Positions 1-59,930 of a stretch of DNA of 59,930 nucleotides are shown here, piece after piece. How positions within the stretch are numbered: position 1 is the first letter of the stretch; the number at the start of each line of letters is the position of its first letter. The stretch lies in IMG/VR virus record IMGVR_UViG_3300038656_000077, one strand, 5' to 3'. Source of the stretch: an uncultured virus (IMG/VR IMGVR_UViG_3300038656_000077). Its lineage: Duplodnaviria; Heunggongvirae; Uroviricota; Caudoviricetes. The position numbers were made by a program, and so were the translations under genes. The notes beneath the pieces are model-generated. The model worked only from the letters and a program-made list of their open reading frames with translations, searched no databases and had not been told where the DNA came from.

Positions 1-350
1 TGTAAGTGTTTTGTTATTTGTCCTATTAAATCAAAATGCCTTACATAAGAAGGTATGTCGGCTTTCTGCCTTATATCGGCTACGTTCTTTAGTATTTCTG
101 GTTGTTCTTCATAATCTGTATAAGCTAGGTCTCCTTCAACCATTCTATAGTACTCGTCATAAATAATGTTTTTTCTTATTTGTGTTAGTCCTATTTCTTC
201 TAGCCTATCTAAATTATCTTTAGCAAACTTTTCTTTCTTTCTATAAGAGGGCAACGCTTGAGGAGGTAAAGAAGTAGATATTCTACTATTATCCCCTAAG
301 CCTTTGTATACGTTATTATATAGATTACCCGAATCGGATCCTAAAGACAT
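1..350 (-). CDS. Probable portal protein, N-terminal part (runs off left edge)
   Basis: Open frame from ATG at 350 (MSLGSDSG...LPPQALPSYRKKEKFAKDNLDRLEEIG...YVRHFDLIGQI) directly downstream of the terminase. Portal call is from gene order. Confidence 0.6.
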   Translation of the reverse strand, partial: MSLGSDSGNLYNNVYKGLGDNSRISTSLPPQALPSYRKKEKFAKDNLDRLEEIGLTQIRKNIIYDEYYRMVEGDLAYTDYEEQPEILKNVADIRQKADIPSYVRHFDLIGQITKHL

Positions 351-423
351 GTGGCAGTTATGTTAATTTTATACAAAAATAGTTATATTATTTGGTAAAA
401 CCAAAATTGTTAAACTTTATGTG

Positions 424-3141
424 TTACCAAAGCCTACCTTTTCGTCTACTTTCTGGAAACATTCCTCTTTTCCTAGAGTTTGTTTTTTTCTTATCTAGCA
501 TTTGTTTTTTTCTCTTTTTTTCCTCTTCCGTCATAGGTTTATCTGGTGCTTGACCTGTGACAGTTAAATAATAGTCATAGCCATAAGCTGACATAAGAGC
601 CGTTAAACCGTCGAAATTACCTCCTGGTCTATAATTTATCATTTCGTCTAATAATCTTACGTCATTTATCAGTCTTTCAAATTTATACCTAGTTCTTATC
701 TTTCCTTCTAAATCTTCGTAGTCTTCCTTCTTAGTTAATATTTTAAACATTATATTAAAAATATAAGCTTTATTTTTAGCTGTAGGTTGCCAACCGTATT
801 GTCTTCTTTGATTTGCATCGTAGTTTATATCTCCTAAGAAGTCTACACTTTTAAGTATATATTCGTCTGTTACTTCTAATCTGTCTGTAAATTCTTTGAA
901 CCCCATATCGGCATTCTCCATAAATACAGGGCCATTATATAGTTCACATAATAGCTTACCTTGCTCATGGAATTTGCCGTGAGGGTCAGGTCTAGAATGG
1001 TATGTGGCTACAACCTTCTCTGTATCCCTCCTTATGACAACAAATGAACCTACAGAATCTGAACTTGCTTCTTCTTGTTTGTAGTCATCTAGTCCTACTA
1101 TACAAAATTCAAAAGGAGCATTAGGTAAAGGATCTTCATAAATTGTAACAGGTGAGTCATGAAATCCTCCTGCGTAGGGAAAATCTGCTACCTCTTTTGA
1201 TGTTAGGTCGTATTCTACCTTTTGAGTTTTTTCGTTAAAGAATAACTCTACATTTTTTCCAACGTTACCTTCTTCTATTATCCTTTCTTTGTGTCTTCTT
1301 AAAGCTTCTCTTGGGAAAGGGTTTTCTTTACCTGACAAAAATATTTCTTCGGGATCTATTGGGTAATAAGCTTTTTCTTTGTTTAAAGATTTTTTATCAT
1401 CTTTAATAGCTTCTCTATCTTTTAATATTATATCAATGGACTTATCCCACTGCGTTACCATTATTTTCATGGGTTTTATTGCTTTTGTTTCCTCTATACC
1501 CAAATATTCGGCTAAACCTATTTCTCTCTTAACCATTCCTGTTTTTGAACTCATTTGTGCAGGAATATATGTACCAAAATCCCTTCTCTTCCAAGTTATG
1601 TATTTCTCGGGTATATTTCTTTCTAGGGCTTTCCAATCCATCACATGAATATTATATGACTCTGGTTTTTTAAGCATCAGGTGGGCATCTTCTGTAAGCT
1701 CTTCATTTGCGGAACCTGTACCACTTAAAATGGGTACTAACCTTTTACCGTAAGGTGAGTCAAACGAAGGTTTTGCCCCATCTAATTGTGTCTTGAATGG
1801 ACTTTTCATAGCTTCATCAAGAACAAAAGCATTAGGCGTAAAACCTGCTAAAATTTCAGATTTTTTATCTGCACCACTATCTAAGTTTATTACAGCTAGA
1901 AAGCAAGGGTTTATGTTTTTTTGGTTTTTCTTTTTTACTCCAAGTCTGACCATCTTAGACCAATCGTTAGTAATATTGGGATAATAAAATGCAGGATTTG
2001 AATGAAGCATTGTTTTTTTAAAGTTTTTTTCTATCTGCCCTAAATCTTTTGCCGAACCTCCTGCAACTACAAGCTCTCCACCTTTATCAAGCGCAGTCCA
2101 CTGTAGCAATGAAGCTATAAGAGTAGTCTTAGCCGCCCTCCTAGTCGCACATAAAAAAAGCATTTCATCTAACTTTTTTGCTTTTACAAAATTGTCTTGT
2201 ATAATAAACCACTCGTTATCTCTTAATGGCGGATTCATTATTACATCCTTAGACGAAAAACTACCATCTAACTCTTCCACCTCTGTAGGTATGTCTGTTT
2301 TAAACACGTTTAGATGTGAATACATCCAAGGGGAAATAAATACACTTCCTAGCTTTATCCCTCTCCTTAGTTTTTTAAATTCGTCAACATAGAATTGTAG
2401 TGTTTTTTTATCTTGTTCAAAATAATGTTTGTCTGGATTCCATACAGGTGGATTTTTTACATGTATTAACATTTCATTTTTAGGAGGTGAATCGAAATCT
2501 ATTCCTAATGTTTTCACATACTCTTTTATATGGGGGTATTCAGCCTCTACGGCATCTCTCATAGCAAGAGGTGCTTTCGAATTACCATGTAACTCTAAAA
2601 GACTGTGTTCTTTTTCTTGATTTAAGTCTAGCTTATTTATTTTATCGGATATATCAGACTTATCTCCGTAAAGCAAATTGTCAAATTCTATGTCTTCCGA
2701 CTGAAAATCTTTTTCAGTTTTTTCTGAAGAATCACTGGTTTGTTTTAATTCAAGAGAATCACTATTTCTTATATAATTATCAACTCGTTTTAAGTGACAT
2801 TCTATTAGGTCAACCATTTTGTCAACCATATTATCCACAGATTTAGACTTGCCTATATCTGATTCAACTACCGAGTGGAAGTGTTTTAGTCGGTCTACTA
2901 TAGTTTTTACAATCTTAGCTTGTATTTTATACTCTGATTCTTTGCCTTCGTGTAATAGTACGTAAGCTCCTTTTTGTTTGACCTTTACATCTTTTACATA
3001 ATAATATTTAGATGTAGATATATTTCCTTCAGTATCTTTATTTAATACAGGTATACTCCAATCATTTTCTTTGAAATACTTTTTGTATTTCTCAACTTGA
3101 GGCTTGTTGTCTTTTATAAAGCTTTTTACAAAATTATCCAA
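424..3141 (-). CDS. terL: Terminase large subunit
   Basis: 905 aa; Walker A-like ATRRAAKTT, Walker B FVLDEA, coupling motif SGTG, RNase H-like GLDDY...SDSVGS, C-terminal NFDGL. Confidence 0.88.
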   Translation of the reverse strand: MDNFVKSFIKDNKPQVEKYKKYFKENDWSIPVLNKDTEGNISTSKYYYVKDVKVKQKGAYVLLHEGKESEYKIQAKIVKTIVDRLKHFHSVVESDIGKSKSVDNMVDKMVDLIECHLKRVDNYIRNSDSLELKQTSDSSEKTEKDFQSEDIEFDNLLYGDKSDISDKINKLDLNQEKEHSLLELHGNSKAPLAMRDAVEAEYPHIKEYVKTLGIDFDSPPKNEMLIHVKNPPVWNPDKHYFEQDKKTLQFYVDEFKKLRRGIKLGSVFISPWMYSHLNVFKTDIPTEVEELDGSFSSKDVIMNPPLRDNEWFIIQDNFVKAKKLDEMLFLCATRRAAKTTLIASLLQWTALDKGGELVVAGGSAKDLGQIEKNFKKTMLHSNPAFYYPNITNDWSKMVRLGVKKKNQKNINPCFLAVINLDSGADKKSEILAGFTPNAFVLDEAMKSPFKTQLDGAKPSFDSPYGKRLVPILSGTGSANEELTEDAHLMLKKPESYNIHVMDWKALERNIPEKYITWKRRDFGTYIPAQMSSKTGMVKREIGLAEYLGIEETKAIKPMKIMVTQWDKSIDIILKDREAIKDDKKSLNKEKAYYPIDPEEIFLSGKENPFPREALRRHKERIIEEGNVGKNVELFFNEKTQKVEYDLTSKEVADFPYAGGFHDSPVTIYEDPLPNAPFEFCIVGLDDYKQEEASSDSVGSFVVIRRDTEKVVATYHSRPDPHGKFHEQGKLLCELYNGPVFMENADMGFKEFTDRLEVTDEYILKSVDFLGDINYDANQRRQYGWQPTAKNKAYIFNIMFKILTKKEDYEDLEGKIRTRYKFERLINDVRLLDEMINYRPGGNFDGLTALMSAYGYDYYLTVTGQAPDKPMTEEEKKRKKQMLDKKKTNSRKRGMFPESRRKGRLW

Positions 3142-3208
3142 TTCTTATTTTTTTTGTGTAAAGATACTACAACTAAATTAATTGTTAAAATGTGTTAAAC
3201 ATTTAATC

Positions 3209-3234
3209 AAAAAACCGAGGTGGTGTGCCTCGGT
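3209..3234 (-). terminator. Intrinsic terminator
   Basis: ACCGAGG/CCTCGGT stem with A-run on + strand. Confidence 0.6.
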
Positions 3235-3290
3235 CTAAAAGTGTTTGTACAGTTGTTTAATTTTACGTATACGATTATGCTTTTGAAATT

Positions 3291-3755
3291 TTACCCTTTT
3301 AAATTATCAGAAAGCATCTTCATAATAGCATCGTATTGAGGTGATTCTTTTATTTCGTTGATTGCTTTCTCTTGCGTTCCATTAATTCTTTCTTCTAAGC
3401 CATCTTCTGTTGGCACAAAAGTTAGTTTTCGTTTAGACTCTTTTAATTTTTCAACTTTCTCTATCAAGTCTTCATCCAACTTATCTTTTATGTCTAGTGT
3501 TGAAGTAAGAGAATATAGTGCAACTAGATCTTGTACAATAGATCTTACGTCTTGCATTTTGATTTGATAACCAAACATAAGAAATTCCATTTCTTCTTGA
3601 AACTCTTCAAAGCTTTTTCCTTTCTCTAAGGATTTTGCTATTTCTTTTTTCTTTTTTTCTACCTCTTCTCTTTCTTTGTCGAAAAATTTAGCGTAGTCTT
3701 GGTAATCTTTAAATACCGCTTGTATTCTATCTATAATTTTATCTTCAGTTGTCAT
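3291..3755 (-). CDS. Hypothetical coiled-coil protein
   Basis: 154 aa ORF in a tightly packed minus-strand operon. Confidence 0.7.
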   Translation of the reverse strand: MTTEDKIIDRIQAVFKDYQDYAKFFDKEREEVEKKKKEIAKSLEKGKSFEEFQEEMEFLMFGYQIKMQDVRSIVQDLVALYSLTSTLDIKDKLDEDLIEKVEKLKESKRKLTFVPTEDGLEERINGTQEKAINEIKESPQYDAIMKMLSDNLKG

Positions 3756-3960
3756 TTTCTACGATTTTTGCTTTTTCTATTTTGTTTAATATCTGTGAGT
3801 CTGTCTTTTCTAATAGTATGCTTACATTTCTATCTTCTTCTTTACCCATAGGTCTACAAAAACTGTAAAGGATTTGTCCTAATGTAAGATCTTTTCTCTC
3901 GTGAATAAACTCTGATAGCTCTGCTATAAAAGCTACTCTTTCTGCTGTATTTTGTTGCAT
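3745..3960 (-). CDS. Hypothetical protein
   Basis: 71 aa, overlaps neighbours. Confidence 0.65.
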   Translation of the reverse strand: MQQNTAERVAFIAELSEFIHERKDLTLGQILYSFCRPMGKEEDRNVSILLEKTDSQILNKIEKAKIVENDN

Positions 3961-4262
3961 TATTTTATTTTTCCTGTTAGTTTTATATCTATTTTATTTT
4001 CTCCTTCAAATATATATACGTGTTTAAGGATCCTGCCTAATAAACTAGTATTATAGTTTATAAATATCATATTATTTTTTACCCAAGCTTTCGTACATCC
4101 TCCACAAGAAGTTTTTACTTTTATATCTTCACTATCTGTTTCAAACTTTAGTTTCAGGTCTGGGTCAGATTTATGTTTTATATCCCCAAAGTCTAGGTTA
4201 TAATTCAAGTTGTCTATTTTGGTTAGAGTTGACATCTCTGGTTTTAAGTTCTCTAGTTTCAT
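3960..4262 (-). CDS. Hypothetical protein (SCGGCT motif, possibly DUF1573-like Ig fold)
   Basis: 100 aa, coupled to neighbours. Confidence 0.6.
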   Translation of the reverse strand: MKLENLKPEMSTLTKIDNLNYNLDFGDIKHKSDPDLKLKFETDSEDIKVKTSCGGCTKAWVKNNMIFINYNTSLLGRILKHVYIFEGENKIDIKLTGKIK

Positions 4263-4654
4263 TTTATATTTAATTGTTTTAATAATTTTTTAAGTTCTGA
4301 TTTGTTTTTGATACTTCCTGCAAATGACACTTCAGATTCTTCATCACTTATAATCCATCTCCAATCTTTTTCATTTTCTTTATATAACCAATATCTTTCA
4401 TTTTTATAGTCGTACCAATTATTATGAGTCATAGACTTTTTAAAACCTAAACTTTCTATATCTTCTTTGTCTAGGTATTTAACTAATGGTTCATTTTTTA
4501 TTATTTCATAAAAATCTGTAACTCCTTGATAATCTCCATAATTTAACTCATCTTCTTTAATTACATGAATTATTCTTTTATTGAAATGATTATAAGTAAC
4601 TTCAAATCCAACATGAAACTCTTCTATTTCTGGTGTGTAATATTTATTTTTCAT
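4259..4654 (-). CDS. Hypothetical protein
   Basis: 131 aa, coupled. Confidence 0.7.
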   Translation of the reverse strand: MKNKYYTPEIEEFHVGFEVTYNHFNKRIIHVIKEDELNYGDYQGVTDFYEIIKNEPLVKYLDKEDIESLGFKKSMTHNNWYDYKNERYWLYKENEKDWRWIISDEESEVSFAGSIKNKSELKKLLKQLNIK

Positions 4655-4934
4655 GTGTGTCCCATTTTATTTCTTTTCCTATGTTTTCTAAAGAGCAATA
4701 CTCATCTTTTATTTTGGTTTTAAATATTATTCCACAGTTGCAAATTGTGCATTGATTATTAAAACCGTTTAAAAAATACCACCAATAGTCTTTAAATGTA
4801 CGCTCGCTTAACTTTTTGTTTCCAAAGTTATATTTGCACCCATTGCATATTTCACGCCTCTTACGTACCCATTTTGGCACTTTCTGGTTATATATAACCC
4901 TAGACATAAGTATCCTTTTAAGTTTTTCAATCAT
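4644..4934 (-). CDS. Cys-rich hypothetical protein (Zn-binding)
   Basis: CxxC, CxxCxC and a further Cys. Confidence 0.7.
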   Translation of the reverse strand: MIEKLKRILMSRVIYNQKVPKWVRKRREICNGCKYNFGNKKLSERTFKDYWWYFLNGFNNQCTICNCGIIFKTKIKDEYCSLENIGKEIKWDTHEK

Positions 4935-5407
4935 TTGATGTTGTTTTGAATTTCTTCTGTTTCTTTTGAACTAATCTTTCTTCTTTTTATAGCTCTTCTT
5001 AAGTTTTGTATTATTGGTGGAAAGAGATGTTTTTTACTTACATTTTCTTTTGGTCTATACAGTTCGTACTCCATTTTTATATCATCGTATCTCTGCTGCC
5101 ATACCTCAACCTGTTTTTTTATGACTTCTTTTGCCTTATCTGAAATATTTTCATAATGGAGCATATTCTTTTTAACAGTTTTTATTTTGTTTGTATCATA
5201 AAGATGGTAGTAAGCCCTACCTATAGGGTAAAGGTTTATAGCACAGTAAGGCTCTTCATTAAATACTTTCTTTGTATTTTTAGCTGAAAACTCATAAACT
5301 CTTTTTAGTTGATGTATGTCTGTTTCTACCCCTTCCTCTTTTAGTATCTCCAAGGCTTTTTCGAATACATCTTCATCGTAAGCAACCCCGCTATTAAATT
5401 TACTCAT
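4931..5407 (-). CDS. Hypothetical protein
   Basis: 158 aa, coupled. Confidence 0.7.
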   Translation of the reverse strand: MSKFNSGVAYDEDVFEKALEILKEEGVETDIHQLKRVYEFSAKNTKKVFNEEPYCAINLYPIGRAYYHLYDTNKIKTVKKNMLHYENISDKAKEVIKKQVEVWQQRYDDIKMEYELYRPKENVSKKHLFPPIIQNLRRAIKRRKISSKETEEIQNNIK

Positions 5408-5774
5408 CTGTGTGTATAAATCCTATAGTGAATATTCTGTTTCTTTTTTTGAATAGTTGTTCTTGGCAGTTTAATAGTTCGTCTGATAGCCTTTTTTTAT
5501 GTGTTTTGGGGTCAATAATTAAATAGCCATTGTTTTTCAACATATTAATTATGACTCTTACATAACTGTTTTTAATTTGTTGAGATAAAGAAAAAGTAAG
5601 ACTTTTTTCACCCTCTTTAGAGTAACCATAAACCAAAAAATAAGCAAGTGCTTCTTTGGCTCTCTCAACCAAAGTATGTTGTGGAGGTTTAGCTATCATA
5701 TATATTTGTAGAAAACTTTTTGCCAAGTCTATTTTGTTATCAAACTTCAAAGGTATACCGAATTGTTTAGCCAT
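5400..5774 (-). CDS. Hypothetical protein, possibly winged-helix
   Basis: 124 aa; TATATTTG promoter element upstream on the minus strand. Confidence 0.65.
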   Translation of the reverse strand: MAKQFGIPLKFDNKIDLAKSFLQIYMIAKPPQHTLVERAKEALAYFLVYGYSKEGEKSLTFSLSQQIKNSYVRVIINMLKNNGYLIIDPKTHKKRLSDELLNCQEQLFKKRNRIFTIGFIHTDE

Positions 5775-5917
5775 GCTATATAATTATATATTGCAAATAT
5801 ATATTATTTAATTATTAACTCCAAGCATTTTAACATTTAATTTTGATTAGGAATCTTTAATTTATTTGGTGGTTATATTTATTATGATTATATTTGCTCA
5901 CAACAAAAATTAAAACC

Positions 5918-6184
5918 ATGAAAGATTCAAAACTTAATATACATGAATTTTTTGATGAATTGCTTTTCTTAACGGACGAAAACATTTTTTCAAATATTTA
6001 CATAGACGAAAATATAGAATTTTTTAAAGAAATAAATTTATATTTATATGAGCATTATTTAGAAGATAGAATGACTCTAAATTTAGCCTCTAATATTTTA
6101 GAAAGTTTCATAAAGTCGATGCTCAAACATACTCCAAGTTTACATAATGTATTAAGAGACGATTTTGGAAATATAGAAGAATAA
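5918..6184 (+). CDS. Hypothetical protein
   Basis: ATG 5918 after TATATTTG (5889); terminator-like hairpin at 6225-6256. Confidence 0.65.
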   Translation: MKDSKLNIHEFFDELLFLTDENIFSNIYIDENIEFFKEINLYLYEHYLEDRMTLNLASNILESFIKSMLKHTPSLHNVLRDDFGNIEE

Positions 6185-6314
6185 TTTTTGAGTAGTAGTA
6201 GTAGTAGTAGTGATTTTTGACAGGCCTCCTTATTTTAAGGGGGTTTTTCTTTTTTTGTAAAATAAGATTTAATTTATTTGGTAGCTATATTTATTATTGC
6301 TATATTTGCATTGT

Positions 6315-6680
6315 GAGAGATATTGTATCTTTCTAGTAACAACGGTAATCAAACCATTACACCCTTATCAGTCACCTTGAAAAAGTGCATGTGGGGTCAG
6401 AAGTCGGGTTAATAATTGCAGGATTGAAATAATATCTAAACATAGCGATGAAGTTCTCCCCGATAGTTACGGAAAATTGCCTAAATATAAGCAGGAGGGC
6501 ACGATAAGACGATACGGACTGAAAAGGGTAGTATTGCAGTGTGTGGGTGTAAAGAGAAGTCAACGAAATTTCTCAAACGTACAGCTCCTTAGTGAAAGTT
6601 TAGGTTGAAATCGCCACTAAGTAATTAGAAGGTCAATAGATTATGAAAATTTTCTAAAGGGGTTTCCTCTGTCCAACACA
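6315..6680 (+). ncRNA. Candidate structured non-coding RNA
   Basis: No convincing ORF, higher GC, TATATTTG at 6301; pairings 6361-6373/6517-6529 (12/13) and 6588-6594/6615-6621. Confidence 0.4.
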
Positions 6681-6917
6681 CAAACACAACAACAGTTTTT
6701 CACTCTAACGCATTTTCGGTTTTATACAGTACTTAACACTACAAGTAGAGGGTACTAAAACGGATATTGTTACAAGCGAAGTTACGGTTTAACGGTGTGT
6801 TGCTAACCGACTCTTTGCGGTCTGGGAGTTTCTATTTTTTATCTAAGTTTTAACAGTTTTTATTTGGTATTATGACTAAATATGCTTATATTTATATATT
6901 AAAAAATATTTGTAAAA

Positions 6918-8375
6918 ATGTACAAACCTTATCCAATACAACAGTTAGAGATTGATAAAATCACAGAGTTTATAAAAAAGGATACTAACAGAAAAGCTGT
7001 ATTTGCTTATCCAGTTTCTTTTGGTAAAACAATACTTATAGCAAATGTTGCTATCAACTTTCCTAACAAATACTTTATAAATGTAGCACCTAATAAAGAA
7101 CTAGTAGAACAGAACCACGAAACCTATACTTCGTATGGATATGATGCGTCTATTTGTTCAGCTTCCTTAAACTCTAATGAAGTTTCTCAAGTTACGTTTG
7201 CAACTATTGGTACTCTTAAAAAACACATAGACTTTTTCAAAGATAAGGATGTAATTTTATTACAAGACGAAGCACATGACAGTTCACTCAAAAAAAGTGA
7301 GATAGGTAAGTTTTATAAACAGTTAAAAAAGTGCAAACTGCTCGGTTTTACCGCAACTCCTATGAGACTAAACAACTCTGCAAGCGGAACTAAACTGTCA
7401 ATGATGAATAGACAGAAAGATTGTATTTATAGCTCCATAGAAAGCGTCATACAAGTTTCCGATGTGATAGATAATAACATGTGGTCAAAGCTTGTGTATG
7501 ACGTTGAAAACGTAGATGAGAGTAAATTAAAATTAAACACAACAGGATCAGATTATACTTTAAAATCTCTAGAAGCTTTTTCTGAAGCTAATAATATAGT
7601 CCAAAAATGTGTAGAATCTGTTTACAGGTTAAGAGAAGAAGATAGAGAGAGTTGTATCGTGTATGTTACTTCAATAGATGAAGCAGAAAGAGTGGCTTCT
7701 AAAATAGAAGATTCTGCAGTATTGCATTCCAAACTAAAAAAAACAGAAAGAGATAGGGTAATTACAGAATTTAAGGCAGGTAGTATAAAAACTGTTGTTA
7801 ACGTAGGAATTCTAAAACAAGGTTTTAATTATCCAGAGCTTTCCTCTATTGTTTTTGCTCGTCCTACAAATTCTTATACACTTTATTATCAAGTTCTTGG
7901 TAGAGTTATACGTAAACACGAAGATAAAATAGATGGCAAGGTCATAGATATTTCTGGTAACTACAATAAGTTTGGAGCGATAGAAGACCTAGAATTTATA
8001 AATGAAGAGTGGTGTGGTGGTTGGGCGGCTTTTAGTGGCAACAGGCTGCTTACAGGTTACGCTTTAGGGGGAAGTTTAGTACCTACAAAGCAAAGTTTAA
8101 AACACTATTTTAATGAGGTAACAACAGGAGATAATTTACCCAAAGACCCTAAATTTAATTTTGGTAAACACAAAGGAGTTCCTGTTTCAGTAGTTAAGAG
8201 AAAACACGAGAGTTATTTATTCTGGATAGTGGATCCTGAAACAAAATTTACGTTCAGAGGAAAAAACGGATTGGCACTTAAAAGAGCTATATACCGACAA
8301 CTAAAATTGCCTTTGAACAAACTAAGAGATGTAGATTTAGATTATAGTAAATCTCAATTACCTTTTAATTTATAA
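6918..8375 (+). CDS. Superfamily 2 DNA helicase (RadD/YejH/UvsW-like)
   Basis: PVSFGKT, DEAH, TATP, LKQGFN, QVLGRVIR; C-terminal FGKHKG module. Confidence 0.9.
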   Translation: MYKPYPIQQLEIDKITEFIKKDTNRKAVFAYPVSFGKTILIANVAINFPNKYFINVAPNKELVEQNHETYTSYGYDASICSASLNSNEVSQVTFATIGTLKKHIDFFKDKDVILLQDEAHDSSLKKSEIGKFYKQLKKCKLLGFTATPMRLNNSASGTKLSMMNRQKDCIYSSIESVIQVSDVIDNNMWSKLVYDVENVDESKLKLNTTGSDYTLKSLEAFSEANNIVQKCVESVYRLREEDRESCIVYVTSIDEAERVASKIEDSAVLHSKLKKTERDRVITEFKAGSIKTVVNVGILKQGFNYPELSSIVFARPTNSYTLYYQVLGRVIRKHEDKIDGKVIDISGNYNKFGAIEDLEFINEEWCGGWAAFSGNRLLTGYALGGSLVPTKQSLKHYFNEVTTGDNLPKDPKFNFGKHKGVPVSVVKRKHESYLFWIVDPETKFTFRGKNGLALKRAIYRQLKLPLNKLRDVDLDYSKSQLPFNL

Positions 8376-8383
8376 CTATAACT

Positions 8384-8818
8384 ATGTTTATAGACTTTGA
8401 AACAGAAGATTATGATAATTTAAAAAATGGACAGTTAAAAAGAATGGCTGATTTTTGGCAGAGACGATATTTATTAAAGAATGCAAAAAGAAACGGTTAT
8501 AATCAAGTATGGTGTCCTGTAAAAGAAAGATATTATAACGAAAATAAAATGGAAGCCTCTCACTTTATAGATAGAAGCGTAATGTGTACAAGGTACGATA
8601 AAGATAATGTATGGTTAATATCGAAACAAAGTAATACTTGGGATGCTAGAGAACAAGTAGAAAGATACAAATCTTTACATCATAAAGAGTTTGAAGAGCT
8701 TTTGGTAAAAGAAATAGGAGAAAAAAATATTAAAAAACTCTTGGCTAAGAGTAAAAGTTTGACTATATTTGCAAAGAAAGATTATATAGACAAAATAAAA
8801 AAATTTAGAGATGAGTGA
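8384..8818 (+). CDS. NinG/Rap-like recombination endonuclease
   Basis: EASHFIDRSVMCTRYDKDNV motif. Confidence 0.7.
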   Translation: MFIDFETEDYDNLKNGQLKRMADFWQRRYLLKNAKRNGYNQVWCPVKERYYNENKMEASHFIDRSVMCTRYDKDNVWLISKQSNTWDAREQVERYKSLHHKEFEELLVKEIGEKNIKKLLAKSKSLTIFAKKDYIDKIKKFRDE

Positions 8819-9221
8819 TACAAAACACCCCTTTTTAAGGTTATCCGACCTAATACAAGAGTATTATAATAAGAAAGAGTCCTTCTCTGTAAAAGAGCTC
8901 CAAGATATGAGGGAAAATATATCACTTACACTATTTTATTTGTCTGACAGTGCTTCAACTGCATTATCTAAATATGACAAAGCTGATTGGGAAAGAAAAA
9001 GAAGTTTTGCAGAACTCATAGAAGAAAATAAATACGATGATAATGGCGATAAAAATACTGTGGCTGTAATGGAAAGTTTAGCCCGTATAGCAAACAAAGA
9101 AAAAGAAGAAGCAGTAGTTGAAGCATTAAGACAAAAAGAAAGAGTTAGAATAATACTAAATTCTACACAACAAATATTAAATGCTATAGCGTCAAGATTA
9201 AGTTCAATACAACAAAAATAA
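8811..9221 (+). CDS. Hypothetical helical protein
   Basis: 136 aa between ninG-like gene and recA. Confidence 0.7.
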   Translation: MSDTKHPFLRLSDLIQEYYNKKESFSVKELQDMRENISLTLFYLSDSASTALSKYDKADWERKRSFAELIEENKYDDNGDKNTVAVMESLARIANKEKEEAVVEALRQKERVRIILNSTQQILNAIASRLSSIQQK

Positions 9222-9225
9222 CTAT

Positions 9226-10215
9226 ATGTCAGAAGAAATAAACGAAGCATTAGAGTCTTTTAACTCATTATACAAGGGGGGAGGCATTGTAAATTTAGGA
9301 GAAAACCCTAGATTTCCAAAGAAAAAAAAGACAGGTAGACCTTCTATAGATTTTGTAACGGATGGGGGAGTTCCAAAAGGAAGACTGATACTTATTGCAG
9401 GAGAACCCTCTGCAGGTAAATCTTCTTTGACTATACAGATAGTAGAAAAATTAGGTAAGAAGATTTTGTATGTAGATACTGAAATGACATTAACAACGGA
9501 TTATTTAGAGTCATTGGGGTCTACACCCCATAAATTTTCACATGTCATTCCAACAACAACAGAGGAAATGTGTAATATAATTCGAGAACAAATTCCTAAC
9601 TTTGATGTTATTGTGGTGGATTCTATAAACAACAGTGCTAGTGGAGAACAGATGCAAAAAACAGCAGAAGAGAGAACAATGGCAAACAGAGCTATAGTTT
9701 TATCTTCACAATTACCTATAATTGTAGGTCTTTGTAATCAGTATGACACCACACTAGTTATATTATCTCAAGTTCGAGACAATATGAACAAAGCAAACAA
9801 ATATTCACCAGACACAGTTATTCCTGGTGGAAGATCTTTACACCATAATAGCTCAATGACTTTAGAGCTATTTAAATCAACAAAAAAGAAGTCTAAAGAG
9901 GAAGAAAAACTTAGTAATAAAAAGGAAACTATTGAGGGTAATTTAATTAGAATTAAGTGCACTAAAAACAAAGTGGGCAAAGTAAACAGAGAAGTTTCTG
10001 TAGAGTTTACTTACGGAGAGGGCTTTACTATAGAATCCGATGTAGCATCTTCAGCAGTAAGACTAGGAATTATAGAAAAAGCGGGAAGCTGGTTGAAATA
10101 CAACGGCTCGTCTATATCGCAAGGTATAGATAATTTAGTTCCAGTGTTAAAAGACAACCCTGATCTACTGCAAGAGTTAATAGAAAAAATAGAAACCATT
10201 AAAACAGAGAATTAA
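9226..10215 (+). CDS. recA: RecA-like recombinase
   Basis: GGVPKGR, GEPSAGKS, VVDS, PGGRSL, KNKVG, KAGSW. Confidence 0.93.
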   Translation: MSEEINEALESFNSLYKGGGIVNLGENPRFPKKKKTGRPSIDFVTDGGVPKGRLILIAGEPSAGKSSLTIQIVEKLGKKILYVDTEMTLTTDYLESLGSTPHKFSHVIPTTTEEMCNIIREQIPNFDVIVVDSINNSASGEQMQKTAEERTMANRAIVLSSQLPIIVGLCNQYDTTLVILSQVRDNMNKANKYSPDTVIPGGRSLHHNSSMTLELFKSTKKKSKEEEKLSNKKETIEGNLIRIKCTKNKVGKVNREVSVEFTYGEGFTIESDVASSAVRLGIIEKAGSWLKYNGSSISQGIDNLVPVLKDNPDLLQELIEKIETIKTEN

Positions 10216-10216
10216 T

Positions 10217-10534
10217 ATGAGATTACAAAGACCACCAAAGCAAAAAAGAGGATACATTCTAGTAAAACTTCTAGATGAAGAAATACAGAAAACAAAGTCA
10301 GGTATTTATATGCCTACTGAAATAACAGAAAACTCTTTTTTCAGAAAAGCTGAGGTCGTGACTGTAGGTGAAAACAGTAAAGACTATGAAATGCAAACTA
10401 AAGAAGGGGATATAATTTTAGTTAAGAAGTCTTTGGCACAGATGTCAGACTTAACTTTGACTGTAGACGACATACCCCATTATATAATCAGAGAAGAACA
10501 AGGGTTTTACGGATGGCCGCAGGACGAACAGTAG
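10217..10534 (+). CDS. groES: GroES-like co-chaperonin
   Basis: KTKSGIYMP, AEVVTVG, KEGDIIL. Confidence 0.85.
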   Translation: MRLQRPPKQKRGYILVKLLDEEIQKTKSGIYMPTEITENSFFRKAEVVTVGENSKDYEMQTKEGDIILVKKSLAQMSDLTLTVDDIPHYIIREEQGFYGWPQDEQ

Positions 10535-11013
10535 AATGGACACATAAGGGTAAAAAAGTTTCAACTCTGGATGACATACCTGAAGGAGTTGAACACTTTG
10601 TTTATCTTATAACAGACATTAACGGAAGGAAATACGTAGGTAAGAAACAGATAATGTCTACCCGTAAAGTTGAGATTTCAGAGAAAGATTATAGGAAATT
10701 AAAAAAAGAAGGGGAAGCCGTTACCAAAACCAAAAACAAAGCTAAAAGTAAGAAAGGTAATATTGTATGGCGATTTAAAAAAATAGTAGTTAAGGGTAAT
10801 AAATGGGAAGGCTACACAGGATCTTGCATACCGCTCAATAAAGAAATTAAAAAAGGTATGAGTTACAAAAAAGAAATATTATATTTTTGTAGAACAAAGA
10901 AGCAAGCTACATACTTTGAATTAAAAGAACAGTTTACAAGAGGTGTAATAGAAAACGACCTTTATTGGAATAAAAACATAATGAATAAATTCTTTAAAAA
11001 AGATCTGCCATAA
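10513..11013 (+). CDS. GIY-YIG-like endonuclease
   Basis: FVYLIT...KYVGKK, YTGS, KEIL, E...N motifs. Confidence 0.7.
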   Translation: MAAGRTVEWTHKGKKVSTLDDIPEGVEHFVYLITDINGRKYVGKKQIMSTRKVEISEKDYRKLKKEGEAVTKTKNKAKSKKGNIVWRFKKIVVKGNKWEGYTGSCIPLNKEIKKGMSYKKEILYFCRTKKQATYFELKEQFTRGVIENDLYWNKNIMNKFFKKDLP

Positions 11014-11079
11014 AAGTTTAATTTATTTCTTTACATTATATATTTTTCGTATATTTGGGTCAGTTCCAAAATATGTAAA

Positions 11080-11736
11080 ATGTCTACAAAAGAAAACAAA
11101 GAAAAAAGAAAATTGAAAAGCGAACCAAGATTCAAACTGCAACTTAATGAAGAACAAAAAGAAGCAGCAGCCGACTTTTATGAATACGATGTAAATTTTT
11201 TTCATGGAGATTTTGGCAGCGGAAAAACTCTTTTATCATGCTATCTAGCTTTATCATTTTTTAGAAAAAAGATGTGCAATAAAATAATCATAGCAAGACC
11301 TATTACTAAAAATTCAGTAGGACTTCTTCCAGGGGATATTTCAGAAAAACTCAATCCTTACATTGCACCCATAGTACACAACTTTAATATGTTACAAGCA
11401 GCGTCTTCTACACAGAAAATGATGGATAACAAAGATATAGAAATACTTCCTGTAGATTTTGCTAAGGGTATTACTTACACGGATGCTGTAGTTATTATTG
11501 ATGAGTATGAAGATTTAAATTACGAAGATTTTAGGATGATGCTTTCACGGTTGGGTAGAGACAGTAAAATTATTTTTTGTGGGTCAAAAGAACAAATCCA
11601 CAGAAGCATCAATAGCAAAAGTTGTATATTTGCTACAATGAAATTAGAAGACAGCGGTATTGTAGGTTATCATACACTGAAAGCAAATCACAGAAACCCA
11701 ATTATTAAAAAAGTAACAGATTTTTTAGAAAGATGA
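11080..11736 (+). CDS. phoH: PhoH-family ATPase
   Basis: GDFGSGKT, ARP, GLLPGDISEK, IIDE, RLG, HRNP. Confidence 0.9.
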   Translation: MSTKENKEKRKLKSEPRFKLQLNEEQKEAAADFYEYDVNFFHGDFGSGKTLLSCYLALSFFRKKMCNKIIIARPITKNSVGLLPGDISEKLNPYIAPIVHNFNMLQAASSTQKMMDNKDIEILPVDFAKGITYTDAVVIIDEYEDLNYEDFRMMLSRLGRDSKIIFCGSKEQIHRSINSKSCIFATMKLEDSGIVGYHTLKANHRNPIIKKVTDFLER

Positions 11737-12380
11737 AAATACACGTAAGAGGAGAAGAAATAAAGTTAAGAGGTCTTTTAGGATATATGAAAGATATAGG
11801 ATATGCTACTAGTACTGTTAGAGGATCTTTTAAAGGGCTGGAAATAAAAACTCTAGATAAAAAAGCTAAACCACTTTGTATTTGTGACAAAGGTTTTGAT
11901 GTAGAAGAAGATGCAGATGAAATATTTTCTTTTATTGATAGTTATATGGACTATTTACCAGAAGAAGAGGAACAATATGATTTTTGCGAGACAGCAACTG
12001 TCATAACAGATGGATGGGGAGACGATAGTCCAAAAAGGCTTAACCCAAAAACAGAAGAAAAAGGGGTAAAACACAACAAAGGCAAACTACCTTTAGATAA
12101 AGTTATGTTTACACAGTTTCCTAAAGCGATACAGGCTGTTTCTAAATGCAGTCTCTATGGACACTCAAAACAGTATGAAGATGCTGACTCGGATTGGCTA
12201 AACTTTAAAAGAGTATATGGTGGCAGTCAAACCTATGCAGATGCTTCTTTGCGACACTCTATAGACAAAGAAAAATTAAATGATAGTGGTTTACCACATA
12301 TATTCCATAAAGCTTGGAATGTATTAGCAGAGTTAGAATTATTTATAGAAGAGAATGACATTAAATTAAAAGACTTTTAA
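11733..12380 (+). CDS. DUF5664-like dATP/dGTP diphosphohydrolase domain protein
   Basis: GVKHNKGK...YGHSKQY...YADASLRH...DSGLPHIFHKAWN. Confidence 0.7.
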   Translation: MKIHVRGEEIKLRGLLGYMKDIGYATSTVRGSFKGLEIKTLDKKAKPLCICDKGFDVEEDADEIFSFIDSYMDYLPEEEEQYDFCETATVITDGWGDDSPKRLNPKTEEKGVKHNKGKLPLDKVMFTQFPKAIQAVSKCSLYGHSKQYEDADSDWLNFKRVYGGSQTYADASLRHSIDKEKLNDSGLPHIFHKAWNVLAELELFIEENDIKLKDF

Positions 12381-12381
12381 A

Positions 12382-12519
12382 ATGGCAGGAAAAAGAATTA
12401 GCTGGAAGTGGGGAGACAAAAGATATTATGGTACAGAAATACCTTCCAGAGAAACATCTACGCATAAGTTTGCAAGAACAGAAAATGGTAAAATTAAGAA
12501 AATCAAAAAGAAAAAATAA
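12382..12519 (+). CDS. Small basic hypothetical protein (45 aa)
   Basis: MAGKRISWKWGDKRYYG..., fills the gap exactly; not in the ORF track. Confidence 0.6.
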   Translation: MAGKRISWKWGDKRYYGTEIPSRETSTHKFARTENGKIKKIKKKK

Positions 12520-12902
12520 TGCTTATACCAATTACATATATAGATTCTAAATATTCTGAAACAGGAGAAGCAAAATTAAACGAAAGTTTATCTGACGATG
12601 TCGAACTAACGGCAGAAGAAAAAGAAAAAAGAGAGGAAAAACTCAGACAAAGAGAAATAGATAGAATTATTGGAAAAGTAGATGAAGAGGAAGAATTTCT
12701 TCATAAAGAACCAGAAATAGAGTTTAGGATAATTAAATTTCAAGATGATGATTTCATTTTCACAGAAAGAAAGGCATGTATAGATACTGAAGAAGTGTCT
12801 TATGCACATGAAACAGAACAGGGTTATACATCTATACTTACAAAAGGTAATAACACAATTTTAATAAAAGAATCTGTAGATTACTTGTTAAATCTAAAAT
12901 AA
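12519..12902 (+). CDS. Hypothetical protein
   Basis: 127 aa, coupled. Confidence 0.7.
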   Translation: MLIPITYIDSKYSETGEAKLNESLSDDVELTAEEKEKREEKLRQREIDRIIGKVDEEEEFLHKEPEIEFRIIKFQDDDFIFTERKACIDTEEVSYAHETEQGYTSILTKGNNTILIKESVDYLLNLK

Positions 12903-12938
12903 ATTCGTATATTTACAACAAATAATAAAACTATAATA

Positions 12939-13640
12939 ATGGCAGATAACAATTTAATGAAAGTAAATATTAAAAAGGGTACTTTCTATATTTCTTCTAA
13001 AGAAGATAAAGGCGAAGGTTGGGAAAAGAATGAGTTCCCTAATCCTCAAAACAAAGACGAAACCTTAGTAAGGTATCACAGAGAGCTCTCTATAGAAGGT
13101 AAAATTAATTATCTGGCTATGAAAGAAGATAGATTTGCAGGAAATGTGATGTCTCTAATCGTCAATAATAAGGAGAAAAATGAAAGCTATTCCTTACAAA
13201 TACCTATTATGAATACGGGAGGAACAGTTCGGACTACTAACCAGTATTTTAATTCTATTGCAGGAGTCTTTAAAAATGTAAAAAAGGGAGACACAATTAC
13301 AATGTTTGTCAATAACAAAAAAAAGGACAAAGACGATAGGCTGTATAGAAATATAGTAGTACTGAACGAAGATAATAATCTTATTAAATCTGATTTCAGT
13401 TTTATGGACTCTCCAAAGTGGGCGGTGTCTATTACCGAAGATGAATTTGGTAAAGAGGTTAAAAAATATGATGCAACAGAGTCTAATAAATTCTATATAG
13501 AGAAGTTTAAAGAGTCCATAGCAAGCTTTGAAGCATCACAGGCTAAAGACCCTATTCCAGAGCCAAAGGATACTGCAAAAGAAGAAAAAGATTATACTCC
13601 TCATGAAGAAGTAGATGAGGATGATGACCTTCCATTTTAA
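12939..13640 (+). CDS. Probable single-stranded DNA-binding protein
   Basis: Acidic tail EDDDLPF. Confidence 0.65.
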   Translation: MADNNLMKVNIKKGTFYISSKEDKGEGWEKNEFPNPQNKDETLVRYHRELSIEGKINYLAMKEDRFAGNVMSLIVNNKEKNESYSLQIPIMNTGGTVRTTNQYFNSIAGVFKNVKKGDTITMFVNNKKKDKDDRLYRNIVVLNEDNNLIKSDFSFMDSPKWAVSITEDEFGKEVKKYDATESNKFYIEKFKESIASFEASQAKDPIPEPKDTAKEEKDYTPHEEVDEDDDLPF

Positions 13641-13736
13641 GAATTAGTGTCCCATTAACATATTAAGTTTTAACAGTAAAATCAGAGGGTGAAAATATTC
13701 CCTCTGTTCCCTGGATAAACCGATAAATAAAAAACC

Positions 13737-14018
13737 ATGAATATAGAGCAAAAAAAACAAATGGAAGCAAATTGGATGATTCCAATGTTATTTCACAAAT
13801 CAAACTTAAACCGAGTAAAAAAAGGTACAGGTGCTTACCATGTTATACATGTGAAAAATCATGTAAGAAAAAAAGGTGGTAAAGTAGACTGTTTACTTAT
13901 CCGTGGGGAAGAAGGTGAGGTAAAGTACGGTGGTAGTGGTAAAGACTTCAACCAATGGACAGAAGAAGATTATACAAACGCTATAAACAGCTATAATAAT
14001 GAGTTCAGCAAAAATTAA
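13737..14018 (+). CDS. Hypothetical protein
   Basis: 93 aa. Confidence 0.6.
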   Translation: MNIEQKKQMEANWMIPMLFHKSNLNRVKKGTGAYHVIHVKNHVRKKGGKVDCLLIRGEEGEVKYGGSGKDFNQWTEEDYTNAINSYNNEFSKN

Positions 14019-14143
14019 AGACACTTACGACTCTTTGCTTAAAAACGGTGATCTACTAGACATGTTTCCGATGTTAGAAGGGCAGTGGCCAAAAGATAAA
14101 GACACGTTTACAGAAATGTTTCTATTAAATTCTGAAATTTTAA

Positions 14144-14407
14144 ATGAAGATTGATGTTATTTTACTTACGAAAATAATAAAAGAAGCCAATATAAACACA
14201 AATAAATTGGAAATAAATACTGTTGTAAGACATCTTGAAAACAACACTGAAGAGCACATAATCTACAAATATGCAGACAAAGATTACATGGCCGCTGTAA
14301 TAAAATACTTTGAAGAAATTGAAAATTACAAAAAGTGTCAAAGTCTCTATTATTTAGTTGACACTTACAATAAACTTCACGGAGAAAATATAAAAACTAA
14401 ATTGTAG
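14144..14407 (+). CDS. Hypothetical protein
   Basis: 87 aa; terminator hairpin at 14430-14457. Confidence 0.6.
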   Translation: MKIDVILLTKIIKEANINTNKLEINTVVRHLENNTEEHIIYKYADKDYMAAVIKYFEEIENYKKCQSLYYLVDTYNKLHGENIKTKL

Positions 14408-14506
14408 CAAATAAATATAATTTAATTCGAACCCTTAATTAATTTTAAGGGTTTTTTAACGTCTAAACTTAAAGTTTATTTGTATTTTTGTAAAAAACAT
14501 TAGATA

Positions 14507-14761
14507 GTGGATATTTATAAAAAAATAGAGCAAGAGCTACAATACGAAGAGTTACAAAAAGAAAATATAAAACTATATACGTTGTCTCACGACATAGGTA
14601 TAACTTTTTCCAAATTTAAAGCATATTTTCCAGAAGAAGTTTTAGATGAAGATGATTGGATAATGATGTTTGAAGGATGGTGTCACTATTTAAAAAGTGT
14701 AAAAGAAAAGTATAGAAATGTAGAAGCCTACAAGAAAGAATTAGACTTAAACCTCGAATAG
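14507..14761 (+). CDS. Hypothetical protein
   Basis: 84 aa. Confidence 0.55.
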   Translation: MDIYKKIEQELQYEELQKENIKLYTLSHDIGITFSKFKAYFPEEVLDEDDWIMMFEGWCHYLKSVKEKYRNVEAYKKELDLNLE

Positions 14762-14866
14762 TTGAAAATTCGATTATAACCTCAATTTTAACGTTTTTTG
14801 TATATATTTCAAACTTTGAATGAACAAATAGCTTAAATAGATGCAAAATTAAATAAATATAAAATT

Positions 14867-15065
14867 ATGAAACAACCTGTAAGAATATTCAAATGCCCTT
14901 GTGGGGGGGAACAAATTTAAATTGGCTGGAATGCCGAACGATAAACCAACTCTGAAAGAAAAGCTATAATATGGGGAATACATTGCAGCAGGATGTTCTG
15001 TACTTACAATACCATTAGAACAATTTAGGGCTGAAAAATGGGAATGGTGTGAAAAGCATTTCTAA
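14867..15065 (+). pseudogene. Decayed small cassette gene followed by an orphan attC-like arm
   Basis: MKQPVRIFKCPCGG, frameshift in a G7 run and an internal TAA, ...EKWEWCEKHF*; then GCTAACGTTTAGTATATGA (15072-15090). Confidence 0.5.
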
Positions 15066-15282
15066 ATGTTTGCTAACGTTTAGTATATGATTTCGGGCTT
15101 TAGTTGAGCCAAATATTAACAGATAAAAACAAAATTATGAATAATAATAAAAAACCTAAAAAAATAGAAAACTACAACTTAAATAACTTTGTTTTTGATG
15201 CTACAAAAACCTCAAGAATACCCCTTACCTAATAATACATAAAGAAAAGACTAGCTTAGTCTACACTAGAGACAAGCCCCTT

Positions 15283-15329
15283 AAAAGTTGTGTGCTTTAA
15301 AAAAGTTGTGTTTTTTGAAAAAGTTGTGT
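15283..15329. repeat. 3 x AAAAGTTGTGT at exact 18-bp period
   Basis: Copies start at 15283, 15301 and 15319; followed by C-rich tracts. Confidence 0.85.
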
Positions 15330-15579
15330 GCGGGGGCAACTGCAGACCTTCTATAGACAAAACCCCCCAAGAAATTTTTGAGTTTTTCCCTACCCCCCTA
15401 TCTATATATCAAAAGACCCCCACCCCCTCTTAAAAGCTTTTAAAATAAGTTTGAGTAAAAAATAAAGTTTTTTAAAAATTTAACATTTTGTTAAGATATT
15501 TAAGTGATAAGGTTTTGTATCTTTGGATAAGAAAGGAGTTTACACTGACCTCCTGTAATTTAACAAAAATTTTAACACT

Positions 15580-15936
15580 ATGAAATTACTAAAAATGACT
15601 ACCGAAGATTTTTTAAACAAGCTAAAGTCGTTAACTTTTAAGAACTATGAAGGTAGTGATAAGCTAATTACGGACTTAAAAACGGGTTTAACACTTTCTT
15701 ATTATACGACAAAAAATGATGGTAAACCTCAAATAGTGATGTATATAAGCGACACAAAGACAAATGCACATTTGCAATCGTGGGGGGCTGAAAACCTAGA
15801 GGATAATAATAAGATAATCGACTTTTTCGTTAGTGAAGTATCAAAGCTAATTGAGCTACCTTATGAGGAAAAAGAAAAAGGACTTAAAGCACAAAGAGAA
15901 GCCAAAGCAAAGTTAATCAAATTTTTAGAGAGCTAA
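15580..15936 (+). CDS. Hypothetical early protein
   Basis: 118 aa, AACACTATG start. Confidence 0.7.
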   Translation: MKLLKMTTEDFLNKLKSLTFKNYEGSDKLITDLKTGLTLSYYTTKNDGKPQIVMYISDTKTNAHLQSWGAENLEDNNKIIDFFVSEVSKLIELPYEEKEKGLKAQREAKAKLIKFLES

Positions 15937-16004
15937 ATAAACACCATTAAACGCCGTTCCTCATTGGTTTGGGGGGCGGTATCTAACTTTAAAACACTAC
16001 AACA

Positions 16005-16478
16005 ATGCAATATTTTAAAGACTGTACTACATTAGATGAAGCTAAAAAAGTTTATAGGACTTTATTAATGCAGTATCATCCCGATAAACAAGCGGGAAGC
16101 CATACCAAAACTATTGATTTAATTAACCAATTTAAAACTTTCCGACCAAAGGTTAATAACGGTAAAAATCAAAACTTTGACTTTGATAAATTCCACGACC
16201 TTGTGATGAAGTTTGAAAACTTAAACAATTTAACTATTAGTTTTGTGGGGAGTTGGATATGGATAGAGGGAGATACCTATAGCCAAAAAGATAAGATAAA
16301 AGCTATTGTGATAGAGGGTTACAATACTGCCCATTTCGCTTCAAAGAAAAAAGCGTGGTATATAGCACCTAAACAGAAGGGGAAAAAGAGGAGGTCAAGC
16401 GGTAAGTCATTAGAGACTATAAAAGCGACCTATGGTAATCAAACCTATAAGACCAAAAAGATTAAGAAAATAGCATAA
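16005..16478 (+). CDS. DnaJ (J-domain) protein
   Basis: AKKVYRTLLMQYHPDK. Confidence 0.8.
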   Translation: MQYFKDCTTLDEAKKVYRTLLMQYHPDKQAGSHTKTIDLINQFKTFRPKVNNGKNQNFDFDKFHDLVMKFENLNNLTISFVGSWIWIEGDTYSQKDKIKAIVIEGYNTAHFASKKKAWYIAPKQKGKKRRSSGKSLETIKATYGNQTYKTKKIKKIA

Positions 16479-16552
16479 TATTTTAACAGTCCTTTAGCAT
16501 TTTATAAGGTTAAAAATGCTTATCTTTGTAACGAACTCAAAAACAAAACACT

Positions 16553-16867
16553 ATGAAACTACTACCAAAAATCTACGGTCAAAATAACTACCCTTTACAT
16601 AGAGGGAGTAATTACAGGGTTGTAGATATTAAAACAAGTAATAACGGCTATTTAATTACTAAACTTTCCGATTTTGCTAGTGTTCAAAAAATAAAGTTAG
16701 TTTATAATAAAAACGGTTTTTCAAAAGCGACTGTTAAGGTAAATACTAATTATAGAACACCATACAGTTACACGCTATATTTTGATAATAAAGGTAACGA
16801 AATAATATCAAAAGATAACAGCGATTCAAAAGAGCGTAAAATGTGGCTAGATTTACAAAAAGATTAA
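16553..16867 (+). CDS. Hypothetical early protein
   Basis: Own promoter, AAACACTATG start. Confidence 0.7.
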   Translation: MKLLPKIYGQNNYPLHRGSNYRVVDIKTSNNGYLITKLSDFASVQKIKLVYNKNGFSKATVKVNTNYRTPYSYTLYFDNKGNEIISKDNSDSKERKMWLDLQKD

Positions 16868-16936
16868 CAAACTATTAAGAAGGTGAAACCCTCTTAATTG
16901 GGGATTTATTCTTATCTTTACATAAAATAAAACACT

Positions 16937-17149
16937 ATGAAAAAAGCATTTTTGACTATCAAAGGAGTAAGAATTTTGGGTTCTGACGGGTTAATGTTTA
17001 TAGATGGTAGGTATAACCTAAGATCACAAATAAACGCAGTAGAGCAAAGAAACGAAAGGTTTAAAAAGAATTTTCCTCATAAGGTAGCCGATGGATTCTA
17101 TATAGTAGATGAAAGGTTAAACCAAGTAGGAGATATCATAAATCTTTAA
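16937..17149 (+). CDS. Hypothetical early protein
   Basis: Own promoter, AAACACTATG start. Confidence 0.7.
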   Translation: MKKAFLTIKGVRILGSDGLMFIDGRYNLRSQINAVEQRNERFKKNFPHKVADGFYIVDERLNQVGDIINL

Positions 17150-17475
17150 CAAACTATTAACAAAATAAATCCTCGTAATTGGGGATTTATTTTTATCTTT
17201 ACATAAAATAAAACACTATGAAACTATTATTATCATCAAAAAGTAAAACAGGCGTAATAAGATTATTAAATGCTCATTTCTATTCAACTACCTACGATAT
17301 TATGGGCGACCTTGTGACGTGGAAAGGAGGGCAAATAAAAGATAATTTGACCTATAAAGTCAAGAAAGGAAGGCATCTAATTTATCAAAGCTAATTTAAC
17401 AAACTATTAACAAAATAAATCCTCGTAATTGGGGATTTATCCTTATCTTTGTAACGAACTCAAAAACAAAACACT

Positions 17476-17835
17476 ATGATAACCACTTACTACACTTTTT
17501 ACGAAAACATTATTTTGAACGCTATTGATTTGGAGTCGTTCAATATTGACACAAAAGACTTAAATGGCAAGCAACAAATTGATGAGGTTTACAGTATATT
17601 TTTAAGGGAATATGGGCACGAAATTACTAGGCAAGGTAGTAAGAAAAAAGCTTTTACCAGCTATTTAAGCGGTTTGCCAACTGTTTTAGACGTTCCTTTT
17701 ATGAATTATCATATATTAAAGAACGCAAAGGATAAAGGTTTTAATTTAACGACCGAAAAAGAGGAGGAATATTTTTTGAATAATTATTTTACAAACCTAG
17801 CGGTCGCATTTTTCGACCTCAAAGAAAATTTATAA
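17476..17835 (+). CDS. Hypothetical early protein, paralogue of 20288-20656
   Basis: Shared TFYE..IL.AI.L, GLP..L.VP.MN..IL, AFF.LK.NL. Confidence 0.75.
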   Translation: MITTYYTFYENIILNAIDLESFNIDTKDLNGKQQIDEVYSIFLREYGHEITRQGSKKKAFTSYLSGLPTVLDVPFMNYHILKNAKDKGFNLTTEKEEEYFLNNYFTNLAVAFFDLKENL

Positions 17836-18037
17836 TTTTATTAACATTAATAACCCTCAAATAGTTGTATCTTTGAGGGTAAATTAAAAACACTATGAAA
17901 AAGCAAATAAAAGACTACTTAAAACACTTAAATACTTATAAGGCGGTTTATATACCTATCTTTATAATAATAACGGTTTTAATTAGTGTAATGGCGTACT
18001 TAAATTATTTTATTAACTCTTTATTATTTTAAGCACT

Positions 18038-18229
18038 ATGGAATTTCAAACGATTGAACAACAAATTGAAAGATTAGTATATGACAATATTACTGAACCC
18101 CCTTCAAGGCTTATAAGCATCTTAAAGGCTAAAGGCTTCGATTATGTGGTATCAAGAAAAGGCGCAAAGGTAGTGTATATAGTCAGACCACTAAAAAGAA
18201 ATGGTAAAAAATATAAGGTGAAACTTTAA
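18038..18229 (+). CDS. Small basic protein, paralogue of 20724-20906
   Basis: M.F.TI.QQ ... GA.V.YI.R ... KL. Confidence 0.7.
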   Translation: MEFQTIEQQIERLVYDNITEPPSRLISILKAKGFDYVVSRKGAKVVYIVRPLKRNGKKYKVKL

Positions 18230-18305
18230 TGTTTCGTTAACACTATAAACTAAATATTATCCTTATCTTTGTATCAAATAATAATAATTAAAAAACACTA
18301 TCACT

Positions 18306-18596
18306 ATGAAACTATCAACATTAAAGAGTAGATTAAAAGGTTTTGGAAAAACTTACAATCTTACTACAGTCAGCGGGAAGGAAGTACCTAACCAATTAAT
18401 AACGGACTTTGATAATGGCAGAGTATTTATAAGCTATAACAGTATAATAGCTATCAATTACAAAGGCAAAATATATCTAACTGATAAATGGGACTATTCA
18501 GCTACTACAGGCAAGTATAGAAACCAATTTTTAAATGAAGGTATAGCCGATACAAGGGAAAAAATCAAAAGCGGCATATACAAGCTAGTCAAGTAA
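18306..18596 (+). CDS. Phage early protein (hypothetical)
   Basis: F.SY.SIIA...WDYSATTGKYRNQFL motif. Confidence 0.7.
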   Translation: MKLSTLKSRLKGFGKTYNLTTVSGKEVPNQLITDFDNGRVFISYNSIIAINYKGKIYLTDKWDYSATTGKYRNQFLNEGIADTREKIKSGIYKLVK

Positions 18597-18903
18597 TTTA
18601 ATAAAACTAAAATTATGAAAACATTATACTACATACTAAACACAAAAACAGATCAAAGTTTTGACACAATGGAAATGAAATTTTACTCTAATAGCTGGGA
18701 GCCTGAAATGGAAGAGGATAAAGAGTATTTACAAAGATTGATCGACGACTACCCCGAAAGATTTGAAAACTGTATCATCGCCAGTAGATAATAACAGTTA
18801 TTACAAACTAATTAATAAGGATGTACTTAAAGGGATAGTAAACACACTAGCCCCTATTGTATAGAGGGGGGATGCAATACCCGCCACAAAGTAAGCACAA
18901 CAA

Positions 18904-19104
18904 ATGCAAAAGAATAAAACAAAAGTATACAAAGACTATATAAGGTACGTACTAATAGACCATAGGGATAACACTGCAACGGTTTACCACTATAAAAAGG
19001 ATATAAGTAAGGTTATAGGTATAACGGTAAGGACTCTAACCCGTAATAAGGTTTACTCAAAAGGTAATTTTAGTATGTACACAATAAAAGAACTAAAAAT
19101 ATAG
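18904..19104 (+). CDS. Small basic protein, possible HTH
   Basis: ISKVIGITVRTL. Confidence 0.55.
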   Translation: MQKNKTKVYKDYIRYVLIDHRDNTATVYHYKKDISKVIGITVRTLTRNKVYSKGNFSMYTIKELKI

Positions 19105-19220
19105 CAAAATGTCGTGTTTTATACCCTATATGGCTACAAACACGACACTTCAATTAATTTTTCATAGTGTTTTAGTGTTTGACCTCAGCAGTTTAGTAGT
19201 GTTTTCTGTTGAGGTTTTTT
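19105..19220 (+). ncRNA. Candidate antisense sRNA / 3' UTR ending in an intrinsic terminator
   Basis: 5' hairpin GTCGTGTTT/AAACACGAC, 3 x TAGTGTTT, terminator ACCTCAGCAG/CTGTTGAGGT plus T-run. Confidence 0.45.
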
Positions 19221-20287
19221 ATTTTAACCCCTTGAAACACAATAATATAGGCTATTTTTAAAGGCGGTTTGTCTCTTTATGGTATAATAAGCCATTGAGG
19301 AGGCAATAAGCGACGCAAAGGAATAACAAACGGTTAAACCATCATTAGTATATATAAGCATAGTAGTAAAATAGAAAATTTAAGAGGAAATTGACGAAAG
19401 TTAAATGTTTGGGAGGGTGCGTGTTTACTAGGGTTTGGACACTTTTGACCCCCAACCACGCCCTATATACAACTTACCTATTGCAAGCCCCTCCATATAC
19501 GTTCGCTATACCTTATATACTTACTTACCTTATTGTTATTTTCTTTTTTGTTTCTTTCTTTTATCTTTGTTATTTTTGTTTTGGTTTTGTTAGTTTGTTT
19601 TGATGTTCTGTTTTATTATCCTGCGGCGAGGATTTAATACTTTAAATTGTGTGTTTAGTTATTGCAGTAGTTTATGACTATAAATAATACTAACTACAAG
19701 CCATTTAAGCTACTTTTTAGCCATTTACAGAGGGTTACAAGTTTAGTATATATTCTATATTCAAAAAAGATAGTTAGCTTATTGTAGATAGCTTAAAAAG
19801 ATTTATGATTTTATTAACTTTATTAATCAATTATTGTTTGTATCTTTGTATTGAACTAAAAAATAAAACACCATGAAAAATATTAATTACATTACAGTAA
19901 TAGCCTATTTTATCCTTATGATAATAGGAGCATATCTAATTGAACAGGCTAATTTTAACGGACTGTATTTTATTTGTGGAGGGATAGCGGTTTTAGTCCT
20001 CGCAAGATTTAGTAAACTTTTAAGAGATTATTAACAGTTAGAACCATTTTCTTTACATAAATATTAAAACAATATGAAAAAGTTTGAAACAGTACTAGTA
20101 AACACCTTTTTCACTAAGGAGGAATTAAGTGATATGCAAGACCTTATTAATAATGGTTTTGACGTACAAGAGGACGAAATTAATATTTTGATTGATGCCT
20201 TAATATACGATAATATTTAACAACCCATTAACACAATTATCTAATAATTAGCCTTATCTTTGTAAGGAACAAAAACAATAAAACACT

Positions 20288-20656
20288 ATGAAAACGTTAA
20301 CATTTTACGAAACTACAATTTTAGATGCTATCAGTTTAAATGGTATAGAAATAAAGGACGAAGCCAACATAAAAACCCTTGATAAGTTAAGGGATAAGTT
20401 AAGGGCAGTTTATGAGATATTTTTAAGTGAGTATATACACGAGTATAACGAACATATACCAAGAGAACACCTTTTTAAAGAATGGATGATGGGTTTACCC
20501 TCCGCATTAGAAGTACCATCTATGAACCATGAAATTTTAATTAATGTTACAGAATCGGGCTTTAATATGTTATCTGAAGAAGTAGAGGACAGTATTTTAA
20601 GTACTTACTGGGAAAGATGCGCAAAAGCTTTTTTTACTCTAAAAGATAACCTATAA
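20288..20656 (+). CDS. Hypothetical early protein, paralogue of 17476-17835
   Basis: See paralogue. Confidence 0.75.
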   Translation: MKTLTFYETTILDAISLNGIEIKDEANIKTLDKLRDKLRAVYEIFLSEYIHEYNEHIPREHLFKEWMMGLPSALEVPSMNHEILINVTESGFNMLSEEVEDSILSTYWERCAKAFFTLKDNL

Positions 20657-20723
20657 AAAAGGCAGTCCTTAAAGGTTATACGGTTAAACCCTTATTTTTT
20701 CTAACCTCAAATAAATACTACCT

Positions 20724-20906
20724 ATGGACTTTATTACAATAGATCAACAAGCAAGAGAAGCAGTAAAACTATATGCGGGCGCACCTATAGAGTTAACGAA
20801 ACAGTTAAACAAATTAGGCATAAGATACGTAAAAGTCCAAAGGGGAGCGAGTGTAAGGTATATATTAAGGGGCGAGAAGATAAGAAGAACTGAAATAAAA
20901 CTTTAA
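20724..20906 (+). CDS. Small basic protein, paralogue of 18038-18229
   Basis: See paralogue. Confidence 0.7.
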   Translation: MDFITIDQQAREAVKLYAGAPIELTKQLNKLGIRYVKVQRGASVRYILRGEKIRRTEIKL

Positions 20907-20964
20907 CTTAGTATTGGGAACTATAACCAGTAAATAGTATTATCTTTACAGAAACAAAAACACT

Positions 20965-21270
20965 ATGGAAGAGCTAAAAGTAAAACTCAAAGAGTTACAA
21001 CAAGAAGTAAGAAACAAGCAGTACGAAATTGACAATTTTGAAATTGATAGATACGACAAAGAAGATCAATTTTGTGATATGTTAGACGAAGCTTATCCAA
21101 AGCTTTTTAATATGCTACCCTCACGCATATTGAGGGAGTGTGACCCTATTAGGTACAATGAAGAGTTAAGCAACTACGTTGACTCTATGGAAGTTTCAGA
21201 CGAGCCAGCATATAAGGAACTGGAGGACGAACTCGAAGAAATAGAGGATGAAATTTTAGATTTGCAATAA
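20965..21270 (+). CDS. Highly acidic early protein (possible DNA mimic)
   Basis: D/E-rich, PSRILRECDPIRY. Confidence 0.7.
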   Translation: MEELKVKLKELQQEVRNKQYEIDNFEIDRYDKEDQFCDMLDEAYPKLFNMLPSRILRECDPIRYNEELSNYVDSMEVSDEPAYKELEDELEEIEDEILDLQ

Positions 21271-21308
21271 CAAATGCGAGAGAATAAGAACAGAAAACTA
21301 AACAAGCT

Positions 21309-21542
21309 ATGAAAGTAACAAGAACAAACAACACAACAAAGCCAAAAATCAATTTTCCATGTATTATGGAGCTAACAACAAAACCAGAAGTTATAGTTTA
21401 TGTAACAGGAGAAGAAGATGGAGCATATATGGGTATAGCCCTAAGCCACCCTCAACTTGAAAAATGGAATAAGGAGATAACAAAATGGGATATGGACGTG
21501 TTTGTCCCTATGAAAGAAGGAGTATTATTAGAGAACGACTAA
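21309..21542 (+). CDS. Hypothetical protein
   Basis: 77 aa. Confidence 0.6.
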   Translation: MKVTRTNNTTKPKINFPCIMELTTKPEVIVYVTGEEDGAYMGIALSHPQLEKWNKEITKWDMDVFVPMKEGVLLEND

Positions 21543-21893
21543 AAAGGCGATTTGCTTTGTTAATAGCCGTATATTTGAATAACGAAAAACACTAGAAATT
21601 ATGGAAACAGTAAAATTTAATAATGCAGATTTAGAATTTTATATTGATAAAATACAGTCTTTTGATGTACCTATAACAGTAGCAAAAGCATTTGATGATA
21701 ACTTAGACTATCCTTATGCAATGAATGTTGAAGATGAGAGCTTTTTTATATAACTCAAATGGAAAGAGATACAGATTTTGACAAGTTAAAAAGCGTTGTA
21801 CCACAATTTTCTTTTGTTGAACTTTAACTTACCCTTAACAGGATTATCTAATCATTAACCTTACCTTTGAATAACACTAAAACACAAAATATT

Positions 21894-22130
21894 ATGACAC
21901 TAGAATTAAACATACAAGGCTATTTCGATTTTACAATTTGTATATTGAATACCGAAATTCCAATAGAAAACGAAATAGCTTTAGGGGTACTAGACAACCT
22001 GCAACAAGGCGAATATATGATAGGTATTGGAAGTAGAACCATATTCGATACAAACGACCTATTAACACCTCTATACAGTTTTGTTATGGAAGCCACAAAC
22101 AACACAGAGTACAATTTTGATGAATATTAA
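21894..22130 (+). CDS. Hypothetical early protein
   Basis: ATG 21894 after repeat promoter. Confidence 0.6.
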   Translation: MTLELNIQGYFDFTICILNTEIPIENEIALGVLDNLQQGEYMIGIGSRTIFDTNDLLTPLYSFVMEATNNTEYNFDEY

Positions 22131-22322
22131 AACCTTGAAATTATGAACGTATTACAATTATTTAAGAAAGACAGCGAAGAGTTAAAAAGTTTCTTAAAAG
22201 TTATATTGTAGATTACAGCGGTCAAGGCGGTTTTATAAGAAAAGCCAAAGTTTAACATTCCATTAACACACCAAGTGAATATTGTACCCTATATTTGTTA
22301 AACAATTAAAACACTAGAAATT

Positions 22323-22565
22323 ATGACATATCAAAAACAAGTAAGCATAATAGAGGAAATGCAATCAAAAGGATTTAACGTATGTAGTTGCGGTAATTGT
22401 GGGGGCATTATACTATTAAATGAAGAGACAAAGCCTAAAATGGAAGATGATAGCGAAGGTATATATTGCCCCCATTGTAAGGTAGAAATGGCTTATTCAG
22501 ATTGTCCCGACTATTACTATGAAGGTATGCCCGAGTTAAACGAAGAGCGAAATAATGAAAATTAA
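22323..22565 (+). CDS. Zinc-ribbon protein
   Basis: CGNC...CPHC. Confidence 0.7.
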   Translation: MTYQKQVSIIEEMQSKGFNVCSCGNCGGIILLNEETKPKMEDDSEGIYCPHCKVEMAYSDCPDYYYEGMPELNEERNNEN

Positions 22566-22589
22566 CACAAAAGAAAAACTATAGAAATT

Positions 22590-23180
22590 ATGAGAACTAT
22601 AAAGAGTTATTTACCGTGTTTTTTGGGATTTTATAACACCCTATTTGAGTACGACAATGAAGAGTTTGATATTGAAAACTACAATGAAGAGAATGGTACT
22701 GACCTATCGTTCGATGATTTTGAATTTAACTATGAAGATTATAGTAAAAGAATTTCAAAGGCGTGCGTTGATGAAATTGAAACATATTTGCAAGGTGATG
22801 ACTTTAAAATTAAATTGGAATTTGAGCAGTTAAAAAGTCCACGTGAATATAATTTAGCCACAGATGAAATACAAGTTACCTATATATTAGGACAGCGTGA
22901 ATTTACTAAGTTTACAGATTATTTGGAAGATAACATTGAAGCCTTCAAAGAGTACATTAAAGAACGTTATACGAGCCGCTCTGGATTCAGTAGTTTCTAT
23001 TCAAACGATGCTAATGATTGGATTACCGATTTCAAGATAGCCACAGATGATGAATTATCTCATACCTTTGGCACTCTATTGGAATTCTACTTTGAGAATG
23101 AGGGTTATTCAGATGAAGATTTGAGCGAAGCGGTGAGTTATGAAAATTACTGCGATTTTGATATTTTAACTTCAGCTTAA
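22590..23180 (+). CDS. Highly acidic early protein
   Basis: 196 aa, F.GFY.T, SPREYN..TD, SRSGF.SFY. Confidence 0.75.
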   Translation: MRTIKSYLPCFLGFYNTLFEYDNEEFDIENYNEENGTDLSFDDFEFNYEDYSKRISKACVDEIETYLQGDDFKIKLEFEQLKSPREYNLATDEIQVTYILGQREFTKFTDYLEDNIEAFKEYIKERYTSRSGFSSFYSNDANDWITDFKIATDDELSHTFGTLLEFYFENEGYSDEDLSEAVSYENYCDFDILTSA

Positions 23181-23376
23181 CAATATAAGCCTAAAATTTT
23201 ATTATCTTTGCACATAGAAATTAGTTAAAATAGTAACTTGATTAAGGGGAACAAGTTTAAATTATTCCCGCACCACAAATAGAGGTCATTAGCATTGCGC
23301 TTTCAAAGACCAACGGAAACTGAAAGATAGGTGGAATAAAAAAAGCTATTTTATTTTTAATAAAAAAACTAAACAC

Positions 23377-23787
23377 ATGGAAAATTACGAACAAGCATCA
23401 ATTGATTTCTTGGACAATACAGGCACTACCCTTATGATAACTCACAAAGGCTATGGTAAGCATTTTCAAGAAGACAAACAGCCAAGGCACATATTCAGAT
23501 GCGAATTATCTAAGGGCAGAAATTCTTACTCTTTTGATTTCGGGCAGTCCATAGCAAGTGGATCAAAAAAGCCTACCGAATACGATATTTTAAGTTGTCT
23601 GACGAAAAACGATCCTGGCGATTTTGAAGACTTTTGTGGGGATTTTGGATATGACCCCTATGAGAAAGAGAGTAAACGCACGTACAAAGAGAGTAAACGC
23701 ACGCACAAGGCTTTAATCAAGGAATATGAGGGTGTTTCTCGTATTTGGGACAGCGAAGAGTTGGAATTATTAATGGAAATAGAATAA
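23377..23787 (+). CDS. Hypothetical phage protein
   Basis: PTEYDILSCL...FEDFC.DFGY; 21-bp tandem duplication (KESKRTY/KESKRTH). Confidence 0.75.
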   Translation: MENYEQASIDFLDNTGTTLMITHKGYGKHFQEDKQPRHIFRCELSKGRNSYSFDFGQSIASGSKKPTEYDILSCLTKNDPGDFEDFCGDFGYDPYEKESKRTYKESKRTHKALIKEYEGVSRIWDSEELELLMEIE

Positions 23788-23858
23788 AATTTAACAACCC
23801 CTTAACTATATTAACCTCAAAGATACCTTATCTTTATATCTCACAAAAAACAGAAATT

Positions 23859-24336
23859 ATGAACAACCCATTAGACAGTACAGGAGTAACAGATACAAGA
23901 GATTTAATCGAATACAAAGAGTATTTGGAATCCGAAATTTTAGATGCTTACACAGATTGGGCAGAGAGCCATAACGAATACAAAGACGAAGGCATAGAAG
24001 ATTTAGAAATTCCCTATTCATTCGATGAAATTGAGTTTATTGATGAAGAAGCGTTTACAATAGGTATTCAAGATACAATAGACGAGTACGAAGCGATCAG
24101 AGATTTTTTGTCAAGAGTTGGAAGGTTACGGAGATTCTGAACACGGAGAAACTCTAATTGCAGAAGATTATTTTGAAGAGTATGCAGAAGAGTTAACAAA
24201 GGATTGTGGTTATATTCCCGATAATTTACCCTCATATATCGAAAACAACATTGATTGGGAAGGCGTGGCAGACGATTTAAAATTAGATTATACCGAAGCG
24301 TATTTTGAAGGTATAGCATACTTAATGAGGGCATAA
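23859..24336 (+). pseudogene. ArdA-like antirestriction protein, frameshifted
   Basis: Paralogue of 28170-28640; removing one T from T6 at 24104-24109 joins the two ORFs; YIENNIDWEGVADDL. Confidence 0.65.
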
Positions 24337-24440
24337 ACATTAACAAAACTTTATCTTTTTACAACTAATAAAAACAAAAACACTATGGAAGAGCTAACAG
24401 TAAAACTTGAAGAAATAGGACTAAAAAGAAAATAGAAATT

Positions 24441-24779
24441 ATGAAAAATAATAAACTTATTGCAGAATTTATGGGTGCAAACCCATTTAGAGAGTATGTA
24501 AATGAAGATATATTTTCCTATGAGTTATATGGGATAATTGAGGTCATTGATGATGGAGAACACGAAAAGCACTTTTTCTTGCCCGAAGAAATGTTATTTA
24601 ACGAGTATTGGGATTGGTTAATGCCAGCAGTTAAAAAATGTTTAATATTGACTTGTGATAACGATTGGCACGAGTGGGATTTATCCATAGCTGAAACATT
24701 AAGATCAGTAGATATAAAAACTGTTTACGAAGAAGTTGTAGAGTTTATAAAGTTTTATAATTCTTTAGCTCACTCTTAA
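24441..24779 (+). CDS. Hypothetical phage protein
   Basis: NKLIAEFMG...WDWLMP. Confidence 0.7.
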   Translation: MKNNKLIAEFMGANPFREYVNEDIFSYELYGIIEVIDDGEHEKHFFLPEEMLFNEYWDWLMPAVKKCLILTCDNDWHEWDLSIAETLRSVDIKTVYEEVVEFIKFYNSLAHS

Positions 24780-24829
24780 CAGTTATGCTCAATTGTTAAT
24801 CGTACCTTTGAGCAACATTAAAAAAAATT

Positions 24830-25051
24830 ATGGAAAGAAAGTATTTTAATATAAATGGTTATTGGAAAGATAACAAGGAGGAATTTGAAGGCTATATCGT
24901 TACAAATTACAATGATATGGAAGTGGATTCAGATTATGAGGAAGAGGATATATTCATGTTTGGTATGGATGAACGTTTATTAATTGAAGCCATAGAACTC
25001 AAAGAAGATATTATACATGATTTTGTTACAACGTCTTACACAGAAATTTAA
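24830..25051 (+). CDS. Acidic hypothetical protein
   Basis: 73 aa, own promoter. Confidence 0.65.
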   Translation: MERKYFNINGYWKDNKEEFEGYIVTNYNDMEVDSDYEEEDIFMFGMDERLLIEAIELKEDIIHDFVTTSYTEI

Positions 25052-25289
25052 AAACACAAAACTATGATAACTTTACTAGCAAAAAGAATTGGAACAGGAG
25101 TTAATCTCTATGACAAAGAAAACAACTTAAAGGCTATATTCCCAAGACGAGGGTACAGACCGACTAAGGCTACAAAGGAAGTGATGGTTAATTGTTGGAA
25201 GTATAAATTAGAGTGGATTTAACATAGATTTAAGAATATACTGTTATTTTTAGCTTATCTTTGAGTATAATTTAAAACAATAAAACACC

Positions 25290-25652
25290 ATGAGAAGTAA
25301 ATACAATTTTGTACAAGTTTATAATGTTTGGGTAAATGGTAGAAGTGTGGAGGACGTAGACCAACATTATCCAATTGACAACACAGTTGAGAGAGCATGG
25401 CACAATGATTTTAATAAAGCCGTAAAAGACTTTAATACTGCAAAAGCAACGGAAAGTAATAAAAACGATTTTGGAGAGGAATATTTCAAAGATTATAGTG
25501 TAGTACTTTATGTAATTGATATAGATGTAGAAAAGTTTGAGCAAGAATATGAAATGGAATTTGATTTAAGTAGCGATGAAGTACAAGAAGCAATACCATA
25601 TTATGATGATTATAGATTTACTTGTGTAGCGGAGAGAATAGCTAAATTTTAA
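25290..25652 (+). CDS. Acidic hypothetical protein
   Basis: 120 aa, own promoter. Confidence 0.65.
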   Translation: MRSKYNFVQVYNVWVNGRSVEDVDQHYPIDNTVERAWHNDFNKAVKDFNTAKATESNKNDFGEEYFKDYSVVLYVIDIDVEKFEQEYEMEFDLSSDEVQEAIPYYDDYRFTCVAERIAKF

Positions 25653-25779
25653 ACGGAAGGTATAAATAATGGTGAGGAAGAGCATATTGAAGTTGTTAAG
25701 AACGGATTTGCTATTGAATGGTTATGGTTCGGAGTATTTATTGAAGTATCTTAAAAACTATTAATTTAAAAGAATAATT

Positions 25780-26118
25780 ATGACATACGAAATTATAAAA
25801 AGTAAAGGTTGGTTACAAACAGATGCTAGTTTAGAAACCATGCAATATGGTCGTAAAATTAGCGAGTATGTTTGGGAGTATAGAGAAGTTGATAAGCAGT
25901 ACTTAACAGATGAAAAAGCCTTATCGGATTTCGATAATTGGCATGAAGATGAGATTGATGTGCTATTATACAGTATGAAAGATTTAAGGAATATTATTAA
26001 CTCTTATGGCTATACAATGGATGACTACCACATACTAGAGCAAAGCGGAGAAATATTCACAAAAGAAGATTCAATACAGCTAATAGCAGAGTGCGTTTTT
26101 GAATATGAACATTATTAG
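25780..26118 (+). CDS. Acidic hypothetical protein
   Basis: 112 aa. Confidence 0.65.
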   Translation: MTYEIIKSKGWLQTDASLETMQYGRKISEYVWEYREVDKQYLTDEKALSDFDNWHEDEIDVLLYSMKDLRNIINSYGYTMDDYHILEQSGEIFTKEDSIQLIAECVFEYEHY

Positions 26119-26196
26119 ATATAAAGTTAAGACTTTAACTCTATATTAAGATTATAAACCAACAAGTAATTGTATCTTTGATAAAAAATAAACACC

Positions 26197-27205
26197 ATGA
26201 AAAAAGCAATAATAGTTGAGTACAATTTTATGACACGAATAATTGTAGAAGAAGGACAAGAAACCTTTAATAACCTTGTTGCCCTATCTAAGCAAAAAAT
26301 TCAAGATAAGTTAGACAATAATGAATTAGGAGAGAATTTTTCAGGATGGTATGATGATAAAGAAATGCCGTATGAACCGCCTATGTTATCAAATGATGAA
26401 ATTATTGAACACCTATATAGTGATTTTGAAGCTAATAAAGAGTCTATAGCTCACATGTTATTAGGGGTTCTACAAAGTGAAAGTACCTCTAAGGTTTACT
26501 GGGATGCTTATTTTAAGGGAGCAACAGGACAAGATTTAGAGAGAGCCGAAAAAGGTATAATTTATAAAGGATAATCGCTATGGAAAATAAAATAGAAAAC
26601 TTTACGCAAAGGCAGAAAGCAGATAGTATTTACGAAACATTGGGAGAACTAGATTTTGCTATGTTATATGACTATGACCTAGTTTCCTATGGTGCGGTTA
26701 CGGAAGAAGAAGCCGATAAATTAAAATTAATGTTAGAAGAAGCATTAGATAACCTATTTTACAAGATGCAAGAGTTTGACAATAAAAATAAATAACATGA
26801 CACAGAATCAAAAAGCAATATTAGCAATTACAGATAAGGGAGTAATAGCATTTGAAGAAAATGATACAGTTTACATAGAGGTGGAAGAAACACCTTTTGA
26901 AATATCAGAGTTTGAAATAAACTTTCAAGCCAAATTATATAGTGAAACTTTAACAGAATTTAACACAGAAAATAAATAAGATGAAATTCACACAAGAAAT
27001 TCAAAAAGCAAAAGATTTATTAGAAAGCAAGGGTTATTTTACATATAATCTTTGGCAAACTGATGACGTTACAAACAGATATGAATGTGAAGAGAATGAT
27101 GCTCAAGAGGTATTAAAAGGAGCATTAACCAATTTAGCAGTAATAGAAAGCATTTGGTATGCTATAGATGTTCATGCGGAAGAAATAGGACTAAAAAGAA
27201 AATAG
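26197..27205 (+). CDS. Four coupled small hypothetical genes (26197-26574, 26580-26795, 26797-26979, 26981-27205)
   Basis: Tightly packed + strand ORFs after a repeat promoter. Confidence 0.6.
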
Positions 27206-27210
27206 AAATT

Positions 27211-28035
27211 ATGGATTTTCAAACATTAGGAGATTGGTGCAAATGGTTAGAGAAAAACTTTTCTAACGAACAAATGATACCTACATTACCTGTTATTATC
27301 AGATTAGATGGTAATAACTTTCACAATTGGACAAAAGGATTAGAAAGACCTTTTGATAAAAAACTAACCGAATTAATGACTGAAACTACAAAGTTTTTAG
27401 TTAAAGAAACAAATGCAGTTATTGGTTACACGCAAAGCGATGAAATTACTTTGATTCTTTATTCAAGTGATAGGAAAAGGGCTATTTATAATGCTGGTAA
27501 AAAGCAAAAAATAGTTTCTAAACTTACTGCAAAATGTGTTAACTTTTTTAATGAAAAGAGAAAAGAATTATTACCCACACACGACAAAGTAGCTGTGTTT
27601 GATTGTAGAATTTACCAAACACCGACATTACACGATGCTTGTGTACAATTATTGTGGCGTGAAAATGATGCTACAAAAAATAGCGTTTCGATGTTAGCTC
27701 AAAGTTTATTCTCACACAAGCAACTTCAAAAGTTAAACGGTAGTGAAATGCAAGATAAAATGATGATTGAAAAACAAGTCAATTGGAACGATTTAGAAAC
27801 AAAACTAAAACGTGGAACTTATGTTAAACGTTTAAAAACATCCAAACCTTTTTCTACAAATGAATTGAAAGATTTACCACCAATGCATCAAGCACATAAA
27901 AATCCAAATTTAACAATTGAAAGGTCAACTATTAAAGAAATTGAATATCCTGTTTTTAGCAAAATTGTAAACAAAGAAGATGTTATATTTTTTGGTGCTG
28001 AACCGATTTTGAATGTTTATACCGAAGTCGTTTAA
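27211..28035 (+). CDS. thg1: tRNA(His) guanylyltransferase Thg1-like protein
   Basis: IIRLDGNNFH, YTQSDEITL, FDCR, WRENDATKNS. Confidence 0.92.
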   Translation: MDFQTLGDWCKWLEKNFSNEQMIPTLPVIIRLDGNNFHNWTKGLERPFDKKLTELMTETTKFLVKETNAVIGYTQSDEITLILYSSDRKRAIYNAGKKQKIVSKLTAKCVNFFNEKRKELLPTHDKVAVFDCRIYQTPTLHDACVQLLWRENDATKNSVSMLAQSLFSHKQLQKLNGSEMQDKMMIEKQVNWNDLETKLKRGTYVKRLKTSKPFSTNELKDLPPMHQAHKNPNLTIERSTIKEIEYPVFSKIVNKEDVIFFGAEPILNVYTEVV

Positions 28036-28169
28036 AATGGCAGGTAACAGGCAATATTAAGCGAGATGTAAAAGTCTCGCCTTTTTTATAAAACATAAAA
28101 TTTTAACAAATATTTAAGAAAAATAACTAAAAAACAATTGCATCTTTGTATAACAAAAAAATAGAAATT

Positions 28170-28640
28170 ATGAGAAACCCGCTGAACAAACAAGTAACAG
28201 ATTCAAGAGACTTATTAGAATTTAAAGAAGAGCTTGAACAAGAAATTTTAGATACCTATATTGAGTTTGCAAAAGACCATAACGAATTTAAAGATGAGGA
28301 AACAGAAGATTTAAAGATTCCTGGTAGCTTCGATGAGGTCGAGATTTTTGAGGAGGACACCTTTTTAATTTTTGGGTATTTAATCGAAGAGTATGAAGAT
28401 TTAAAAGACTTCATTGAGGAGTTGGAGACTTATTCAAGTGATTTTCAATATGGGGTAGCAATAATCCACGAGAGTTATTTTGAAGACTATTGTCAAGAGT
28501 TTGTTGAAGATTGTGGACTTTTGCCAAGTGATTTGCCAGCTTTCATTGAAAATAATATTAATTGGCGAGATGTAGCTTACGATATGCGTTATGGTTATGC
28601 AGAATTAGAATTTGATGGAAAAACCTATTTGATAAGATAA
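28170..28640 (+). CDS. ArdA-like acidic antirestriction protein
   Basis: Very acidic; LPAFIENNINWRDVAYDM resembles the ArdA C-terminal domain. Confidence 0.6.
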   Translation: MRNPLNKQVTDSRDLLEFKEELEQEILDTYIEFAKDHNEFKDEETEDLKIPGSFDEVEIFEEDTFLIFGYLIEEYEDLKDFIEELETYSSDFQYGVAIIHESYFEDYCQEFVEDCGLLPSDLPAFIENNINWRDVAYDMRYGYAELEFDGKTYLIR

Positions 28641-29060
28641 TAAAGCTTTAAGCTATTATTAACAATAACTTACTTAGATTAATCGTATCTTTGTACAAGC
28701 GGAAGTTGAAAAGCTATTAGAGTAGGTAAATTAAAAAACGAAATATTATGATAACGATTAAAAAATATAAGTGCAATCACCAATTTAGAACATATTGGAA
28801 TGTACACGCAAAAAGAGAACAATACGACTTTAGAATAGCTGAATGCACTTGCATTTATATTTTTGGTTTATTGATATGGAAAAGTTTAAAAAGCATTGAG
28901 AACTAAGCATTATTTATATACCGTGTTACCCGCCGTTTTCTTATCGAAATGTTAAATTTTAGGTAAATACCAAAAATAAATTGACTTTAGCTTGCGAGTA
29001 ATTAGGTAAATGCCTAAATTAGTACTGTAGCAATAAAGCTATAACAAATACTTAGAAATT

Positions 29061-29639
29061 ATGAAAAATACAGCGACTATTAGTATTAACAATGACAACG
29101 TAAGAATCAATGGTGAAAACATTAATATGCATGAAACTGGACTTGACGGGCTATATTCTATCGAAGAAATAAAAGAATATATCCTTGAAGAAGATGGAAT
29201 TGTTGAAGTTGAAGAAATTGAGTTTGTTGATGGAAATGACGATACGGTAAATGCATTATTAAAGTTGAAGGAATTAGCCGAAAATGGGGATATCTATCAC
29301 GATGTATATACAGGAGAAGAATGGTTAGGTATTAATGGAGAAGGAAAAATATTATTAGGTCGTGGCGATACAACCGATTGGGGGAAATATTCAGGCGAAC
29401 CAGAAAATACAGAAGAATGGTTAAATGAAAAAAACTGGAAGCCACTACAAGAAGATATTAAGATAGAAACAGTTTCAATCCCAGAAGATGGACAACCAGG
29501 ATTAGTTGACAAACTATGTTTTGTACAAAAAAACACCGAAGTTTCAAGCCCTGTCAATGATTGCGTTTCTTGGATGGATGAATTTGAAGTGTTAAATAAT
29601 AATGGCGAGTACTTTGCAGTAGCAAAAAGATTATACTAA
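29061..29639 (+). CDS. Acidic hypothetical protein (cassette-borne)
   Basis: 192 aa within cassette 28925-29837. Confidence 0.7.
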   Translation: MKNTATISINNDNVRINGENINMHETGLDGLYSIEEIKEYILEEDGIVEVEEIEFVDGNDDTVNALLKLKELAENGDIYHDVYTGEEWLGINGEGKILLGRGDTTDWGKYSGEPENTEEWLNEKNWKPLQEDIKIETVSIPEDGQPGLVDKLCFVQKNTEVSSPVNDCVSWMDEFEVLNNNGEYFAVAKRLY

Positions 29640-29836
29640 TGCATAATCTTAATAATTTCAAAATGACCATCCAAGAAGTAAAAAAAGAACTCGGATTATC
29701 TGACAAAGATATAGCCGAGTTCTTCCAATACGCAAGCGGTAATAGTTATGCTACAAGCGCACGAAAAGAAAAGTTAGACCACGGAATTATAAAAATGTTT
29801 CTAAAGTGTAAGGATCATTTCTCAAATGGCGGGTAA
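29639..29836 (+). CDS. Small HTH protein (cassette-borne)
   Basis: IQEVKKELGLSDKDIAEFF; stop codon lies in GGTAAC. Confidence 0.65.
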   Translation: MHNLNNFKMTIQEVKKELGLSDKDIAEFFQYASGNSYATSARKEKLDHGIIKMFLKCKDHFSNGG

Positions 29837-29867
29837 CAACGGATATGAATAACAAAACAAAACAAAA

Positions 29868-30229
29868 ATGAAATTAATACAACCAAGAGGTGTACAAGAC
29901 ATAGCAGACTACCTAAAAGAAAACAAATTAAAACTTGAAGATGTAGAAAAATACAAAAGTTTAGAATACCAATATAAAAAATGTGAAGGTGGTGGTAGTT
30001 ATGTTAGAGCATCATTTTATATTATAGAAGGAAATTTTTATACTAATTGGGACTGTTAAAACTGTAAATTATGATAACTAATGTTTGGGATGAAATACGA
30101 TTAATTAGGTGTATAAAGAAAGGTCTTTGGTTAAAAACAAAACATAGAGGGTGGATAAGACCTGCATTATATAATGAATATCTATCATACGCCTTTGATT
30201 GTAAAATTTTAAAGGAAGAACGATGGTAG
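29868..30229 (+). CDS. Two small ORFs (29868-30059, 30071-30229) inside an attC-like hairpin interior
   Basis: Between arms 29835-29852 and 30236-30253. Confidence 0.55.
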
Positions 30230-30408
30230 TGTTTTTATTATTTATATACCGTTCGATGTATAAGGAACGGCTTGTAAATATCTTAAATTATATCTAACAG
30301 AAGTCTTAAAATCCTAGTTAAGTAGGTGCGGTTAGTCGACTGTTAGGGGGCTTTTAAAATAAATATATTGAAAAAGGCGGTCTATAAACATTTAAAAAAT
30401 TTAACATT

Positions 30409-31660
30409 ATGAATTATCAAACAAAAGTCGTACTTAGAAAAACATTGTACGAGTTTAGAGGTGCAGAAAGAGCCAAACAAGATGAAATGGTATCTTTAAT
30501 CGAGCAAAGAATAAAACAGCATCAAAACGCTTTAAAAACTACTGGTACAGGTTATGCGGATCATTTTGTACAAGCAGGAAAAATATTTTTGAGAATAGCT
30601 AAAAAAGATTAACACTTCATTAACAAAACAAAACAATTATATTCATTATCTTTGTGTCAACCGCAATAGAAACAACCAAATTAGTAAAATTATGATAAAC
30701 ACAGGAACAATACACAGCATCAACGGAATAGAAGTGAACATGGGAGGAGGTATGGCTAGAGGTTTATATAACCTATCAAGAGATAATCATATAACTCTTT
30801 GGTTTGACGAAGGAACTTTAGACCATCTTATGAGTCTATCGGACGAGAAGTTAGAACAGGAATTTTTAAAAATGGTGAGGTAAGATGAAATTTGAAAACA
30901 CACTTGTAGATTTAGGGGCCACAAAAAATAGAGATATATTTGGCTTAGAAGAGTACATTATTCAAACCAAAACAGGGCTATTGTATGTTACTCTTATGAA
31001 CGATAACCATCTTTGCTGTAATTTTATCGGTAGCGAGAAAGAGGCTAAAAAGAAATTCGGTCACTGGAAGCAAAACAGGATAGTGGAAACAGAACAAGAC
31101 ATTATCAACCACATAGAAAGATTAAAGCTATAATGGATAAAGCAATACAAATAAGAAAGGAAGGGGAGTATACATACGAATCTCTACAAAACAAATCTTT
31201 ATTTAGAGTTGGCAGAGGAGACAAAAAGACAAAATGGGTTGCTTTTAAGTTTTTGCAGGGTATATTCTTAGCCGACACAGATAAGTTTAAACAGATTATT
31301 AACAGTAAGTTACAACATGAAGCATTATCTTTGTGTTCTAAAAAATAGAAGATGGACAGGAAAAAATTAAAGAAGGCAGATTTTATAAGGTTTAGCGATA
31401 ATCCGAGCCTCAACTTTAGTATAATTAAAATGCTAAAGCAGAATTGGTCGGATATATTAAAAAATCCAGATGTGATGAATACAGACAGTTTCACTAAAGA
31501 AGAATTAGAGTCGTTAGCTTGTATGAACATGGAGATATTTACAAAGACTGCCGTAGCAACAGATAATAGAATACATTACAAAGAAGATCCTCTAACAATA
31601 GTTTTAGCTAGTATGTTAGGTAAAGTAAAGTCAGAACTTAAAAGCTTGATGAGAGAGTAA
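30409..31660 (+). CDS. Five small hypothetical genes (30409-30612, 30692-30883, 30885-31133, 31133-31348, 31352-31660)
   Basis: Coupled + strand ORFs. Confidence 0.6.
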
Positions 31661-31678
31661 CAGAAAATTAAAAATAGA

Positions 31679-31927
31679 ATGAGTAAAGAAGCAGAAGAGT
31701 TTTTTAAACAAAAGACAATAGAAAACGCTGAAACACCAAGGATGAAAAAATTTCTTGCATTGGTGAATAGAGAAGCAGAAGGAAAGATTTTGCAAGAATA
31801 TGCCGAACAGCAATTAATTTTACATGGTCTTGTGGAAGCGTTTCACTGCATGGCTGCTAATAGCCAGGATGGTTTTACTGAAGAAAAATGTAAAGAACAG
31901 TGTAAAATGTGTAAAAGTGGGCAATGA
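31679..31927 (+). CDS. Cassette-type small protein with Cys tail
   Basis: QQLILHGLV over a degenerate arm. Confidence 0.6.
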   Translation: MSKEAEEFFKQKTIENAETPRMKKFLALVNREAEGKILQEYAEQQLILHGLVEAFHCMAANSQDGFTEEKCKEQCKMCKSGQ

Positions 31928-32100
31928 CATGTTTGCTAACAACGTTTTGTATATGAAAAGTAGCGTATAGACAAGTAGAAATTAACGAGTAAAACAGAAG
32001 TAATATAAACAAGCAAAGACCAACGTATTAAGCACTTAAAAGCTATTTTTTATATATGTTGTTGTGTGTATTGAGGTGGTTTAGCAAAAACTTAAATAAA

Positions 32101-32400
32101 ATGGGATATAGAGGAAAATTAATGGTAGAACATACAGGAATAAAACTACCAAAAGAGATTGCAGAAAAGTATAAAGACGATTACCACATAGAACAGCTTG
32201 AAAATGGTGATTATGTAGTAAACATATCTTCTAAGTTTGAGACAAAAGGACATTGGGATATATTACTAGACCTTAAAGAATTATTAAAAGATAATAATTT
32301 TGGCATTTACGGTGTAGTTTTATGGGAAGATGGAAGGATTGATAGACATAATTTTTCTACTGGTGAGCAAGAAACATTTAAACCAAAAGACGATTACTAG
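32101..32400 (+). CDS. Cassette-borne hypothetical protein
   Basis: Bounded by GTTGTGTGTATTG / CATTACATACAAC. Confidence 0.7.
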   Translation: MGYRGKLMVEHTGIKLPKEIAEKYKDDYHIEQLENGDYVVNISSKFETKGHWDILLDLKELLKDNNFGIYGVVLWEDGRIDRHNFSTGEQETFKPKDDY

Positions 32401-32550
32401 CATTACATACAACGTTTTGTATATGATTTGTAGGCATAGACAAGCAAGAACTTTGGACTAAAAACTTACTTAAATAGATAAAAAAAGAACATTAAAATAT
32501 TAATCAACAACCTATAAATTATATACGTTGTTATAAAACGTTTTTTAGGG

Positions 32551-33146
32551 ATGGCAAAAAAAGAGATTACAAAATGGGAACAGGTTTATCAATTACCTAT
32601 AAAATATGATGATATGAAATACTGTTGGTCAAAAAATGGTACAATGACACTAATGTTTGATGAAGTAGTATCTGAGGAAGATAGACAGATGATTGTAAAA
32701 GCTTTAAATGGTGAAACAGAATTAAAGATGGAAGGACTGACTTTTGATGGATGCGATTTCTTACTTGACGGAACTTACATTTTTTGTGTGCGTGGTTGGG
32801 GTAACTTAACTGGAATTGGTGCATTAAACTTACCCGAAGAAAAAGCCTTGAAGATACAAGACGAATTTATTAACCACGTGCATAGAGCGTTGGCAAAAAA
32901 TACAGAAACTAAGCAATGCACTATACCAAGTGTAGTGCGTTTTCTAACGATGAACTTGAAAACATGATGAATACTTGGTTTGACCACTACCAAGCAAACG
33001 GTGAAAGCCATTATAGTGACACTCCTGATTTTAGGATTAGAGAAATATATTGGGATAAGGTGGTTGATAGAGTTATTGAAGATGTAAATACTGAAATGAC
33101 AGATAAAGAAGTAGAACAATTTTGTGATAGACTTGCTGATTTGTAG
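32551..33146 (+). pseudogene. Cassette ORF split by an inferred 7-bp deletion at the GTT site
   Basis: ORFs 32551-32967 and 32916-33146 fuse if GTTGTGT is restored at ~32931. Confidence 0.55.
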
Positions 33147-33198
33147 CATTACACACAACGCTCGTGGGTATGGCATTTTTATAAAACGGAGCGTAAAA

Positions 33199-33231
33199 CC
33201 CACACATCTTTTTAGTGTGTGGGTAGTTCAC
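33199..33231 (+). mobile_element. IS200/IS605-family right-end fragment
   Basis: Hairpin plus GGGTAGTTCAC; identical to the reverse complement of 55189-55221. Confidence 0.75.
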
Positions 33232-33253
33232 ATAGTATTAGGCACAGTACGGT

Positions 33254-33610
33254 ATGGAAAGTTACAAATTTAAAATTATAGATATGGGAAATTTACCTAA
33301 AGAAGAAAAACCAAAGATAAAAAAATACGAAATATGGATTGGATTTGTAGGTGCTTGGGGACAAGGCGACCACGATTCTGTAAAGCCACAAAAACTTGGT
33401 GAAGTGGAGGCAACTTCTTTTAAAATAGCCTGTTGTATATACGAACACGAAAACGCTGTAAAGCACTTGAAAGAAAGAATGAAACGAGGTGACACTTATA
33501 TTGAAGATGCTTGGTTTGGACATTGGGGATATAACCCTAAAGACAATAGTACAATGCACTTGGGTAGATATTTTGAAACTGAAAAAGATGCTTGGACGAC
33601 CTTTAAGTAG
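33254..33610 (+). CDS. Cassette-borne hypothetical protein
   Basis: 118 aa, ends just before the AAC arm at 33621. Confidence 0.7.
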   Translation: MESYKFKIIDMGNLPKEEKPKIKKYEIWIGFVGAWGQGDHDSVKPQKLGEVEATSFKIACCIYEHENAVKHLKERMKRGDTYIEDAWFGHWGYNPKDNSTMHLGRYFETEKDAWTTFK

Positions 33611-33677
33611 TATTGTCCACAACGTACCGCAGATATGACAAGTTGCGGGATTAAATACTAACTAAAATAAATAAACA

Positions 33678-33986
33678 ATGAATTTACAAGAAGAATTTTA
33701 TTACAGAATAGATAATGATAATGGTTACGACAACAAAAAATTAGGTGACGATTTAATAGCGATTGCAAAAAATCACTTATCTAAGCAATTTGTTATGTCT
33801 GGTGTATTTGTTATATCTGGTGTTAGGCTTTCGTTGCCTGATGAAGATGAAATAAACTCAATGCAATTAGAAATGGATTGCCCTACACCAAATGAAGAAG
33901 AATATACTACATCTGGTTTTAAAAGCGGTGTTAGATGGTTAAAAAACACTATTGAAAGACAGATGTTAAAAGGCAATGAAGCCTAA
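33678..33986 (+). CDS. Cassette ORF spanning the GTT arm
   Basis: Stop in CCTAAC. Confidence 0.65.
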   Translation: MNLQEEFYYRIDNDNGYDNKKLGDDLIAIAKNHLSKQFVMSGVFVISGVRLSLPDEDEINSMQLEMDCPTPNEEEYTTSGFKSGVRWLKNTIERQMLKGNEA

Positions 33987-34011
33987 CGAATAGTATAAAA
34001 ATAGTAGCGAT

Positions 34012-34209
34012 ATGGAAGATAAAATATTTGATATAGTAACAGACCTAATTAGGGATGATATAAGTAAAAATGAAGCAATAGATAAGCTATTGATTTTATA
34101 CAGTGTTAGCAAACGTCATTTAATCGAAGAAATTTTAGATGATGTAAACAGTTGTCACGGAGAATATGCTAGCGAAAAAGTACAAGCTTATCTTGATGAT
34201 GGTTGTTAA
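34012..34209 (+). CDS. Cassette ORF spanning the GTT arm
   Basis: Stop in GTTAAC. Confidence 0.65.
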   Translation: MEDKIFDIVTDLIRDDISKNEAIDKLLILYSVSKRHLIEEILDDVNSCHGEYASEKVQAYLDDGC

Positions 34210-34356
34210 CGGTTTGAATATGAAACGTTTTAATACAGAAGTTATTTAAATGTAATAAAGTTACAACATTTATATGTATTTTTATTTGGAATGCTGAATA
34301 AAATGTTTTATATTTGGAATGCTGAATAAAATGTTTTATATTTTTTGTTATAAATA

Positions 34357-34432
34357 GGTGGGTTCGTCTATCTGGATAGGACAACTAGCTAACAGCACAT
34401 GTAGAAATGAGGTTCGAGACCCATACCCACCA
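34357..34432 (+). tRNA. Degenerate tRNA-like gene forming a whole cassette
   Basis: Acceptor GGTGGGT/ACCCACC-A, D arm GTC..GAC with TGG, T loop GGTTCGAG; anticodon arm irregular. Confidence 0.6.
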
Positions 34433-34579
34433 CTTATTTATAACGTTTAGTATAATAAACGGCTTGCAAATAAGATGCTACCCTCACGAATGCGGATAGC
34501 ATATAAATAATAACAAAACACCGATAAAGCAATAAACCGCTTTTATTTTTATACGGTGTTAGCAAATGTAATTTACGAT

Positions 34580-34918
34580 ATGAATTTACCTTATGTTCTA
34601 GCTCACTTCATAGGCGACTTTCTGTTACAAAATGATTGGCAAGCAGTTGGAAAGAAGAAAAGTAGTTTAATATGCACTATGCACGTTTTGCTCTATATGA
34701 CACCATTTTTACTAACTGAATTAAGTTGGTTACAATTAGGATTAATAGCTGTACAACATTGGTTACAAGACCGAAGCTCATTTGTAGGATGGTGGTGTAA
34801 AACTATGGGTTCGTTTCAAACTGAATTAAAGCAAAACGGTTTGCCTTGGGGTCATTTTATAGTAGACCAAGTAATGCACTTTATTTGGATGTGGTTAGTA
34901 GTAAATTATTGTTGCTAA
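34580..34918 (+). CDS. DUF3307-like membrane protein (cassette)
   Basis: AHFIGDFLLQ...H...HWLQD...DQVMH; stop in GCTAAC. Confidence 0.8.
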   Translation: MNLPYVLAHFIGDFLLQNDWQAVGKKKSSLICTMHVLLYMTPFLLTELSWLQLGLIAVQHWLQDRSSFVGWWCKTMGSFQTELKQNGLPWGHFIVDQVMHFIWMWLVVNYCC

Positions 34919-34956
34919 CGCATTGTATATGAATAGTTAATTTAAAAATAATAGAT

Positions 34957-35205
34957 ATGGAAGAAGTATTAATAAATTTTTTAATAAGCCTAAACGATAA
35001 GGGCTTAATAAATAACCACGATTTTGATTACGAAAAAGTTGCACGGGCTTTTCCAAATAAAGCCGAGAATAAGCAATTAATTATAGCCAATGTTGTAGGG
35101 CAAAGCGAACAGTTAAAATGCGTTTGGTGTGGTAATGACGAAAGCAAGGATATACTTCCTCAACTTTGTAATGAGTGTTTTAAAAAAGGATGTAAAGCAT
35201 TTTAA
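34957..35205 (+). CDS. Cassette ORF spanning the GTT arm, Zn-finger tail
   Basis: KQLIIANVVGQSEQL, CxxC..CxxC. Confidence 0.65.
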   Translation: MEEVLINFLISLNDKGLINNHDFDYEKVARAFPNKAENKQLIIANVVGQSEQLKCVWCGNDESKDILPQLCNECFKKGCKAF

Positions 35206-35335
35206 TTACCTACAACGGCTATTGTATGAATAGTAGCCGTAAAAAGCGAGAAAAATTGAATTATAAACTAAATTAATTAATACACAATAGCCTTTAAAAA
35301 GACCACATAACAGGCTATTATTTATACAAATTATT

Positions 35336-35485
35336 ATGGAAGTAGAAAAGCAATGGATAGTAAATGTTTATGAACTATTATTACTCTTAAAAGACGGAAC
35401 TTATAGAATTGGTAAAAGCTCTAATCTTTATGGATTTGACTTAATAGATAAAGAAAAGGCGTTGGCTCTTATTAATGCCACATAA
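35336..35485 (+). CDS. 49-aa cassette ORF
   Basis: Stop in CATAAC. Confidence 0.5.
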   Translation: MEVEKQWIVNVYELLLLLKDGTYRIGKSSNLYGFDLIDKEKALALINAT

Positions 35486-35535
35486 CGTTCGACAGATATG
35501 GCGTGTTGCCTCAACAACTTAAATTAATACACGAA

Positions 35536-35829
35536 ATGAATTTAATTAAGCGATTATTTAGCAAAAAGAAAAATAAGCAATGCGATATATCTGGTGTTGT
35601 AGGTAGTTCTTCTCCTAAAAAAGAACAGACTTATATGCATGTTGAAGCAGGTACAAACAGAACTTATTTTACTAACGAACCACCACATATAAAAAATGGT
35701 GTGAAGAACAAATCCAAAGAAGTAAAAACCGTTATAAATGATGACTTACCTACAACGAATGGTGCTATGGTGCGTTACTTTTCGCAATGCATTATAGCAC
35801 GTGTTGTACACTGTATGGCGGTTAAATAG
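35536..35829 (+). CDS. Cassette ORF spanning the GTT arm (reads on through the next site)
   Basis: KQCDISGVVGSS. Confidence 0.5.
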   Translation: MNLIKRLFSKKKNKQCDISGVVGSSSPKKEQTYMHVEAGTNRTYFTNEPPHIKNGVKNKSKEVKTVINDDLPTTNGAMVRYFSQCIIARVVHCMAVK

Positions 35830-35916
35830 AAATGAACTTTAAAATGAAAAACGAAATGAGTAATAATATTTTTTTGAGCGGTGGCAAATGCCCCAAAGGG
35901 CAAATTACATACAGTT

Positions 35917-36637
35917 ATGAAACCATTAGGGAATAAGAATTACGGAAGCATACCACATTTATCTAATAGTAAATTAGATTCTGGTGACCATTTTGTAAAC
36001 CTTTGTAAACCATGGACAAGAAAGGATATTGACCGAAAAGAAACGAGATAAGCAAGATGAAATATTTGTGTTTGAAAAATATGATGGATCAAATGTTGGA
36101 ATTGGTAAAATAGATAATAAAATAATTGCTGTAACTCGAAGCGGTTATGTGGCAAATACAAGCCCTTATAAACAACATCATTTATTTAGTGATTAGGTTT
36201 ATAAAAATATAATGACTTGGATGGACTTATTGAAAAATGGTGAAAGAATTACAGGTGAGTGGTTAGCACAAGCACACGGAATTAAATATAATATTCACGA
36301 AAAGTTACAACCTATTGTTTTCTTTGACCACTTTAACGAAAATAACAAAAGAAGTAATTTTGATGTATTAGATAATTTTTATAAAAAATACGAAATACAA
36401 TTACCAAGGCTTTTACATAGAGGTGATGCAAAAAGTGTTGAAGATTTAAAAACTGAACTTAATAAAAAAACCTACGGAATAACACCTGAAGGAAAACCCG
36501 AAGGAATGGTTTATAGAGTTGAACGAAAAGGCAAAGTAGATTTTCTTGCTAAATGGGTAAGAAGTGATTTTGAAGCAGGTAAATATATTATTGATAAAGA
36601 GGAACACGAATTGATTTGGAACACGCAAACTAGCTAA
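35917..36637 (+). pseudogene. RNA ligase (Rnl2-like nucleotidyltransferase), disrupted
   Basis: MKPLGNKNYGSIPHL...FEKYDGSNVGI...GEWL...PEGMVYRVE...AKWV; frameshift(s) near 36000-36035 and TAG at ~36194. Confidence 0.75.
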
Positions 36638-36769
36638 AAAAGGAAGGAAAAAAAGAGTGTATTATGGACAAATACAAAAAGACCTTTGAATTAAGCACAA
36701 ACTAAGCACTTGCAGGTAACGGAATGCGTGTATGAGTAGTGCTTGGAATAATAAATAAACTTAACAAAA

Positions 36770-37003
36770 ATGGAAGAAATAATAAAATACCTTGAAGAAA
36801 TTAAAAAACATCAAATGCAAACAGTACAGTTGGCAAGAAGTACAGAAGTTTACAAACTTGCAGATAAAGCACTTGCCAAAGCATTACTTATACACGGTGT
36901 TGTAAAATCGTTTTATTGCCAATGCGATGAGCCTTATGAACAGATATTGCCACATAGCAACACACCCTACTGTGGGGAATGTTCAAAAAACATTAAGCAA
37001 TAA
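36770..37003 (+). CDS. Cassette ORF spanning the GTT arm, Zn-finger tail
   Basis: KALLIHGVVKSF, CxC..CxxC. Confidence 0.65.
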   Translation: MEEIIKYLEEIKKHQMQTVQLARSTEVYKLADKALAKALLIHGVVKSFYCQCDEPYEQILPHSNTPYCGECSKNIKQ

Positions 37004-37112
37004 TATGTTTTACAACAACGGATATGAATAACAAAACAAAACAGTAATACAAGTAATAACATTTTGATCCGTGCATAGCTTTGTAAGCTCTAACATCAAA
37101 TTTGCAGAAACA

Positions 37113-37150
37113 AAAAACCCTCGTTATTGATTTAACGGGGGTTTATTTTT
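37113..37150. terminator. Bidirectional intrinsic terminator closing cassette array I
   Basis: A-run, CCCTCGTT/AACGGGGG, T-run. Confidence 0.6.
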
Positions 37151-37312
37151 TTATTAGCAGATAAACTATTAGTTTACTTCAGACATTATAGTTATAGGTA
37201 AATAGCTTAAATTATCACTCTTAGAATCGTTAGGTCGAGCTTCAAGTGCTATCGTTTGGTTCTCACTAATGAGCACCTCAAAGAAGCTTACTACTTTTAA
37301 GCGTAAGAGGAA

Positions 37313-37881
37313 TTGAGGTACAAATATACTAGAGTTGGGGCATCAACTCATGGAGGTAAACGCAGAGATAAGTGTAAATTAAAAATTGCAAAGCTTTATC
37401 AAAAGATAACTAATCAAAGAGATTTCTTTTTACATAATTGCTCAACACAATTAGTCAACAACTTTGATTGCATATTTATAGAAGATTTAGGGGTTAAAGA
37501 TATGTTAGAAAGCAAGTTAATGTCAAAACAGATTTCCGATGCCAGTTGGAGTAAGTTTGTTAATATGTTGACTTACAAAGCTGATTGGTACGGTAAAACG
37601 GTTCACAAAATTGACCGTTATTATGCTTCTTCAAAGACTTGTTCTTGTTGTGGACACATCAACAAAGAACTAACCCTAAAAGACCGTGAATGGACTTGTA
37701 ACGGTTGTGGAACTTTGTTAAACAGAGATGTAAATGCAGCCATAAATATTAAATCGTTTGCTTTAAAAAATTATTTGAGTGGGGAACACACTCTTAAAAA
37801 TCAGGACGAACTGTTGACGTTAGTCAAAGTGCTGACTCCTGAAGCCCATCCCATCGCCTCTGGCGTGGGTGGGTAGTTCAC
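37313..37881 (+). mobile_element. tnpB: 5'-truncated tnpB (IS200/IS605 family) with omega-RNA / right end
   Basis: IEDL (RuvC-II), SSKTCSCCG..CNGCG, RDVNAAINI (RuvC-III); RuvC-I and N-terminus absent; ends GGGTAGTTCAC. Confidence 0.85.
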
Positions 37882-38005
37882 AACTATAGTAATTAAAAAC
37901 TTCGTAAAACAATACACTTTAACACAAAATTTAAAACCCCCTCCACAACAAAGCAAAGGGGGTAAAACAAACATAAACACTTAACTAGATGCGATTCTAT
38001 CAACT

Positions 38006-39571
38006 CTATTTAAAAGTAGTGTATTTACCTTTAATAATGTTTACAAGCTGTACTTTACCGTTAGAATAACCTAATCCTAATCCATGCATCCAATTACTTA
38101 AACCGTTATTGTATCCTAATCTTAGTTTTGTTAAAGTCCCTACCGATACGTGACCGTCTTCCTTGTGTGGATGATGTCCGTGAGCAGTGACGTTTTTGGT
38201 GTTAAGGCTTTTAAATTGGGTGTGTGAACCTCTACTTCCACTACTCCCTACATGACCGTGCAAAGCTAACTCCCAATCTAAAACTCTGTAACTGTCATTA
38301 ATGCCTAAAGTTCTAACTTCTCCTTGAAATTTTTCGTCTATAAGGAAAGGAACCAAACCTTTATGAGCCTTACCTTCAGCTAAAATAGAGCCGTATTTGA
38401 AATACTCAAATTTATTATAATCTTTACGCCAGTCGGTTTGTTTTAACCATCTGTCAAGCATATCTTCGTGGTTTCCTCTAGTTATGACAAGATTGTACTT
38501 TTTATTTTCTTCTAACCAATCGTACATATATTGTAACTCCGCTTCTAGATTCAAAGAGCCTTCTTTTTCTTTTTGTAGCATAATAAAAGGGTCTCTCCTA
38601 TCGTGGTGAGATACAGTAGATGCATCAAATATATCGTGTATAATCGTAGTAGAGGGTTTCATTATATCTAAAAGCGAAGTAGCTGTATGCAAAGCTTCCT
38701 CGTCCTCTTGTGTCAAGTGCAAGTCGCCAAGAACAGCAAACTCTGCACCATCTTCGTTGTCAAACACCTCTCCATCACAAACTTTATAAAATAAGTCATA
38801 AAAGTTACCATTGTTGTCAGCTTCTATATGGCGTATATGGAAGTCATCCCCGTCTAACTCAACCATCACAGCACCAATGATATGATGAAAAACCCCTTTA
38901 GCTCCAGCTTTAGAGTCAGTATAGTTTTCTATAGTACAAGCACCTGTACTCACTAACAGTTTATTAGGGTATCCGTCTAAAACAGGCAAACTCTTTAAAT
39001 GTTGTCTAGGATGACCTACAACACAAGTTTCAAGGTCAGAAATACCGTTTAGACCCGATAGAGGTGTGGCAGCAGTAGGAGATATTTTAACATCCGATAA
39101 TAATTGTAAATGAGGATGAATATTGTGTCTGTTGGCATCTAAGTAAGGCATAACGTCATCAACCCACTCTTCGTGTTTTGCATCTGTAAATACTGATGTA
39201 GGGTTCTTGTATCTACCTGCCTGTATGTGTAGACCAGCTTTATGAAAGTCTGCATAAGCTAATAGGTTGCTAAAGAACTCTTCGTTTACAGGAGTTCCGT
39301 TTTGAGCCCATGTAATGATAAACTTTTTTCTCCGTTTGTCAAACTTTTTCTTTTGTGCCTTTTTGAATGTGGCAGTGTCTTCAATAACTTTCACATTTTT
39401 AGTTACACCCATTTTTTGCATTTTACTACGGAAAGCTCTTCCAACTGTGTCATTAAACATAATATTAAACTTTTCACACATTTGTCTAGTTGCAGGAGTA
39501 ACTTGTATGCCTTTATCTTTCACTAACCACTTTACGTAATCTACCTGTTCGTCGGTATATCTTTTTATCAT
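38006..39571 (-). CDS. Metallophosphoesterase-domain protein
   Basis: GDLH, HDIFD, GNHE, HGH, AHGH. Confidence 0.75.
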   Translation of the reverse strand: MIKRYTDEQVDYVKWLVKDKGIQVTPATRQMCEKFNIMFNDTVGRAFRSKMQKMGVTKNVKVIEDTATFKKAQKKKFDKRRKKFIITWAQNGTPVNEEFFSNLLAYADFHKAGLHIQAGRYKNPTSVFTDAKHEEWVDDVMPYLDANRHNIHPHLQLLSDVKISPTAATPLSGLNGISDLETCVVGHPRQHLKSLPVLDGYPNKLLVSTGACTIENYTDSKAGAKGVFHHIIGAVMVELDGDDFHIRHIEADNNGNFYDLFYKVCDGEVFDNEDGAEFAVLGDLHLTQEDEEALHTATSLLDIMKPSTTIIHDIFDASTVSHHDRRDPFIMLQKEKEGSLNLEAELQYMYDWLEENKKYNLVITRGNHEDMLDRWLKQTDWRKDYNKFEYFKYGSILAEGKAHKGLVPFLIDEKFQGEVRTLGINDSYRVLDWELALHGHVGSSGSRGSHTQFKSLNTKNVTAHGHHPHKEDGHVSVGTLTKLRLGYNNGLSNWMHGLGLGYSNGKVQLVNIIKGKYTTFK

Positions 39572-39687
39572 ATTGTTTGTTTTACGGTATCAAATATACC
39601 ATTGTTTACTTTATTATACAAATTTATTAAATTTTTACACCCTCTTGTAAGTTCCAAATTACCATTTCACAGTTAAATAGGTCTTTT

Positions 39688-40732
39688 TCATAACTCATAT
39701 TTTTCAAATATTATTTCTTTAAGTGTCTGTTCAGAGCCTTCAATATGCTCCATAACCATTTCAGTTACGTCCTCGCCACTTAATAGTTCTACTTTATCTA
39801 TCTCTACTTCCGCAGAATAACCTGGATACATATAATCACCTTTTTCGGCAGGAGTATAACCCGCCTCGATAACTAAATTCTTACCGTAACACTCTACTTG
39901 GAAAACTTTATTTCTCATTTTTTAATTGTTTTAATAGTTTGATTAACTGTTCCAATCTGGAAGCATGTTTAACAATAATAGAATCCCCACATTCCAAAAT
40001 AGAAACCGTAAGGTTAGCATCACTTTCTATATCATTAGACGAACTAATAAGAGTCAGATACTCTCCAATTTTTTTAGTGTAAAAATAGAAAGGTCTATCG
40101 CATGCAGATTCTTCTATCGAAACGTCTTTCCTGCTAAACCCTAAATATTGAAGCACTTCTTCGTCAATGTAGAATCTGAACTGTTTTGAATCTTCTGTAA
40201 TGTTCATGTATTTTGCGACTTTAAAAATTCCTCTAATTTTTGTTTATTGATTTTGTCAAAACCTTCTAAAAGTCTAACCATGAGGTCGTACCCAACAATA
40301 TCTATCTTGTCAATTTGTCTAACTAATTCTAAATAATCTCTACCCATAGTTTTTTCTAATTATTTTAAGGTGTTCCTCTAACTCTTTTATTTCTTGTTCT
40401 ATTTGCTCTTCTTTAGATTTTATTTTAGCTCCGTTATCACCTCTATATACATTCCATCCTTTCTGTTTTTCTTCTTCGGTAAACATAATATCCATAAAAG
40501 AGAAGCTGTTAAAATCTCTATATAACTCAAAAAACTTAGGTCCATTTGCCACCCAGAAGTTAAAAATGTATTGATTATCTATCTCAATAACTAAGTTAGT
40601 AGTATCCATTTTCTTTATAACGTAGTCCCCCTCTAAAATTTTTTGTTTAAAATAATCTTGTATTTCTTTTATCTTATCGTCCATTACATTTTGTTTTGGG
40701 CAAATATACGTAATAACTAGGTAACTACACAA
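39688..40732 (-). CDS. Small hypothetical genes (39688-39918, 39908-40207, 40340-~40684)
   Basis: Minus-strand ORFs. Confidence 0.6.
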
Positions 40733-40809
40733 AACTTTTTAAAAACTTTAACAATAAAAAACCCCCACAAATTAATGTGAGGGTTAGTTGGTTTTAGTTT
40801 TTTGTTGTT

Positions 40810-41091
40810 TTACTCTACTAAAATCTTCCTAGAGGGTTCCGAATCTTTTCTTGGTAGTTTTACAATAAGTATACCTGCGTCATACTCCGCAGTTATGTTT
40901 TTGAGTTCTACTTGATTGGTTAACTTAAATCTGTCTTCGTAGCCTCCTACTGAAACCACAAGATTACTACCTTGTAGTTCGATAGTGAAGTCTTCTTTCT
41001 TTTTCCCAGGCGAAACGATGTTCACAGTTTGTACTCCGTCAACGGTTTCGCTGTAAGTGTAAAAGTAATATTTTTCTAAATCTTTAAACAT
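40810..41091 (-). CDS. Small heat-shock protein (Hsp20)
   Basis: PGKKKEDFTIEL, ITAEYDAGILIVKLP. Confidence 0.85.
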   Translation of the reverse strand: MFKDLEKYYFYTYSETVDGVQTVNIVSPGKKKEDFTIELQGSNLVVSVGGYEDRFKLTNQVELKNITAEYDAGILIVKLPRKDSEPSRKILVE

Positions 41092-41168
41092 AGTTTTATC
41101 TTTTTTTGTTTGGTTACATTTAACCAAATGCCATGCCTAAACAATAGTATGACATTCTGTCAAAAATT

Positions 41169-42095
41169 CTATTGGTAAGGAAGCATTGGAACTTTATAGT
41201 GTCTGTAACTATCGTAGTTTTCTAACCTGACAGCATCTAAAGGAAGGCCGTCCCAAAATGCTTTGTAGTTCTTAATATCGCCAAATAGATAATCAGAAAA
41301 AACTAGGTTCTCCAACTTATGAATGTGTTTAGGTTTATTTAAAATTACATCTCGTGCATCGTCTATACTGTTACCATATAAATGTACATTATGTAAGTCT
41401 CCTGTAAGAGATAGCATTTTATGACCTGTAACAACCTCTAAAACCTTACCCAAATAGAAATAATACATTATATTCATAGGTAGCCCTAAAAACACATCAG
41501 AACTCCTCATAACCCAACTTAAATGGAAACCATAGCCTGTTTTACTACCGTACTCTACTTTCTCCATATCTACATTAAAGCCGTAGTGACATGGGGCGAG
41601 AGTCATTTGCTTTCTTTCCCTAGGATTCCAAATGTTAACCACAATGGAGCTATCCATAGGTCTTTCAATCATTTTACGCATAATATCCTCCATCTGGTCA
41701 AAAGTGCCACCAAACTTCCTATATTGATAAGAGTACACCTTGCCCATATCAAATAGTTCAAAATCTATATCACTGTGGTTATCTTTTATATCTTCAATAG
41801 GGATACCAGTTTTGTAACCCCTGAAATTATACCAATCCTTAGTCCAGAAGTTCACACCTGCTTCCCAATACTTTCTTATGTCTGTTTCACCTCGCATGAA
41901 AAGGGAAAGCTCTTTCATAGCCATCATAGGAAACGACTTCTTAAGGGAAATCGCAGGAACAGTATCAATGGGAACTTGAAACTGATATTTAGGCACATTG
42001 AGTCTTCTAACATTAACCCTATTAGGATCGTTATGGAATTTACCTGTTTTTAAAATGTATCTTAATAAATCTCTGTATTGTACGTCTACTGTCAT
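41169..42095 (-). CDS. thyA: Thymidylate synthase
   Basis: LAPCH, RSSDVFLGLPMN, NVHLY. Confidence 0.9.
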   Translation of the reverse strand: MTVDVQYRDLLRYILKTGKFHNDPNRVNVRRLNVPKYQFQVPIDTVPAISLKKSFPMMAMKELSLFMRGETDIRKYWEAGVNFWTKDWYNFRGYKTGIPIEDIKDNHSDIDFELFDMGKVYSYQYRKFGGTFDQMEDIMRKMIERPMDSSIVVNIWNPRERKQMTLAPCHYGFNVDMEKVEYGSKTGYGFHLSWVMRSSDVFLGLPMNIMYYFYLGKVLEVVTGHKMLSLTGDLHNVHLYGNSIDDARDVILNKPKHIHKLENLVFSDYLFGDIKNYKAFWDGLPLDAVRLENYDSYRHYKVPMLPYQ

Positions 42096-42169
42096 TTAGT
42101 CTTTGTTTTTTAGTTCGATGTGTATTTTGTTGTTGTGTCTAAGTGATGTTTTCCAATTCTTACCCGAAA

Positions 42170-42430
42170 TCAACCCTTTTGATTTTCTACGTATGGAGCT
42201 GAATCCAAATAAGCAAAACCCCAACCACCTTTTACACCTTCTTTTCTCAATCTTTCTTTAGCCCATTTTTCCCATGCATCATGTTGCTCTTGAGTAACAG
42301 GGTATAGCTTAAACCAATCAGGAGATTTAGCCTCTTTTGGATGGTTGTTAACTACTTCCTTAGAGTTGGTATTATAGTACTCTTCTAGCCACCAATCTCT
42401 AAGCTCTTCTATTGTTGTTTCTTTTTTCAT
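42170..42430 (-). CDS. Hypothetical protein
   Basis: 86 aa, Trp-rich. Confidence 0.6.
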   Translation of the reverse strand: MKKETTIEELRDWWLEEYYNTNSKEVVNNHPKEAKSPDWFKLYPVTQEQHDAWEKWAKERLRKEGVKGGWGFAYLDSAPYVENQKG

Positions 42431-42723
42431 AATTTAAATAAATATATGTATATGAAATAATTGATATGTTATAATTTTTCCCCAACCAAAGTATAAGTGA
42501 CCGTTATCACTTACATTGCTGTTTGGTTTTAGTTTCCGCATAAGCTAATTCTATAACCTTTTTCAAGTAGTTTTCTACTAACTGCTTTGCTTTTTCTTTT
42601 GGTGTCATAGTGAACTTTGGATTATATTTTGTTTGTGATACAAATATACAAAAAACAAACAGATAAATAAATAAACTATGTGTTAAAGTTCATATTGTTA
42701 TTAGTCAGTTAGACTACTAGAGC

Positions 42724-42930
42724 TTAGTAGAATTCAAATCTGTTAACATAGTGTAAACCTTTGGTGCTTTCTCTGTTACTCAACTTCTGCACATCTAAAA
42801 CAGCCTTTAGAGCCTCAAGCTCCTTAAAATGAATAAGTTCATGCGTATAAGTACTATCTTTTGTGTTAATAATAACAAAGTCGTGTATGCTATTAACTAC
42901 ATTAGCATTTTTAAATATTCTGTATGTCAT
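42724..42930 (-). CDS. Hypothetical protein
   Basis: 68 aa. Confidence 0.55.
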   Translation of the reverse strand: MTYRIFKNANVVNSIHDFVIINTKDSTYTHELIHFKELEALKAVLDVQKLSNRESTKGLHYVNRFEFY

Positions 42931-42933
42931 GTC

Positions 42934-43542
42934 TTAAGGTATGAAAATGTTTGTTGGGTTGTTTTTCTGAACGTCAATTAACGTGTACTTTTCTTTAAAC
43001 TTACTTAAATTGAAAGGCTTTACTATGAGGTGGGAACCGCTTTTGCTAGGTATTCTATCTATAATTTTATCACCATGAGGGACTATATCATTAACAAAGC
43101 GTCCTAAGTCTCGAACGTAGTCTGGATCATTCTGTTCTTCTCCATCTAAATCTATTACCCACTTCTTATTCTTATCATGCGAAAATTTACCACAAGCAGA
43201 AGTGTAAGTTTTGTAAACTTTATCATAATTCTCATTGATAAGGTTATCTGTCACTAATTTTAAATTCTGTAAAGCTGTCTTTTTAAAAGACCTTTTATTT
43301 AGATTAATTCCTGCACGAGCATTGAACACATTACACAGTTCAATAACTTCGGGTTTTATAAACTCCAAGTAATCTAAACTCTTGACAAAGTAAGCCTTGA
43401 TTAACCTACTGTTATTATTAGTACCATTTACTTTTACACCTTCTTTAGCGTCCTTTTTTCTTTGGATGACGCTTAGAAAGTAGAATTCATCGCTGTTGTT
43501 CCACTCTAATAACTTATTAATTTGCTTAAAATTATCTACCAT
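42934..43542 (-). CDS. Hypothetical phage protein with AEP-like motifs
   Basis: WVIDLD and SKSGSHLI. Confidence 0.6.
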   Translation of the reverse strand: MVDNFKQINKLLEWNNSDEFYFLSVIQRKKDAKEGVKVNGTNNNSRLIKAYFVKSLDYLEFIKPEVIELCNVFNARAGINLNKRSFKKTALQNLKLVTDNLINENYDKVYKTYTSACGKFSHDKNKKWVIDLDGEEQNDPDYVRDLGRFVNDIVPHGDKIIDRIPSKSGSHLIVKPFNLSKFKEKYTLIDVQKNNPTNIFIP

Positions 43543-43762
43543 AACTAAATTTGTTTTTTCAAATATACAAATAAAAAGTGTCTATGAAAGATATTTTAAC
43601 AAAAGGTTATTATTTTAATAACAATTCTCTAGCTTCTTTCATTTTTACAATTTTTAGTTTTAATTAATCGTAATAATCACACCCTCATCTGTCAAAAAAC
43701 ATTAAAACGATTTTACGACACGGTACGAACGGTAAGGATTACTTTCTGAATACAACCCTATA

Positions 43763-45709
43763 TTAATGAACATCTCCATATGAATCTGCATATTCAGCAG
43801 AAGCTCCAAATTCCACCCCATAATTAAAGATCTTATTTACTTTCCTAACACATTCAGCTAAATCCTTATCAAATTTATTTTTAGCTTCCTCTGTTTTATC
43901 TATGTATAAGCTTGCTTCATCATGTACATTCATAATAGGCTTATACCCCTTTTTCATAAGAAAGTACAAAAGGGAAAAATGTATTTTGCTACCAAAATTC
44001 TGGTTACAAGCCGAAAATTTAATGTGGTTAGAAGATAAGTATAGCCACATGTTAGTAAAAGGATTAAATACCCACTCTAAACCCCTAACAGTTTTAACTT
44101 GCAAAGAGTTTGTAAAAACTTTTACAGCTTTGTTTTTTGACCAGTACGCTGCGTGTAACTTTTCTCCCTCTTTTAAGCTTATGTCTGCTGTTTCTGCTAT
44201 TTTTTTAGCGGATGCGGAGTAAGTAGCAGCATAATTAGTTGTCTTCGCAGAGCTTCTTATCTTATTCAACTTTTGAAATAGCTTAGACATCTCCTCTTCT
44301 GGAATGTCCTCAAAAAACTGAGGGACTTTACCCTCTTTACCTTTTTTATACCACTTAAAGAATTCAGCCTCTTCCTCAGACAACATCCCAGACTCTATTC
44401 CAATAGATAAATGTGGGTCATAAGAAGGGTCAGACATTTCTTTTACATACTCAGGGTCTATATCAATAATACAACTCCTCTTAGTCCTATCTTCTAAAGA
44501 GTCCAAATCATAGTTTACGAAGTACTTATCTTCAGGGGCAATTAGAACCTTTCTTACAAGTTCACCATAGTCTGAGTCATTACTAGGTAAGTTTACTATA
44601 GGTTTAGTATGCTTTACACGCCATGTCTTTGCAATAGAATTAAATCTGGAAGTTACATACCCATCTTCTGTCATAGTGTCTAAGAAGGCCTTTAGATAGC
44701 CTCTACGGTGTTGTGCTACACTCATGCCTTGTAAAGCCTCTAGTTCAGGAAAGCCCTCAAACATGCTAGTTATAGAGATACATAGATTTTTATCATCATC
44801 CCTTAATTGAGGAACTTTACCATTAGCTCCATCTTTAAACAGTTTAGGCTTCCATTTTTTACTAAATAAGAAGTCTTTTACCTGCTTCGTTGATGAAGGA
44901 TTAGGCTCCTCATATTTTATTATATATTCTAGCTCTCCTTCGTAATTTTCCGATACCCCATAGTGCTCTGTTAATTTTAACCATTTTTGACCAGAAACCG
45001 TTGGGTCTCCATCTTGTTTATATATTGATTTTGGTTTTTTCTTTTTAGCAGTGATCGCTATCTTAGGCATTATTTTTTTAAGCTCTTCTTCTTTCTTTTT
45101 TATAATGCTATCTACATATTCAAGGTTTTCTTTACATAGTTCTACGTGAAGCTTTATCTTATTTTCCTCTTGAGCTCTTATAACTTCCCTTATAAAATTA
45201 CCTAAATTGATAATACCTTCTAAGCCTTCCCTATTTTCAACATACAACTCTTTTAGATAGGCGTAAAAATCCTCCCAAATTATTTGATTTATAGCAACAT
45301 CAGCCTCACACCTTTCAACATACTCTTCATAAGTAAGGTTCTCCCAATCTGTCATTTCTACTTTATCGACTCCATTTATCTCTTTAGCCCAAGATTCTAA
45401 AGAATGAGAGTTTCTTTTAGGGTATAGGTATTGACTAAGGGTTAAAGTATCTACTATAAAAGCATTGAAATCTATATCAGGATACACCTTTTGAAGAGCA
45501 GGTTTATCAAAAGAAATAAAGTTATGTCCAACAATAATGTTATTAGGGTTTTCAAAAACTTTTCTAACGTCTTCTTTATTTGGAGTAGACTTAGTTTTCC
45601 ACCCTTCAGATGTTAAATATCTCACAGACATTACATGCATCTTAGTAAGCACGCCTAAGAACCCATCAAACTCACAATCCACTATATAAACACTATCTAA
45701 ATCAATCAT
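43763..45709 (-). CDS. DNA polymerase family A with 3'-5' exonuclease
   Basis: VDCE, GHNFISFD, RCEADV; motif A DLDSLEDR, motif B RSSAKTTNY, motif C VHDE. Confidence 0.92.
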   Translation of the reverse strand: MIDLDSVYIVDCEFDGFLGVLTKMHVMSVRYLTSEGWKTKSTPNKEDVRKVFENPNNIIVGHNFISFDKPALQKVYPDIDFNAFIVDTLTLSQYLYPKRNSHSLESWAKEINGVDKVEMTDWENLTYEEYVERCEADVAINQIIWEDFYAYLKELYVENREGLEGIINLGNFIREVIRAQEENKIKLHVELCKENLEYVDSIIKKKEEELKKIMPKIAITAKKKKPKSIYKQDGDPTVSGQKWLKLTEHYGVSENYEGELEYIIKYEEPNPSSTKQVKDFLFSKKWKPKLFKDGANGKVPQLRDDDKNLCISITSMFEGFPELEALQGMSVAQHRRGYLKAFLDTMTEDGYVTSRFNSIAKTWRVKHTKPIVNLPSNDSDYGELVRKVLIAPEDKYFVNYDLDSLEDRTKRSCIIDIDPEYVKEMSDPSYDPHLSIGIESGMLSEEEAEFFKWYKKGKEGKVPQFFEDIPEEEMSKLFQKLNKIRSSAKTTNYAATYSASAKKIAETADISLKEGEKLHAAYWSKNKAVKVFTNSLQVKTVRGLEWVFNPFTNMWLYLSSNHIKFSACNQNFGSKIHFSLLYFLMKKGYKPIMNVHDEASLYIDKTEEAKNKFDKDLAECVRKVNKIFNYGVEFGASAEYADSYGDVH

Positions 45710-46100
45710 AAAACTTCTTAATTTTTTAGTTGTTTAAATGTTGAGACCATTATCGCTATCAATACGATCGAAGAAAAGCTAAGCATCATCAGCGATATTT
45801 TTGAGATACCTATCATAAATCCATAGAAGGTTATGCTAGACATTATAGTCGATAAAATTAAACTAAGTATAAAGTTAAATATTTTTTCCATTAATTTCCA
45901 ATTTTAAGCAAATATATAACAATTAGTTGGTTTGTCTTTTTAATAATGTGTTAAAGTTTTTATTTTTTGGCTCATCTACAATTTTTTAATTTGTAGTTCG
46001 CCTGTCTTACAGTACAACTTTATTTTAGACTTATAGCCTTTAGGTTGTAACATTGATTTAAGTTTTTGTACTTTAGTGGTTTCCATAACGAGTTTTTCAA

Positions 46101-47000
46101 TTAATCTTTTAACGGTGTTGGATAACTAGTCCCTTTTGTGAACATTTGAGTAGCGGTTCTTAAATAGTTAGAAGTTCCCTTACTTAAATATTCATTCTCT
46201 ATGATCCTATCTTGTAGCACATCCCACAACTCTTCTAAACCATAAAACATAGATAAGCCTCCTGCAATAAAACTAGCTGATAATACTTGGTTATGTCCGT
46301 TATCATCTATTCGGTCTATCAAAGTTTTTATTAATTTTTCACAACGCCTTTTTTCTTTATTTGTGTGTTCCCCTTTTGCTTCTGGTATGTTCTCTGGTAT
46401 ATCAAAAGTGTCTTCTTTATACCCTTTGAGGTCACTGCCTACAGCATTTTCTCTGAGTAAAGCTTCTTCGTCCCAAGAGTTGAACAGTGGTAAAACGCAT
46501 CTGCAATTACTATAATCAAAACCTGCAAACTTATCTAGGTGATGCGCTATGCCAAAATAGTAATCTTTATATTCGTCTACATTTTTAGGAGCTTTTTCTA
46601 ATAAAAAAATAAATTTCGCCCCTGTTTTAGAAGGACTAAGAAAAGCAAATATGCAACTTTGAAACTTATTAAACACATATTCTTTTAAGACTTCTGCATA
46701 TTTTATTTTATCATATTCTAAAACAACAAAAGGTAAAAATTCTTTTATATTAGCATAATCTCTGTATGAACACCTAACAGAAGGTGTGGTGAAAAATAGG
46801 CTATCTTGTTTTAATTTATCTTTAAGTTTTAGATTTCCGTTTATTGCCGCCTGCTCAATATCTTTAAAAGCCTCTCTCATCTTCTCTTTAGGGTTCTTTA
46901 TAGCATTTACAAACTGCCGTAAAGTTATATCGCCCGCAGGCACAACTGATTTAATCCCTTTGTTGTACCAAGAAAATTTTAAATCCATATAATTGCTCAT
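46101..47000 (-). CDS. Primase-like protein (BT4734/VirE N-terminal-like)
   Basis: K..L.F.TPS, LEYD, FLSPSKTGAK. Confidence 0.7.
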   Translation of the reverse strand: MSNYMDLKFSWYNKGIKSVVPAGDITLRQFVNAIKNPKEKMREAFKDIEQAAINGNLKLKDKLKQDSLFFTTPSVRCSYRDYANIKEFLPFVVLEYDKIKYAEVLKEYVFNKFQSCIFAFLSPSKTGAKFIFLLEKAPKNVDEYKDYYFGIAHHLDKFAGFDYSNCRCVLPLFNSWDEEALLRENAVGSDLKGYKEDTFDIPENIPEAKGEHTNKEKRRCEKLIKTLIDRIDDNGHNQVLSASFIAGGLSMFYGLEELWDVLQDRIIENEYLSKGTSNYLRTATQMFTKGTSYPTPLKD

Positions 47001-47108
47001 AATTTTCTTTTAGTGTGTTATAGCAAAGTCTGCTTCTGTTTTCACAAATATAATCAAAAATAAAACCCCTGCAAAGCGCAAGGGTTGAAATTAATAATAG
47101 TTTAACAT

Positions 47109-48269
47109 TTAAAATGGGACTTCATCATTGCTATTACTAAAATCTGGTGGGTCAAAGGCTGTAGAAGTATTCCCTTGTAGTAAGTCTTTATATAGATTTT
47201 CCTGTGTTTGTTTTGGTTTAGAAAAATCTGGTGGTGCTAATTTAGAGAAGGTATCATCTTTTTTGTTTTCAGACTTCATCCTGTTTAACTGCTCTTCTGT
47301 AAGCTCCATTTCTCTTATAAACAAGTTTCGGTAAGGTTGATCTGACTCCCTAGTTTTCAATACAAAGTAGAACATATTACCCGTGGTGTCAAAGGATACC
47401 TTGCCTTTACTGTCTTCATCTCCCATATAGTCTTCTAGCCAATCGTACCTTTCTTTGTTTACTTTTAAGAACTGTGATACCCCCATCTTAAATGGGTCCA
47501 TTATGCCAATAATGTAAGAACTTAAAAATTCAAAATGAGAACTGCCGTATATCATGCTAGCTCTAGGTATCATACCATTATTCTTGTCGGCTATTGTGGA
47601 AAAACTAGACCTATTAAACTGAGAAAGTAATATAAAATATACATTCTTAAACTCTTTTCTTAATTGGTTTATATAAGCTGTAAGAGTCTCTAGAGGGTCT
47701 TCTGACCTATCAGTTTTCTTTAAAAGTAAAACGTGGTCTAAGCTGATAATTACACCCGCTTTATCTTTGTTTAGTTCGCAAAAGTTTCTTGTCATCTCGT
47801 AGAACTCTCTGGTAGTTATGCTTTCTTCACACACAAACCTTCTTTTATCTTGGAGTCCTTTGTAGTACCTTTTTACAATCTCTCTTTCTTCCTTTGTAAA
47901 TTCCTCTTGCAGAATGTCACTTTTCTTTTTACCTGTTCTTTTGTTTGTGTCTCGAAGTATTCTATTTAAGAACTTCATTTCCAAACTATATTCCAGAGAA
48001 ACTATTTCAGAGGCTTCAGGATTGACTTTTTCGTCTAATATTAAATCTAAGGTGTCAAACAGCAATTTAGTTTTACCTACACCACTGTTAGCAGCATAGA
48101 CAATAACGTCTGAAGGTAAAAGACCTTGTATATGACAGTCAATAAAATCTTGACCTGACTTTATTATAGACCTGTCTCCTTTCTGTAAATCTGTTAAGTA
48201 AGAAAACGATTCCTTGGCTAAAGACCCTGCATTTTTAATTCTTGAATCTATTTTTATTTCTTCTGACAT
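47109..48269 (-). CDS. DnaB-like replicative helicase
   Basis: AANSGVGKT, SLEM, LDH, LLSQFNR. Confidence 0.85.
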   Translation of the reverse strand: MSEEIKIDSRIKNAGSLAKESFSYLTDLQKGDRSIIKSGQDFIDCHIQGLLPSDVIVYAANSGVGKTKLLFDTLDLILDEKVNPEASEIVSLEYSLEMKFLNRILRDTNKRTGKKKSDILQEEFTKEEREIVKRYYKGLQDKRRFVCEESITTREFYEMTRNFCELNKDKAGVIISLDHVLLLKKTDRSEDPLETLTAYINQLRKEFKNVYFILLSQFNRSSFSTIADKNNGMIPRASMIYGSSHFEFLSSYIIGIMDPFKMGVSQFLKVNKERYDWLEDYMGDEDSKGKVSFDTTGNMFYFVLKTRESDQPYRNLFIREMELTEEQLNRMKSENKKDDTFSKLAPPDFSKPKQTQENLYKDLLQGNTSTAFDPPDFSNSNDEVPF

Positions 48270-48273
48270 GTAA

Positions 48274-48951
48274 TTATTTTTCGATTTTTAAACCTTTGTG
48301 TTTCCAATAGTTGTTGACATAGTTTTCATTGTCTTGATAATATGACCATAAAGGAGAGTTTTCTAACTGATATTCCCTAGCAAATCTGTCTGGTGGTGTC
48401 CATAAAACATTTTCCGCTTTAGAAGATAAAATGCCTCTTGGGTTTTCCTCTTTGAACTCATTAAACTTTATGTTAAAAGGTCTTTTATCATTTACATCTT
48501 CTATATAAGTATCGTTAATGAAGCATTCTAATAAGGCAGCTAAATAATTTTTATATATCTGTGTCTCATTACTGAACCAATGTATTCTTCTTTGCAACTC
48601 TTTTTGATTACTTTTTACACTTGTAACCCTTTTGCTATATAGTTTTTTAAGCCACTCTGCTATCTTTTCTGCGTCTTCATCAGGTTTACCATAAGAAGTC
48701 AAATCTCTTAATAGCTTGTTCCCTTTTTTAGTAAGTCTGTGTTTACTCAGCTCCGAATCTCCTTTCTTGCCTTTTATCGTATTAATATAGCCGTCCTCAT
48801 AGGCTTTATACAAAAATTCATCAGTTACTACCATAGCAAGTGTGTTGTCTAACTCAGGTTGGTATTTTAACTGTTTCACTATCTGGAAAATTAAAACATC
48901 TAGGGGTGATAATCCTTTATTTTCTGCGTATTCAAAATTAAAATATGCCAT
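48274..48951 (-). CDS. Hypothetical replication-associated protein
   Basis: 225 aa immediately upstream of the helicase. Confidence 0.65.
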   Translation of the reverse strand: MAYFNFEYAENKGLSPLDVLIFQIVKQLKYQPELDNTLAMVVTDEFLYKAYEDGYINTIKGKKGDSELSKHRLTKKGNKLLRDLTSYGKPDEDAEKIAEWLKKLYSKRVTSVKSNQKELQRRIHWFSNETQIYKNYLAALLECFINDTYIEDVNDKRPFNIKFNEFKEENPRGILSSKAENVLWTPPDRFAREYQLENSPLWSYYQDNENYVNNYWKHKGLKIEK

Positions 48952-49136
48952 AATTTTTCTTGATTTTTTAACTAAATGTTAAATACAGCACCACACCTAT
49001 GAGCCCCAATAGAATACTAAGTATGAAAGGTATGAAATATGTAGAACTATTTGTAGGTAAACCTGTAACTGGACACCCCGTAAGTTCTGAATAAGCTATA
49101 TAGTCTTCTTCCTTTAGTTTCTTTAAATAGTCCTTA

Positions 49137-49643
49137 TCAATCATTTAAAAATTGTTTTAAATTAGGTTCAAAATAGTTCTCGCTTTTTAGTATCTTTCCA
49201 ATAGGCCTTGTATTATCCATTTTACCATTCTGACCATTAATAATAGGTTCACTATTTTCATCTAACTTTGACATGTTTGACCTATGAATTTCTGAAAACA
49301 CATCGTCTATAATATTTTGCATCCCATGAGAGACAATAGAGCCTAACACTATATATAATGAATCTCCAAGTGCATCTGCAATTTCAATCATATCATTATT
49401 TTGACATGCTTCTAGGTACTCTTCATTTTCTTCTCGGAGAAGTTTGAACCGTAATTCATAATCTTGCGGGGATATAAAAGAAGGCTTATCATTATAAGTG
49501 CTTTTAAATGCCTTTTGAAAATCTTCTAGTTTACTTAATTGTTCTTTCACTCCTTTAGTGTCTGTTAAACTTTTCGGTTTTTCTTTTTTTCGTGTTAAGC
49601 TCTCCCACTCATCGTCCGTATACTTATCTCTTAGATTTCCCAT
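49137..49643 (-). CDS. MazG-like / PRA-PH nucleotide pyrophosphohydrolase
   Basis: EENEEY, EIADALGD, EIHRSNMSK, GKILK. Confidence 0.85.
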   Translation of the reverse strand: MGNLRDKYTDDEWESLTRKKEKPKSLTDTKGVKEQLSKLEDFQKAFKSTYNDKPSFISPQDYELRFKLLREENEEYLEACQNNDMIEIADALGDSLYIVLGSIVSHGMQNIIDDVFSEIHRSNMSKLDENSEPIINGQNGKMDNTRPIGKILKSENYFEPNLKQFLND

Positions 49644-49953
49644 TGTCTTTATTTAAATTGTCAAACATTACTTTTTCGTAATTTATAGTTTTACTAGGGC
49701 TAACGCCTAGTACTCCATATTGGTTGTAGTTGTAAACCTCTAAAGTGTTCTCGTCTTTTACCTTTATGAACTGTGTGGGTCTTAAATCTCTCATCCCATA
49801 CTCGTTGCATCTGTAAACTTTAAAACCCCTCTCAGTCTTTTCTATCGACTTGCTAGGTCTCAGCATTTTTAGACCAAATCTGTTATGATTGTAGATTTCT
49901 ATATCTTGACCAAAGCCAAGCAAAGGTAGTAAAAATATTAAGAAATACTTCAT
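49624..49953 (-). CDS. Signal-peptide protein with three internal repeats
   Basis: MKYFLIFLLPLLGFGQ; (I/V)Y..N.(F/Y)G.....P x3. Confidence 0.65.
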   Translation of the reverse strand: MKYFLIFLLPLLGFGQDIEIYNHNRFGLKMLRPSKSIEKTERGFKVYRCNEYGMRDLRPTQFIKVKDENTLEVYNYNQYGVLGVSPSKTINYEKVMFDNLNKDNGKSKR

Positions 49954-50273
49954 GTTACTTGATTTAATTTACCATTTGTGACATAAATCTTTGGTAGTGC
50001 ACTTATAATTTGCTCAATGCTAGATAATTTATCTAAGATACCTTGTACGGAATTTTGGGGCTTTACAACTTGCTCTATATAATCTCTTATACACGCACCT
50101 ATAGTAGGAAAATAAACAGTCTCTGTTACCTCTTTTGGTTCTGTTTTTCCTGTCTTTCTTCTGCCCCCATTTTTAGTTTTCTCTGTGACTTCAACTTCTC
50201 TTTCAAAAGTTTTAAGAAGTTTCCAAGCGTAAGTATCTGGTTCAATTGTATAATTTTCGTCTAGCTTTATCAT
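49950..50273 (-). CDS. Hypothetical protein
   Basis: 107 aa. Confidence 0.65.
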   Translation of the reverse strand: MIKLDENYTIEPDTYAWKLLKTFEREVEVTEKTKNGGRRKTGKTEPKEVTETVYFPTIGACIRDYIEQVVKPQNSVQGILDKLSSIEQIISALPKIYVTNGKLNQVT

Positions 50274-50444
50274 TTTATTTAAGATTTTACTTTGTTAATC
50301 AATTCTTTACATTCATTTATTACTTTTAACATGTTTTCACATATCGTCTCATCGAGCTTACGCCCTTTATGGCAATTCAACTCTAGGACTATGTACTGCA
50401 ACTTGTTAAGTATTTTCTCTTCTGTTGTTTCTTCCATTCACCGC

Positions 50445-51351
50445 TTAAATTTTAGATTTTGATAACTCTTTTAATTTTTGTAAACCTTTGACCTGATTGT
50501 CAAAAAAACTATTAAAGAATATTAGCCCTGTATTATTCTCGAAAACTTTGGTGCAATGGGAAGGACATATTCCATCTTTCTCCCTTATTCCTCTAATTGT
50601 GCCAAAAACGTAGACAGTTCCTCCTTTAAATAGCAAGTGTGCTTTCATAATTATGTTTCTTTTACACAAATATACACCAAAGAAAAAGCCCTACAAAATG
50701 TAAGGCTTACTTTTAATATAGATTTAACTTTTCAAGATGAACTCTAATAGTTATAAATTTTAAATTTTTCACAATTTTATTTTTTTGAACACAACCAATA
50801 AAATAAATATAAATATTATGGTTATACCATAGATAGGATTATCAATTGAAGATGCTGGTTCTCCTACATCATTACAATGAGGATTTTTTGGTCTTGATTC
50901 ACACCAGCAAGGTGTAAATGGTGCTTTACATTCATCTTTTATTTTTTCAGGCTTGTTATTAGTGTATTGTTCTAATGCGTCTCCAAATCCTTGTGTAAAA
51001 TAAACCATTGTATTTTGTATAAACTGTTATTACTGTTCACGGCCATGTCGTTGCCAACTCTTAAATCTCCGTTAGGTAGTATCGTACCGTTAAATTTTTC
51101 TTTCAACAACTGCTGATAGAGCTTTGACGAATCAACACAATATATCCTTTTACTTTTTCTCATAATTTTGATCCTTTTTTTCTACGTTCTTTCCTTAAAT
51201 GAAGCGGTGTAAAAATCCCTATAAGAGCTATACCCATCATCAGTAAAACAACCGAATGACTAAAATTAATACGTGATAAAGGTATTCCTACCACCAAGTT
51301 GAATAATGACACTAAGGTGAGCATTATTCCTATAATTACAATATTTTTCAA
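50445..51351 (-). CDS. Small genes 50445-50648, 50769-~51008 (C-terminal TM), 50972-51163, 51160-51351 (2 TM)
   Basis: Short minus-strand ORFs. Confidence 0.5.
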
Positions 51352-51415
51352 ATTATCTATTTTAATGACAAATATAACACAACTACTCTATTGAAAAGTA
51401 GGACTTAACAAAATT

Positions 51416-52114
51416 TTAACTAAAGAATTTAGTATAGGTTGAGTAACACTCGCTAATTTCTTTTGCTATTCTATCCATCTCTTCTAAAGCATACTTCACA
51501 CGCTCTTTGTTATATTCGATTGGTATTTCAAACTGTTCTTTTGATAGGTTTAATGGTGGCTTTACATGACTTCCTGTTCTACGTATAAAATACACATCTG
51601 TTTTGTCTATCTCAAAACCTTGTTGTTCTAGCGCATAAGAATATAATACTACTTGTTTATAATCTTTTGACGCATACTTATCTTCCTTATTTTTACCCCC
51701 TGTTTTCATATCTCTCACCCAAGCTTTTTTATCTTCGGCTCTGAAAACATCTATAAAACCAATTATAACATATTCTCCTCTATCAATAAGAATCATTTTT
51801 TCGTATTCTGCCCCTTTGGGTCTTAATGCATTTAAATCTACATTATCTTCACCTGTAAAACCCAATGGATTTTCTCCAAATTTTCCTGTTTCAACAGCCT
51901 CTCCTAAATACGTACCTAAATGAGCGTAACTTCCTGATGGTATTTCTATGCCAACAAACTTCTTTTTTATTAGATCTTCTCTGTATCCTTGCCAGCTTTC
52001 TGACGTGCTGTAAGATAAATAGGGTTTTCCTAAATGAGGTTCACAAAGTTCTTTATTGTCTTCGTAAAACCAACTGTCTTTTGTAAGTGCTGTAGGTAAA
52101 TTAATTTTATCCAT
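51416..52114 (-). CDS. PD-(D/E)XK exonuclease (RecB/Cas4-like)
   Basis: LSYS, YE, GFID, DMKTG, Q..LY. Confidence 0.85.
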   Translation of the reverse strand: MDKINLPTALTKDSWFYEDNKELCEPHLGKPYLSYSTSESWQGYREDLIKKKFVGIEIPSGSYAHLGTYLGEAVETGKFGENPLGFTGEDNVDLNALRPKGAEYEKMILIDRGEYVIIGFIDVFRAEDKKAWVRDMKTGGKNKEDKYASKDYKQVVLYSYALEQQGFEIDKTDVYFIRRTGSHVKPPLNLSKEQFEIPIEYNKERVKYALEEMDRIAKEISECYSTYTKFFS

Positions 52115-53110
52115 TTATAATGTTTTGATAAATTCGTTTAACTCTTCTTCTATCAGTTTTATTTGCTTTTTGGATGTTTGATCTTTATTTTCAAAATCTG
52201 TTCTGACCATAAGACCTCTAAGAATTGTAAAAATATTCTTTTTATCTTTAGCGGTCACTCTGTCCTTAGATAACACCTCTTTTAATTCTTTTTTGTCCTT
52301 GCTAGATATTTCTTTGTTGTCGTAAATCCTCTCAAGTAAAGGTTTCTCTTCTACCTCTTCTTTTAAATCTTCTAAACCGTTGTAAGCCAATATATAGTTT
52401 ACATTGTTAAAGTCAAAAATAGGTTCCTTTTTAAGCTTTCTTATAATATTAAAAGTTGCGATTGTATCGTATGAGCAGTATCTGCCTATCCTTTCATATT
52501 CACTATTATAATAGGCTTTACCTACTTCGTCTCCTACTAAATCAACTTTGCTTATAGGTATCTGTAAAGCAGTACATAAAGCTTGCAGGGAGCTTCCTGG
52601 ACCTGTTCCTCCCATTCGCCACAATTCATTAGTGCACAGATTCTTTTGTTCCCAAGGTTTGAGATGGAGCGAGTCTAATACAATTGGTATGTCCAAACTG
52701 TTTATTACAAACCTTTTACATAAAAAAGGATAATCAAAATATTTAGAAGCATGTCCCGCTAACCGATAATCCGAGCTGACTGCCACCATGTTATTGAGAA
52801 CTATACCTAAACTTTCAAGAAGTTCTTTTTCATTCTCTCCATAAAATTCTTTACAGGTTAGATTATCATTGTTATCTAAGTATGTTAGGCTTACTGCGCA
52901 TACTTTAGAAAACTCTGCATAGAGACTAGATCTTTTTTCCCAAAAATCTTTTAACTCTTCTTGTTCGGGTATTTCTCCATCTTGTTTGTTTTTATACTCC
53001 CAAGCAGATTGGTAATCGTCACTTAAAGATTCAAATTCTTTTTCTATTCTGACTGTTTCTACGTCTATGCCTACTACTCTGTTTGTAGGTATTGTTTTTA
53101 GTAGTTTCAT
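52115..53110 (-). CDS. PolB-type 3'-5' exonuclease domain protein
   Basis: IDVET, GH...FDYPFL, YCSYDT. Confidence 0.85.
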   Translation of the reverse strand: MKLLKTIPTNRVVGIDVETVRIEKEFESLSDDYQSAWEYKNKQDGEIPEQEELKDFWEKRSSLYAEFSKVCAVSLTYLDNNDNLTCKEFYGENEKELLESLGIVLNNMVAVSSDYRLAGHASKYFDYPFLCKRFVINSLDIPIVLDSLHLKPWEQKNLCTNELWRMGGTGPGSSLQALCTALQIPISKVDLVGDEVGKAYYNSEYERIGRYCSYDTIATFNIIRKLKKEPIFDFNNVNYILAYNGLEDLKEEVEEKPLLERIYDNKEISSKDKKELKEVLSKDRVTAKDKKNIFTILRGLMVRTDFENKDQTSKKQIKLIEEELNEFIKTL

Positions 53111-53171
53111 TTTTTACACTTTAAAGTTATTAAAAGCGAACGGCTTTGTTATTGCACTTGTCCTTTGTTTT

Positions 53172-53291
53172 GTGAACTACCCGCCCACGGCAGATCCGAT
53201 GGGTTGAGCTTCAAGGGTCAACGCTCCGACTAATGTCGGCAACTTACCTTGATTTTTAAGACTATGTTCCGTAGTCAATATATTTTTTAAA
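53172..53291 (-). ncRNA. Stand-alone TnpB omega-RNA-like element / IS605 right end
   Basis: Colinear with 37762-37881 with compensatory stem changes; no tnpB ORF. Confidence 0.7.
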
Positions 53292-53412
53292 ATCGTGTTT
53301 AGTGATTGTGAAGCTCTTTTGGTGTCTGCACCGTTACCATTGACTTAGCTCTGCAGTAGCAGATTCGAGTACTTCATACATAATCACAAGGCTTTAGTTT
53401 CAACCTACACTA

Positions 53413-53763
53413 CTAATCTACTTTGCTCATCTTTAATTCTTCTAGTGGTACGGCTACACCGCTTTCAATGTTCTTACCGTGTTCTGTCATAATCTCGTAG
53501 TACAGTCTTAAGAAATATCTTCCTCTATCTGTATAATACGTTTTTGGTTTTCTGTTTTCGAGCGTTGCTTTGATGTCAGCCTGATCGTCTTCATCTTGAA
53601 TCTCTTCAAAAAACTCTTTACGTTCATCTTCCATAATGTCCATTAAGGACTTCTGCATTTGTGCGAATAGAAAACCGCTAACTTCTACAGCTTGATCTGG
53701 TTTGTAACCGAAATCAAATGGGTTTACACTTTCTAAATCTCTTTTTTCTTTTTTCTTACTCAT
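53413..53763 (-). CDS. Hypothetical protein
   Basis: 116 aa. Confidence 0.65.
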   Translation of the reverse strand: MSKKKEKRDLESVNPFDFGYKPDQAVEVSGFLFAQMQKSLMDIMEDERKEFFEEIQDEDDQADIKATLENRKPKTYYTDRGRYFLRLYYEIMTEHGKNIESGVAVPLEELKMSKVD

Positions 53764-53940
53764 TGGTTTTTAATTTTAAAATTTATTTGTTGATACAAAC
53801 TTAAGGTTTATTAATTGATTCACCAAACCTTTTAACATAACTTTTATATAGGTCAGTGGTAACCCTGAGCTTTTGTTTTTGATTAATGTTCAGTTTTCAA
53901 AAATAGCTTAATTAGGCTTATTTTTTAACGAACTTTATAA

Positions 53941-54171
53941 ATGGCGGGTCAAATACTACTATTTGAAAACTATTATCATCAAAAACCATATTTGTAAAAT
54001 CACCCACTACATCGGGCTTTACTACAAGCGTCCGCTTCGGATGGCTTTTATCTGGCTTTATTTGGTATGTCTCATTTCTTTTGTCGTGGTACAAAACCCT
54101 ATTATCGTTTTTATCAAACCAAAAGGCTCTGGTACTACAACAAACATCTAATACTTTTTTTCTTTATTCAT
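53941..54171 (-). pseudogene. SAM-dependent (DPP-type) methyltransferase fragment, cassette-borne
   Basis: VLDVCCSTRAFWFDK...GDFTNMVFDDNSFQIVVFDPP across frameshifts, truncated. Confidence 0.65.
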
Positions 54172-54204
54172 TCTATTTAATTTTTAAGTTTAATAATCCG
54201 TACT

Positions 54205-54580
54205 AATGCTAACACTGGTTATAGTGCATTTGCGAAAAGCAAACGACACCATACCCTTAACGTTAGGCTTTAATATTTTTGCCAATCATTGTTATCTAAG
54301 TCATAATCTGCCAACATCATACCATTACCTGTTGGGTTGTGACTTTCTATTACGACCTTTGTTTTTTCTACACCTCTTACAATACCTGTGTATCTACCAA
54401 AAGGGCTGTCCATATAAACCTTGTCAAAAAGACTAAAGCTAACAAAGTGTATATCACATTGCTTTTTATCGCTTAATTTCTTACCTTTTTCCATTTTATT
54501 TAGTTTATTAATTATTCAAAGTTTCTGTTTATTTACACGCAACTACTCATACACAATTACGTTACCTACAAGTGCTAAGT
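54205..54580 (-). mobile_element. Cassette cluster II (attC-like sites 54211-54264, 54441-54563)
   Basis: AAC..GTT hairpins; ORF 54270-54494 spans one arm. Confidence 0.7.
54270..54494 (-). CDS. Cassette ORF spanning the GTT arm
   Basis: KQCDIHFVSFSL. Confidence 0.65.
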   Translation of the reverse strand: MEKGKKLSDKKQCDIHFVSFSLFDKVYMDSPFGRYTGIVRGVEKTKVVIESHNPTGNGMMLADYDLDNNDWQKY

Positions 54581-54589
54581 CAGTAGGTA

Positions 54590-55168
54590 TTAATAATGCT
54601 TCTTCTTAAATTCTTCTGCCATTATATCTTTCATATTACCTTTGTAATATCGTGCTGTTTCAGGGTTGCTAATTTCATAACTACCTGAACCGTACTTTGG
54701 AATAATTAACCCGAAACTAAGGAAGTCAACACATAAGGAAATATTCTCTTCTCGTATTAAAAACTCTTCTTTAGTTAATCTAAGCATTTCATCTACGTTA
54801 TCACACATCTGAATATATTCATTGTACTTTTCGGTTATGGATTCCATTTTCTCAGGTGTAATACAATCTTTAATGTCAGGGTATTTTTGTATAGCTTCAA
54901 TTGTTTTTAACCAGTAACCGCCTATACGCTCTCTATCTCTAATTAGTCTATCCATTTCATAAGCTCTAAAATGTTTATCATCTTCCATTTTTTGCTGAAA
55001 TCTTAATGCAGGAGTATCAGTTTCAAACGAAACAAATTTGTTATCCACTATCCAATTCTTATCATCAATCTTTGTGATGTCACTTTTGTAATTACTTTTA
55101 CCACTTAATGTTTTTGAGAGTCCCCATCTCATTAATCCAAAAAATCCTATCATTGCTATTAGTTCCAT
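54590..55168 (-). CDS. Hypothetical protein with N-terminal TM (cassette-borne)
   Basis: Ends before GCACTTGTAGGTAAC, similar to the cassette end at 36706-36720. Confidence 0.65.
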   Translation of the reverse strand: MELIAMIGFFGLMRWGLSKTLSGKSNYKSDITKIDDKNWIVDNKFVSFETDTPALRFQQKMEDDKHFRAYEMDRLIRDRERIGGYWLKTIEAIQKYPDIKDCITPEKMESITEKYNEYIQMCDNVDEMLRLTKEEFLIREENISLCVDFLSFGLIIPKYGSGSYEISNPETARYYKGNMKDIMAEEFKKKHY

Positions 55169-55188
55169 ATTCTTAATTTTACTTGTTA

Positions 55189-55322
55189 GTGAACTACCCA
55201 CACACTAAAAAGATGTGTGGGCTTCGTAATCAAAGCGTGTACTAATGTACTACTTTAGCGATTGCAGGATTGTTCCTAATCCCGAAATTCATTATATTTT
55301 TACTCGCATTAATATCCCTATC
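55189..55322 (-). mobile_element. tnpB 3' remnant plus omega-RNA / right end
   Basis: DRDINASKNI remnant, GGAAC and ATTAG hairpins, GGGTAGTTCAC. Confidence 0.75.
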
Positions 55323-55591
55323 TTCTTGTTTCACAAAGCGTAATTTTTATTGTAGGGCGTCTACGATGCACCACTTTTAACTTAGTGGAGACGGCAATAC
55401 TTACAATTGCATTTTAAGCTTGTTTACCTAATCACTAACCCTCTAAGTGGTAGTGTTCGGGCTACGTCCCCGTTTAAAATTATAAGATTTCTAGGTTGGT
55501 TACTGTCTCACACAGCTTTTTCTTTATCATCTCACTAGAACGTAGTCTAAACTACTAGAGGTCTCATGAACCTCAGCTCTTATAATTTTTG

Positions 55592-55674
55592 TGGGTCGGG
55601 AGGAATTCGAATCCCCAACCTTGCGTACTCCAATAACATGTTTCAGCAGGCTCTTTCTTTTGAGCTACCGACCC
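55592..55674 (-). tRNA. tRNA-like gene with enlarged anticodon arm
   Basis: GGGTCGG/CCGACCC-A, TA GCTC..GAGC, AGGTT, GGGGA TTCGAAT TCCTC; 27-nt anticodon arm. Confidence 0.65.
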
Positions 55675-55742
55675 TTTAAAAACTGATGGAAAGTAATTTT
55701 TATCATATCTATTTAGTATAGGAACTTTCGTTATCAGTTTAG

Positions 55743-55812
55743 TGGAAGTAGTAGACTCGATACTACATCTTCGGCCGTTGGTGGTCGATGTCCTCAATTA
55801 GACGATACTTCC
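55743..55812 (-). tRNA. Degenerate tRNA-like gene
   Basis: GGAAGTA/TACTTCC-A, GTC..GAC D arm, TCGACC/GGCCGA stem, GTAG..TCGAGT CTAC. Confidence 0.5.
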
Positions 55813-55973
55813 AGTTAACGCTTGAGTGTTGGACGTTTATAATATCATTTGCTTTCGGTTTCCCTATTTCACACACCTAAGGTTTCCCTTCGGTAGATAT
55901 CATTAAGACAGTTTTAGAGTACTGCAACTCTTTTACCAAGGGTAGACTATAATATGTTCTAAAATCTTTCATA

Positions 55974-57269
55974 TTAAAATCCTAATCTTTCGGCCTTTCC
56001 TTTTAGTTTACTATCAATAGTAATACTAGCTAATTTGTCTTCTAGCACCTTATTATTTTCACTGATTTCTTCTATGATGCTTGGGATGTCAATAGGTTTA
56101 TCTAGTATCTCTGACTTGTTTTTTATCTCTTGCATTGTTTCAAATATAAATGCACCAGTTACTCCACTTTCTTTGAAGAATGTTACCAACCTTTCATCAG
56201 TTAGAGTTTCTATGTCTTTATCACTAACATTATTGTATTTCTTATTCATTGAGGTCAATGACTTCTTGATGATGTTTACGATATTGTCTTTAGTTAACTT
56301 ATCAAAGAATAAAACTTTGTTAAACCTTCCTGGCCTTTGGGCCGCTAAGTCAATTAAGTGTGGTGCGTTTGTACTCGCAATAACACCTACATTATCAGGT
56401 AATTTGTCAACACCATCCAATATGTCTAAGAACGAACCAAGAAGAGGGCTAACACCAGTCGAGTTTCTATCACCTAAATATAAATCTATATCATCTAATA
56501 TGATTATTGAAGGTGCTAACAGTTTCGCCAACTCAAATTTTTCATTGATTATTTTACAAATGTTAGTCTTGATTACTGTAACCCCATCCCTGTTCAAGAT
56601 ATTACTTACAGCTCTAGTGGATTCTGTTTTACCAGTACCTGGTACTCCACTAAACATAAACCTTTGTAAAACATTTTTAGTCTTAAACAGTTTAGTGTAA
56701 GTAAGTAATTCTTCCATCAAGTTTTCTGGTAGGAATACATCATCAAAATCTAAATTTTTAAGTTCTCTAACCTTCCAACTTAGGTTTTCATCTGATACTG
56801 TTAAGTAACTACCTTTAAGGTTGGAGCATTCAACTGCATTATTCCATACAACATTGTAGACTGATTCAGATTTTACTCTATCTACATTGACACTAGTAAG
56901 CCTTATTACATTATAGATTCCATTACCTTCTTTGAAAGCTACCATTACAAAGCTCACCCTATTACCGTTTATGTTGAATAGTGCAGTGTAATTAAATGTC
57001 AATGGCGGGAAATCGGGTAGATAATCTATAAATACATTATCATCATCTAATATACCCTCCATTTGGATGTCACCTTCGGATTCTTTATTAATTCTCCTAC
57101 TTGATAAGACATTGAAATAATTAAATAATATAGCCATTTTAGGTTTATTAACCTGTGAATAATATTGTAACTTAGATTCATAGTCATTCCCACCAACATT
57201 GTATTCGTATTGGTCCATTCGGATCTGAAACTCACTAATTTTTACGTCATTCATACTTTCGTTATACAT
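55974..57269 (-). CDS. AAA+ ATPase
   Basis: GVPGTGKT, ILDDID, STN, RPGRF. Confidence 0.88.
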   Translation of the reverse strand: MYNESMNDVKISEFQIRMDQYEYNVGGNDYESKLQYYSQVNKPKMAILFNYFNVLSSRRINKESEGDIQMEGILDDDNVFIDYLPDFPPLTFNYTALFNINGNRVSFVMVAFKEGNGIYNVIRLTSVNVDRVKSESVYNVVWNNAVECSNLKGSYLTVSDENLSWKVRELKNLDFDDVFLPENLMEELLTYTKLFKTKNVLQRFMFSGVPGTGKTESTRAVSNILNRDGVTVIKTNICKIINEKFELAKLLAPSIIILDDIDLYLGDRNSTGVSPLLGSFLDILDGVDKLPDNVGVIASTNAPHLIDLAAQRPGRFNKVLFFDKLTKDNIVNIIKKSLTSMNKKYNNVSDKDIETLTDERLVTFFKESGVTGAFIFETMQEIKNKSEILDKPIDIPSIIEEISENNKVLEDKLASITIDSKLKGKAERLGF

Positions 57270-57314
57270 ATTTTTGTTATCTATCTTTGTTTGTCAAATA
57301 TACAATTAATTTAT

Positions 57315-57983
57315 CTACAAACAAAGTATATTTTTTACTTTATTTAAAAGTTTTTTCTGTGTTTTATGTAAGGTCTTGTCACCGAAGCTGATATCTTCCC
57401 ACTTGATGCTATCGCATTCAGGTTCTGAATTATTGGTATCTGTGTTATGGAAGTAACTTGTACATTTTAAATCTAGGTCCATTGTTGATAGAGGTTTATC
57501 TATTCTAAATAAATGGCCATGTAGCATCTTACCGCCCCTATAATACCTAACTTTATCTAAATCTGTGTATTCAGTAGAATATTCAAATTTAGTCAAGTCT
57601 AGACCAGTTTCTTCCATTGTTTCTCTAATGGCTGCTTCTTTAGAAGAGGTTTCACCTTCGTTGAGCATTCCTTTGGGTATTGACCATGTGTTTTCTGAAT
57701 GATTGGTTGGATGAACAAGTAACATCTTACCTAGGCTATCAATTACGTAGGCACCATTAGTGGTTCTTTTCCTATCTCTCTTTTCCAACTCTTCAAAATG
57801 AGGGCCCCAAATGTCGTCTTCTTTATGATTATAGACGAGTTTCATGACCCAAGCATCTTCTACTTCAATCATACCGCACATATTACAGGCGTATTCTTCA
57901 TCATCGTAATACGCAATCTTTCCATCTTCACCTTTAACGATATGCATGTCCCTTAGGTCTATTATAACGTATTTATCTTTCAT
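57315..57983 (-). CDS. NUDIX hydrolase with unrelated N-terminal module
   Basis: WSIPKG...EAAIRETMEETG. Confidence 0.88.
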   Translation of the reverse strand: MKDKYVIIDLRDMHIVKGEDGKIAYYDDEEYACNMCGMIEVEDAWVMKLVYNHKEDDIWGPHFEELEKRDRKRTTNGAYVIDSLGKMLLVHPTNHSENTWSIPKGMLNEGETSSKEAAIRETMEETGLDLTKFEYSTEYTDLDKVRYYRGGKMLHGHLFRIDKPLSTMDLDLKCTSYFHNTDTNNSEPECDSIKWEDISFGDKTLHKTQKKLLNKVKNILCL

Positions 57984-58041
57984 ATTATAATTATTTATTC
58001 ACGCTACTAATCATACACAAATCAGTCGTAATAATATTTTT

Positions 58042-59004
58042 TTATTCCCTCGCTTTTTTCTTACTCATACTTTTAAAAATGTGGGTAATCATTCCAACTT
58101 CCCATCCATTACCAGTTGATTTTATGGTTTGGTTTAGGCTTATTTCATCACAGTAATTATCGGGTAGATTCATTAGTCTGCACCTTTCAATTTTAGTGTA
58201 ATTCCTGTAAGGTAGTTTTCTGTTAAAAGCGTCAGGGTGTCGCCCTATCTCCATTGTGGTTAAAACCGTGTCTTTTGCTACCGTAGTAAGGCAGTTACTT
58301 TTATCTCTGTTAGTTGCTCTTACTTCAAGGCATTGGGTTATCGGTACGGTTTTATCATAGTCTTGGCGTTTACCACGTTTATCTAATCTTCTTCCTAAAA
58401 TAGATGCTTTATTTAATCTTCTTCCACGTATCGCACTTGGTCCAATCATTTCGGTATGTTCCAATACATCTTCAAGTTTTATACCTTGGTCAGTTGGGTC
58501 GGTTATGTCAAAGTTTGCCCAGTATAATCTCACACGGTTTTGAGCAGAAGTTAAAGAACTATTATATTTTACAGGTTCAACGCCTAAATGTTGGCTTATT
58601 ACGTCTTGGTATTCTTGCTTCATTACTACGTTTTCAAGTAGCCAATATTTAGGTTTTACTTCTTCGATTAATCGTACAAATTCAAAAAATAATTTACTTC
58701 TCGGGTCATCAAAGTTTAATTGCTTACCACTAAAACTAAATCCTTGGCACGGGCTTCCACCCATCAATAAATCTATGTTTGGTAAGTCAGTACCTTTAAC
58801 TTTCGTTACATCACCAATTTGTATTGTATTGGGGTAATTGCTTTGTGTTACCTTAATAGCGTGTTTATCAATTTCAGAAGCAAAGTATTTGTTTACATCC
58901 ATTCCTGCACGTTCCAAAGCAACTTGTCCGCAACTTATTCCATCAAATAAAGATAGCACGTTAATTCCCTCCCTAAAAAAATAATTATTACTTTCGTTTT
59001 TCAT
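58042..59004 (-). CDS. DNA (cytosine-5) methyltransferase, cassette-borne
   Basis: LSLFDG, GGSPCQGFS, LENV, QNRVR, GNGW. Confidence 0.9.
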   Translation of the reverse strand: MKNESNNYFFREGINVLSLFDGISCGQVALERAGMDVNKYFASEIDKHAIKVTQSNYPNTIQIGDVTKVKGTDLPNIDLLMGGSPCQGFSFSGKQLNFDDPRSKLFFEFVRLIEEVKPKYWLLENVVMKQEYQDVISQHLGVEPVKYNSSLTSAQNRVRLYWANFDITDPTDQGIKLEDVLEHTEMIGPSAIRGRRLNKASILGRRLDKRGKRQDYDKTVPITQCLEVRATNRDKSNCLTTVAKDTVLTTMEIGRHPDAFNRKLPYRNYTKIERCRLMNLPDNYCDEISLNQTIKSTGNGWEVGMITHIFKSMSKKKARE

Positions 59005-59104
59005 ATTAAATTTCGTTTTTTAATTTACCGCACCAGATGGCTAACACGGTATAAAAGCCATTGAAAATAACGGCTCTTATACTAATCGTTAGGCACAATT
59101 TGAA

Positions 59105-59395
59105 CTACTCACCAATATAGTGGGTTTCAAAATCATGACCATCATCAACATTTTTCGTTTTATTTTCATCAAGATTAACTATTTCTCGTAAGTTTTTTAA
59201 TTTTACATCACCAATCTCCTTTTCGTGCATTTCTATATTTATTCCACCAGAGCCATCACCATCAATTTGTATCGGTAATAATCTGTTAGCACCAACATCA
59301 CCACAATATTGTATTTTTCTTAGTGCGATTAAGAAGTCTTTTAAATCTTCATCAGAGATTGCTGTAATCCGTAAGTCTATAAATTTTCTTTCCAT
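59105..59395 (-). CDS. Cassette-borne hypothetical protein
   Basis: DGDGSG motif; bounded by complementary ends. Confidence 0.7.
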   Translation of the reverse strand: MERKFIDLRITAISDEDLKDFLIALRKIQYCGDVGANRLLPIQIDGDGSGGINIEMHEKEIGDVKLKNLREIVNLDENKTKNVDDGHDFETHYIGE

Positions 59396-59538
59396 AATAT
59401 AAGTGTGCCTAACAATGGCTAAAGTTAATAGCCTCAATAGGTCTTGTTATAGTTTAATGATTAGTGATTAACGGCTACTAACCTTAGCCTAAACGTTAGG
59501 CACAATTAAAAAAGATGCCTAACAATGTATAAACCCAA

Positions 59539-59685
59539 TTAATTTTTAAGGTCTTTTGCTACTTCAATAGCTGTTTCTAATCCAATTTTTACACCTCTCC
59601 AATAAGTGTCGTTATCAACTTCAATAGGGTTTTCGCTAATTACTTTTTGCAATTGCTCTGTTAAGTTTTTTATTAATCGTTCCAT
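59539..59685 (-). CDS. 48-aa ORF wholly inside an attC-like interior
   Basis: MERLIKNL...KDLKN*. Confidence 0.55.
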   Translation of the reverse strand: MERLIKNLTEQLQKVISENPIEVDNDTYWRGVKIGLETAIEVAKDLKN

Positions 59686-59719
59686 ATTCTTAAAAATTTA
59701 CTGTGTTTATATTCGTTCG

Positions 59720-59929
59720 TTAACTACAATGCTTGAGATAGTTATCTAACAACCCTTTTATATTATCGGCACCAACAGGGTTTGCAGAGTGTACAAATAT
59801 TTTAGGCAATTTATTTTTATTGTCCATACAATAATCTACTAACCATTTAGCACAGTCCATACCTGTTTTCTCTTGGTAATTTTGACCACGCCACTCTTGA
59901 AACTTCTTACTTTCATCATAATTATTCCA
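59720..59929 (-). CDS. Cyclic-phosphate-processing receiver-like (cREC) protein, C-terminal part
   Basis: KTGMDCAKWLVDYC...VHSANPVGADNI; stop in GTTAAC. Confidence 0.65.
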   Translation of the reverse strand, partial: WNNYDESKKFQEWRGQNYQEKTGMDCAKWLVDYCMDNKNKLPKIFVHSANPVGADNIKGLLDNYLKHCS

Positions 59930-59930
59930 A

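Follow-up and report, generated by a model that had tools for sequence, protein, structure and literature searches.

The untranslated 3′ end of an early operon in the 59.9-kb phage-like contig analysed here (the whole stretch, 32% G+C, is called the window) carries an inverted copy of the start region that the early genes of the same phage share. The explanation that we rank first for this element (19105-19225, + strand) is a functional antisense tail that would dampen early translation, and, on the sequence and the modelled RNA pairing, we give this reading a probability of roughly 0.4. Such a tail would present a hairpin, an open linker of about 33 nt and an intrinsic terminator at the untranslated 3′ end of the operon, with the inverted copy in the linker most likely derived from an inverted duplication of a cassette gene start. 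The tail RNA would pair with the leader and AUG of the operon that carries it, and with those of about 17 further early messages. Because Bacteroidota ribosomes need an unstructured A-rich leader, the duplex would hide the whole start region, and as double-stranded RNA it could be cleaved by nucleases; the net effect would be a damping of early-gene translation as early transcripts build up. The anatomy, cluster statistics and predicted pairing energies of the element are direct observations, and we infer that a stable tail RNA is made, that it pairs in cells and that this pairing lowers translation. The features concerned are as follows.

18264..18271, + strand: operon promoter box (-7 element, Bacteroidota-type), TATCTTTG
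18293..18311, + strand: operon leader and start codon, AAACACTA-T-CACTATGAAA, with the ATG at 18306
18306..19104, + strand: early operon with genes of 96, 58 and 66 aa, ending 5 nt upstream of the element
19110..19147, + strand: 5′ hairpin in which TGTCGTGTTT pairs with AAACACGACA; its 3′ arm, 19138-19147, is a leader mimic
19158..19181, + strand: anti-leader box, in which the consensus leader, the ATG and two codons stand inverted over 22-24 nt; holds TAGTGTTT at 19165 and 19173
19183..19225, + strand: intrinsic terminator, stem 19183-19191 with 19206-19214 and T-run 19215-19225
19226..19840, + strand: non-coding block, adjoining the element in 6/6 variants, with a T-rich tract that holds TATCTTTG-type boxes
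19234..19245, + strand: second leader mimic, GAAACACAATAA, directly after the terminator
19841..19875, + strand: next cassette, with a TATCTTTG box, a leader and the ATG of a 53-aa gene

The assignment of the element to the operon rests on the distribution of promoter boxes. No promoter boxes or terminators were seen between the genes of the operon 18306-19104, and the + strand has no TAnnTTTG box from 18264 to 19562, the sole candidate being a weak TAATTTTA at 19065. Since there is no promoter box of its own upstream of the element, we read it as the 3′ UTR of the operon. The preliminary description had proposed an sRNA with the complement between a 5′ hairpin and a + strand terminator. Both hairpins, with an open linker between them, are indeed present in the sequence and the predicted fold, and the single-stranded seed (as predicted) and the intrinsic terminator expected of a stand-alone sRNA gene were found, but its own promoter was not; the element is thus better taken as the end of the early operon transcript than as a separate sRNA gene. 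An ORF at 19109-19261 (50 aa) was considered as a gene and rejected: it crosses the terminator, and the five variant SNPs are one synonymous and four non-synonymous changes. The 66-aa protein encoded just upstream matched no Pfam family at threshold, an Xre-like HTH being sub-threshold (E 0.18); in the Atlas it was found only in viral clusters, together with weak NUMOD1-type leads at 0.80-0.83, and AlphaFold, run on the single sequence, gave a poor model (mean pLDDT 53.4).

The sequence to which the tail is complementary is strongly over-represented. It was found that AACACYATG occurs 13 times in the window, compared to 0.92 expected, and that 0/100 shuffles reached 13. Twelve of these copies are on the + strand (15574-26199), and the single - strand copy (19163-19171) lies inside the element. 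ORFs of 45-125 aa begin at 11 of the + strand copies, and the 11 gene starts that had been listed as sharing the motif (15580 to 26197) were all confirmed. The twelfth + strand copy, at 24385, begins a 16-codon remnant (MEELTVKLEEIGLKRK, then stop; 24385-24435) of a paralogue of gene 20965. The leader has A at -3, -6, -12 and -13, and the available text of PMC6847099 describes these as positive initiation determinants in Flavobacterium johnsoniae and attributes start choice in Bacteroidota to an open A-rich leader instead of a Shine-Dalgarno sequence.

The motif had been taken for a tag of a dedicated early regulon, and this did not hold: it also heads genes of unrelated phages, which have no same-strand complement, and many bacterial genes. 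Several genes starting with AAACACTATG were found in unrelated IMG/VR contigs (L096 with L082; L110; and L081, at 55% G+C). The 18-mer ATAAAACACTATGAAAAA was found at at least 120 loci in bacterial genomes, and 82 of the 120 listed loci (L227-L346) have a frame that stays open from the ATG up to the end of the locus; among the matches listed, 50 of the 80 titled rows carry Bacteroidota names, the taxonomy being assigned from these names. The reading frames headed by ATAAAACACTATGAAAAA encode MKK... proteins. Therefore, the motif is a host-type start context and not private to the phage; within the window, it is a strong start context of this type that a mobile cassette carries at its 3′ edge. 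Eight + strand copies (e.g., 21601, 22323, 24441 and 29061) make up a second shared leader class, (T)AGAAATTATG, for which there is no exact complement on the same strand. In an IMG/VR contig of 24% G+C (L136, 1755-1815, flipped), a tandem array of AAACACTATR units of about 10 nt looks iteron-like.

The early genes are each preceded by a repeated module, the 3′ end of which is the shared start motif. Its order is a stem-loop (in some copies), a TTATCTTTG or TAnnTTTG box, 3-23 nt of spacer and AAAACAC(T/C)ATG. The longest repeat family (D3) has three copies of 91 nt; the stem-loop is clear in this family, where two of the three copies were listed as terminator-like, and is not evident in all cassettes. 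TATCTTTR has 36 matches compared to 13.7 expected, 15 of them + strand copies in 15.5-26.2 kb, and TATCTTTR/TAnnTTTG boxes precede the shared leaders; TTTG/TANNTTTG is given as the Bacteroidetes -33/-7 promoter consensus in the available text of PMC6847099. In another repeat family (D1, 16482-23856), TTAAC-N5-8-TTAAC stands about 38 nt upstream of the TAnnTTTG box in early cassettes and is possibly an UP-like or factor-binding element.

The cassettes are sites of recombination. Skips and joints at cassette borders (e.g., 20282 to 20649 and 16940 to 17392) were present in contigs of 4/4 metagenome runs, and beyond 20958 metagenome contigs have the same leader with different genes behind it. Six JGI variants retain 18904-19850 at 97-99% identity, and in all six the genes behind the 19841 promoter differ. 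By these alignments, the cassettes allow close relatives to gain, lose and replace genes. A complete promoter-leader cassette also stands before the 24385-24435 remnant, which looks like a sense-strand recombination scar.

Within the element, the preliminary description had noted a 16-nt complement of the start motif; the sequence at 19158-19173 is TTTTTCATAGTGTTTT, as it had stated, and the complementarity is longer, at 22-24 nt. It extends over 22 nt with 20273-20294 (95% identity) and over 24 nt with 16921-16944 (88%), and the best stretches are 22 nt with one mismatch (gene 20288), 17 nt perfect (16937) and 16 nt perfect (17895); many leaders are thus matched about equally well, as expected of a consensus. 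The segment 19149-19181 takes part in seven of the 25 longest inverted repeats found in 14-28 kb. In the window as a whole, TAGTGTTT has 20 matches vs. 5.5 expected, and the + strand has five, three of them at 19165, 19173 and 19197. At least three + strand copies within 40 nt, as in 19165-19204, were obtained in 0/500 dinucleotide shuffles, and at least two in 1/500. The tandem pair mirrors the quasi-repeat AAACAATAAAACACTA of the natural leader and therefore does not represent two independent seeds. The third copy is carried by the 14-nt terminator loop, as had been described, although its coordinates are 19197-19204 and not 19196-19203. A terminator scan did not report this hairpin because it takes loops of 3-8 nt only.

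The predicted fold of 19105-19225 has an energy of -30.7 kcal/mol (z -4.5). In the centroid fold, 19148-19180 is open, forming the linker of about 33 nt between hairpin and terminator, and in the MFE fold the mimic in the hairpin 3′ arm pairs with the anti-leader rather than closing the hairpin. Rfam searches of 18800-19950 (1.15 kb) at E up to 5 returned only chance-level matches to LhrC, NBR2 and VrrA, the LhrC match (RF00616) reaching 24.9 bits against a gathering threshold of 110 (E 0.36).

Predicted pairing between the tail and the early start regions was evaluated by a duplex scan of + strand windows in 14-30 kb against 18 early start regions. The best anti-leader window, at 19154, had a mean duplex energy of -18.8 kcal/mol, compared to a background of -3.9 +/- 1.65; the next-best windows were those at 19190 (the terminator loop, -12.4 kcal/mol) and 19580 (a T/G-rich tract, -10.9 kcal/mol). 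When the terminated transcript 18278-19222 was folded, the operon leader 18293-18311 paired with 19160-19180 at a probability of about 1. In a read-through model (18278-19930), the box was predicted to pair with a local mimic at 19221-19242, and the pairings with its own leader and with gene 19873 vanished; such long-range fold predictions are fragile, and their outcome varies with the assumed 3′ end of the transcript.

Conservation was evaluated in the only relatives that hold the element, the six JGI metagenome contigs (97-99% identical). The element is present in 6/6 of them despite swapped neighbouring genes, and the anti-leader box is invariant in all seven aligned sequences. The SNP density in the element (5 sites per 116 nt) equals that of the flanks and the variants are 97-99% identical, and therefore this retention carries no weight. 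Two of the substitutions fall in structural parts without compensation: 19117 T>C (2/6 variants) breaks one hairpin pair, and 19197 T>C (3/6 variants) lies in the third TAGTGTTT copy. Outside these relatives, an IMG/VR pattern search for the exact element gave 0 matches. In two records of unrelated phage contigs that share the start motif, there were 0 reverse-orientation copies, and in a complete 32-kb genome sharing the motif the reverse-orientation copies are leaders of divergent genes only. The exact 10-nt leader complement on the same strand was absent from 10/10 other shared-leader loci examined, one of which (L016) matches the 8-nt core once, less often than its reversed-sequence control does.

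The window encodes a terminase, a family A DNA polymerase, a DnaB-like helicase, a UvsX-like recombinase, PhoH and thymidylate synthase, and the phage is one of Bacteroidota-type bacteria. Neither tRNAs nor Rfam families at gathering level were found in the whole window. Near-identical DNA is present in many salt-lake metagenome runs (24 listed) and in the six JGI contigs. Cultured phages include no DNA-level relative of the window, and their protein matches are distant: the nearest DNA polymerases, from podovirus-type Pseudomonas phages, are about 35% identical. In IMG/VR, the 96-aa neighbour protein retrieved 38 loci at 41-61% identity, with a maximum of two shared-leader copies in any of them, and searches with the 122-aa and 157-aa proteins retrieved no loci. 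The DNA polymerase as sole query gave three short, near-identical contigs and a polymerase alignment search gave 16 loci; the shared leader is absent from the 3/3 large contigs that were examined in full (polymerase 48-56% identical). Closer polymerases (P0002-P0007) are 71-76% identical to that of the window; one of them is encoded on a contig of 88 kb and another on one of 184 kb.

The rival explanations bear on the same observations. A neutral recombination scar, in which an aberrant event would have left an inverted gene-start fragment beside the terminator that is tolerated and inactive, is nearly as likely as the functional antisense tail. The joints and gene swaps in metagenome contigs are frequent exactly at cassette borders, and the remnant at 24385-24435 behind a complete cassette provides a sense-strand example, so that recombination does leave gene-start fragments behind. 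The - strand of the element reads as a leader, ATG, two codons and a stop (MKN), its alignment with the start of gene 19873 covers 31 columns with three mismatches and one 2-nt gap and continues into the coding sequence, and there is no signal of selection above that of the flanks. However, the box resembles the consensus more than any one gene start, and so does not look like one gene's copy. Its position in an open linker that leads straight into a terminator, together with a third copy in the loop and two flanking mimics, represents more order than a scar would be expected to show, and one would expect an abundant 24-nt RNA complementary to about 18 early start regions to have some effect. 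Occlusion in cis, in which the box of a read-through RNA would hide the start of gene 19873 so that only messages from the 19841 promoter are translated, seems quite unlikely to us. A fold of 19100-19930 pairs the box core with 19855-19892, the start of gene 19873, at P 0.9-1.0, a transcript starting at 19855 is predicted to leave this start region mostly open (0.70 unpaired), and a precedent is found in T4 genes e, soc, 49 and I-TevI, where an upstream complementary stretch hides the start in longer transcripts (as given in the available sections of PMC3014915). In the window, unlike in the T4 genes, about 680 nt and a terminator lie between the partners, the pairing is lost in the longer 18278-19930 model, and the sequence after the 19841 promoter differs in 6/6 variants.

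The boxes might also act as DNA. If AAACAC(TA) boxes bind a phage or host protein that controls early promoters, then 19114-19240, with its six boxes (four GTGTTT and two AAACAC), would be a cluster or sink for this protein. Four GTGTTT in 95 nt on one strand were obtained in 0/500 shuffles, the two oppositely oriented AAACAC copies are close by, the boxes of the early cassettes are located between promoter and ATG, and the sub-threshold Xre-like HTH match of the 66-aa protein encoded upstream would suit such a role. We nevertheless consider this explanation unlikely. The box abuts the ATG in all 12 + strand AACACYATG copies, whereas its distance from the promoter box varies from 3 to 23 nt, and this fixed contact with the ATG fits a role in translation or as a cassette border better than an operator. 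The motif is also non-palindromic, no DNA-binding domain was found at the Pfam threshold, and many Bacteroidota have this motif at the start of chromosomal genes. The least probable explanation, and a very improbable one, is a minus-strand decoy RNA, the three leader copies of which would draw off ribosomes or a protein that binds leaders, similar to the sponge RNA offered as an alternative in the preliminary description. Such an RNA would hold three AAACACTA copies and has a good predicted fold (z -6.5), but no - strand TAnnTTT[GA] box occurs in 19101-20771, the hairpin has no following U-run on that strand, a G.U pair of the terminator stem becomes a C.A mismatch there, and the neighbouring genes are all on the + strand.

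Known systems resemble the element and its cassettes in part. In the c4 antisense RNA of phages P1 and P7, short complementary stretches on the same transcript as the targets hide the ribosome-binding region, and c4 controls one operon, in immunity. The element is alike in that complementarity would hide a start region, and its candidate targets are instead about 18 separate early messages; no likeness to c4 in sequence or structure was seen, and Rfam gave no match to the family at gathering level in the window, nor at E up to 5 over 18800-19950. In another system, Staphylococcus aureus icaR, the 3′ UTR of an mRNA pairs with its own start region. The element likewise has a 3′ UTR stretch complementary to its own start region (P about 1, in the terminated-transcript fold only), but its target leader is common to many messages, and thus action in trans is equally possible. 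According to the available sections of a T4 review (PMC3014915), no trans-acting small RNA has been functionally characterised in T4.

For the cassettes, the closest likeness is to the promoter-early stem-loop (PeSL) cassettes of T4-type phages (PMC2839356, available text). Both combine a host-type early promoter and a ribosome site with start codon in one module, to which a stem-loop that may act as a terminator belongs in some of the copies in the window, and both stand before small orphan genes in a plastic region with recombination junctions between close relatives. The cassettes of the window differ from PeSLs in having a Bacteroidota TAnnTTTG promoter rather than a sigma-70 promoter and an A-rich Kozak-like leader rather than a Shine-Dalgarno sequence, and the phage, unlike PeSL carriers, is not recognisably T4-like. 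The window has an inverted leader copy, and none is described for PeSLs in the available text of PMC2839356.

If the tail truly pairs with the shared leader, the early programme of a phage would be controlled by one RNA acting on many messages, a kind of control of which few cases have been experimentally demonstrated, and the example would come from a phylum that uses an open A-rich leader rather than a Shine-Dalgarno sequence (PMC6847099, available text). A wider proposal is more doubtful, namely that in Bacteroidota phages mobile cassettes and an anti-leader tail together form a dose-dependent brake on about 18 early messages, with the mimics as a possible seed switch. Irrespective of function, the window documents PeSL-like mobile cassettes on a Bacteroidota promoter type, and salt-lake metagenomes show that genes are naturally shuffled at them.

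Several further features of the region were observed. Paralogous early gene pairs flank the non-coding block (17476-17835 and 20288-20656; 18038-18229 and 20724-20906), and the first of these pairs matches phrog_11100. A Thg1-like tRNA-His guanylyltransferase gene at 27154-28035 has 83-88% identical copies in IMG/VR contigs whose other genes are unrelated, suggesting that it is mobile; a search of IMG/VR with this protein gave 28 loci, in unrelated contexts. The structure of the non-coding block 19226-19840 is unremarkable (z -2.7 to +1.4). Its T-rich tract (19530-19620), in which the third-best anti-leader window lies, has TATCTTTG at 19562 and TATTTTTG at 19571, the latter being TATCTTTG in 6/6 variants, and may thereby promote transcription of a non-coding RNA rich in U and G.

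Follow-up and report, generated by a model that had tools for sequence, protein, structure and literature searches.

A probable recombinase-less gene-cassette array in a phage genome, related to an integron-like system of Flavobacteriia and their phages

In T4-type phages, PeSL elements are repeats of a promoter and a hairpin that work via homologous recombination; the pdif modules of Acinetobacter plasmids are Xer-dependent and have 28-bp duplex sites in alternating orientation, and the CTX phage, also Xer-dependent, uses a single-strand attP. In integrons, the integrase IntI carries a specific insertion that is needed for attC binding. For Bacteroidetes, the available portion of the IntegronFinder 2.0 report (PMC9024848) gives a single complete integron, from Salinibacter, besides In0 elements detected previously. 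Lytic phages with clusters of attC sites have been published before; the available sections of that study (Qi et al. 2023, PMC9892861) describe 2-4 sites per phage, taken as bacterial-type attC and assayed with IntI1, and list no Cellulophaga or Flavobacterium phage. One of these, P12002L_attC1 of a Polaribacter phage, belongs to the site family described below, and according to these sections IntI1, a non-cognate enzyme, did not recombine it. Our literature search found no description of the integron-like system presented here.

We analyzed the window, i.e., the whole stretch of 59,930 nucleotides, in which AAC...GTT sites were found between small + strand genes from 28.9 to 37.0 kb. This region is probably a mobile gene-cassette array of an integron-like system of Flavobacteriia and their phages, and we read the window as carrying a recombinase-less, partly degenerate array of that system. 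The bases 3' of a GTT were complementary to those 5' of the next AAC, and the preliminary description, which had claimed that this complementarity extends beyond the triplet, was borne out: the 11 neighbour GTT...AAC pairs tested had Watson-Crick pairing at 76 of 121 positions outside the triplet, a total reached by 3 of 200,000 permutations. A tiny pair near 30251/30268 was excluded because its arms overlap. True ends were far more complementary than shuffled ones, non-cognate pairs giving a mean of 3.5/11 (n = 110), and complementarity of at least 8/11 was seen in 6 of the 11 pairs vs. 0.32% of 29,256 background pairs. Two pairs showed no complementarity (32530/33159 and 35803/36720), and a strict canonical stem was found in only 3 of the 11. 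Wobbles in the nine complementary pairs were G.T or T.G in 10 cases and A.C or C.A in none, as read on the + strand. The four complementary end pairs quoted earlier were all in place: 28925/29837 had 10 perfect bp and 29-nt arms that were 83% complementary, 33822/33987 had 9 perfect bp followed by an indel and 6 further bp, 34558/34919 was complementary at 16/19 positions, and 36899/37016 had 9 bp. Stop codons also fell in or just before the AAC, as had been described, lying within TAAC for the ORFs ending at 29836, 33986, 34209, 34918, and 35485, and 11-15 nt 5' of AAC for those ending at 31927, 32400, 33146, 33610, 35205, and 37003.

To score individual sites, we used the covariance model R1, built from 59 sites that all came from loci other than the window; it detected seven sites in the array (38-71 bits) and five elsewhere in the window. 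Therefore, of the about 13 sites first proposed, seven are strongly supported, and the rest comprise long intervals, half-sites, and short fused sites. All the features that follow are on the + strand. The first boundary (28910-28938) is an R half-site, TATATAC-CGT-GTT plus arm; two genes separate it from its pairing partner, 29824-29852, with which it has a 7/7 stem, a G.T at position 11, and 3/3 pairs after that. The first cargo (28925-29837; ORFs 29061-29639 and 29639-29836) has canonical arms, with 10/11 Watson-Crick pairs and one G.T, and is followed by the L half-site at 29824-29852, arm-AAC-AACGGATATGAA, whose interior type recurs at 37008-37031. The interval from 29837 to about 30251, formerly taken as a 420-bp site, contains two ORFs and does not represent a site. 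An attC-like site of about 120 nt (31937-32067; 70.6 bits, E 1.5e-11 with R1) precedes a cargo at 32061-32413 (ORF up to 32400; 8/11 Watson-Crick), and another attC-like site lies at 32407-32536 (60.9 bits with R1). The cargo at 33822-33987, the C-terminal part of ORF 33678-33986, was 90% identical to Cellulophaga phage Ingeline; the attC-like site after it (33981-34111; 52.1 bits with R1) holds the start of ORF 34012 in its loop, and the C-terminal part of this ORF (34012-34209) forms a short cargo at 34105-34210 (8/11 plus 2 wobbles). A canonical cassette at 34347-34444 (7/7, G.T, 3/3) bears a 68-nt tRNA-like cargo without an ORF, for which neither ARAGORN nor Rfam gave a call. In the attC-like site at 34438-34564 (37.9 bits with R1), the 3' 59 nt were 93% identical to phage phi46:3, and identity stopped at GTTA. 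Next come a cargo for a DUF3307 membrane protein (34558-34919), a cargo formed by the Cys-rich C-terminal part of ORF 34957-35205 (35092-35216; 6/11), and an attC-like site with a degenerate R' triplet (35210-35339; 53.4 bits), 84% identical to a phage phi19:3 site from AAC onward. The site at 35480-35602 (55.1 bits), with the start of ORF 35536 in its loop, forms an end-to-end hairpin on the + strand, and is followed by a canonical cargo within ORF 35536-35829 (35596-35756; 9/11 plus G.T). The compact site of about 60 bp noticed at 35750-35809 was confirmed as a 60-nt element (38.4 bits with R1; end-to-end hairpin of -10.6 kcal/mol). The last cargo, the Cys-rich C-terminal part of ORF 36770-37003 (36899-37016; 7/11), leads to the terminal L half-site at 37008-37031, after which neither a recombinase nor a terminal attI-like site was found; a C-terminal fragment of TnpB (IS605 OrfB/Cas12f-like; 37313-37876) lies where relatives have the recombinase. 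Several sites of the array are degenerate.

Cellulophaga and Polaribacter phages also carry this site type, as do Flavobacteriia chromosomes and more than 100 viral contigs. Its fixed stem consists of GTT, 7 covarying bp, a near-invariant G.T wobble, and 3 bp. A motif-free census yielded 579 distinct GTT...AAC pairs that were perfect over 10 bp; at position 11, 208 of them had G.T with 3/3 next pairs, 58 had A.C, and 10 had a Watson-Crick pair, the A.C cases being copies on the other strand. The site interiors showed compensatory changes in 16/25 pairs (21 sequences) and 16/21 pairs (59 sequences), the G.U at AAC-G/T-GTT was invariant (59/59 sequences), and site lengths fell into discrete classes of about 40, 80, 115-125, and 180 nt. 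Single-sequence DNA folds were weak: at most 3 of 200 shuffles equaled those of 34438-34564 on both strands, of 32407-32536 on the - strand, and of 35750-35809 on the + strand, and the remaining 8 of 12 were ordinary vs. 200 shuffles. Of 6 window sites, 4 folded more stably as the + strand.

Arrays in related loci ended at a conserved terminal site adjoining a 267-aa Xer/IntI-like tyrosine recombinase with domains PF13495 and PF00589. Its best NCBIfam matches, XerA at 169 bits and integron integrase at 153 bits, did not reach the cut-offs, and its best PDB matches were XerA 4a8e (1e-34) and IntI4 2a3v (5e-26). About 48 aa are missing at the place of the IntI-specific insertion, and the system is therefore not a canonical integron. 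The proposed search for an IntI-like integrase led to this enzyme of the Xer/IntI group, which ends the arrays of other phages and of hosts but lacks the insertion. The window, as already stated in the preliminary description, yielded no tyrosine recombinase with PHROGs on the 35 larger ORFs or with tblastn using 40 recombinases (best E 0.19). The terminal site, YAAC-TA-N1-3-TATAT, lay 32-52 nt before the recombinase start in 41 of 49 distinct loci, and close variants were found in the remaining 8; the window had 4 motif matches, where chance would give 5.3. The absence of both the recombinase and the terminal site from these 59.9 kb weighs against the integron-like reading. Full flanks were present in 34 viral loci, where 128 elements lay upstream of the recombinase in its own orientation and 2 lay elsewhere; in 19 bacterial loci, 19 elements were upstream in that orientation and 43 downstream on the opposite strand. 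Therefore, read 5' to 3', the G.T strand always leads to the recombinase. Related loci with the same sites and a recombinase point to an overlooked integron-type system of gene shuffling.

Fixed gene order in relatives, sought as a refutation, was absent: phages phi46:3, phi19:3, phi18:3, and phi13:2 had common flanks at 96-98%, and their arrays were different and re-ordered. Having also outlasted the comparison with shuffled ends, the integron-type reading is supported. A 371-bp block that extends from AAC to AACGG was common to phages phi19:3 and phi13:2 (99.2%) and occupied different positions in their arrays. In Polaribacter phages Freya_1, _2, _6, and _10, the flanks were 99.8-100% identical; just before the recombinase, on its upstream side, the genomes differed by 0 to 4,921 bp, and the junctions were at AAC|ACCCC. 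Metagenome contigs from 4 runs joined 34207 to 37014 with only AAC in common, the contig sides being 22-45 nt. Among viral contig blocks containing cargo, 4 of 8 ran exactly from AAC to AAC, and 28 of 99 block starts were at -4 to -2 of AAC. Of the breakpoints predicted at AA|C or G|TT, the AAC box was the recurrent crossover, but not G|TT on the gene strand. Contrary to the prediction of an AAC-to-AAC unit, some homology blocks broke at GTT or elsewhere: the window/Ingeline block started at GTT and ended about 10 nt past AAC, those of the window with phi46:3 and L029 ended at GTTA and at an R-like box, respectively, and one phi19:3/phi13:2 block began in a 5' UTR.

Such UTR boundaries would suit a rather unlikely explanation, in which the repeats are regulatory modules of early genes (promoter/5' UTR, terminator, mRNA-processing stems) shuffled without a dedicated recombinase, by the homologous recombination between repeated modules proposed for PeSL elements of T4-type phages. 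Start codons lie 25-60 nt downstream of L boxes, 5' UTR stretches are conserved between phages, the folding strand of phages is the mRNA strand, G.U wobbles are typical of RNA, and the PHROGs scan found a UvsX-like recombinase encoded in the window. However, polarity tracks the position of the recombinase and not gene direction, with ORFs antisense to the G.T strand in 62 of 86 bacterial cargos and on it in 5; with 208 G.T vs. 10 Watson-Crick pairs, the wobbles are conserved and not just tolerated; some junctions have only the AAC triplet in common, and the conserved terminal site adjoins a recombinase.

It is quite unlikely that this recombinase is a phage enzyme for lysogeny or dimer resolution, with the AAC-bearing terminal site as attP or a dif-like site and cassettes captured passively, variable DNA being gained as the phage integrates into host arrays and is excised at alternative sites. 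In the available text of Bartlau et al. (PMC8776804), who described the Freya and Ingeline genomes, it is taken as a lysogeny integrase and a sign of temperate life, and homologous recombinases with arrays also occur in host chromosomes. Ingeline has a second, larger integrase adjoining a repressor-like gene, which also favors this view. Against it, both ends of the Freya indels are at cassette sites, no lysogeny genes were found among the window ORFs scanned with PHROGs, and ORFs in 205 viral cargos were on the G.T strand in 139 and opposite in 2, the reverse of the bacterial orientation, which argues against simple pick-up of host cassettes. Finally, invertible segments (inverton/shufflon) or small terminal-inverted-repeat transposons in a palindromic target are highly improbable: R and L boxes carry one motif in opposite orientations and alternate along the array, and ORFs read across R boxes as with shufflon-type C-terminal swapping, but cargo orientation is essentially fixed in viral contigs, the inner arms vary between cassettes and covary within one, blocks travel as AAC-to-AAC units, and visual inspection of selected sequences revealed no target duplication.

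In the integron-like cassette array, the unit extends from one AAC box to the next, with the order site interior, GTT box, 14-nt arm, cargo, and complementary arm ending in AAC. The interior is an imperfect hairpin of 40-180 nt, whose loop in phages often contains a 5' UTR and start codon. We propose that, when the single strand is circular or looped, the two cassette arms would pair and, with the interior hairpin, may give one long bipartite hairpin, comprising an R-box helix (GTT/AAC, 7 free bp, conserved G.T, 3 bp), an asymmetric internal loop, and an L-box helix, the layout of an integron attC site. The small recombinase would bind the folded G.T-bearing strand and exchange strands at AA|C, between two sites or with the terminal attI-like site beside its gene, leading to cassette insertion, excision, or re-ordering. 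Since the window has no recombinase, no terminal site, and decayed sites, its assembly and any present rearrangement would depend on an enzyme in trans, possibly from elsewhere in the phage, a co-infecting phage, or the host.

When compared with known systems, this array resembles PeSL in having repeated intergenic modules around small accessory genes in a lytic-phage hyperplastic region, with shuffled gene sets; unlike PeSL, its ends are cassette-specific and covarying, and its sites are linked to a tyrosine recombinase. An Xer-family enzyme is common to the Xer-dependent systems, CTX sharing a folded single-strand substrate and pdif the genes as site-bounded modules, but the sites here, unlike pdif, are long hairpins of one polarity in arrays beside their own recombinase. 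According to the available sections of Qi et al. (PMC9892861), CALINs of virulent phages are, like the window, attC-type clusters with no integrase and no sign of lysogeny, and the P12002L_attC1 oligonucleotide has the same central loop as a compact site at 2687-2735 of L045, with covarying flanks; unlike here, no dedicated phage recombinase, terminal site, or polarity difference is reported in those sections. Classical and sedentary chromosomal integrons (IntI, attI, and attC arrays, e.g., Vibrio VCRs), as generally established and as described in the available parts of PMC8618304 and PMC9024848, share the AAC...GTT boxes, the bipartite R-box/L-box hairpin with asymmetric internal loop and variable loop, cassette-specific complementarity between cassette ends, discrete site-length classes, a stop codon in or beside the AAC box, and a recombinase beside a simple terminal site at the array end toward which the folded strand runs; their genes run antisense to the strand that folds, which also holds for the bacterial arrays here. 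No classical extrahelical bases were identified in the sites here. Unlike integrons, the recombinase is 267 aa long, about 48 aa short at the IntI insertion, and scores 153 vs. the 265-bit NCBIfam integron-integrase cut-off, the 14-bp R-box helix contains conserved G.T wobbles, phage genes are on the folded strand, so that crossover on the gene strand falls at AAC instead of G|TT, and the phage recombinase is the last gene of the array.

Reading through 28.6-37.4 kb of the window, we found two half-motifs in alternation. In the L box, an arm specific to each cassette ended in YAAC and was followed by G, a few bases, and a GTATATGA-like stretch; the R box consisted of a TTATATAC-like stretch, two to five bases, T-GTT-R, and then a cassette-specific arm; one motif underlay both, R being approximately the reverse complement of L. 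The preliminary description had proposed that the two ends of a cassette are complementary beyond the triplets, and the four end pairs it quoted were all present at their positions. For 11 adjacent GTT...AAC pairs (a tiny pair near 30251/30268 was excluded because its arms overlap), 76 of 121 positions beyond the triplets were Watson-Crick, a total reached by 3 of 200,000 permutations of the partners, so the complementarity exceeded that of shuffled cassette ends. The 110 non-cognate combinations averaged 3.5/11 Watson-Crick, and complementarity of at least 8/11 was found in 6 of the 11 pairs versus 0.32% of the 29,256 background pairs taken from the rest of the window. Two of the 11 pairs of adjacent boxes, 32530/33159 and 35803/36720, lacked complementarity. 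Among the mismatches in the nine complementary pairs there were 10 G.T or T.G and 0 A.C or C.A on the + strand. A strict canonical stem rule was satisfied by only three of the 11 pairs, and relaxed stem criteria gave mainly noise (59 and 55 pairs per strand). In agreement with the earlier claim, stop codons lay within TAAC or 11-15 nt 5' of AAC.

R1, a covariance model built from 59 sites of other loci and none of the window, was run on the window with filters off; its list at E<=10 comprised 59 sites, of which 12 had E<0.01. Seven of the 12 were in the region that holds the array, all on the + strand and with 38-71 bits (31937-32067, 32407-32536, 33981-34111, 34438-34564, 35210-35339, 35480-35602, and 35750-35809); thus, the model recovered part of the approximately 13 sites that had been claimed. 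One more + strand site was at 15071-15197, and four, on the - strand, were found amid - strand genes (54207-54268, 54437-54567, 59039-59094, and 59407-59501). Family sites outside the reported interval (54207-54567, 59039-59501, 59708-59724, and 15071-15197) followed the local gene orientation. The seven model-supported sites fell within 3.9 kb and no recombinase was present in 59.9 kb, which corresponds to a CALIN (at least two close attC sites with no integrase nearby), as judged with R1 and not with the standard attC model. The thermodynamic folds of individual window sites were unconvincing, and the structural case therefore comes from covariation.

A motif-free census of the loci fetched for comparison, which collected GTT...AAC pairs with 10 perfect base pairs and 40-1500 nt apart, gave 579 distinct pairs. 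Position 11 was G.T followed by 3/3 further pairs in 208 of them, A.C in 58, and Watson-Crick in only 10; the 58 A.C pairs were other-strand copies. In 324 instances oriented by G.T, a T.G was found just outside GTT/AAC, and positions 4-10 were free in sequence yet paired, so that here, as in the window pairs, the bases after GTT were complementary to those before AAC. The cargo, i.e., the DNA between the two boxes, was 63-2488 nt long in these instances (median 352), and the distance from AAC to the next GTT fell into classes near 40, 80, 115-125, and 180 nt. The site interiors folded as imperfect hairpins with strong covariation: 16 of 25 predicted pairs showed double compensatory changes in 21 sequences, and 16 of 21 predicted pairs were compensatory in 59 phage and bacterial sequences. 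Moreover, a G.U at AAC-G/T-GTT was observed in 59/59 sequences and a second G.U position in 58/59. Since the complement would carry an A.C mismatch at each wobble, this conservation suggests that the full hairpin is possible on one strand only, hereafter the G.T strand. The predicted site layout is an R-box helix, an asymmetric internal loop (~5 vs 2 nt), an L-box helix, and a variable loop. Integron attC sites are built on this same overall plan, and the corresponding imperfect hairpin (R''..AAC-L''...L'-R' GTT) was found in the consensus structures and in the seven window sites.

The proteins encoded by the cargo were nearly all without a family, the exceptions being a DUF3307 membrane protein and a broken RNA ligase. 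The ligase gene (PF09414; 35881-36637, + strand) was split into three ORFs, and an intact 297-aa homologue with 81% nucleotide identity was found in Flavobacterium psychrophilum phages; at 35992 the window has a 10-nt tandem duplication that was missing in contigs of all four metagenome runs mapped (one per run). Two direct copies of a ~33-nt motif (...GGAATGCTGAATAAAATGTTTTATAT...) were located at 34268-34345 (+), within the long AAC-to-GTT interval 34210-34347. Several ORFs started in a site loop and read through GTT, mostly as a Val codon (33678-33986, 34012-34209, 34957-35205, 35536-35829, and 36770-37003, as well as 3724-4371 of L002, a comparison locus). Such ORFs would encode two-part proteins whose N-terminal piece is variable and derives from the site; the cargo supplies the C-terminal piece, which in several cases was Cys-rich. 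Many phage ORFs likewise began inside the hairpin loop and continued through L' and GTT into the cargo, which explains the R boxes within ORFs.

The window has a G+C content of ~31%, and its genes lie on the + strand between ~6 and 37.9 kb and on the - strand in the rest. ORF annotation showed a large terminase, DNA polymerase, helicases, and thymidylate synthase; a UvsX-like recombinase, a Thg1-like enzyme, and an A1-like DNA transfer protein were also present. Among named phages, Cellulophaga phi4:1 and phi17:2 had the proteins closest to the A1-like one (59% protein identity), and a search of viral contigs with this protein found no relative. Phi4:1 had no array beside its A1-like gene and no R1 match in its first 50 kb. 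The Thg1-like tRNA-His guanylyltransferase gene (27211-28035, +) is just 5' of the array, and its best phage matches were in jumbo phages. Between this gene and the array, a sub-threshold match to the Rfam DUF805b motif was detected (28696-28728, +; 32.5 bits vs 35.6), overlapping TATCTTTG, which we take to resemble the Bacteroidota -7 promoter box. Bacteroidota promoters differ from the sigma-70 type, and this element is possibly the promoter of the array. As previously reported, the window contained no tyrosine recombinase: none was found among its 35 larger ORFs, and tblastn with 40 recombinase sequences gave a best E of 0.19. A pattern scan of the window showed no terminal attI-like site either. 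Directly after the last cassette, at the position where relatives have the recombinase, the window carries a C-terminal fragment of TnpB/IS605 OrfB (37313-37876, +; 187 aa from a TTG start, with OrfB_IS605 and Cas12f-like TNB domains). The last 213 bp (59718-59930) matched two viral contigs at 99% identity, and these contigs were otherwise unrelated to the window and shared nothing else with it; the identity with both began one base from a GTT/AAC box, and these contigs had no recombinase.

The region was also represented in 24 salt-lake metagenome runs, which contained 63-66% of its words. When contigs from four runs were mapped to 26-40 kb of the window, the depth over flanking phage genes was ~43, 64, 55, and 23, and parts of 31.6-35.8 kb reached 3-10 times these values. 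Many joints were observed; one of them, present in all four runs, connected 34207 with 37014 and had AAC alone in common. The contigs had short sides, and hence they support shared, rearranged cassettes weakly. Megablast of the region against phage records showed no close relative and returned three cassette-sized matching pieces. Window 33814-33995 was 90% identical to Cellulophaga phage Ingeline and corresponded to the cargo bounded by 33822/33987; in Ingeline, this cargo was joined to an unrelated N-terminal ORF part, so the C-terminal piece was common to both and the N-terminal piece was not. Window 34503-34561 was 93% identical to phi46:3, the match stopping at GTTA. The third piece was the RNA ligase gene described above. 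Ingeline and phi46:3 had the same boxes, including hairpin cassettes without an ORF; although sites could be seen there by eye, neither Ingeline nor the first 40 kb of phi46:3 gave an R1 match at E<0.01 under default filters. Viral contigs scanned with a 15-base motif mostly had a single match, which is the chance expectation for such a pattern, and about ten loci had several cognate pairs. In one of these, L045, the array terminated at a 267-aa tyrosine recombinase.

Next, we address the units of exchange. A fixed gene order in related phages would have spoken against a cassette array, and we found the opposite: four related Cellulophaga phages had flanks 96-98% identical and different arrays, and a 371-bp block, 99.2% identical and spanning AAC to AACGG, was at different positions in phi19:3 and phi13:2. 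Across 107 loci, 28 of the 99 block starts nearest an L box were at -4 to -2 of AAC, 12 of 69 block ends were at GTT +2 to +4, and none of the 49 starts nearest an R box was within 15 nt of it. Blocks running from AAC to GTT are conserved site interiors; of eight blocks that contained cargo, four ran exactly from AAC to AAC, three had one AAC end, and one had neither. Polaribacter Freya phages gave similar results. Ten co-isolated genomes span 43,978 to 48,920 bp, and in Freya_1, _2, _6, and _10 (loci L291-L296), with flanks 99.8-100% identical, the difference was entirely in small genes between a fixed gene and a small recombinase that shares 37% identity with the L045 type; the length differences, immediately 5' of this recombinase, were 0, 842, and up to 4,921 bp. 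The inserts started right after AAC and ended in AAC, joined to a constant ACCCCTATAAC... leader of the recombinase gene, and Ingeline had a similar leader. These breakpoints indicate that the cassette is AAC, then site interior-GTT-arm-cargo-arm-AAC, and strand exchange would occur in or next to AAC. The earlier expectation of breakpoints at AA|C or G|TT was thus borne out for AAC, where phage blocks and indels begin and end, and not for the G|TT of R', which is not the crossover on the gene strand. Some boundaries did not fit: the window/Ingeline block started at GTT, the window/phi46:3 block and that between the window and comparison locus L029 ended at R-type boxes, and one block began in a 5' UTR, suggesting that recombination also takes place at other conserved stretches.

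The L045 enzyme contained PF13495 and PF00589 domains. It scored 169 bits against the NCBIfam archaeal XerA/integron integrase model, below its cut-off, and 153 bits in two stretches against TIGR02249 (integron integrase), below the cut-off of 265. The closest solved structures were XerA (4a8e, 1e-34) and IntI4 (2a3v, 5e-26); when aligned to the latter (VchIntIA/IntI4), the catalytic motifs matched and 37 residues were opposite 85, indicating that the linked recombinase lacks the IntI-specific insertion. As to a canonical integron integrase, therefore, the window has no tyrosine recombinase and the enzyme linked to the site family has no IntI insertion. Viral contigs yielded 111 homologues of this type, of which 80 loci were retained, and more than 7,500 proteins were related to the L045 enzyme at E<1e-20; in species-representative genomes, homologues were mostly 38-58% identical and were found in Flavobacteriia, Cytophagia, and related groups. 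Of the canonical elements in the 34 viral loci that had full flanks, 128 were upstream of the recombinase and on its strand (36 in the last kilobase), and 2 were elsewhere. Distinct upstream regions carried the terminal site YAAC-TA-N1-3-TATAT 32-52 nt ahead of the recombinase start codon in 41 of 49 cases and close variants of it in the remaining 8. Hence, an integrase with an attI-like site at the array end is present in relatives and absent from the window. A chromosomal example was found in a Gaetbulibacter genome contig (L285, 8885-16451), where at least ten consecutive cassettes of 448-716 bp, extending to the end of the fetched locus, lie beside a 305-aa ORF that is a homologue of the phage recombinase; of about nine site intervals, seven were 116-120 nt, two near 180 nt, and one 825 nt.

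In the 19 bacterial loci, 19 elements were upstream of the recombinase in its orientation and 43 were downstream on the other strand, and in every arrangement the G.T strand ran 5'->3' toward the recombinase. The cargo ORFs themselves were divided by host: in viruses, 139 were on the G.T strand and 2 on the opposite one (205 cargos), and in bacteria, 5 and 62, respectively (86 cargos). Site polarity therefore tracks the recombinase and not the genes, which favors a role at the DNA level over one in the mRNA. A shufflon or inverton was rejected because this orientation is essentially fixed in viral cargo, and none of the 15 metagenome joints listed of 32 changed strand. Introns were discarded upon reading the sequence, as excision of the cargo restores no frame, and IS200/IS605 ends because only the TnpB fragment is nearby. 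A tRNA-like nature was considered in view of a 68-nt cargo, alone in a canonical cassette (34358-34432, +), with acceptor-like ends and a GGTTCGA T-loop-like motif; ARAGORN and Rfam gave no match for this cargo or for the sites, and a tRNA gene was rejected. A CRISPR-like array and pdif-type duplex sites were considered and rejected.

In literature outside subscription journals, phage attC clusters were found only in Qi et al. (2023), and no account of a recombinase-array pairing was found. That article (PMC9892861) describes virulent phages, among them one of Polaribacter, that carry attC clusters and no integrase, and its site family overlaps the one described here: a compact site in the L045 array has the same loop as the P12002L_attC1 oligonucleotide of that work, with covarying flanks. 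In the same work, one family site was predicted by HattCI and was not recombined by IntI1 (PMC9892861). Other reports indicate only one complete Bacteroidetes integron, in Salinibacter (IntegronFinder 2.0; PMC9024848), an IntI insertion not fully conserved in an integron-like subgroup (Smyshlyaev et al. 2021; PMC8138268), and Freya and Ingeline integrases taken as signs of lysogeny (Bartlau et al. 2021; PMC8776804). If our reading is correct, lysogeny should not simply be assumed when a flavophage genome encodes a small integrase.

Collectively, the array proposed in the preliminary description is real and its integron-like reading is supported, with corrections concerning the recombinase, the crossover, and the terminal site. 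The data show the anatomy, the covariation, the linkage to a recombinase, and the breakpoints. We infer that the sites fold as single strands and are cleaved at AA|C, that circular intermediates are formed, and that the array is active in the window phage. The broader reading, to which we give an even chance, is that a second, unrecognised type of integron occurs in Flavobacteriia and in many of their phages, with a compact Xer-like recombinase lacking the IntI insertion, a simple terminal site, and hairpin sites whose G.T wobbles would set strand choice, since the complementary strand with A.C mismatches would fold poorly. The phage version would be reversed, with genes on the folded strand, starting in the hairpin loop, and co-transcribed in the direction of the recombinase gene; lytic and temperate phages would use it to exchange early or anti-defence genes across the community, and that pool would supply the window, an array with no recombinase of its own. 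For gene capture and shuffling, integrons are the textbook device; they are regarded as dependent on the IntI-specific insertion and have been considered nearly absent from Bacteroidota. If true, a related recombinase without this insertion does the integron job in a major marine phylum and its viruses. This would allow a natural comparison of the steps by which Xer-type enzymes came to recognise single-strand hairpins, and it would suggest how hyperplastic small-gene regions arise in phages. The cultured phages Freya of Polaribacter and Ingeline of Cellulophaga, with cassette-number differences at the predicted insertion point, are a tractable test bed. In canonical integrons, crossover is at G|TT and each gene is followed by its attC, whereas in the phage arrays the site travels with the downstream gene and AAC on the folded strand is the position equivalent to the integron crossover. 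The bacterial arrays, whose genes are antisense to the folded strand and whose upstream end carries the recombinase, resemble classical integrons; the phage arrays differ from these in having their genes on the folded strand and the recombinase as the last gene.

What the first reader, a model, noticed from the sequence alone, without database searches (positions are those of the whole stretch)
31937..36905. attC-like sites appear inverted relative to transcription
Seen: arm mismatches are mostly G on the left facing T on the right on the coding strand (TATATGAAAAGTAGC/GCTATTTTTTATATA; TATATGATTTGTAGG/CCTATAAATTATATA; CGTGTATGAGTAGTGCTT/AAGCATTACTTATACACG; TGTATGAATAGTAGCC/GGCTATTATTTATACA). 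The coding strand therefore folds with G:T pairs and the other strand with C:A mismatches. The spacer next to AAC is also longer (5-6 nt) than the one next to GTT (2-4 nt). The same polarity holds for the minus-strand clusters. Established: in classical integrons the non-coding bottom strand is the better-folding, recombinogenic one. Inference: here the sense strand is recombinogenic and the crossover is at AA|C, so each cassette carries its hairpin interior as a 5' leader. That would explain why ORFs cross GTT but almost never AAC.
Basis: partly seen in the sequence, partly recalled or inferred. Interest (0 to 1): 0.78.

Follow-up and report, generated by a model that had tools for sequence, protein, structure and literature searches.

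The report
Mirror-image integron-like cassettes in a phage
A flavobacterial-type phage keeps many small genes as swappable cassettes separated by folding DNA hairpins, and each hairpin sits in front of its gene and folds best on the coding strand, the reverse of bacterial integrons.

Summary
In 17 window sites, scored symmetrically, stems hold 218 Watson-Crick pairs, 30 G-T/T-G wobbles on the coding strand and 2 A-C types. The wobbles sit at two fixed stem positions. The arms pair better on the coding strand in 16 of 17 sites, on both gene strands.

The sites are built like attC..AAC, about 6 nt, GTATATGA-type arm, variable interior, TTATATAC-type arm, about 3 nt, GTT.. Stem covariation is strong.

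They delimit mobile cassettes. The 8 nt after GTT of one site pair with the 8 nt before AAC of the next site (6.08 of 8), not with its own (4.12, random 4.10).

Polarity is inverted. The window's cassette 31941-32413 recurs elsewhere with both junctions at AAC. It never keeps its downstream hairpin (0 of 9) and keeps the whole upstream hairpin in 2 of 10 loci. GTT-side exchanges also occur.

Which strand is cut is inferred, not shown. The window has no recombinase; relatives encode a Xer-like one at the array's end. This scan found the same system before on other DNA. I found no paper describing it.

The parts
31941..32063 (+). Hairpin site 1. AAC 31941-31943, arms 31952-31966/32043-32057, GTTGTT 58-63. 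The 77-nt interior is non-coding.
   Evidence: The whole site is ~75% identical in Polaribacter phage Danklef. It is kept with its downstream ORF in L214 and L216.
31941..32413 (+). Cassette A: hairpin 1, the R' box, ORF 32101-32400 and the 3' R'' box ending in AAC.
   Evidence: It occurs in 11 metagenome loci. Homology ends at AAC(G) in 7 of 9, and starts exactly at AAC 31941 in L214 and L216. Its depth in four metagenome runs is 268-486, against about 40-70 for the neighbouring backbone.
32411..32532 (+). Hairpin site 2. Arms 32419-32434/32511-32526.
   Evidence: Metagenome contigs start at 32411 in 2 of 4 runs.
32415..33160 (+). Cassette block B, present in the window and absent from a near-identical relative.
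   Evidence: L215 runs from window 32414 straight to 33138-33188, then is 100% identical over 33226-33894. The block is flanked by a 23-nt direct repeat that ends in AACG.
32772..32891 (+). AAC..GTT hairpin lying inside ORF 32551-32967.
   Evidence: Scan score 29. Contigs of all 4 runs end at 32886. L219 joins the sequence up to 32899 to the ORF A body at 32081.
32905..32940 (+). 3' arm plus R' box inside coding sequence. It lacks 7 nt that the population carries.
   Evidence: Contigs carry GTGTTGT (3 runs) or GTGTAGT (1 run) inserted behind 32929. By my frame arithmetic the insertion puts ORFs 32551-32967 and 32916-33146 in one frame.
33157..33215 (+). Degenerate site: an AACG box followed by a short local hairpin.
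   Evidence: In L215 it follows cassette A directly.
33621..33826 (+). Hairpin site. ORF 33678-33986 starts in the interior and reads through the 3' arm and GTT. The 3' arm is partly duplicated.
   Evidence: Contigs of all 4 runs end at 33624.
33985..34107 (+). Hairpin site. ORF 34012-34209 starts inside it.
   Evidence: (I18). Loose ends lie at 33982 (before) and 34109 (behind).
34208..34349 (+). Hairpin site. Its R' decamer pairs 10 of 10 with the R'' decamer of the next site.
34442..34560 (+). Hairpin site with a weak stem (9 pairs found).
34917..35094 (+). Hairpin site. ORF 34957-35205 starts inside it and crosses GTT.
   Evidence: In 4 runs contigs diverge right after AACG at 34920, with at least two different continuations.
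35214..35332 (+). Hairpin site whose GTT has become ATT.
   Evidence: (I7). The whole site is ~85% identical in Cellulophaga phage phi19:3, where GTT is intact and both flanking genes differ.
35484..35598 (+). Hairpin site. ORF 35536-35829 starts inside it.
   Evidence: Contigs diverge right after AACG at 35487 in 3 runs, with two different continuations.
35754..35805 (+). Short hairpin site with a 5-nt loop, lying inside the 3' end of ORF 35536-35829.
   Evidence: The fold tool predicts the hairpin at -10.6 (sense) and -9.1 (antisense) kcal/mol.
36718..36901 (+). Hairpin site. ORF 36770-37003 starts inside it.
   Evidence: (I3).
37014..37045 (+). Degenerate left half-site at the end of the array. 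It is a direct repeat of 29835-29866.
   Evidence: Contigs start at 37014/37015 in 3 runs.
59521..59717 (-). Hairpin site on the minus strand, which is the coding strand there.
   Evidence: L209 carries this hairpin joined to the ORF of cassette A.
59411..59497 (-). Hairpin site flanked by GCCTAAC / GTTAGGC boxes.
   Evidence: The fold tool gives -20.1 kcal/mol (z -5.9) on the sense strand and -17.3 on the antisense strand.
59043..59090 (-). Short hairpin site.
   Evidence: In one search the antisense strand is slightly the more stable (-9.1 versus -8.4 kcal/mol).
54441..54563 (-). Hairpin site. ORF 54494-54270 starts inside it.
   Evidence: In L216, which is 98% identical to window 55305-54522, cassette A follows this AAC instead.
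54211..54264 (-). Short hairpin site.

Best explanation
The window is part of a lytic-looking phage genome of a Flavobacteriia-type host. Its runs of small genes are integron-like cassette arrays.

Site design. Each site has a 5' box ending in AAC, about 6 unpaired nt, a stem whose first 8 pairs are conserved and carry a fixed G-T at stem positions 7 and 12, a free interior of 5 to more than 300 nt, the 3' arm, about 3 unpaired nt, and a box starting with GTT.

Shown here:
- The stem covaries.
- The variable bases just after GTT pair with those just before the next AAC, across the gene. This is what a circular cassette cut inside its own folded site would leave behind.
- Cassettes end at the AAC box.
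- When a hairpin stays with a gene, it is the gene downstream of it.

Inferred: the coding strand folds, marked and stabilised by the two G-T pairs. A tyrosine recombinase cuts it at the AAC box of its 5' arm, as IntI cuts 5'-AAC-3' in classical attC. Each cassette therefore reads hairpin, GTT box, gene, AAC box, which is the mirror image of a classical cassette. This lets a gene start inside the hairpin and read through GTT.

The likely enzyme is a compact Xer-like recombinase. Relatives encode it just downstream of their arrays. This window lacks it, so it would have to act in trans or have been lost.
For: Context: PHROGs and Pfam hits to terminase, DNA polymerase, helicases and other phage genes.

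Structure:
- In 70 aligned elements 92.5% of cells pair, against 76.1% in shuffles (0 of 500 as high).
- 236 cells change on both sides, against 87.5 in shuffles.
- The covariation score is 0.363 against 0.089, and at most 0.10 when partners are slid.

Wobbles and folding.

Cassette signature:
- Across 217 sites, the outer R' pairs with the next R'' at 6.08 of 8, and 53% reach at least 7 of 8. The own-site value is 4.12 and random is 4.10 (p 1e-19).
- In the window alone, 7 neighbouring pairs score 8-10 of 10.

Polarity:
- L128/L130/L196 and L140/L180 share hairpin plus gene from AACG to the next AACG and nothing outside.
- 0 of 149 element pairs share upstream homology; 15 of 149 share downstream homology.
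- Cassette A sits in other neighbourhoods with AAC junctions, including the window's own minus-strand site in a 98%-identical relative. L215 differs from the window by one whole block.
- Population contigs branch at AACG.

Recombinase: a 245-263 aa Xer-like gene lies downstream of and co-oriented with the array in Ingeline, in Danklef (remnant), in L124 and in 4 of 70 viral-contig loci.

The rule that IntI cuts 5'-AAC-3' of the folded strand comes from PMC5027507 (passages read).
Against: - No experiment or read-level junction shows which strand is exchanged.
- As single-stranded DNA the asymmetry is small: about 2.4 kcal/mol for the arms. Whole-site folds favour the other strand in 4 of 17 and 2 of 6. 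For long sites the minimum-energy DNA fold lacks the arm-arm stem. The bias is three times larger with RNA parameters, so selection on the transcript cannot be excluded.
- The extra unpaired bases lie on the same arm as AAC. On classical sites that marks the non-reactive strand (PMC5027507).
- GTT-side junctions occur: L162 versus window 54261-54474, Ingeline versus window 33814-33995, the loose end at 34109, and contigs ending at 32886.
- Cassette A keeps its whole upstream hairpin in only 2 of 7 other upstream contexts, with 1 more partial.
- The block missing in L215 is flanked by a 23-nt direct repeat, so homology-driven loss would explain that case equally well.
- No tyrosine recombinase is in the window.
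Confidence: 0.68

Rival explanations
1. Two-slot design without a single reactive strand. The AAC box and the GTT box are both crossover points, for instance because either folded strand can be cut at its own AAC. The hairpin interior and the gene body are then independent modules, and the apparent 5' leader is only the commoner linkage.
For: - GTT-side boundaries are precise in several comparisons.
- Unitigs break at 32886 and 36893 as well as at 32411, 33624 and 37015.
- ORF bodies of cassette A follow at least 4 different hairpins.
- In Ingeline a whole ORF lies inside a hairpin.
- Genes that cross the 3' arm at 33621, 33985, 34917, 35484, 35754 and 36718, and at the internal arm at 32905, read GTT as an in-frame codon, by my reading of the sequence.
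Against: The linkage is asymmetric. The hairpin is never kept with the upstream gene: 0 of 149 pairs and 0 of 9 loci. All informative 3' cassette ends lie at AAC. The fixed G-T pairs favour one strand.
Confidence: 0.17
2. RNA-level element. The hairpins act in the polycistronic mRNA, in processing, stability or translation control. G-U pairs are tolerated because the transcript folds, and module exchange happens by homologous recombination at the conserved motifs, as proposed for the PeSL elements of T4-type phages.
For: All wobbles are on the transcribed sense. The strand bias is far larger with RNA parameters, -22.3 against -15.4. Start codons lie inside the loops. PeSL papers exist (PMC2839356 and PMC4122927; search listing and the start of the abstracts only).
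Against: - Wobbles sit at two fixed positions and are always G on the 5' arm. They are not scattered as simple tolerance would give.
- Junctions fall on a 4-nt box with unrelated sequence on one side, which is too short for homology-driven exchange.
- The variable R'/R'' bases pair across each gene.
- A recombinase gene lies at the array end in relatives.
Confidence: 0.08
3. Ordinary attC sites of a cluster without integrase (CALIN), with classical polarity. The non-coding strand is recombined at G|TT by a host IntI, and each hairpin belongs to the gene upstream of it.
For: The order AAC..GTT after each stop codon looks like a classical array. The boxes at 59.0-59.5 kb read GCCTAAC/GTTAGGC. 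Stop codons often overlap TAAC. Phage CALINs are published, including one in Polaribacter phage P12002L (PMC9892861).
Against: The downstream hairpin is never shared with the gene (0 of 9; 0 of 149). Homology starts at AAC upstream of the hairpin. The non-coding strand carries two fixed A-C mismatches. The one P12002L site that has this family's layout was the only one of six tested that gave no verified IntI1 junction (PMC9892861, section 3.4 and the supplement primer table).
Confidence: 0.04
4. Miniature transposon or IS200/IS605-type hairpin ends, mobilised by a single-strand transposase.
For: The ~125-nt elements have inverted ends and conserved interiors and recur between unrelated genes in many phage contigs. 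A truncated TnpB lies at 37313-37873.
Against: No Y1 transposase was found. TnpB is only a C-terminal fragment. Interiors range from 5 to more than 300 nt and can hold genes. The outer boxes pair across the neighbouring gene rather than within the element.
Confidence: 0.03

Closest known systems
Classical integrons (IntI, attI, attC cassettes; folded bottom-strand recombination)
   Same: Both have folded imperfect hairpin sites with R and L boxes, AAC/GTT triplets, an unpaired spacer and a variable terminal part. In both, the cassette ends pair with each other across the gene. Both form arrays of small co-oriented genes. In both, one strand is marked by a G-T and stability bias; for classical sites this is reported in PMC5027507 (passages read).
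   Different: - The hairpin is upstream of its gene, not downstream, and the junction is at the AAC box on the coding strand rather than at G|TT.
- The asymmetry is a longer spacer on the AAC arm. There are no bulged bases in the L box, but two fixed G-T pairs.
- No IntI is present. Relatives carry a 245-263 aa Xer-like enzyme that scores 91.9 bits against a cut-off of 265 for the integron-integrase model. It lies downstream of the array and is co-oriented with it.
- Genes start inside the site.
CALINs and attC sites reported in phage genomes (Qi et al. 2023, PMC9892861; section 3.4, passages and supplement primer table read)
   Same: That paper reports attC-like clusters without an integrase in virulent phages. 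One is in Polaribacter phage P12002L, which carries six sites of this family on its coding strand at 38.0-40.9 kb and shares site 1 of the window.
   Different: The paper treats the sites as classical attC, tests them with IntI1, and notes only 'divergent directions' in P12002L. Its family-type site (attC1) gave no verified junction. It does not mention sense-strand bias, AAC-side junctions or a Xer-like partner: a term search of its main text found 0 hits for Xer, Flavobacter and Bacteroid.
rAID-1 clusters of Bacteroidales (Ross et al., bioRxiv 10.1101/471110; passages read)
   Same: Both are in the phylum Bacteroidota. Both combine a XerD-family tyrosine recombinase with a co-directional array of small low-GC genes. 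The authors describe the repetitive intergenic sequences as 'reminiscent of integrons'.
   Different: rAID-1 is chromosomal, its recombinase lies 5' of the array, and its cargo is immunity genes. The text I read describes no hairpin structure, strand or crossover. I did not test homology between the recombinases or between the repeats.
PeSL mobile regulatory cassettes of T4-type phages (PMC2839356, PMC4122927; search listing and start of abstracts only)
   Same: Short conserved stem-loop motifs flank small variable genes in hyperplastic phage regions and mark module boundaries.
   Different: As I recall them, PeSLs are promoter-terminator motifs exchanged by homology. Here the junction box is 4 nt, the stems covary, the outer boxes pair across each gene, and a site-specific recombinase is linked in relatives.
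CTX-phage attP(+) forked hairpin used by XerC/XerD (recalled, not read here)
   Same: A folded single DNA strand mimics a Xer core site and is exchanged on one strand only, then resolved by replication.
   Different: That is a single integration site of a filamentous phage. It is not an array of gene cassettes in a tailed phage.

Membership tests
Classical integron | An IntI-type integrase with the integron-specific extra domain next to the array | tested here: not met
   None of the 84 window ORFs scanned hit Phage_integrase, and tblastn with the Ingeline enzyme found nothing in the window. The relatives' enzyme is 263 aa and scores 91.9 bits on TIGR02249 against a cut-off of 265. Its best match is a XerA-type model at 128.7 bits against a cut-off of 220.
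Classical integron | attC architecture: R''-L''...L'-R' with AAC/GTT, an unpaired spacer and a variable terminal structure | tested here: met
   AAC/GTT is paired in 96.7% of cells, the stem covaries, and interiors range from 5 to more than 300 nt.
Classical integron | The outer R' at the start of a cassette is complementary to the R'' at its end (circular-cassette signature) | tested here: met
   The next-site value is 6.08 of 8, the own-site value 4.12 and random 4.10. The window alone gives 7 neighbouring pairs at 8-10 of 10.
Classical integron | The cassette is the gene plus its downstream attC, with the junction at G|TT and the non-coding strand reactive | tested here: not met
   The downstream hairpin is shared in 0 of 9 loci and upstream flanks are shared in 0 of 149 pairs. 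Boundaries lie at AACG. Strand chemistry itself cannot be tested with these tools.
Classical integron | Extrahelical bases lie on the arm opposite the AAC triplet of the reactive strand | tested here: not met
   There are no bulges in the L stem. The extra unpaired bases are in the spacer on the same arm as AAC of the better-folding strand. The rule is from PMC5027507.
Classical integron | The site is recombined by an integron integrase | not testable with these tools
   Published assay: the family-type site P12002L_attC1 was the only one of six phage sites without a verified IntI1 junction (PMC9892861, section 3.4; the supplement primer shows its layout).
CALIN (attC cluster lacking integrase) | Two or more sites called by the IntegronFinder or HattCI attC models, with no integrase nearby | not testable with these tools
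   Those models are not available here. Rfam at gathering threshold gave 0 matches in the window. By architecture alone the window would qualify.
rAID-1 | A XerD-like recombinase more than 44% identical to the B. fragilis protein, lying 5' of a co-directional low-GC array | tested here: not met
   The window has no recombinase. In relatives it lies 3' of the array. Identity to the B. fragilis protein was not tested.
PeSL | A conserved early promoter plus terminator stem-loop, with exchange by homology between copies | tested here: inconclusive
   Junctions on a 4-nt box with unrelated flanks and pairing across genes do not fit homology-driven exchange. I did not test promoter content.
IS200/IS605 derivatives (PATE/REP-like) | Separate subterminal hairpins at each end, and a Y1 transposase in the genome or in relatives | tested here: not met
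   Only a TnpB C-terminal fragment is present, at 37313-37873. The two ends pair with each other, and the outer boxes pair across genes.

The most novel reading that the evidence does not exclude
Tailed phages of Bacteroidota carry a mirror-image integron. A compact Xer-type recombinase exchanges the coding strand of folded sites that are marked by two fixed G-T pairs. Each cassette brings its own upstream hairpin. Because the GTT foot can also recombine and is read in frame, the same sites shuffle N-terminal and C-terminal protein halves as well as whole genes.
Probability: 0.4. Interest if true: 0.88.

Novelty: new variant of a known kind. Interest (0 to 1): 0.74.

Why it matters
Integrons are the textbook case of recombination on a folded single DNA strand. 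Their strict use of the non-coding strand is thought to be what keeps cassettes readable from one promoter.

This phage system has the same site logic but opposite polarity, fixed G-T marks instead of bulged bases, and a simpler Xer-type enzyme. It would show that this chemistry evolved, or was re-tuned, more than once.

It would also explain how lytic marine phages trade their many small orphan genes. And it offers a compact, strand-specific recombination system to test. Two phages that carry such sites with a linked recombinase gene, Ingeline (intact gene) and Danklef (remnant only), were isolated on cultured hosts.

Tried and rejected
- **tRNA and Rfam scans.** No tRNA and no Rfam family at gathering threshold in the window.
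- **Whole genome.** None is held for this window, so I could not look for a recombinase outside the 60 kb.
- **Close relatives of the phage.** A viral-contig search with the 521-aa protein found none. DNA polymerase tblastn gave at most 36% identity. A viral-contig search with ORF 33254-33607 found none.
- **First motif scan.** It returned mostly chance matches. About 20 of the 118 loci were true sites.
- **Danklef isolates.** Danklef_5 differs from Danklef_1 outside the array; gene coordinates are offset by a constant 991 nt. It gave no cassette polymorphism. Danklef_2 to _4 were not fetched.
- **Promoter reading.** I considered the 3' arm as a promoter (Bacteroidetes -7 motif, recalled). I dropped it because ORFs read through the arm. 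No promoter scan was run.
- **Double-stranded Xer/dif-like paired sites (pdif-module idea, recalled).** Dropped because the variable stem bases covary between the two arms, and the two spacers differ in length (6 versus 3).
- **Sequencing runs.** No RNA holder is listed, and all four runs laid are contigs only. Neither expression nor circular-junction reads could be examined. Joints with sides of 22-30 letters were not used as evidence, because they may be assembly-graph links at repeats.
- **The joint 34225->35244 (side 45, 3 runs).** It joins the left arm of site 34208 to a phi19:3-like allele of hairpin 35214. The exact crossover cannot be placed, so it was not counted.
- **Literature.** Searches for a prior description of this polarity found none.

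Full report
**Context.** The window looks like a lytic phage genome of a Flavobacteriia-type host.
- It encodes a large terminase, helicases, a RecA/UvsX-like protein, PhoH, Thg1, thymidylate synthase, DNA polymerase and DnaB.
- Nucleotide matches are only patchy, to Flavobacterium, Cellulophaga and Polaribacter phages. The DNA polymerase is at most 36% identical to any sequenced phage.
- From 14 to 37 kb runs a long series of small + strand ORFs. From 38 kb the genes run on the - strand.
- No tyrosine recombinase is among the 84 ORFs scanned or in a tblastn of the window.
- No whole genome is held for the window.

**The observation.**
- I aligned 17 sites with a scoring that treats G-T and A-C alike. 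The stems hold 218 Watson-Crick pairs, 27 G-T, 3 T-G, 2 A-C/C-A and 9 other mismatches. One site was mis-anchored in that call.
- The wobbles sit at stem positions 7 and 12, with G always on the 5' arm.
- In 71 distinct relatives, position 12, which my pattern did not fix, is G-T in 58 of 60. Elsewhere the variable stem is almost purely Watson-Crick.
- For the arms alone, the coding strand pairs better in 16 of 17 sites: -12.55 versus -10.12 kcal/mol as DNA and -22.3 versus -15.4 as RNA.
- The effect is modest for DNA. Whole-site folds favour the coding strand in 13 of 17 and in 4 of 6 in the fold tool. For the three long sites folded there, the minimum-energy DNA fold does not form the arm-arm stem on either strand.
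- The spacer asymmetry is real: 5-6 nt next to AAC and 0-4 nt next to GTT, with a family consensus of 6 and 3.
- The minus-strand clusters at 59.0-59.7 and 54.2-54.6 kb follow their own coding strand.

**What the sites are.** The layout is that of attC: a box ending in AAC, an unpaired spacer, a stem that begins GTATATGA / TTATATAC, a free interior, a spacer, and a box beginning GTT.
- A strict two-arm pattern found 83 viral-contig stretches whose lengths cluster at 114-121 nt. That gave 72 distinct elements, which fall into sub-families with conserved interiors.
- On 70 aligned elements the stem is paired in 92.5% of cells, against 76.1% in shuffles. There are 236 double-sided changes against 87.5, and slid controls collapse.
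- The same sites occur in Cellulophaga phages Ingeline and phi19:3 and in Polaribacter phages Danklef and P12002L.

**They bound mobile units.** Across 217 sites in 80 locus-strands, the 8 nt after GTT pair with the 8 nt before the AAC of the next site at 6.08 of 8, and 53% reach at least 7 of 8. With their own site's AAC flank they pair at chance level, 4.12 against a random 4.10. In the window alone, seven neighbouring pairs score 8-10 of 10. This is the footprint expected if a circular cassette carries one complete folded site and is opened inside it.

**Which half of the site goes with which gene.**
- Three viral contigs (L128, L130, L196) share a unit that begins exactly at AACG. It runs through the hairpin, in which the ORF starts, then the GTT box and the gene. 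It stops at the next AACG. The sequence is unrelated on both sides, and the next hairpin is different in each contig.
- L140 and L180 show the same. The unit's GTT box is a perfect 9-nt complement of its terminal AAC box.
- Of 149 pairs of elements with homologous hairpins, none shares the 600 nt upstream. Fifteen share sequence starting immediately downstream, though mostly only 24-32 nt.

**The window's own cassette A (31941-32413)** gave 11 usable metagenome loci.
- Homology ends at AAC(G) in 7 of 9 loci. The other two are aberrant joins 4 nt earlier.
- The window's downstream hairpin is shared in 0 of 9.
- Homology begins exactly at AAC 31941, keeping the whole upstream hairpin, in L214 and L216.
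- L216 is 98% identical to window 55305-54522. It carries cassette A at the AAC of the window's minus-strand site 54563. The same cassette therefore sits in two different arrays of close relatives.
- L215 is 100% identical to window 33226-33894 but lacks 32415-33160. A 23-nt direct repeat flanks that block, so homology-driven loss is equally possible there.

**Population data.** In four metagenome runs, all kept as contigs only, several contigs end or branch at the boxes.
- Contigs stop matching right after AACG at 34920 and 35487, with two or more different continuations.
- Contigs join the window 3 nt before AAC at 32408 and 33982.
- Cassette depths are several-fold above the backbone.

**Caveats on polarity.**
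- The hairpin is separable from its gene. The ORF body of cassette A follows other hairpins in 4 of 7 other upstream contexts.
- L162 versus window 54261-54474, and Ingeline gp26 versus window 33814-33995, share only the stretch from the GTT box to the next AAC.
- A loose end lies at 34109, and contigs of all four runs end at 32886, both on GTT sides.
- The junction is resolved only to the box (AC)AACG.
- In classical attC the extra unpaired bases lie opposite the AAC triplet on the reactive strand (PMC5027507, passages read). Here the longer spacer is on the AAC arm of the better-folding strand. That feature therefore does not mirror the classical design.
- The same paper states that IntI cuts 5'-AAC-3' of the folded strand and that top-strand recombination would invert a cassette. 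This is the basis for inferring sense-strand exchange from AAC-side junctions. It remains an analogy.

**Genes and sites.**
- ORFs start inside the hairpin and cross GTT at 6 of 17 sites.
- Only two plausible ORFs cross AAC, at 35754 and 28753.
- Nine upstream ORFs end within -12 to +6 nt of AAC, often using the TAA of TAAC.

**Enzyme.**
- Ingeline gp28 is 263 aa and combines Phage_int_SAM_4 with Phage_integrase. It scores far below the Xer and IntI family cut-offs. It lies about 100 nt downstream of the last site.
- Homologues lie downstream of and co-oriented with the sites in Danklef (a remnant) and in L124. The same holds in 4 of 70 viral-contig loci.
- At the corresponding place the window has a terminator-like hairpin and a TnpB fragment.

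**Literature.**
- PMC9892861 reports CALINs in phages, including P12002L (section 3.4 and other passages read). Its supplement primer table shows that P12002L_attC1 has this family's layout. That site was the one of six tested that gave no verified IntI1 junction.
- The rAID-1 preprint (10.1101/471110, passages read) describes XerD-linked arrays with integron-like repeats in Bacteroidales.
- Searches found no description of sense-strand bias or AAC-side cassettes.
- Earlier notes of this scan describe the same system on other DNA. I formed my reading before seeing them and tested it here independently.

**Verdict.** Strand chemistry and the exclusivity of the AAC crossover remain open.

Noticed in passing
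window 34360-34440 (+): A tRNA-like stretch with a T-arm-like motif lies between the GTT box of site 34208 and the AAC box of site 34442. It would be the only cargo of that cassette. ARAGORN calls no tRNA in the window. T-arm-like repeats also fill the hairpin interiors of L138 and L177.
   Followed up: partly
window 35881-36637 (+): An RNA-ligase-family gene (Pfam RNA_ligase, phrog_38169) is split over three ORFs in the window. It is 80% identical at the DNA level to a gene of Flavobacterium psychrophilum phages. Contigs of all four metagenome runs lack 10 nt at 35992, so the population version may be in a different frame.
   Followed up: partly
window 32929 (+): Metagenome contigs carry 7 extra nt here: GTGTTGT in 3 runs and GTGTAGT in 1. 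The insertion restores a GTT box and, by my frame arithmetic, joins ORFs 32551-32967 and 32916-33146 into one gene.
   Followed up: partly
window 37313-37873 (+): A 187-aa fragment matches the C-terminal part of TnpB (Cas12f1-like TNB domain and the end of OrfB_IS605). It lies just past the end of the array, after a terminator-like hairpin at 37108-37151.
   Followed up: no
window 29835-29866 and 37014-37045 (+): A direct repeat of about 30 nt, made of a degenerate left half-site followed by an A-rich run, brackets the 7.2-kb stretch that holds most of the sites.
   Followed up: no
window 16542, 17465, 18294, 20953, 24373, 25053 (+): In the 14-29 kb part of the small-gene run a different conserved motif, an A-rich run ending ..ACACTATG, sits directly on the start codons. 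Hairpin sites are rare there.
   Followed up: no
window 28000-37900: Contig depth in four metagenome runs varies from about 20-70 on the backbone to 660-925 over 35282-35612. Individual cassettes or hairpins are therefore present in many more genomes of that community than this phage's backbone.
   Followed up: partly
window 10513-11010 (+): A SegE-type GIY-YIG homing endonuclease gene lies between the GroES-like and PhoH-like genes.
   Followed up: no
L121 (Danklef_1) 40972-41491: tblastn with the Ingeline recombinase matches 41045-41443 on the + strand (35.6% over 135 aa). This overlaps a CDS annotated on the opposite strand and a 43-aa CDS annotated 'integrase', and is followed by an HNH endonuclease gene. 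The recombinase gene looks truncated or mis-annotated.
   Followed up: partly
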